A stretch of 20,000 nucleotides of DNA from Yuukianura sp. NJ FZ-2021 (lineage: Eukaryota), in assembly GCA_046563655.1 (NCBI GenBank), contig CM102287.1, forward strand, positions 10,718,300 through 10,738,299. The letters run 5' to 3'. The notes beneath the pieces are model-generated. The model did not search any database. It was not told where the DNA came from and saw only the letters and a program-made list of their open reading frames with translations. The position numbers and the translations under genes are program-made. Below are positions 1 to 20,000 of the stretch, in pieces (the first letter of the stretch is position 1; each line of letters opens with the position of its first letter).

Positions 1-1647
1 CGGATGCAGCCACTGCCAACACGATCATCTACCTCAAAGACGTCAAATTCTGGGAACTCAAAATCCTCATTGAGTACTTGTACAACGGAGAGATTACAAT
101 CAGCGAAGAGAAGCTCAGACGTGTGTCTGCCATTGCGGAATCACTGCGCATCAAGGGATTTGCAGGGGAAGAGGGAATTATTGATGAAGACATTGCCAAG
201 GACCTTGGTCTGTCCAACGTCAGAACTCGACCAGCTCCAAATGCATCTCAAATTCTACCTCAACAACAACAACCAACAAAAGTTGGACTCAAACGTAAAG
301 CTGTCGTTTCGGCTCCGCCACGTCTCATCAAAATCCAGAAACCAATGAATGCTGCTGCCGTACTTTCTACCAAGTCACAAAGTCAAGGAAACTCCAATGG
401 AGACTGGAACAAGGTAAGAAACTTATAAACATCTTATTCCGGCAGCTTCAGTTTTTAATAGTTTTCTTTTTAGCCGAAACTGCCAACATCGGATGTGATT
501 GCTGAACGACTGCAGCAGAGCCAATTGTTGGAGCATCTCAGAGACGCTACTGCTGAGCCAGTCAGCATCAAAAAGGAGGAAGACCATGATCAGGAAATGG
601 TATTTCCAAAATTACAAACATATTATGCATTTTTATTGTGTATTTTGATGAATTTTGCGTTTTTGTTAGGGAGATGATGATGAAAACGAGCTAGAGATTG
701 CAGAGGTTGAGACTTCAGTGGGTGAAAGCGCAGTAACTTCTGATTCAGACTCTCAATCTGCAGATGAAGTGAGTGGAAAAGATGCTTCACAAGTTGAGGT
801 ACTGACTAAAATACTGCCAATATCATTTGTAAACTGCCAATACTTTATTCTCATTTGAAATTGTAGGTTGCCATTGGAGGTGGTTCGGGACAGCAGCGTA
901 AAGGCGTGTACAAGTACAGCCAGGAAGTTCGTGACAGCGTTTTGAGTTCTCTTCAAGGCGGAGCCTCCCTTCGGCAGTGTTCGGACTCATTCGGAATTCC
1001 TCGCAAAACAATCGCCAAATGGAAGCAACGAGAAGCAGAAGATTTGAGTAATGGAAATCCATACGAAATTCTTCCAGGTAAACATTCAGTTCCAATTTTA
1101 TTTTTAACTTCATTTTGTAATAATGAAAACAGTTAATGTGAATTTTAATGTCCAGATGTTTTCCAAGTATTTCGTTTCCTGTTTTTATGAAACTGTTTAC
1201 TCTGGAATTTTTGTGAATCAATTTAAATGTTAATTTGGATTGTGGAACTTCAGTATTTGATTTGTATTTGCAGTGGTTCCGAGTTTAGCCGAAGAGGAGT
1301 CGATTCGGAAGGGATCGGCGTCTGGATCGGGGAAGAGACGCCCTGGTGGAGTCAGTTTCGAATCGGGTGATCGAGCAGAGCGGCTGGAAGCGGCCATGAA
1401 GTTGGCTCTGTCCGGAACGACAGTTCGACAAGCAGCAGTTACTTATGAGATTCCCAGAACTACTCTCTGCGCCTACATGAAGCGTCGTGGGGTTCAAACG
1501 ACCTTGAAAAAGCCGCCTCCTGGCCCCCCTCCTCCCAACACTTCCGCTTCCGTAGAGGACTTTCCTTTGTTTGGTTTGTCTGATTTGATTGAAGATGTGG
1601 ATGGAGAGGGGGACTTTGCGGCAGAAGAGGAGGAGGAACTCTACTGA
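1..1647 (+). CDS. BTB/POZ (Ttk-type) + two pipsqueak-type HTH domain transcription factor, 5'-truncated. Exons <1-413, 474-599, 670-798, 867-1077, 1274-1647
   Basis: Frame from nt 3 reads TIIYLKDVKFWELKILIEYLYNGEITISEEKLRRVSAIAESLRIKGF, the C-terminal end of a Ttk/bab-type BTB domain. All four introns are GT..AG and keep phase. Psq-like motifs: YSQEVRDSVLSSLQGGASLRQCSDSFGIPRKTIAKW and RLEAAMKLALSGTTVRQAAVTYEIPRTTLCAY. Stop TGA at 1645-1647. Exact orthologue not assignable by eye. Confidence 0.9.
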
Positions 1648-1998
1648 GCACATCAACTGGAATTACCACTGAAATTATTACAAGTATTACTCCAAATCAA
1701 GTATTCCCTAAGTTATCACTTTACGTAATAGTTAGGCTAGTTTTTCGGATTTTGTGAAGTGTGTCTTCAACTGTTGTACTTAAATACTTCAATTACTTTT
1801 ATAAATCTTTATTTTATTATTTCATTTATTTAGTCCTAATTTTATGGTTTACCTTGTCTTTCTCTTTTTAACTTATGCTTAGTATTAATCCATTAAGATC
1901 CGTGTTTTGATTAAAATCAATGTTTGATTTATTCATTCGGAACAAGTGGGACATTAAAATCAACTTACTTTTGTAAGTTGTAAACTTGGAAGTTGTAA

Positions 1999-2008
1999 AA
2001 TAAATAAA
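1999..2008 (+). promoter_or_regulatory. Probable polyadenylation signal(s) of the BTB-psq gene
   Basis: Overlapping AATAAA at 1999-2004 and 2003-2008 at the end of an AT-rich 3' UTR; weaker ATTAAA at 1910 and 1953. Confidence 0.5.
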
Positions 2009-2071
2009 AACAGAGGTGTCAGGATTAGATTTCCATTTGAACTGAGAGGTCAGGGGTCAAGTGAAAATTGG

Positions 2072-4045
2072 TCAGTAGACGTAGATTTGCTTCAGTTGCT
2101 GCCGAGTTTCCACGGGCAGAGTGGATAAATTGAAGATGTTCGTTTCGGGCTGTGCTGCCGCTCGTCGGTGTCGTTTTCGGAATGAAAGGATGTGCAGAAT
2201 GCGCCTGCGCAGACGTCGGAGACTCTTGAGTGAAACTGATCTTTTGAGCTTCTTCGGTGGGGCTGGTGGGTCGCTGGAGAGTTCTGCCTGGATCTTGGCC
2301 TGATCCACCACATCCTGGAAAGTTTCTTCAAGTATTGATGCAGTAGAGGGGTAGTTGTAGTAGGATTCGATGGCCAAGAGGTGGGGCAGACTCATGGAGT
2401 GGGACTCAGAGAGCAGAAGAAGGTGGGGCATGGAGACAGAGTGACCCGTGACCTTTGACATGCTCAGACTCTCTTCGCGCCACCATGGCGTGGGGCTGGG
2501 GGTGGGCAGGGAACTGAAGGAGTCCTCTGCCATGGCTCCACTCTCGCAAATCCTGGATTCTGATGCCGTATTTTTCATTCTTCTGGAGAAACAAAGCAAA
2601 CAATTAGTTTCCACTTTCACAATCAATTAACTTCCAAGGTCAATTGTTGGGAGTAGCGTCACTACTGGAGGTTAGCCTTTCTGATTAACTAGTCAAGAGC
2701 TTTGACCATGAATATTCAATTTCCAAACCACACAAAGTTACTTCCCGCTTTTCAATTTTTTCCAAGTCAAAGGTCACTTGCTCTAAAGTTCCGCTTTTTA
2801 AAAATATATTTCACTCAAACCGAAAATCCAAAAACTAAAACTTAAAATCCACCCCGAAAAATAATTTTTCTGATTCTAGGAACTGTCCACCCCCAAACCC
2901 ATAAATTTTCCGAATGACGTTAAATTCGTTGAACGTGGGAAAAAAGATTTGGACTTTGGATGTTGAATTTGCGTAAGTTGGAAGTGATCTGAAGAGAGAT
3001 TTGGAAATATTTTTTATACCTGAATAGAATTGCGAGTGCTGCGATGATGGAGATGGCTAGAAGTAGAGGGAGGAGAGTGGCAAGGAGGATGAGCAAGTGG
3101 TCCACTTGTTCCTCGAGCGTCGCTTCCCCTGGAATGGGACATGAAAGTGTCAATTAGTAATTAGCTCCTCATTCTAGACTGGATCCAGTCTATTCTCAAC
3201 AATTCCATTTGACTCTACATAATATTCCATAGGAAGGAGGGGAAGGGAGACAATAGAATAAGTTCCTTTTGTTGTTCAAGGCCTTCGGAACTGACCGTGC
3301 CTTGAACTACACAAATCCAACTCCAACCAGATCAACTCCTTCGTCATCCACTTCTCATCTTCAGATGACCTTTGACCTCCTCCAGTCAAAAGTTATCTTA
3401 ATGCATGTTAATTGAAGAGAGCAGTGGCAAGTGGCGTTTGAGTCTCATGGCCATCCGTGGACCAAACAATGCCTGGATTGAGGAAAGCAAGGGACACATT
3501 TAGGAAGTGCAGAACAATGCCCAAGCCAGGAATGGAACACCAATTAAAAATGACAATTACTGACGGCACTACCACTCTAACTGCGCATCACACTAACGCC
3601 TAATACAAGCCCCTTCCAAAAATAAACTACAAAAACAGAAGGAAAGCTTTAAAATTGTTTGAGGGCTCCAAGGGTCATTCCTCCTTTAGAAAAAAAAACA
3701 CAAAGTCCTCCTCAAAAAATGAACTTTTTCAACGCCATATCCAAAAAATTATCAATCAAAAACCACTTTTCTACTATGAGAAATCCAAGAAAAAGAACGA
3801 CTGACGCTGATTCATTGCCTTTGACTTTGAGCATGACCCCTCCAGCCCTGCCACTTCAACTAATGAATGTAATTGTAATTAAATGTAATTTAATTAATTG
3901 CTATAAACCTACCGTAGTCGTTTGGAGGTATGAAGAAGACGGGAGTGTTGTTGTGATGCTGTTGCTGGGCAGAGTGGAAGTGAGGGCGCAGTTGATGGAT
4001 GTCAGTCGTGTGTTCTGGACCAGGAGGCTGGTGGATGGGTGCCAT
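2072..4045 (-). CDS. Uncharacterised ~250-aa single-pass membrane protein. Exons 4045-3913, 3128-3020, 2582-2072
   Basis: Spliced ORF MAPIHQPPGPEH...TPVFFIPPNDY/GEATLEEQVDHLLILLATLLPLLLAISIIAALAILFR/RMKNTASES...LPVETRQQLKQIYVY*. GT-AG introns of phase 1 and 2 join in frame (133+109+511=753 nt). CTAAT-type branch points precede both acceptors. In-frame TGA upstream of the ATG. One ~24-aa hydrophobic helix followed by RR. Confidence 0.75.
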
Positions 4046-4466
4046 CGTCACCCACTGTTGTCACCCAAGTGCTAATTACACTTGTTAATGACACTGGGAC
4101 TCCCCAGGCTCCGATTAGCACAACAATATCACCAACAGAACAGTGGCACAAGGACTCTCCACTACAATCTAGAGACGAGTGAAGGGCAAGGGACAGAGGG
4201 GCCCTCAAGGGGTCCAAAGTCCACTTCCATTCTCCACGCAGATAAAGTCACACAGAGGAGTGTTATGTGCTGGAACTGTGCTGGATTCCAGATTTCAATG
4301 TCACTGGAACTTTGTTTTGGATTCAGTTGTCAACAAAGCTTGTGGTTCTGCTGCTGCTCCGACTCCCACTGAATTCAACACAACCCTTGCCCACCTCAAT
4401 TCACAAAACCTTCATTTAATTAAACTCTTTCGTCACTCTCCTCTGCCTCAATCATCAACACAACCA

Positions 4467-4489
4467 AACTGAAACAAAAAACAAACTGA
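4467..4489 (-). promoter_or_regulatory. Candidate initiator (TCAGTT x2) for the membrane-protein gene
   Basis: TCAGTT on the minus strand at 4489-4484 and 4472-4467, ~430 nt upstream of the ATG and ~115 nt downstream of the DCTN6 stop. Confidence 0.35.
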
Positions 4490-4604
4490 AACACTCACAC
4501 GCATTCAAACTTTAACATTTTTAACAATTTGTAAAGTATATTTTTAAAATACGGATTTTGAAAAACGAAGCGACGACGGAAGGGAGTTCTGGAGCTGCTG
4601 GAAT

Positions 4605-5522
4605 TCAATTCGCCGGTTTTTTGCTGCTGATGATGTTGTGGTAGTTTGGTAGAATTCGGGACAGAAAGTCAATCTGCATGTTTTGATTCTGGAAAATATC
4701 AACCACAATTTTAGGAATCCAACCATGAATTTCAACGAAATTCAAAATTTGAAAATTCCAAATGATGAAAAGTGTTTTACTTGAGGTGGGTCGTTGGAGA
4801 TGCGATGTTGAATTGGATTTCCGAAGAGAACTGAGTTGTCGTACAGCTGAGTTTGGCCAGTGACTTTCGTTCCAGCTCCAAAGGTCACCCCATTTCCAAC
4901 TGGAATTTCTCCAACCAACGCTAAAAACACAAATTAAATTGGCAATCAAAATTAGTCAAAAGCAGTTCGTTGCAATGCATACTAAATCACGAGTGGAAAA
5001 TTTTTGATGGAAAAATGTGGATTCGGTGATTCAGAATTTGAAATTGATGTAAAACTCACATGAACTTTCAAACACATTTTGATCTCCAATAATCGTAGCG
5101 TTCACTGTCGATCGAACTTCAAACACATTCTGGTTTCCAATTATCAGAGGCTCGGTAGATCTAAAAAAAAAACAATTTCCAATAATTAAAAACCCAACTT
5201 TTTTGAGAAAGAGTTAATTTAAAAGTTCTTCTAACTTGTTTTCGATTGTTGCAAATTCTTCTATGAGATTTGACTCTCCGATGACGATTGGTCCATTCGT
5301 TGCGTAGATTTTCGCGTATGGATGGACGACCGTGTGTTTTCCAATCTTGACACTTCCGCGTATCTCCGCTTCCACACAAACGACAGCTCCCGGACAAACT
5401 TCCATTCTGTTCAAACAACAAAAACAGTCATTTTAGAAATTGAAATTCATTTTGAAAAGTTGGCTTCCGTGTGACTTTGTTATGAAGTTTTGTGTGGTTG
5501 GGAGTGAGGAAGCTGCGACCAT
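4605..5522 (-). CDS. DCTN6: Dynactin subunit 6 (p27), ~180 aa. Exons 5522-5476, 5406-5236, 5160-5060, 4920-4781, 4688-4605
   Basis: [50 protein letters not shown]...[12 protein letters not shown]...IGDQNVFES...[16 protein letters not shown] matches the left-handed beta-helix p27 family, including the C-terminal QxDFLxxILPNYH motif. Exons join in phase (543 nt). The first exon is less certain because of its weak GTCACA donor. Confidence 0.93.
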
Positions 5523-5822
5523 GTTTTGTGAGTGGCATTTCGAATTAGCATGGGAATGATGGGGGTGTTAATGGGTGCTAATTGAAGTGCCCACCCAATG
5601 CCCACCGCTCTTTCCCGGAAACCAACCATCCTTCCGCCCAACGACGCACCTCATCCTCCTTCCAGCGTCAGTCATCGCTGCGACGTGGCTGGAAGTGGAC
5701 AGTGGAGAGTGGACTGGCTAATGAGTGAGACATTTAGTGAGATTTAAGCTAATGAGTGTCATTAGGAAGTGGAGAAAATAGAGGACACTTAAGGTGCAGA
5801 TGGATCATTAGGATCTGGACAC

Positions 5823-5860
5823 TATAAAAAGAGGGGGAGACACAGGTAGGGAACTCACTC
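5823..5860 (+). promoter_or_regulatory. Candidate TATA box + initiator, divergent from DCTN6
   Basis: TATAAAAA at 5823-5830 with ACTCACTC about 30-34 nt downstream; cluster of TAAT/ATTA sites upstream. Confidence 0.5.
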
Positions 5861-6043
5861 TCTCAAAACACTTCAACTACTTCACACTAACCGAAAACTA
5901 GCCTAATCCAAACCTAAAGTCAGTTTCCTTTAAAGCAGCGAGGAATTTGAAACGGAAATCTACTTGGCCAACTTGGAAGTTCTCTTTGACCTACTTTGAC
6001 CTACAAGAGAGCAATCCGTCGACAGTTTAGTTTAAACACTGTC

Positions 6044-6334
6044 ATGGAGACGCTCTCTTTAAGGCAAAAGTTAGCAACCAGCGTTCCAGTCCAAGCATTC
6101 GGAATTCCAGAAGTGGAGACAAAGTGGTCATATTTTTCAGAAGATGCTGACGACGCTTGTAGCTCCATCTGGAACGGGTGAGTTTGAGACCAAGAGCAGA
6201 AAGTAATTAGTCAAATACTGCTAATTTGTGAGGAGAGTCATTCCATGATGAGTAATTTCCAATGCCACTTCTAATTGACGCTTGACACGCAGAGTCTCCT
6301 TTTCATCAGGACCACAAATGCTCAAAAAATGTAG
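6044..6334 (+). CDS. Candidate spliced 52-aa small ORF (exons 6044-6177, 6310-6334)
   Basis: gtcATGG start; perfect GTGAGT donor at 6178; CTAATTGAC branch point and TCTCCTTTTCATCAG acceptor ending 6309. Peptide METLSLRQKLATSVPVQAFGIPEVETKWSYFSEDADDACSSIWNGTTNAQKM*. AATAAA at 7302-7307 followed by T-rich sequence. No recognisable domain. Confidence 0.4.
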
Positions 6335-6416
6335 ATGTGGTCGCTAATCCCTCTCCCATCGGACTCTGAGATGTCAAACGAAGTCTGTTTCTGGATCGCA
6401 TTCAGTCCCTGAAGGC

Positions 6417-7154
6417 TCATTTGGCACGAATGCTGGAGAGTAGATGGCTGGAAGGGCGTGGCCCAGCATCAGGCGACAATGCAGCTACTGGTGGCGTGTC
6501 CAAGGGACTTCGGTGGCCATGGTGGCTGGGGTGACTGACCCCACTTGAAGTACTTTCCTCATTATGCCCATTTCTTCGTCTTCTGAAATTAGCATGGAAA
6601 AGGAATGAGAATTATGAGGAGGCACGAAATTACTCCATTCATATTCCACTTGCCTTCTAAGCAACAATGTCTTCCTTTACTTTTTAGACAAGAAAGTAGT
6701 GGGTGAAATTAGCACTTGGATGCAAATGAATCCACAGGAATTGAAATTCTGACACAACGGTTGATGCCTCATGTTGGGAATAAGTTTGGACTGACACGCA
6801 GAATAGAAGACAGGAAGTAGCTGCTGCTCCTTTTATATGAATCTATTCCTAACATTCTTCTTACAATTAATCCAGTCATACTCAATTACTTTCACAAATC
6901 ATACAAGTCCAGGGGGAAATCATGGGCAGAATTTAGGATATTACAAACTCAATTCCCTACTTTTCTAATCGATCTACACATGGAAAAGGAAACTGTTTCA
7001 CAGAGAAATCAAAACAAATCTACGATACGATTACTTTCACTATTACTTAATCTTAACTTGTTAAATTTAACTTAACAATACTTAGAAACTAAGATCACTT
7101 GTTATTAAAAACAACTGTTTAAATTCCTCACCCTCCTGCTGTGGTCTTCATCAT
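6417..7154 (-). CDS. Candidate antisense spliced 62-aa small ORF (exons 7154-7132, 6582-6417)
   Basis: 54-nt exon 7185-7132 bounded by CATTCCGCAG and GTGAGG; acceptor CTAATTTCAG ending 6583; in-phase join gives MMKTTAGGRRRNGHNEESTSSGVSHPSHHGHRSPLDTPPVAALSPDAGPRPSSHLLSSIRAK*. Low complexity, no homology recognised. Confidence 0.25.
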
Positions 7155-7798
7155 TTGAACATCCAACTTTTGTATTCTTCCTCTGCTGCGGAATGAGTTA
7201 TTCTTGGATAAAATTAACGGTAGTGGTAATTAGAATCCCGATTAATTAGCAAACTATAATTACAAAATGGATGAAATCAAATGTTAATTGTCAAAACTGT
7301 AAATAAACTTTTCAATTTTGATTTGTTTTTAATTTCAGTATAAATCTTTGGCGCTTTTTCTTTTGAAATTTTGAATAATTTTTAGTTCCCGCCACTCGAT
7401 GGTAATGTGTCTCAAACACAAATCAGAGTGAGAGTGACGCCATGCACAATCTGGCGCCAAATTCGTATTTGAATTCCACATGATAACGTACCAACGGTCA
7501 ACAAACGTCATGCGCAAATAAATGGAGAGAGGACGAGTCGACGAGAGGAGGTTAGAAAAGGAACAACGTTTAAGTAGTCCGTTAATTGTTAATTAGTTTA
7601 ATTCTCATTACTTCAATCAAAAGTGCCTATCGGACGATACTGTGTTGTGCTGAAACGTGAATTCCAGTTCCAGATCCAGTGTTTATTCGTCATTGGAGAG
7701 GTAATTGATTACATAACAATTGGTGAATTGTCGGTTGGGTTTTGGTATTTGAATGGGTGTGTGGTGTGCGTATGAGTGATTAATTTTAAGTCAGAAAG

Positions 7799-7807
7799 CC
7801 CATTGTG
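7799..7807 (+). repeat. Left target-site duplication CCCATTGTG
   Basis: Identical to 12000-12008. An alternative reading (7-bp TSD with GGGG/CCCC termini) fits Merlin less well. Confidence 0.88.
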
Positions 7808-8513
7808 GGGTGGATTGGACCAACTTGTAAGCAGTCGAAAATTTTCTAAGTTTTTTAGCCAAAATTTTCGAAAAAATTTTTTTTCGTTTTTTTCACATTT
7901 CATGACGTTTCAAACGTTTTTGGAACGTTTGGAGCAAAAAAAATTTTTTGACCCCAAGGGTCCCCCTTCCCTTTTTTTTTCAAAATTTTGACTCGGAAAT
8001 TTTCTAAGTACAGAACTCAAGTGGACACCTCTGACAACCTCAAAAATGACCCCTATGAAAGTTGTTCAGAATAACGAGGGGAGCATTTTTTGTTCTGTGA
8101 CATATGACCCTGTGACCTTCCGTTGAGGTCATAGGTCAACTTGAAAGTCAAACCCCTGACAACCCAAAAAATGACCTCTACAAAAGTTATTGGGCTTGAT
8201 GAGAGGAGCATTTTTTGTCCTGTGACATATGACCTTGTGACCTTCCGTTGAGGTCATAGGTCAACTTGAAAGTCAAACCCCTGACAACCCAAACAATGAC
8301 CTCTACAAAAGTTATTGGGCTTGATGAGAGGAGCATTTTTTGTCCTGTGACATATGACCTTGTGACCTTCCGTTGAGGTCATAGGTCAACTTGAAAGTCA
8401 AACCCCTGACAACCCAAAAAATGACCTCTACAAAAGTTATTGGGCTTGATGAGAGGAGCATTTTTTGTCCTGTGACATATGACCTTGCGACCTTCCGTTG
8501 AGGTCAAAGGTCA
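7808..8513 (+). repeat. Left TIR (~705 bp): ~220-bp unique terminus plus 125-bp tandem units (TGTGACATATG at 8096, 8221, 8346, 8471)
   Basis: Reverse complement of 11163-11999. The only difference I noticed in the terminal part is a 1-nt C-run indel (~7962 vs ~11841). Period exactly 125. Confidence 0.92.
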
Positions 8514-8529
8514 TCTTAGGTTAAGTTAG

Positions 8530-8792
8530 GTGAAAAATTATTTTTCCTAACTTTTCATGAAACGAAAAGTTAGTGTGGTCCCGTTGACCTCAGTGATCCC
8601 CGTGACCCCCAAAATGACCTCCAAAGGTAAAAAAAAAACATTTTTGTACTTTTGCATGAAAATGACTTTGGGAGTAGTCCTGATGATCTCAGTGACCCCC
8701 GTGACCTCAAAAATGACTTTTAAAGGTCAAAAAACTATTTTGCTACTTTTGAACGAGAAAAACTTTGGGAGTGATTGCGATGACCTCAATGA
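8530..8792 (+). repeat. Degenerate ~98-bp subterminal tandem repeat (~2.7 copies), left end only
   Basis: TGACCTCAGTGA 8585, TGATCTCAGTGA 8684, TGACCTCAATGA 8781; the shared TACTTTTG...ACTTTGGGAGT blocks recur. Confidence 0.7.
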
Positions 8793-8809
8793 TTTTCATA
8801 TTAAGTTAT

Positions 8810-8873
8810 ATAGGGTTTAGCCGGACATGCCGTTTCCAGATCACACCACGTGGAGGTACCCTATTTGTGATCC
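8810..8873 (-). ncRNA. HDV-like (nested double pseudoknot) self-cleaving ribozyme, 64 nt, short P4
   Basis: Minus strand: P1 GGAUCAC(8873-67)/GUGAUCU(8844-38) with G1-U wobble; J1/2 AA; P2 AUAGGGU(8864-58)/ACCCUAU(8816-10); P3 ACC/GGU; L3 UCCACGU; P1.1 CC/GG(8837-36); P4 CGG-CAUGU-CCG; J4/2 GCUAA with predicted catalytic C at 8820. Predicted cut between 8874 and 8873. Confidence 0.88.
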
Positions 8874-9018
8874 AAAAATGTTGTTGCGTACTCACCCTCA
8901 CCCCTTGTACGCCCCCGGCGGCCATTGTGAGGGCCCCTTTTACCAGTTTAAAGCAACGTTAAATTTATTAACACTGGTACGCCGGGTAGTTTTAAAACGG
9001 TTAGCTCATTAAAAACTA
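8874..9018 (-). ncRNA. Putative structured RNA (three-way junction + loop-loop pseudoknot) ending in UUUUU at the ribozyme cut site
   Basis: Helices CCCGGCG/CGCCGGG (8986-80/8920-14), UACCAGU/ACUGGUA (8979-73/8947-41), GUUAA/UUAAC, GCC/GGC around loop CUCACAAU, GCGUAC/GUACGC (8912-07/8891-86). CCCUCAC (8933-27) is complementary to GUGAGGG (8901-8895). GC-richer island in AT-rich surroundings. Family unknown to me. Confidence 0.55.
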
Positions 9019-9438
9019 ATCATGAAATCAATTATTATTCAAAACAAGTTCAATGCATTTTATTTCATTAACCATGTGAAATTGAGCACAAAAAATAAAT
9101 TCATTTGATTTTTTTAAAATCCATCTCAATTTTTTTTTTGATTTTTTTTTGTTATTTTTAATTTTTATAAACTTGCTTTAAAAAATTAAATATTTTTTTT
9201 TCTAATTTTCGTTAAATTTTTTGTAATTTTTTCTTCAGTTTTTTAAATACAATTTTCCTAATCCTTTTTAAATTAAAAAAGAATTTTTTTTTAATTGGAA
9301 TTGATTTTTGACTGCAAATTTCCAAAACAAAATTAATTGAAAAGCACGCTTTTTTTTCTGGGTCGCTTCCAGATGAAAAGCAAAAGCATACGGAATACTT
9401 CAGCTTTCATATAATTAATTGGCATAAAAGTTAAATAA

Positions 9439-10557
9439 TTATGGGACACAATCACGACAAGTACAATGTGGCGTTTTGATTCCTATTTCTCTTTTAGGGT
9501 CAACATCGTATCCTGGGTACATGCGTCGCAAGTCCCGAAGAAAGTGGAGTAACTTTCTGCCAAAGTCCCTTTTGTGGCTGGTATATAATTGGTTCAGGGT
9601 GTTTCTGCGATACAAAAACTCTCCTATGTAGTTAGGGACCATTTCAGCAGAACATTTTCGTAAGAAGTTGTACTTAAGGTCTTTCCACACACTTTCGATG
9701 TTGTTGGTGTGTACTTTAATTAAAGTAACTCTCCTGAATCGGCGAAAACCACGCATCCTTGGGTAGACCCAAAATCGAGCCACTCTGCCAAGTCTGGGGT
9801 AACGCCCTCTCACTACCCCTGGAACAGGGTTTACAAAATGCAGAGAGTGGTTAATTGCAAAATGGGTTCGGAATCCCAAGCGACGACACGTACGGTAGCT
9901 ACGAAGCTCATCGGTCATGATTATTGACCCCTGTGCGATATGCCTTTGCATAAAACGAAATAGTGTACCGCGTCTCTTGTTCTTAATTTGTACAACAAAT
10001 TTCTTTTTGGTTAGCCTGCTTACCCCTCCAAATACCCAAAGCGCTCGTTTTAACGCGCGTCCGCGATGATATTTTGGGGTAAACAGGTGGGACTCGTCGC
10101 ACTCCACAATGTCACCAGGCCCTCCAATTTGTTGCTCATCGTGGGCATGAGCAACTCGGCACACTTCTCGGCAAAATGAGTAAAAGTCCACGGCAGTTTT
10201 AAAGTCCACGTCGCATTGTCCCGCAGCTTGCCTCACTCCAATCTTAAAATACCAACACACAATCAAATTGAATGTTTTTAGAAATGGAAGTTTGACTTTC
10301 TCAAAAAATGTATCAATTAAAGGATTACACATTGGTTGTGCGCATGTCCTTTTCACACAGCTCCACCAGAACCCCAGTTTACAGTCAGGCCGCATTCGCT
10401 GTGTCATTTCAAAATAGCAAGTTGGGCAGGTGGGTGCAAAGTTGGGAATAAGTCCCAAATCATAGGCTGCCTCAATAGCAGTTTCTTCATTTTGCATAAA
10501 GTTTCCATAAGTAAAAATTGTAAAATGATCCGAATTCAATAAATTTTCAAAAGCCAT
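9439..10557 (-). CDS. Merlin/IS1595-family DDE transposase, ~372 aa, intact
   Basis: caaaATGg start at 10557. Zn-ribbon CPTC...CVKRTC; IGGPGDIVECDES (D1); KYHRGR...WVFGG; GSIIMTDELRSY (D2); INHS..FVNP; HTNNIESVW (E); YIGEFLYRR. No stops or frameshifts. Confidence 0.93.
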   Translation of the reverse strand: MAFENLLNSDHFTIFTYGNFMQNEETAIEAAYDLGLIPNFAPTCPTCYFEMTQRMRPDCKLGFWWSCVKRTCAQPMCNPLIDTFFEKVKLPFLKTFNLIVCWYFKIGVRQAAGQCDVDFKTAVDFYSFCREVCRVAHAHDEQQIGGPGDIVECDESHLFTPKYHRGRALKRALWVFGGVSRLTKKKFVVQIKNKRRGTLFRFMQRHIAQGSIIMTDELRSYRTCRRLGFRTHFAINHSLHFVNPVPGVVRGRYPRLGRVARFWVYPRMRGFRRFRRVTLIKVHTNNIESVWKDLKYNFLRKCSAEMVPNYIGEFLYRRNTLNQLYTSHKRDFGRKLLHFLRDLRRMYPGYDVDPKREIGIKTPHCTCRDCVP

Positions 10558-10814
10558 TTTGCTACGCCAATCGAGCACGTAGTTTAATTTTAAACTTTTA
10601 AAAAATTCAAGATTTAGTACCAATTATTAATTTGTAACAAACAAAGAAAGAGAAAAATTATAATATTAATATTGGTACTAATACTTTTAGTTTTTGTATA
10701 GCGCAGGTAGGAAAGGAAAGAAACACCAAACGGATTTTGCACGGGATGCACCCCATCCGCAGAGGTGGACTGTTCACCAACATCATTATGGCCGTTGCAG
10801 TCTCTCGGCATTTA

Positions 10815-10869
10815 CTGAATTATAATTATAATTTGAACTGTTACAGTTCAAATTATAATTATAATTCAG
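10815..10869. repeat. Perfect 55-bp AT-rich palindrome (27-bp arms, 1-nt centre)
   Basis: CTGAATTATAATTATAATTTGAACTGT-T-ACAGTTCAAATTATAATTATAATTCAG. Confidence 0.95.
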
Positions 10870-11162
10870 ATTTAGCACGTCTTGGGATCTGAGGCGCCAG
10901 TTTCCTCAGATCCGGACGATTTTGGCCACCTTATACAGCAAAGCTGTATAAGGCGATGTTAGCCCCGTAATTCAGGTGGCGAGTCTGAACCTTGGTGTTT
11001 CAATCCTTTTCAAAAAAAAATGAGCAGCGCTTCCCTCCCATGTAAGCATTTTTAAGTTTCGGACCAGAACCCTAGGCACGCTCAGACTTAGGCCATTTCG
11101 GATTAACCGAGCGGGTCTGGTCCCCTCCCTTCGGAGTATGTGAGATTTTGCGATTTGAAGTA

Positions 11163-11999
11163 CAAGTTGACCTATGACCTCAACGAAAGGTCACAAGGTC
11201 ATATATCACAGGAGAAAAAATGCTCCTCTCATCAAGCCCAATAACTTTTGTAGAGGTCATTTTTTGGGTTGTCAGGGGTTTGACTTTCAAGTTGACCTAT
11301 GACCTCAACGGAAGGTCGCAAGGTCATATGTCACAGGACAAAAAATGCTCCTCTCATCAAGCCCAATAACTTTTGTAGAGGTCATTTTTTGGGTTGTCAG
11401 GGGTTTGACTTTCAAGTTGACCTATGACCTCAACGGAAGGTCACAAGGTCATATGTCACAGGACAAAAAATGCTCCTCTCATCAAGCCCAATAACTTTTG
11501 TAGAGGTCATTTTTTTGGTTGTCGGGGGTTTGACTTTCAAGTTGACCTATGACCTCAACGGAAGGTCACAGGGTCATATGTCACAGGACAAAAAGTGATC
11601 CTCTCATCGAGCCCAACAACTTTTGTAGAGGTCATTTTTTTGGTTGTCAGGGGTTTGACTTTCAAGTTGACCTATGACCTCAACGGAAGGTCACAGGGTC
11701 ATATGTCACAGAACAAAAAATGCTCCCCTCGTTATTCTGAACAACTTTCATAGGGGTCATTTTTGAGGTTGTCAGAGGTGTCCACTTGAGTTCTGTACTT
11801 AGAAAATTTCCGAGTCAAAATTTTGAAAAAAAAAGGGAAGGGGGGACCCTTGGGGTCAAAAAATTTTTTTTGCTCCAAACGTTCCAAAAACGTTTGAAAC
11901 GTCATGAAATGTGAAAAAAACGAAAAAAAATTTTTTCGAAAATTTTGGCTAAAAAACTTAGAAAATTTTCGACTGCTTACAAGTTGGTCCAATCCACCC
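11163..11999 (-). repeat. Right TIR (~837 bp) with five 125-bp units (CAAGTTGACC at 11163, 11288, 11413, 11538, 11663)
   Basis: Inverted copy of the left TIR with one additional repeat unit. Confidence 0.92.
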
Positions 12000-13474
12000 C
12001 CCATTGTGTGATGCCACGGCGCATTGGTTTTCTGCTAGAGTACTCGTTGATGGAAGTGGCTGGACGTCGAGGAGACAGCGGAGGACCCAGGAAGCCCTTC
12101 ATGCTGAGGACTGGACGCAGGGCCAAGGGCCCACTCACTTCGTCTGGACAGAAAGTGGGGAAGTGCATGGCTGGAGTGGGGGGTCTTGGGTGACTCTTGT
12201 CTCTGGTAGTTGACCCACCAATGGATTTCCCCACAGTTGTCAGTGAGCGTAAGTCTTCTTGACTTGCATGTCGTTTAGGATCTGCACAGTAAGGAACCAG
12301 TTTACGACGGATTCGGGTTGAACGATTTCGAGTGTCATCGGCTGAGGAAGAAGACAGTGGACGATGTTCTCCGAGAGTCGTCAGTTGATGTCTGGCTAGC
12401 ACTGCTGACAAGATTCCGTTGCTTTTTCCATCTAGAAATTAATCAAGTGAAAATTTAATTTCCAAGAGTTTGTCTAATTAATCATACGTGTTGCTTCCAA
12501 CAGGAGCTGTTCCTTGAGTCCGGAATAAATCGCAGGATGTCGTTCGATTGCCGCTTCCAGAGTGTTGACTAATCCCAGGATTTCCTTCTCCAAAATGGCC
12601 GACTTCTCAGTTTCGTTTTCCGACGTTGGAGCTGCTGACGATGTAGCGGAAAGTCTCGACTGGAAAAATCAAGTTGCAACTGAAGGTAATTATTCAATTG
12701 ATCTTTTAATGTTAAGATTTCAATTACTCCTAGGATTTCTGTGCGATGAGCAGAGTTGATTTGATTGATGAGATTCCGTATCAATTTCTCCTGAGATCCA
12801 ATGACTGCCTTCAACAAATGTTCTTGTCCTTGCAGTTTTCTGGCTGGACAGTGTTGACGGGCTCTTGCATCACGACCTTTCAATTCCAGGAAAGTTTGAC
12901 CTCGACATCTGAGCATCAAAAAGGTAAGACAAGAATCCTTATTTTTAGTATTTAAGTTGTTCGTCACTGAAACAGTGAAAGTGACCTGTTGAGGTCAATG
13001 AGTTCTCCACGACAGTCAGTTATGCTTTCGTAACCACGAGCGTTGAGAGTGTAAAGCACATCTCGGATGAAGTCTTTCATCTCTCCATGTTCATCTCTCA
13101 GATTTTTGAGCTGTTCGTCTAACATAGTCGACATTCGCTTGGCTGCTGCGAGTTGCTCGTCAATTCGCTCGGTACCTTGGCCTTGTTCGGTTCTAGTTTT
13201 AGCCAAGAACGTTTGTGGACTTTTGCCTGAGTCCTCGCCATTGACTTGGACCTACATTGTGGCCAAAGGTCACAAGTCAAGAGGTCACAAAAGCCGTTTT
13301 TTTTTTAAAATAGTTTACCTTTTCTGAGAGTCGTTTCGTTTTAGTCTTTTTGGTTGTTGGTCTGGAGGACGCGATTTTGCCTCCTTGTGCCTGAATTTGT
13401 CGGAGTGACATTGGTGGCAACTCAATTTCAGTGTCTCCATGATCCACCTCCGTCAGGGTGGGATTTGTCGTCAT
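11977..13474 (-). CDS. Uncharacterised ~409-aa protein with predicted coiled-coil segments; C-terminus altered by the Merlin insertion. Exons 13474-13319, 13251-12986, 12908-12728, 12659-12488, 12431-11977
   Basis: Five exons join in phase through short GT-AG introns (1230 nt). Heptad-like stretch ERIDEQLAAAKRMSTMLDEQLKNLRDEHGEMKDFIRDVL. The exon 2 donor could instead be the GTGACG site ~12967 (same phase). Removing the transposon restores ...RRGITQWAF* with TGA at 7793-7791. Confidence 0.75.
12000..12008 (+). repeat. Right target-site duplication CCCATTGTG
   Basis: Identical to 7799-7807. Confidence 0.88.
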
Positions 13475-14081
13475 TTTATATTACGTAAAAAAGCTCTTGT
13501 TCTCAATCCGGAAATTAATCAGTGCCGCATTTTACAAAATCAGACAGTGTCAGCAGCATAGCAGCATCTTTTTACAGTTCCGGATGCAATGCCGCTTAAT
13601 TTTGTTTGTTTTAGCGCCATTAGTAGTTTTCGTCATGGCGAATTAGTTTTCTAATTGAAAGAAATCAAGCGCTCTTTTACAATTTTTGGGAAGAGCGATT
13701 TGGGCCGAGGTTATCGAAATTTTGTGTGTTTTTCTTTACGGCATTTGTATAAATGAGCATCATATTAACCTTGGATATGGGGGGTTATTTGCTGATTAAT
13801 GTTAGGAATTTTTCCACATTAGGAATGAGCAAAATACGGGCTGTTCCTAATGTAGAAAATCCTGGTGTTCAATTTCTAATGCAAGGATGTTCTTTAAACA
13901 ATGTTCTTTTAAACAACTTTTCTCTAGAAAAACCTTTTCTTTTAATTGTAAATTAATTTTCAAACGTTGTTTTTTGAATTTTTAGTATGGGATTTAAACG
14001 TTTCTTTAAAAAAAACTTTTCTATATAAAAACTTTTTTTTTTAATTTTAAATTACTAATAACTTTCAATAAATTATTTTAA

Positions 14082-14482
14082 CATTCAGAGACAAATTTTT
14101 TAAAAAGTATATTATTCTCTGTTAAGGCATAAATACGCATTCAGAGACAAATTTTTTAAAAAGTTTATTATTCTCTGTTAAGGCATAAATACGCATTCAG
14201 ATACAAATTTTTTAAAAAGTTTATTATTCTCTGTTAAGGCATAAATACGCATTCAGAGAAAAATTTTTTAAAAAGTTTATTATTCTCTGTTAAGGCATAA
14301 ATACGCATTCAGAGAAAATTTTTTTAAAAAGTTTATTATTCTCTGTTAAGGCATAAATACGCATTCAGAGAAAATTTTTTTAAAAAGTTTATTATTCTCT
14401 GTTAAGGCATAAATACGCATTCAGAGACAAATTTTTTAAAAAGTTTATTATTCTCTGTTAAGGCATAAATACGCATTCAGAG
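14082..14482 (+). repeat. 56-bp minisatellite, 7 copies + 9 nt
   Basis: Unit CATTCAGAGACAAATTTTTTAAAAAGTTTATTATTCTCTGTTAAGGCATAAATACG starting at 14082, 14138, 14194, 14250, 14306, 14362, 14418, with a partial copy at 14474. Few substitutions; ends exactly at the LTR boundary. Confidence 0.95.
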
Positions 14483-15067
14483 TGTAGTTGATCGCGGCCA
14501 TAAGATGTGCAGAATTCAAGTGAGAATGGATTTGAAATGATGTGAAAGATGAAGAGACCAATCCAGTAATGTCAAATAAACCAATTACTTTAATTTAATA
14601 CTTATTAATGAAAAAGAAACAATTAATTGAAAGTTGAGATACTCAAAGATTGAATTCAGAGAAGATTCTTGTAGTGAATTGAATTGTGTATTCTTATACT
14701 ATGTACTATGGTTGAAGACGTGGAGCTGACGTGGAAGTAAAGGCGGAGCAAGTAATACGCATGACTGAGCTCCTGCTCTTTCCACTTCTTAATACTAAAC
14801 TTAAATACTATAGGAGAAGTGTTGACTTGAGAGAGAGAGAGTGTTGAGTTTTGGGAAGAGCGTTAACATACATTGAAATTGAGAGTGGACTTAACGCTAT
14901 CTTCTCACTTAACCCTTTACTTTCCCACTATGGGTGAACTGTTAGCTCTCTTCTAGTGCTGAGTGATGCTCATCTCATCTCAGTCACTTTAGGTTTAATT
15001 CTATTTCTAGTTCTAAAGTTTAGGTGAAATTTAAAGTGAAAATAATTCTGACGCTAACGCCAGAACA
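14483..15067 (-). repeat. 3' LTR (~585 bp), TGTTCTGGCG...CAACTACA
   Basis: TGT...ACA termini, immediately downstream of the PPT, with a sharp junction to the minisatellite. The 5' LTR is not in the window, so the boundaries are inferred. Confidence 0.75.
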
Positions 15068-15076
15068 CCGGCCCCC
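15068..15076 (-). other. Polypurine tract GGGGGCCGG
   Basis: G-rich tract abutting TGTT, a typical BEL/Pao arrangement. An 8-bp hairpin ATTTGGAC/GTCCAAAT lies beside it (15077-15098). Confidence 0.7.
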
Positions 15077-15479
15077 ATTTGGACACTAGGGTCCAAATCA
15101 AAATGAAATAGAATTGAAAAAGTTACAAGTTCAAATCTGAAGGAGTTGAAAGTGGATTAAGAAGGGGATAAGCATTTCGGTGATTTGGTGACCCAGGAGG
15201 TGGACTAGGTCTCCTTTCCAGCCAAGCGGAACTGGATTGTTAGTCTTTGCTAGACCCTACACCAAATGCCTCTCCAGGATTGAAAGATTTAGAAATTGAG
15301 GTTCAGATCTGAAATTGTATCAGAAATAGAATTGAAAATTACTCGAAAGTGGCCTTGTTCTGGTGTTGCACCTTAACCTAAGATACCCATTAATCTAAAA
15401 CTCTACAATTACGCTACTTTAAGTGGTAAATTGAAAAGTTAAAATTAAGAATACACTAAAATGAATAAAATTATTGCAG

Positions 15480-18400
15480 TTACGGATCTGGAGATAGAAG
15501 TGGACAGATTTTGACGATTGGTCGTTTGAATGTATGTAGTTTTGGCTTCTTGGTCTTCTCATCGAATGTAGTGTACTTCACTTCAACAGTGCGGACAAGA
15601 TCATCGTTTCCTGGGAATACTGCAGTGACTCTGGCCATCTTCCATTTGAGTGGTGGATGATTGTCATCTTTCAGCAGCACTAATTCTCCGATTTTGACAT
15701 TTTCAGTAGGTGAATTCCACTTCCTCCGTTCTTGAAGAGTATGAACGTACTCAGTACTCCATTTCTTCCAAAAGTGTTCCAAGATGAACTGGACATGCTG
15801 CCACCGAGACAAACGATTCTCCTTGAGGTGGAGTAGACTTGGTTCCGGTATGGCAGTGAGAGGACGACCGATTAGGAAATGACCAGGAGTGAGTACTTGA
15901 AAATCATCCGGATCATCTGACATGGCATAGAGTGGTCTGGAGTTGAGAACTGATTCGATCATGGCTAGGATGGTGTAGAACTCTTCCAGTGTCAGACATT
16001 GAGTTCCCACGGTACGTTTAAGATGAAACTTGGTAGATTTGACACAAGCTTCCCAGAGTCCACCCATGTGTGGAGCGTTTGGTGGGTTCAGCCTCCACTC
16101 TATCCCTTGGTTGCCTAAAAAATCGCTAATTTCATCATTAGACTTTTCCAATAGACTAACCCATTCCGACATTTCGTTTTTGGCTCCGACGAAGTTACTT
16201 CCACAGTCGGAGTAGATTGCAGTCGGTAATCCTCGTCGTGCTACGAACCGCTTCAAAGTGCCAATGAAAGTCTCAGTGTCGAGGCCCGTTACCGGTTCAA
16301 TGTGAACCGCTTTGGTACTAAAACAAATGAAAACACAAAAGTACACATCAAATTGTTTTTTACCTCTACCCTTGGTTTCTGATGCTTTCATTGGTCCTCC
16401 AAAGTCAAGTCCAGTGTGACTAAATGGTGGTGATGGGGTTACTCGTGGTTTTGGTAGATTTCCCATCAGCTGACTGTAAGTTTTGGCACGGAGCCTTTTG
16501 CACTTTATGCATTGATGGAGCTGCTGACGAACAGTGACACGGGCTCGAATGATCCAAAATTGCTGTCGTAGGCTACTCCACAGTAGTTGATAACTGGCGT
16601 GATGCAGTTTGATGTGGTAATTCCAAATGATCAGTTTGGTCAAATGGTGATTTCCAAACAGAATCATCTGGTGCTTCTTCTCCTCTGGTTCTTGTGAGTT
16701 TTTGAGTCTTCCACCGACTCTTAGGATACCGTCCTTGTCCAAAAATGGGCTGAGATAGGATAATTGACTGCGATTGGATAATTCTCTTCCGACTTTCAGT
16801 TTCTTGATCTCCTTGTCGTAACACTCTCGTTGAGCCTCCCGGATGGAGATTATGAATCCATGGTGGATTTCAGTAGCTGAAAGTGGTCCAGTTAAACGAT
16901 TTCCGGTTTTTGAATTCCTACAATTGCTAATAAATCGTAAGACATACGCCATGGCTCTTTTAAGCCGAATGACATTAGAAAACCTTTCAAACATGGATGA
17001 ATTGATTAAACCCAAATTGACCATTACTTTTTCACCTTTTAATTCCAAGTCAGGCTCACTTACTTCCCCCGACTCAAAATTAGGTAATTTTACTGACTCA
17101 CATAGAAATGACGGTCCTTTGAACCAGAGATTTGAGTTGATTAGTTCCTCTGCTGGAATTCCTCGTGTCCCAAGATCAGCAGGGTTGATTTTACCAGGAA
17201 TGAATCTCCATGACTCAGCAGGAAGTACATCCTGAATTTCTGAAATTCGATTGGCGACGAATGTTTTGAACTTACGAGACCGGTTTCGTAGCCAATGTAG
17301 AACAATTTCACTGTCGCTCCAGCAAGTGATGGGACATTGTATTTTCAGAGCTTCAGTGACTTGAGTCATCAATCGTGTCAGGAGAAGGGCTCCACAGAGT
17401 TCCAACCGAGGAATTGAGATTTGTTTGATTGGAGCTACCTTCGTCTTGGCAGCGATGATGTTTGTGTAGATTTCGTTTCCACGAATCGAGCGGGCGTAGA
17501 CAACTGCACAGTAAGCAGATTCGGATCCATCCGAGAATCCGTGGAGCTCCACGAACTCAGCAGTGCCTAAAAACAGGAACCTGGGGATTCTAACATTCTC
17601 AATTAGTTTTACCCCTTGTTCAAAGTCGATCCATGGTTGAAGTAAGGCTCGAGGTATCTCTTGGTCCCACGTTAGGATGTGACTCTTTCCATCGGTTTCA
17701 ACTGGTGTCCAAAGTTTCTGGAAGTAGAGTTTAATTGACACAGTGAACGGAGATAACATACCGAGTGGGTCGAAGACACGGCTCATGGACGAAAGCACAG
17801 AGCGTTTAGTAGCTTTTTCTTCGGCTACTGGTGTGTATCCAGAAAAATGAAAGACGTCATCGGTTGAATTCCAACAAACACCTAAAGCTCGGACATGATT
17901 AGAATCGGATTTTACATTAGGATTTTTACCCCGTAGATTTTCTGGAATGAAGTTGAGTAATTCTGAGTCGTTTGAGTCCCACTGCCGGATTTCAATACTG
18001 GATGATTCCAGTAACTTGGAGAGCTCATTGTAGATTTGAACTCCCTCGGCCGTAGACTTTGCATTTCCAAGGAGATCATCAACGTAGAATCTTTCCCTAA
18101 GGACCTCCGCCCCCTTTGGAAATGCCTGAGAATTGGAATTAGCAATTTCATTCAAACACCTTACCGCAAGGAATGGCGCTGAACTAGTGCCGTAAGTGAC
18201 CGTTTTGAGACGGTACTCTTTGACTGGTTCTGACTCTGACGTTCTCCAGAAAATCCTTTGATAGTCCTGATGAGATTTTGAAATTCCAAACTGACGGTAC
18301 ATCTTTGTAATGTCCGCCTTAAGCGCAATCGGGTCTGACCTAAAATTGATTAAGTGCGCAAAAATGTCTTTTTGCACCGTTGGACCTACCAATTGACATT

Positions 18401-20000
18401 CGTTGAACGTAATTCCGGTTGTTGTCTTTGCTGAGCCATCGAAGACAACACGAAGTTTGGTAGTACTGGAAGTCTCCTTCAGTACAAAGTGATGAGGAAG
18501 ATAATTAGTTTTCCCAATTTTCTCACCACACTCGGAGTCAGGAATTGGTTCCATGTGACCCAGTTCTTCGTATTGCTCCATGAAGCGATGGTACTCGGGT
18601 TTCAGATCCGGAAATTGCTTTAGTCGCTTCTCGAGATTATAGAATCTCCGTAATGCCATGGTTCTAGACCCACCTAAAATTTCAATCTTGGGATTAAATG
18701 GAAAACTTACTTGGAGTCTACCATCTTCTCCTTTAGTGTGAGTCTGAACAAAATGTGTTTCAGCATCATCTTCGTCTTTGGTGAGGTGAGGACGATTTGG
18801 TACATCCTCAATTTCCCAAAACTTTGGAATTGGATCCTCGGTTACAATTTGGATGTGATGAGATGAGACAGACCTAGAAGGACAGTTAATTGGACCAGAT
18901 ACAACCCACCCGAATTTTGTTTCCTCAGCAATTGGTTGAGTAGGCGGTCCTTCCGATCTCTTCCCCGTTTTAAGGTAAGCGACAAACTCAGCACCCATCA
19001 GAATGTCAATGTCTCCTGGCTCCAGAAAATGGGGGTCAGCTAATCGCAGATTTGTGATGTGACTCCATTCCATTTTCTCACATTTGAATGAAGGAATTGT
19101 ACCTGTAATCTTGTTAAGCACCAAAGCATTGACATTTACATGAAAATTAGTTACCCGAGAATTGACAATGAAATTTACCTCACCAAGTGCTTTACCGACA
19201 CTTGCACCTGACACTCCAGTAATTGAAACATTTGACTTAGTTTTGATTAAACCAAGTCGTTTGACACAATCATTTGTGATCATACTTGATTCAGAGCCCT
19301 GGTCAAGCAGAACACGACATTGAACCAACTCACCATCAGAGTCCATGACGTCAACCACTGCCGTAGAGAGTAGGACTCTAGCAGACGATGATTGAAGTGA
19401 ATTGGTTGTTGACCCTTGAGATGAAGTTGATGGAGCAGTAGATTTGTTGTCATCTGATTTTTCAAAATGAAGCGTGGTGTGGTGACGGCCCTTACATTTT
19501 AGGCACCGGAACTTTCCCTTGCAGTCCTTGCCCCAATGACCTGATTTTAAACAGTTTATGCACAATGACTTACTTCCCACGAATTTTGAACGTTCCTCCG
19601 TTGACAATTTCAGATAATCCCCACATTTGTAGAGACCATGATCTGTGGACTGGCACATTGGGCATTTTCGCAGAGGTTGAGTTGGTCTGGAAGATTCGAT
19701 AGGCAATGATGACACCGATTGATTTGATTCCGATACGGTAGGCTTGGATGCCACGTTTGCCTTCTTCTCTGCTGGTTTTCCACCCTCTGAATTTGATTTG
19801 GTTGTAGTGGTGGTAGACGCAAGCAGACCTCTAACGTAATCTTCCAAAAATTCCATGACTTCTGCCAATTTTGGTACATTGGTCCCCTTGAGAGACTTTG
19901 CCCAGTCCCTTTTGCATTCTGGAGGGAGACGTTCCACTAAGTGGAAAACTAAAATCGAATCCCAAGAATTCACAGGCTCCTTTAGATTTGATAAGGATCT
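15480..20000 (-). CDS. BEL/Pao Gag-Pol polyprotein, >1500 aa, 5'-truncated by the window, intact
   Basis: Three Zn knuckles (CPMCQSTDHGLYKC, CINCLKSGHWGKDC, CLKCKGRHHTTLH); protease LLDQGSE; RT KLRVVFDGS...DITKMYRQ...YVDD; RNase H FSDGS...WSDS...NPAD; integrase HIKLHH...CIKC, GLDFGGP, YSDCGSNF, GGLWEACVK; C-terminal FWKKWSTEY...W domain. Frame open to nt 20000. Confidence 0.97.
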   Translation of the reverse strand, partial: RSLSNLKEPVNSWDSILVFHLVERLPPECKRDWAKSLKGTNVPKLAEVMEFLEDYVRGLLASTTTTTKSNSEGGKPAEKKANVASKPTVSESNQSVSSLPIESSRPTQPLRKCPMCQSTDHGLYKCGDYLKLSTEERSKFVGSKSLCINCLKSGHWGKDCKGKFRCLKCKGRHHTTLHFEKSDDNKSTAPSTSSQGSTTNSLQSSSARVLLSTAVVDVMDSDGELVQCRVLLDQGSESSMITNDCVKRLGLIKTKSNVSITGVSGASVGKALGEVNFIVNSRVTNFHVNVNALVLNKITGTIPSFKCEKMEWSHITNLRLADPHFLEPGDIDILMGAEFVAYLKTGKRSEGPPTQPIAEETKFGWVVSGPINCPSRSVSSHHIQIVTEDPIPKFWEIEDVPNRPHLTKDEDDAETHFVQTHTKGEDGRLQVSFPFNPKIEILGGSRTMALRRFYNLEKRLKQFPDLKPEYHRFMEQYEELGHMEPIPDSECGEKIGKTNYLPHHFVLKETSSTTKLRVVFDGSAKTTTGITFNECQLVGPTVQKDIFAHLINFRSDPIALKADITKMYRQFGISKSHQDYQRIFWRTSESEPVKEYRLKTVTYGTSSAPFLAVRCLNEIANSNSQAFPKGAEVLRERFYVDDLLGNAKSTAEGVQIYNELSKLLESSSIEIRQWDSNDSELLNFIPENLRGKNPNVKSDSNHVRALGVCWNSTDDVFHFSGYTPVAEEKATKRSVLSSMSRVFDPLGMLSPFTVSIKLYFQKLWTPVETDGKSHILTWDQEIPRALLQPWIDFEQGVKLIENVRIPRFLFLGTAEFVELHGFSDGSESAYCAVVYARSIRGNEIYTNIIAAKTKVAPIKQISIPRLELCGALLLTRLMTQVTEALKIQCPITCWSDSEIVLHWLRNRSRKFKTFVANRISEIQDVLPAESWRFIPGKINPADLGTRGIPAEELINSNLWFKGPSFLCESVKLPNFESGEVSEPDLELKGEKVMVNLGLINSSMFERFSNVIRLKRAMAYVLRFISNCRNSKTGNRLTGPLSATEIHHGFIISIREAQRECYDKEIKKLKVGRELSNRSQLSYLSPFLDKDGILRVGGRLKNSQEPEEKKHQMILFGNHHLTKLIIWNYHIKLHHASYQLLWSSLRQQFWIIRARVTVRQQLHQCIKCKRLRAKTYSQLMGNLPKPRVTPSPPFSHTGLDFGGPMKASETKGRGKKQFDVYFCVFICFSTKAVHIEPVTGLDTETFIGTLKRFVARRGLPTAIYSDCGSNFVGAKNEMSEWVSLLEKSNDEISDFLGNQGIEWRLNPPNAPHMGGLWEACVKSTKFHLKRTVGTQCLTLEEFYTILAMIESVLNSRPLYAMSDDPDDFQVLTPGHFLIGRPLTAIPEPSLLHLKENRLSRWQHVQFILEHFWKKWSTEYVHTLQERRKWNSPTENVKIGELVLLKDDNHPPLKWKMARVTAVFPGNDDLVRTVEVKYTTFDEKTKKPKLHTFKRPIVKICPLLSPDP

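Follow-up and report, generated by a model that had tools for sequence, protein, structure and literature searches.

A predicted HDV-like ribozyme within an intact Merlin DNA transposon with long inverted ends

The window, i.e., the whole 20,000-nucleotide stretch of DNA that was analysed, contains at positions 7808-11999 an intact Merlin/IS1595 transposon of 4192 bp (Table 1). The terminal inverted repeats (TIRs) begin with GGGTGGATTGG at both ends, that is, with 5′-GG, and the two arms (the left TIR and 11289-11999 in reverse complement) are 98.3% identical over 711 nt; the left TIR carries 125-bp tandem units from position 8027 on. The terminal 25-mer is found at both element ends and nowhere else. 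A 9-bp target duplication is present on both sides, and contigs from three DNA sequencing runs of one sample (X1-X3) represent the empty site, in which position 7798 is joined to 12000 with 9 letters in common. As defined in PMC8101967, Merlin/IS1595 elements have a DDE_Tnp_IS1595 domain, ends with 5′-GG, a target duplication of 8-9 bp and a single ORF, and the element in the window has the domain, the GG ends, the 9-bp duplication and the single ORF. Its ends, of about 710 bp, are longer than the 24-462 bp given there (PMC8101967), and the 125-bp tandem units in the ends, the predicted ribozyme and the hairpin array described below are further points of difference. An earlier reading of this DNA, made from the sequence only, had proposed an intact element of the Merlin/IS1595 group; the transposase domain, the GG ends, the 9-bp duplication and the empty-site contigs confirm both parts of that proposal. 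The element is a recently mobile Merlin DNA transposon, and its insertion is polymorphic in the sample.

Table 1. Coordinates of the features of the element and its flanks in the window (strand: -, minus;., not stranded)
Feature	Position	Strand	Basis
Target-site duplication, left copy, CCCATTGTG	7799..7807	.	direct repeat D18
Left TIR, ~710 bp, begins GGG	7808..8517	.	repeats D2, I1, I7
Three diverged ~98-nt direct repeats, left TIR to ribozyme	8533..8792	.	families D3, D4
HDV-like self-cleaving ribozyme (predicted), 64 nt	8810..8873	-	descriptor, Rfam, L001 covariation
GC-rich island directly upstream of the predicted cut site	8874..9018	-	GC profile, fold z, motif positions
3′ UTR, AT-rich, containing poly(A)-signal hexamers	9019..9438	-	GC profile, motif positions
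Merlin transposase ORF, 372 aa + stop, DDE_Tnp_IS1595	9439..10557	-	ORF, PF12762, relatives, AF2 model
Arg-rich stretch, codons R261-R275, with 12 residues additional to 15 relatives	9733..9777	-	alignment A1
Hairpin array upstream of the ORF	10815..11123	-	fold z -7.4, helix list, palindrome I12
Right TIR (11289-11999) plus one additional 125-bp unit inward	11154..11999	.	repeat list, self-comparison
Target-site duplication, right copy, 9 bp	12000..12008	.	repeat list, empty-site contigs

The product of the single ORF matches the transposase domain PF12762 with 53.2 bits (E 4.5e-14; cut-off 27) and has 5178 relatives in the library at E≤0.001; among the matches listed, identity to the relatives is 44-58%, the closest being P0001 (58%), encoded on a 6.8-kb contig. 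An AF2 model of the protein has a pLDDT of 82. Asp154 and Asp216 are invariant in the 16 sequences of alignment A1, and Glu288 lies within an HTNxxE block retained in most rows of the alignment; we take these three residues to be the catalytic D, D, E triad of the Merlin transposase. The Arg-rich insert that had been proposed to lie beside the catalytic Glu is present: seven of 18 residues are Arg, and the 12 additional residues are missing from all 15 aligned relatives, including the transposase (P0014) of the locus L001 discussed below, and are found without gaps in transposase copies of 95-96% identity from the same sample (two records). The site is a length-variable loop, of 11-47 aa over 132 rows; the loop of the window transposase has 46 aa and nine others have at least 44. 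The AF2 model places the insert, with low confidence, at the tip of a β-hairpin, a placement that carries no information on RNA binding. An origin of the insert by tandem duplication was considered and rejected, as only 15 of 36 bases are common.

On the minus strand, starting 565 nt past the transposase stop codon, lies a sequence that can be folded into an HDV-like ribozyme (8873→8810), with cleavage predicted between U8874 and G8873. P1 is GGAUCAC/GUGAUCU (7 bp, the first pair being G·U), P2 is AUAGGGU/ACCCUAU and P3 is ACC/GGU (3 bp); L3 is UCCACGU, J1/4 is GG, P4 is short and J4/2 is CUAA. Positions 2-3 of L3 (CC) form the two pairs of P1.1 with the GG of J1/4, so that P1, P2, P3 and P1.1 make up a nested double pseudoknot in which every helix is perfect. 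The candidate catalytic C is C8820, within GCUAA, and G8873 pairs with U8838 as a G·U wobble at the cut site; the J4/2 C and the cut-site wobble are established functional positions of HDV-like ribozymes. In transcript order, the ribozyme is adjoined by the three subterminal repeats, which share 66-75% identity (76% by self-BLAST), and then by the 710-bp inverted end.

In an Rfam scan of 1 kb, the top matches were HDV-type models, namely HDV-F-prausnitzii (RF02682; 26 bits, E 0.018 in 1 kb; cut-off 44) and drz-agam-1 (RF01787; 17.8 bits; cut-off 37); the gathering score was not reached by the window ribozyme with any of the Rfam models, of which the HDV-type ones are each based on narrow lineages. 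A loose descriptor finds 0.03-0.125 chance sites per 20-kb shuffle, and the canonical core letters are all present in the window motif although the loose descriptor did not demand them. When the 49 sequences of the survey set were each shuffled 300 times, giving 54 Mb, the canonical descriptor matched nowhere, against two matches in the 180 kb of real sequence. A looser descriptor also matches an AT-rich 56-nt satellite at 14254 and 14310; thus, loose descriptors can mislead. The depth of run X1 is 168-277 across the bins 8678-8985 (exact contigs, 137-200; flank, 157) and 10,000-30,000 at the element ends; since the depth is that of a low-copy sequence, the ribozyme region is not the head of a high-copy SINE or LINE. 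The ribozyme predicted by the sequence-only reading is thus borne out in sequence terms, with all core features, as a convincing HDV-like fold within a low-copy autonomous element. In sequencing runs of the same sample the transposase also occurs in diverged form, at 80-96% identity, but no diverged copy of 8541-9020 was seen among the matches listed from those runs; perhaps a single copy alone has the ribozyme module.

The survey set consisted of the window and 48 related loci, the P0001 contig lying outside the set; one marginal match, L048, was the only locus from the genome contigs searched, and no related locus was found in viral contigs. Within this set of 49 sequences, the sole match to the canonical descriptor besides the window is in L001, a Merlin element whose transposase is 44% identical to that of the window. 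The predicted L001 ribozyme (168-223, plus strand) sits 11 nt inside the third of the 75-nt tandem repeat units and is 5′ of the ORF, the order being tandem repeats, ribozyme, hairpins and transposase ORF; against the Rfam model CPEB3_ribozyme it scores 20.7 bits, with an E of 0.003 over 300 nt. L3, GG and GCUAA are kept between the two ribozymes, and each of the 16 pairs counted is a standard one in either ribozyme, ten of them with both sides changed, counts that are partly built in because the descriptor for both ribozymes demands perfect helices. Of the 17 pairs, 16 were counted, since the 3′ end of the L001 ribozyme is wrongly placed in the MAFFT alignment (A2). No ribozyme was found in L002 over the 2768 nt upstream of the match and the 239 nt downstream of it, in L036 within 289 nt upstream or about 350 nt past the stop codon or, by descriptor search, in 44 more distant Merlin loci and L048. 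Looser descriptors gave only AT-rich or non-canonical matches elsewhere, and Rfam at the gathering score gave no match in any of the 48. A covariance model made from the single window sequence (R1) found only the window and missed L001, and is therefore useless as a detector. The presence of a second predicted ribozyme in a Merlin element with a transposase of only 44% identity suggests that the association is more than coincidence.

In mobile DNA, self-cleaving ribozymes have been described from retroelements, which transpose through RNA, and the non-LTR retrotransposons R2, RTE, Baggins and L1Tc have HDV-like ribozymes at their 5′ ends. The accessible portion of a review of 2019 describes HDV-like ribozymes in mobile DNA as retrotransposon heads, and neither "transposase" nor "DNA transposon" occurs in that portion (PMC6765202). 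A full-text search of the literature returned no report of a self-cleaving ribozyme built into a cut-and-paste DNA transposon, and the setting of an HDV-like ribozyme in a Merlin element seems to be unreported. Like those of R2, RTE, Baggins and L1Tc, the predicted ribozyme is a small HDV-type double pseudoknot in a mobile element that would be expected to cut the element RNA from a longer transcript, and L001 has the order ribozyme, structured leader and ORF in common with R2. Unlike R2, RTE, Baggins and L1Tc, however, the host belongs to the class II cut-and-paste transposons; it encodes a DDE transposase but lacks a reverse transcriptase, and in the window the ribozyme is located on the 3′ side of the ORF, facing the end repeat.

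The reading that we favour, at slightly less than even confidence, is that the ribozyme severs transcripts of the transposase strand at a point between ORF and end repeat. It corresponds to the conservative alternative offered by the sequence-only reading, a self-cleaving cassette that would keep end-repeat RNA off the mRNA. Transcripts of the transposase strand that run beyond the poly(A) sites would be cut at U8874/G8873, and the coding RNA would part from the end-repeat RNA, so that no single molecule would contain both inverted ends; a molecule with both would form a double-stranded RNA of about 700 bp, inviting RNA silencing. Cleavage may also aid the stop of transcription ahead of the end repeat. 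In both elements the predicted cut is between the ORF and a repeat block, on the 3′ side of the ORF in the window and on its 5′ side in L001, and the cassette reading is favoured because it alone fits both positions. Since the two ribozymes stand on opposite sides of the ORF, one common function is something that we infer, and from the sequence we likewise infer that the ribozyme RNA is transcribed and cleaved, and to what purpose. Cut RNAs could still pair in trans, which speaks against the cassette reading, as do the number of elements with the motif (two among the 49 sequences) and the Rfam score of the window motif, below gathering.

If both Merlin ribozymes are active, a DNA transposon would shape its own transcripts by RNA self-cleavage, probably with the purpose of keeping the long inverted ends out of the mRNA, leaving no hairpin to trigger RNA silencing. 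This would offer a testable answer to the question of how a transposon can express its transposase at all when its inverted ends are very long, and would broaden the known uses of HDV-like ribozymes. With two sequences behind it, the role of the Merlin ribozymes is a lead and not a result.

Of the other readings, the one that survives best, although we consider it unlikely, is that the ribozyme and its neighbourhood (about 9018-8518) came from another element, by capture or by nesting, and are useless to the Merlin; such a piece could be the ribozyme-bearing head of a SINE or a non-LTR retrotransposon. HDV-like ribozymes in mobile DNA are reported as retrotransposon heads, at least in the accessible portion of the review (PMC6765202); the segment 8518-9438, which includes 8518-9018, has no nucleotide similarity to any of the 48 related loci, and diverged copies of 8518-9018 are missing among the matches listed despite the diverged transposase copies. 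However, the ribozyme is followed neither by a reverse-transcriptase ORF nor by a poly(A)-type tail, but only by the ~98-nt repeats and the end repeat; the depth over 8541-9020 is single-copy-like, unlike that of a dispersed repeat family; and another Merlin has a second, sequence-unrelated ribozyme at the same kind of boundary.

In R2 and L1Tc the ribozyme cuts the element RNA loose from a co-transcript, and it may also favour cap-independent translation. That the Merlin ribozymes would likewise release the RNA downstream of them is distinctly less probable than capture. The products would be, in the window, the ribozyme with the ~98-nt repeats and the end repeat, and in L001 the ribozyme with the hairpins and the ORF. 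The R2-like order of L001 (upstream sequence, ribozyme, structured leader, ORF) agrees with such a role, and HDV-like ribozymes remain on the downstream product, as stated in the accessible portion of the review (PMC6765202). In the window, however, the downstream product lacks an ORF, and the ribozyme is followed there by nothing but repeats and the end repeat; two functions would therefore be needed for two elements. Marginally less probable again is an inactive look-alike, HDV-like on paper, with no cleavage and in an accidental position. The score below the Rfam gathering threshold and the descriptor matches in the satellite are in keeping with a look-alike; the full set of canonical core letters, beyond the demands of the loose descriptor, the empty 54 Mb of shuffles and the second case in L001 argue against it.

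The sequence-only reading had also proposed that the segment directly upstream of the cut is a structured RNA of about 145 nt. A GC-rich island does exist there (49-54% GC, versus 11-23% in the adjoining 3′ UTR), but neither an unusual structure nor conservation was found: the fold of 9018→8874 has a z of -0.88, equally good folds being obtained for 34 of 200 shuffles, and the segment has no similarity to the 48 loci. Rfam gave only a snoRNA-model match (E 7.9) overlapping 8999-9018. Poly(A) hexamers upstream of the cut are ATTAAA at 9295 and 9162 and AATAAA at 9064 and 8969, the last of which falls inside the segment. Kienbeck and co-workers reportedly described, in 2024, minimal HDV-like and "theta" ribozymes of phages. 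As in these, P4 is short or absent and the upstream RNA abuts the ribozyme, which would set its 3′ end; unlike in the theta ribozymes, the host is a eukaryotic transposon and the upstream sequence has no tRNA or other recognisable RNA. The theta analogy was rejected, as no tRNA was found upstream of the ribozyme.

The segment further contains, at 8922-8929 (plus strand), CCATTGTG, which matches the target duplication at eight of nine positions, the ninth base being different, in a comparison that rests on one insertion. In trials with random genomic 9-mers, 0.9% had an 8-mer that recurs within the 145 nt, and 21% had one at some place in the 2.6 kb of unique interior; the match that had been pointed out is real but, if it may fall anywhere in the interior, no more than chance allows. 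RNA-guided mobile-element enzymes include IS110, with its bridge RNA, and TnpB, IscB and Fanzor, with omega RNA. The idea of a non-coding RNA at the element end beside the enzyme gene is all that the Merlin element has in common with them; unlike in those systems, the enzyme family is a different one, no conserved structured RNA co-occurs or co-varies with the enzyme across relatives, and evidence for guide-target pairing is limited to the 8-nt match. It is very improbable that the ribozyme trims a cis-encoded 9018→8874 RNA that the transposase would bind through its Arg-rich insert, for regulation or for targeting with a CACAAUGG hairpin: the 8-nt match and the Arg-rich insert, also present in the 95-96% identical copies, are set against a segment neither unusually stable nor conserved, an AATAAA inside the supposed RNA, an insert in a hypervariable loop, and L001, in which tandem repeats take the place of the segment and a ribozyme occurs without the RNA and without the insert. 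The broader claim, that the transposase uses some ribozyme-trimmed element RNA (the segment ending at U8874 or ribozyme-headed end-repeat RNA from G8873), bound by the Arg-rich β-hairpin, to select targets or to regulate itself, is equally improbable; if true, eukaryotes would have in this Merlin family their first cut-and-paste DDE transposase assisted by RNA.

The hairpin arrays noted upstream of the ORF are confirmed. An Rfam E-value scan of 10500-11200 gave only weak miRNA-like palindrome matches and no ribozyme. The minus strand of 10700-11160 folds with a z of -7.4, and four stems are listed, of 26 bp at 10815-10869, 10 bp at 10885-10913 and 13 bp at 10927-10955, together with a compound stem at 11061-11123.

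On paper, the window's predicted ribozyme, on the transposase strand, folds as a textbook HDV-like ribozyme. P1 (GGAUCAC/GUGAUCU) places a G.U wobble at the predicted cut site, J1/2 is AA, P2 is AUAGGGU/ACCCUAU and P3 is ACC/GGU; the CC of L3 (UCCACGU) would be able to pair with the GG after P1, P4 is 3 bp long, and J4/2 (CUAA) holds the candidate catalytic C at 8820, in agreement with the sequence-only reading. Rfam did not report this ribozyme at gathering score; in a 1-kb E-value scan the F. prausnitzii HDV model came first, at 26 bits against a cut-off of 44 (E 0.018), and the Anopheles drz-agam-1 model ranked fourth by score (17.8 bits). A loose descriptor matched the window ribozyme and, at 14254 and 14310, an AT-rich satellite, its chance rate per shuffled 20 kb being 0.125 with P2 of at least 5 and 0.03 with P2 of at least 7. 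The canonical descriptor, which demands G1, L3 UYCNCGN, GG and C[U/G]AA, matched twice in the real 180 kb and at 0 sites in 300 shuffles of the 49 sequences comprising the window and 48 related loci (54 Mb). Together with the full predicted fold, this supports the HDV-like ribozyme that had been proposed in the element. The satellite, the source of the false matches with the loose descriptor, consists of about nine 56-nt units with a core identity of 96-98%. The five-U run that directly precedes the predicted cut site also has the form of an RNA polymerase III stop; visual inspection turned up no pol III promoter boxes.

The second real canonical match, which is the most informative result, lies in L001, a metagenome contig of 1549 bp encoding a transposase (P0014) that shares 44% identity with that of the window. 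The base-paired segments on the ORF strand show a putative minimal HDV-like ribozyme, with P1 GGGUACC/GGUACCU, J1/2 AC, P2 GAGAGCG/CGCUCUC, P3 GCG/CGC and L3 UCCUCGU, followed by GG, a 5-nt stand-in for P4 and GCUAAC; in the Rfam E-value scan, L001:157-274 is CPEB3-ribozyme-like (20.7 bits; E 0.071 in 7 kb, 0.003 in 300 nt). L3, GG and GCUAA are common to the two ribozymes. Every one of the 16 pairs that could be counted is standard in the window and in L001, and 10 of them are changed on both sides, a count that leaves out one P2 pair misplaced by MAFFT and that overstates independent covariation, since both sequences had passed a filter requiring perfect helices. L001 runs from 75-nt tandem repeats, the ribozyme beginning 11 nt inside the third unit, through two long hairpins (fold z -6.0) to the ORF. 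This hairpin leader parallels the array that had been noticed upstream of the window's ORF, and which is borne out by a fold z of -7.4. Upstream of the window's ORF there is a perfect palindrome; in X3, one of three DNA runs, contigs branch off from it at positions 10819 and 10869 and continue in other sequence, and it may therefore also occur elsewhere in the genome.

Coordinates of features in the window and in the related contig L001
Feature	Coordinates	Strand	Remarks
Open frames	3-428; 1261-1647	+	upstream of microRNA
MicroRNA precursor	5991-6072	+	mir-46/mir-47/mir-281 family
Target-site duplication	7799-7807; 12000-12008		9 bp, CCCATTGTG
Merlin-type element	7808-11999
Inverted terminal repeats	7808-8517; 11289-11999		about 710 bp; identity 98.3% across 711 nt
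TTAGG-like repeats	8516-8530		inner edge of left end repeat
Predicted HDV-like ribozyme	8873->8810	-
Five-U run	8874-8878	-
GC-rich island	about 8874-9000		49-54% GC
Transposase ORF	9439-10557	-	372 aa
Hairpin array	10700-11160
Palindrome	10815-10869		55 nt
AT-rich tandem repeat	14026-14538
Open frame	15480-20000	-	1506 aa; runs off window end
L001, putative ribozyme	168-223	ORF strand
L001, two hairpins	about 228-347
L001, ATG of ORF	about 442

The ribozyme is not general in the Merlin loci examined. In L002, a decayed copy, none was found in the 2768 nt that precede the match or the 239 nt that follow it; in L036, which has an intron, 289 nt upstream of the match and about 350 nt past the stop codon likewise gave none. 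By descriptor there was none in L048 or in the 44 Merlin loci that are more distant, and Rfam at gathering score reported no family in any of the 48 related loci. The closest relatives by protein (P0001-P0010) lie outside the DNA loci scanned. Among the matches listed for the window's own sample, there was no diverged copy of 8541-9020.

The window element is a complete Merlin-type DNA transposon. Both ends begin GGGTGGATTGG, a terminal 25-mer absent elsewhere in the 20 kb, and the end repeats contain 125-bp tandem units, with one additional unit in the right arm. Three DNA runs, all of one sample, contain contigs that fuse 7798 straight to 12000, with 9 letters in common; the empty site thus persists, which makes the insertion a recent, polymorphic one. 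Read depth in the window's sample is 10,000-30,000-fold at the ends versus about 150-300 in the interior, and many contigs link both arms but lack most of the interior, which indicates that the interior is low-copy and that the ends 7808-8517 and 11154-11999 are shared by a large family of derivatives that are short and non-autonomous. Three short derivatives have CCTAA-rich fillers of 17-27 nt between their arms; TTAGG, which the repeats at the inner edge of the left end repeat resemble, is the arthropod telomere unit. As defined in the accessible text of PMC8101967, Merlin elements have GG-start ends, an 8-9-bp duplication and a DDE_Tnp_IS1595 domain, in all of which the window element agrees, but its ends exceed the 24-462 bp given there.

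The two elements have in common that the predicted cut separates the coding part from a (sub)terminal repeat block, the ribozyme lying 5' of the ORF in L001 and 3' in the window. The reading that fits both, and to which we give slightly less than an even chance, is that cleavage would sever the coding RNA from the RNA of the end repeat; a transcript containing the two 710-bp arms would form a long duplex. This corresponds to the more conservative alternative in the sequence-only reading, a cassette that would avoid TIR dsRNA. That the ribozyme is a passenger fragment is unlikely, as single-copy depth and the occurrence of a second case both speak against it. A role in 3'-end formation or termination would be consistent with the window and inconsistent with L001; the converse applies to an R2-like role as a maker of 5' ends, which is consistent with L001, inconsistent with the window and quite improbable. 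A transposase assisted by a guide RNA encoded in cis, as had been suggested, is highly improbable, one short match (CCATTGTG) being its sole positive support. Full-text literature searches, with subscription papers and supplements outside their scope, returned no paper joining HDV-like ribozymes to DNA transposons, Merlin or transposases, and the accessible part of one review treats ribozymes in mobile elements under retrotransposons only (PMC6765202).

The 145-nt segment abutting the ribozyme had been read as a structured RNA. Its GC-rich island is present (the preceding 3' UTR has 11-23% GC), but its stability is ordinary: the fold z is -0.88, a stability reached by 34 of 200 shuffles, and -0.41 when the ribozyme is included. 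No tRNA was found in it, nor any Rfam family except a snoRNA model (E 7.9) overlapping 8999-9018, and it has no sequence similarity to any of the 48 related loci. AATAAA occurs within it at 8969, with more poly(A) hexamers at 9295, 9162 and 9064, making conventional 3'-end formation upstream of the ribozyme plausible, in which case its substrate would be read-through transcripts. The reported identity with the target duplication, CCATTGTG, is present at 8922, but covers only 8 of the 9 duplicated bases; random genomic 9-mers give such a match in 0.9% of cases over 145 nt and in 21% over the 2.6-kb interior, and with a single insertion and a region chosen post hoc it is weak evidence.

The transposase matches Pfam DDE_Tnp_IS1595 (E 4.5e-14). 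A word-based protein search retained 17 relatives of 792 candidates (31-58% identity), one of them with a springtail protein name, and an exhaustive search gave 5178 at E<=0.001; diverged copies (80-96% identity) occur in the window's own sample. The Arg-rich insert described earlier is real, with 12 additional residues within R261-R275 that are missing from 15/15 aligned relatives and carried without gaps by two 95-96% identical copies from the same sample. Its site, the loop that joins the NHS block to the HTNxxE block, varies from 11 to 47 aa over 132 rows (46 in the window, 44-47 in nine others), a survey of the window and those of the 164 stored proteins that had 230-700 aa and covered both sides, with shorter, longer and partial proteins left out. 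An AF2 model (pLDDT 82, pTM 0.81) places the insert at a beta-hairpin tip, with low confidence. The expected co-occurrence of insert, RNA and ribozyme did not hold: L001 has a ribozyme but its protein lacks the insert, so that the two are not linked, and the 145-nt segment resembles none of the 48 related loci.

Elsewhere in the window, the microRNA precursor (65.2 bits, cut-off 44.7) is the sole Rfam match at gathering score, and it suggests an invertebrate genome. Judged by eye, the two open frames upstream of it look like exons of a host gene, one of BTB type and the other of helix-turn-helix type, and the long open frame at the window's end has the look of a retroelement polyprotein.

Follow-up and report, generated by a model that had tools for sequence, protein, structure and literature searches.

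Introduction

To date, self-cleaving ribozymes of eukaryotic mobile elements have been linked with those elements that transpose via RNA, and the part of a review that deals with HDV-like ribozymes in such elements gives only retrotransposon settings (PMC6765202). The fold is also found in the minimal HDV-like and theta ribozymes of bacteria and phages, as described in the relevant part of Kienbeck et al. 2024 (PMC10879173). The mammalian CPEB3 ribozyme (RF00622) is likewise a cellular HDV-like fold in a Pol II transcript. Among DNA transposons, members of the Merlin/IS1595 superfamily are described, in the portion of PMC8101967 that characterizes them, as carrying terminal inverted repeats (TIRs) of 24–462 bp that start 5'-GG, target-site duplications (TSDs) of 8–9 bp, a DDE_Tnp_IS1595 transposase and internal tandem repeats; the word "ribozyme" occurs zero times in that paper. 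Searches of article full texts returned none in which HDV-like ribozymes are connected with DNA transposons or transposases.

Here we describe a candidate HDV-like ribozyme inside a Merlin transposon of Yuukianura sp. NJ FZ-2021, located in a 20,000-nucleotide stretch of DNA (the window). It shares the double-pseudoknot fold of the 5' ribozymes of R2, RTE, Baggins and L1Tc and, like these, is borne by a mobile element on the ORF strand. Conversely, the host is a class II cut-and-paste element, without RNA intermediate or reverse transcriptase, and the ribozyme lies inside the element beside its TIR arrays rather than at a terminus. In three of the four cases considered below it stands 3' of the ORF, with the message as the upstream product. 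Compared to CPEB3, which occupies a single conserved host intron locus, the present ribozyme is found in mobile elements of several divergent lineages. The Merlin setting offers a new genomic context for ribozyme searches.

Fold of the candidate ribozyme

In the HDV-like fold, a G at position +1 closes P1 at the cleavage site in a G-U wobble, a two-pair P1.1 joins L3 with the bases after P1', and the catalytic C opens J4/2, followed by purines (CNRA). The parts assigned in the window are as follows.

8810..8873, minus strand: candidate HDV-like self-cleaving ribozyme, 64 nt (sequence, descriptor parse and helix pairing check)
8873–8867/8844–8838, minus strand: P1, 7 bp, with the wobble G8873-U8838
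8866–8865, minus strand: J1/2
8864–8858/8816–8810, minus strand: P2, 7 Watson-Crick bp
8857–8855/8847–8845, minus strand: P3, 3 bp
8854–8848, minus strand: L3, UCCACGU
8853–8852/8837–8836, minus strand: P1.1, C8853 and C8852 with G8836 and G8837
8832–8830/8824–8822, minus strand: P4, 3 bp, loop of 5 nt
8820–8817, minus strand: J4/2, CUAA, with C8820 at the putative catalytic position
between U8874 and G8873, minus strand: predicted cut site

The descriptor parse recovered the double-pseudoknot order P1, P2, P3, L3, P3', P1', P1.1, P4, J4/2, P2' in full, and the pairing check gave standard pairs in all helices. The HDV-like elements that an earlier note had read from the letters are all present in order at the minus-strand positions listed above. 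G8873-U8838 supplies the +1 wobble, whereas CUAA (8820–8817) and the C8853/C8852-G8836/G8837 pairs agree by position with CNRA and with a two-pair P1.1, catalysis itself being predicted. The residues of L3, P1.1 and J4/2 are all canonical, and the P3-L3-P3' core matches the drz-Agam-1 consensus at all but one base. When both strands were scanned with our own descriptor, the 8810–8873 site was the single match in the window.

Chance expectation and comparison with known families

How often such an arrangement arises by chance was estimated from first-order Markov sequence with a composition like that of the window. The core (P3 and L3) appeared 976 times per 38 Mb and P1 at 2632 of 3,999,800 positions. 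Among the 976 cores, 80 had P1.1, 79 had, following CNRA, a P2 with six or more of its 7 pairs formed, and a single one had a P2 with 7 Watson-Crick pairs. With the parts assumed independent, the expectation amounts to about 4.5e-6 per 20-kb window; at the quality observed it drops to about 5.7e-8, a figure that rests on one count.

The candidate was compared with Rfam, a check that the earlier note had proposed in the form of Infernal searches with HDV-like models. RF02682 aligned end to end, exactly over 8810–8873, but at 26.0 bits it stayed below the gathering score of 44. This match has an E-value of 0.0032 when 181 nt are searched, and one of 0.36 when all families are run against the whole window; the model gives P2 no score. 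RF01787 reached 17.8 bits (gathering 37), and none of RF02682, RF01787, RF00094 and RF00622 attained its gathering score in the window or in any of the relatives introduced below. Because no threshold was reached, the 8810–8873 candidate is filed, as judged from its sequence, under the HDV-like fold class and under no single Rfam family. The family model R1 gives it 64.9 bits, by construction.

RF02682 is the best Rfam match of both the window and one relative (L007). As in the minimal HDV-like ribozymes, P4 is short or nearly absent, especially in the relatives L003 and L006. Still, the present host is eukaryotic, there is no adjacent tRNA, and the score stays below the RF02682 gathering value. 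A theta ribozyme, which would stand directly after a tRNA gene, was rejected since ARAGORN found zero tRNA genes in the window.

Scores below every Rfam gathering threshold and the E-value for the whole window would be compatible with an accidental resemblance or a dead, non-cleaving relic. So would the folding calculations: the minimum free energy (MFE) fold of the 64 nt, computed free of pseudoknots since these lie outside the method and therefore uninformative, is no better than that of shuffles (z −0.71), and a competing alternative fold reaches −17.3 kcal/mol. The 130 G+C-rich nucleotides upstream of the predicted cut fold unremarkably (z −0.22). Conversely, a chance expectation of about 4.5e-6 or less per window and the canonical residues of L3, P1.1 and J4/2 speak against this explanation, as do the three further cases and the compensatory changes described below, and we regard it as improbable.

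The host transposon

The candidate lies within a complete transposon, the features of which are listed below.

7808..11999, minus strand: complete Merlin transposon, 4192 bp (termini, TSD and inverted repeats)
7799..7807, no strand: left TSD, 9 bp, CCCATTGTG
12000..12008, no strand: right TSD, 9 bp, CCCATTGTG
7808..8517, no strand: left TIR, holding a 125-nt tandem array at 8027–8517 (3.9 units)
11154..11999, no strand: right TIR, holding a 125-nt tandem array at 11163–11779 (4.9 units)
8533..8792, no strand: about three diverged repeats of 97–99 nt; on the ribozyme strand the first begins 17 nt past the ribozyme, and the series continues into the left array
9439..10557, minus strand: intact DDE transposase gene of the Merlin/IS1595 type, encoding 372 aa when read from its ATG at 10557, with an open frame up to 10623
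9064–9059 and 8969–8964, minus strand: two AATAAA hexamers between stop codon and ribozyme, possible poly(A) signals (pattern scan only)
9295 and 9162, before the ribozyme: two ATTAAA hexamers (pattern scan only)

Both termini start GGG, and they agree with each other at 60 of 60 positions. The inverted ends, about 700–850 bp long and thus beyond the 24–462 bp described for the superfamily in the cited part of PMC8101967, are 96–97% complementary and built of the 125-nt arrays. The transposase matches PF12762 (DDE_Tnp_IS1595) with 52.9 bits against a cut-off of 27 (5.3e-14). Its 198 homologues show up to 58% identity, the D, D and E motifs are conserved in the alignment, and the best named homologue is that of Folsomia candida. 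With a PF12762 transposase, a 9-bp TSD and GG termini, the host element is, by its sequence features, assigned to Merlin, and the earlier note's placement of the motif on the transposase strand of such a cut-and-paste element holds. So do its distances (about 565 and 300 nt): the ribozyme starts 565 nt past the transposase stop codon and ends 292 nt before the inner end of the left 125-nt array (8517). The same window contains a BEL/Pao retroelement at 15480–19973.

The site was also compared with short contigs from three DNA runs of one sample, possibly the source of the assembly. Among the matches listed, contigs are identical to the window over 8541–8857 and 8614–8986, and one variant contig joins 8675 to 8809 with 36 other letters between. 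Diverged transposase copies are likewise present among the sample contigs listed.

These data bear on the explanation that the motif derives from a non-LTR retrotransposon or SINE, a piece of which inserted into this Merlin copy, and is unrelated to the transposon. HDV-like ribozymes are indeed typical of non-LTR retrotransposon 5' ends, as stated in the cited part of PMC6765202, and the BEL/Pao element in the same window implies that retroelements are active in this genome. Still, what follows the ribozyme is the element's own repeat series, with neither a reverse transcriptase nor another ORF. Moreover, the sample contigs cover the site unchanged, and the variant contig, although short of one repeat unit, retains 44 nt or more on the ribozyme side. 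Three relatives, with transposases 31–46% identical, carry a ribozyme on the same strand within the element, in one case (L003) followed by the transposase ORF. We consider such an insertion very improbable. Assignment as the 5' ribozyme of a non-LTR retrotransposon was rejected: from 8810 to the end of the element there are only repeats and no ORF of at least 100 aa, and the sole reverse transcriptase of the window is that of BEL/Pao.

Recurrence in related Merlin loci

The presence of the motif in other copies was addressed in 15 related Merlin loci from metagenomes, using a relaxed version of the descriptor. In three of them (L003, L006 and L007), the transposase strand carries an HDV-like ribozyme within the element, its parts in the same order.

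L003, 168–223, transposase strand: ribozyme (relaxed descriptor)
L006, 2506–2565, transposase strand: ribozyme (relaxed descriptor)
L007, 2215–2283, transposase strand: ribozyme (relaxed descriptor)

All three transposases match PF12762, and the ribozyme-bearing elements are distant from each other, their transposases being 31–46% identical pairwise. In a control with 2079 dinucleotide-shuffle sets of the loci, strict hits numbered four over all sets together, compared with three in the single set of real loci. RF02682 scores 32.9 bits (E 0.014, gathering 44) on L007 at 2215–2284, where RF00094 gives 28.2 bits (gathering 50). The CPEB3 family RF00622 provides a weak match to L003 at 157–220 (19.3 bits, E 0.91, gathering 35).

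The surroundings of these ribozymes differ in detail. Those of L006 and L007 lie 3' of the gene as in the window, whereas that of L003 lies 5'. In L007 it is found between the ORF (433–1530) and a right 160-nt array (2900–3205) that is 100% complementary to 1–413, with the array some 600 nt away. In L006 it lies 250 nt past the transposase match and about 1200 nt from the array. L003 shows 75-nt repeats at 1–150, the ribozyme at 168–223 and the ATG at 442, the ORF thus starting 219 nt after the ribozyme. Strong hairpins adjoin the ribozymes of L003 and L007. The L006 copy may be decaying, since its transposase frame is broken and its +1 residue is A instead of G.

The relaxed descriptor gave no match in the other 12 loci, and model R1, run with filters off, revealed no weaker ribozyme in these or elsewhere in the window (next best 9.2 bits). 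The closest relative, L004 (69% identity), is without a ribozyme in the 650 nt after its gene, which reach its 21-nt repeat array. Where at least 400 nt were available downstream, a 3' ribozyme occurs in only two of six loci; with at least 400 nt upstream, a 5' ribozyme occurs in only one of 11. The ribozyme is not universal among Merlin relatives. Comparison of the element with the 15 loci by blastn showed similarity only in coding sequence and, over very short lengths, at a few places in the 5' leader and TIR, and none around the ribozymes. A scan of viral contigs found no relative of the element, and a scan of genome contigs provided three distant prokaryotic IS1595 loci, on which model R1 scores at most 13.2 bits.

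The four ribozymes were aligned (alignment A3) and analysed for covariation. P1, P3 and P1.1 are paired in 48 of 48 cells, a value that is partly given by construction as the relatives were found by a descriptor that selects for pairing. Both sides have changed in eight of 12 pairs. Slid controls of the alignment pair at no more than 47.9%; none of 500 shuffles reaches the observed percentage paired or the covariation score, and one of 500 reaches the count of double-change pairs. P2 is perfect in all four ribozymes with a different sequence in each, P1.1 is C-G in four of four, and the +1 pair is G-U in three and A-U in one (L006). The changes in P1, P2 and P3 among the relatives are, as read from this alignment, compensatory. 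Independent support for the recurrence is provided by the shuffle control, together with the common strand and location of the ribozymes.

In view of the fold and its recurrence in three of 15 distant loci, the HDV-like identity claimed in the earlier note is supported in silico, and more strongly than its author could know. The concern it raised, a nested retroelement fragment absent from other copies, is not borne out, as no reverse transcriptase follows and the relatives carry the ribozyme at the same kind of place. Judged from sequence, the ribozyme is element-borne rather than part of a nested retroelement, and 8810–8873 is very probably a real, element-borne and cleavage-competent ribozyme.

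Proposed role of the ribozyme

By analogy with how HDV-like ribozymes work, RNA transcribed from the transposase strand past the gene would cut itself 5' of G8873. The upstream product would consist of the transposase ORF and a 565-nt trailer with a 2',3'-cyclic phosphate end at U8874, whereas the downstream product would start with a 5'-OH and comprise the ribozyme followed by the 99-nt repeats and the left 125-nt array. With the ribozyme between array and ORF, as in L003, the cut would instead rid the message of the array on its 5' side. In both layouts cleavage would uncouple the transposase message from the long inverted-repeat array RNA. Sense read-through or outside-started transcripts would then be unable to fold into about 700 bp of intramolecular dsRNA, and the cleaved message would be without sequence common to array-derived small RNAs. 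Such a transcript-separating function, like the earlier note's proposal that the ribozyme defines the 3' end of the upstream RNA and/or keeps transcripts from spanning both TIRs, fits its position, which is always between the ORF and a repeat array, be it 5' or 3' of the gene.

[quoted passage not shown] That the ribozyme is kept for uncoupling from the arrays as an escape from RNA silencing strikes us as roughly an even call, perhaps slightly less. The specific proposal of an anti-silencing device kept by the Merlin clade, which would cut sense transcripts between ORF and arrays on either side of the gene and so spare the message from fold-back dsRNA and small RNAs, is put forward tentatively and is open to considerable doubt. 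Taken as a whole, the account of a genuine, cleavage-competent and built-in ribozyme of a Merlin clade that uncouples the transposase message from the arrays has, in our estimation, somewhat below an even chance of being correct. A ribozyme on the sense strand cannot prevent the fold-back of antisense read-through transcripts, and the two arms could still anneal in trans after the cut. Moreover, most messages may end before the ribozyme, as four poly(A)-like hexamers precede it in the sequence.

If the account is true, a ribozyme has been kept in four deeply diverged Merlin lineages, and class II transposons too shape their transcripts by catalytic RNA. If the anti-silencing reading is true, DNA transposons would gain their first assigned ribozyme, and with it a novel type of RNAi counter-defence. 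The idea that fold-back of TIR-element read-through triggers RNAi, as put in the cited part of PMC3878927, would become directly testable. For builders of transposon vectors, the ribozyme is a possible natural insulator.

A real, element-borne ribozyme might also be kept for ordinary making of transcript ends rather than for silencing escape. In the 3' position it would act as a fail-safe 3' end or insulator that halts transcripts before the array and the host flank. In the 5' position, as in L003, it would detach the message from co-transcribed host RNA and might aid cap-independent translation, as proposed for R2 and L1Tc. Fold, strand and place are equally compatible with this explanation, and the L003 layout of repeats, ribozyme and, 219 nt later, an ORF copies that of non-LTR retrotransposons. 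For the R2 and L1Tc HDV-like ribozymes, release from co-transcripts and IRES-like action are described in the relevant parts of PMC6765202, PMC4035085 and PMC3414825, and by this analogy the logic shared with retrotransposon ribozymes is likely the freeing of element RNA from unwanted flanking RNA. Conversely, it is not obvious how one role could account for ribozymes both 5' and 3' of the gene, unless that role is simply to cut next to the array. A message cut without a poly(A) tail is normally less stable and less exported, which counts against transcript-end making, as do the poly(A)-like hexamers already upstream. On balance, this explanation appears rather unlikely, albeit less so than the other alternatives.

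Finally, the ribozyme could set the 5' end of a separate functional ncRNA, composed of ribozyme and subterminal repeats, which influences transposition, for instance by serving the transposase as a decoy or guide. The DNA binding sites of the transposase presumably lie within the subterminal repeats. We know of no RNA partner of IS1595/Merlin transposases, which argues against such a role, and overall it appears improbable; that the cut-off RNA of ribozyme and repeats itself regulates or guides the transposase seems to us more improbable still. In the window, the 99-nt repeats that begin 17 nt past the ribozyme and run into the 125-nt array would suit such an RNA, as would the strong hairpins beside the ribozymes of L003 and L007. 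Still, the arrays of L006 and L007 are as far as about 1200 and 600 nt away, respectively, and in L003 it is the transposase message, and not the repeats, that lies downstream of the cut.

The host Merlin element

The candidate HDV-like ribozyme lies in a Merlin DNA transposon. The cut-and-paste setting claimed in an earlier note from sequence alone is borne out by the PF12762 transposase, the GGG termini and the 9-bp duplication.

Features of the element
7808-11999: Merlin element; termini identical at 60/60 positions, starting GGG
7799-7807 and 12000-12008: 9-bp target duplication CCCATTGTG, flanking the element
7801-8517 and 11154-12006: inverted repeats, 96-97% complementary, each with a 125-nt tandem array
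9439-10623, minus strand: transposase ORF; ATG at 10557, 372 aa; PF12762 DDE_Tnp_IS1595, 5.3e-14
8792-8533, ribozyme strand: three diverged 97-99-nt repeats, beginning 17 nt 3' of the ribozyme and continuing into the left array

A survey (PMC8101967) names as Merlin traits termini starting with GG, a TSD of 8-9 bp and a DDE domain of IS1595 type; the window element shares the GG termini, a 9-bp TSD and the domain. Among 1812 candidates, 198 are homologues of the window transposase at E ≤ 1e-5 (best 58% identical); the best named one, from Folsomia candida, aligns over 64% of the query with 55% identity. By eye, the 97-99-nt repeats (8533-8792) and the 125-nt units (8027-8517) have a short GAGGTCATTTT...GTCA-type motif in common, and on this comparison the former look like diverged subterminal repeats.

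According to the available parts of PMC6765202, PMC4035085 and PMC3414825, the known settings of HDV-like ribozymes in eukaryotic mobile elements are retrotransposons, whereas the host here is a Merlin DNA transposon. An origin of the motif in a nested retroelement would match those settings. In the window, nothing retroelement-like was found 3' of the ribozyme and the sole reverse transcriptase belongs to a separate BEL/Pao element; we regard such an origin as unlikely. No tRNA gene is present anywhere in the window. The BEL/Pao LTR retrotransposon (15480-19973, minus strand) has a 1497-aa open frame matching Peptidase_A17 and DUF5641 and, more weakly and below Pfam cut-offs, RVT_1 and an integrase zinc-binding domain. 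Between the two elements, at 14082-14482, is a 56-nt tandem repeat with 7.2 copies that match at 97%.

The ribozyme fold

Between 8873 and 8810 of the minus strand, the parts of the fold follow one another in HDV-like order.

Parts of the window ribozyme (all minus strand)
8873-8867 with 8844-8838: P1, 7 bp, closing wobble G8873-U8838
Between P1 and P2: two unpaired A
8864-8858 with 8816-8810: P2, 7 bp, all Watson-Crick
8857-8855 with 8847-8845: P3, 3 bp
L3: 7-nt loop, UCCACGU
C8853 and C8852 with G8836 and G8837: P1.1, two pairs
P4: 3 bp, 5-nt loop
J4/2: CUAA, with C8820 at the putative catalytic position

Every listed pair is a standard pair, and 8810-8873 is the single site matching a purpose-written HDV-like descriptor on both strands of the whole window. 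The fold described in the earlier note, with all helices present in order, therefore stands, as do its distances (565 nt from the transposase stop codon to the ribozyme and 292 nt on to the 125-nt array). Folding without pseudoknots gives an ordinary MFE structure (z -0.71), as expected for a pseudoknotted RNA. Its energy of -17.3 kcal/mol, compared with -10.9 kcal/mol for P1+P3+P4 and -5.6 kcal/mol for P2 alone, indicates that an alternative fold is in competition.

Rfam families and chance rate

No HDV-like ribozyme family of Rfam reaches gathering level in the window; the one match to do so is a mir-46/mir-281 precursor. The latter, a mir-46/mir-47/mir-281 family microRNA precursor (5991-6072, plus strand) with 65.2 bits where gathering needs 44.7 (E 8.6e-12), is 1.7 kb away from the transposon and identifies the window DNA as invertebrate. 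The earlier note had named Infernal with HDV-like models as a check. With E-value reporting, RF02682 (HDV-F-prausnitzii), in which P2 is not scored, aligns end to end with exactly 8810-8873 at 26.0 bits, below the gathering 44 (E 0.0032 for 181 nt searched). RF01787 (drz-Agam-1), in which P1 is not scored, gives 17.8 bits (E 0.2). With all 4227 families counted over the entire window, the E-value for the ribozyme becomes 0.36, and Infernal by itself does not decide its identity. The core is closest to the consensus lines of drz-Agam-1 and F. prausnitzii; as no family threshold was reached, the ribozyme is assigned to the HDV-like fold class only, not to one Rfam family.

Because Infernal was not decisive alone, a joint chance rate was estimated in first-order Markov sequence with the window's composition. 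In 38 Mb, 976 P3 + L3 cores occurred, of which 80 had P1.1, 79 had CNRA and then a P2 pairing at 6/7 positions or more, and one had a P2 of seven Watson-Crick pairs; all features jointly were found 0 times. A 7-bp P1 (at most one G-U, G at +1, any of 14 placements) was present at 2632 of 3,999,800 positions. The product of the part rates, assuming independence, gives a chance expectation of ~4.5e-6 per 20-kb window, or, under the same assumption and depending on one single count, ~5.7e-8 at the observed quality. A chance look-alike, with which the sub-threshold Infernal scores would agree, is unlikely.

Ribozymes in related Merlin loci

An alignment of 17 transposase homologues was used to scan metagenome contigs and provided 15 Merlin loci from 102 pattern matches. 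In about columns 305-345 of this alignment, this Merlin clade carries an additional conserved stretch, with a P-x-L-G motif, located after the second D and before the E of the catalytic triad; the window protein is extended in this region by another short insertion. A relaxed descriptor found complete HDV-like folds on the transposase strand in three of the 15 loci (L003 168-223, L006 2506-2565 and L007 2215-2283) and none in the other 12, compared with 0.30 matches per set in 2079 dinucleotide-preserving shuffled sets of the loci. A strict descriptor (7-bp P1, P2 of at least 7 bp) gave 4 matches over all 2079 sets together against 3 in the real loci. An Rfam E-value scan of the loci (30,672 nt) reported, below gathering, L007 2215-2284 on the plus strand (RF02682, 32.9 bits, E 0.014; RF00094, 28.2 bits) and L003 157-220 on the plus strand (RF00622, 19.3 bits, E 0.91).

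Pairwise identity among the transposases of the window, L003, L006 and L007 is 31-46%, and each of them matches PF12762. Blastn revealed no DNA similarity around the ribozymes, which were hence found through structure and not through inherited sequence. In an alignment of the four ribozymes, 48/48 cells of P1, P3 and P1.1 pair, a percentage that is not independent evidence since three of the four sequences were chosen by a pairing-demanding descriptor. Both sides change in 8/12 pairs. None of 500 shuffles attained either the pairing percentage or the covariation score observed, and a single one attained the number of double-change pairs; pairing falls to 25-48% once the partners are shifted by 1-3 columns. 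P2 is perfect in each ribozyme (7-8 bp) with no sequence in common; conservation is seen in L3, in P1.1 and where J4/2 begins. With a covariance model made from the four, they themselves score 59-66 bits, by construction, and nothing else in the window or the 15 loci exceeds 9.2 bits; the model's best score on three prokaryotic IS1595 loci is 13.2 bits. The excess over shuffles and the common strand and place are independent evidence. Identity as an HDV-like ribozyme is thus supported by new comparative evidence, and we consider it very probable that the ribozyme is real and borne by the element.

Copies were also judged from three DNA runs of one sample, possibly the source of the assembly. 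Contigs over 8541-8857 and 8614-8986 are identical to the window. In one variant contig, 36 differing letters link 8675 with 8809, i.e. one repeat unit fewer; on the ribozyme side it retains 44 nt or more. The sample also contains transposase copies diverged by 10-20%. The support of these contigs for the ribozyme in other copies is weak and not independent.

Placement and proposed action

In L007, which has an intact ORF (433-1530) and 160-nt tandem arrays at 1-480 and 2900-3205 (305 nt, 100% complementary), the ribozyme starts 684 nt past the stop codon and ~620 nt before the right array. The L006 ribozyme, with A at +1, is located ~250 nt 3' of the transposase match; the transposase frame of L006 is broken near its 3' end, and its inverted repeats are at 790-913 and 3782-3905. 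Directly after the right repeat, at the contig end, L006 carries an inverted, 98% identical copy (3904-4016) of its own transposase part 1630-1742, which points to an assembly join or to another, oppositely oriented copy with an internal deletion and makes the right boundary uncertain. In L003, two exact 75-nt repeats (1-150), the ribozyme (168-223), a strong hairpin (224-288) and the ATG (442) follow one another, placing the ribozyme 5' of the gene. The one property common to all four cases is a predicted sense-strand cut between ORF and repeat array. Not all of these loci carry the ribozyme: of the six that extend 400 nt or more beyond the transposase match (L004, L006, L007, L013, L014, L015), two have it 3', and of the 11 with at least 400 nt before the match, one has it 5', most contigs being too short for judging both sides of the gene. 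The closest relative, L004 (69% identity), has none in its 650-nt trailer, which reaches its 21-nt repeat array.

Searches of a set of open-access main texts found no published link of HDV-like ribozymes to DNA transposons (matches concern R2, retroelements or general matters), co-mentions with transposase for R2 only, nothing relevant among the matches listed for Merlin or IS1595 with ribozyme, and unrelated work only for self-cleaving ribozymes with terminal inverted repeats and transposons; the word "ribozyme" has 0 occurrences in the Merlin survey PMC8101967. The fold class is already known; new are the type of host element and the position relative to the gene.

From known HDV-like chemistry, the RNA would cut itself 5' of G8873 into an upstream product with a cyclic-phosphate end, comprising the transposase message plus 565 nt, and a downstream product with a 5'-OH start, comprising ribozyme and repeat arrays. 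In three cases the cut would strip the array off the message's 3' side, in L003 off its 5' side; uncoupling of message from array RNA is a reading that would fit both layouts. Without the cut, transcripts entering from outside or reading through the element would fold back over ~700 bp of near-perfect inverted repeat, and fold-back RNA is described as an RNAi trigger against TIR transposons for Tc1 in the available part of PMC3878927. Array sequence left in the message would expose it to small RNAs from array-bearing copies. Such an anti-silencing purpose is rated at slightly less than even odds, and three points speak against it: antisense read-through transcripts would be unaffected, poly(A)-like signals (four hexamers between stop codon and ribozyme) lie upstream, and the distribution is patchy. 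The main rival purpose is plain end-making, in which the ribozyme may provide a fail-safe 3' end or an insulator; in L003 it may free the message from co-transcripts and allow cap-independent translation, a role proposed for R2 and L1Tc in PMC6765202.

Very stable hairpins occur in non-coding parts of several Merlin elements (window 10815-10869, L003 224-288, L007 2089-2156, L001 423-498). The window hairpin, in the transposase 5' leader, is a perfect palindrome with 27-nt arms (z -10.4); that of L003 is directly 3' of the ribozyme (z -7.7) and that of L007 58 nt 5' of it (z -5.4). These hairpins could bind the transposase, give rise to small RNAs or assist folding. The window leader part 10815-10740 shows 77% identity with L001 423-498.
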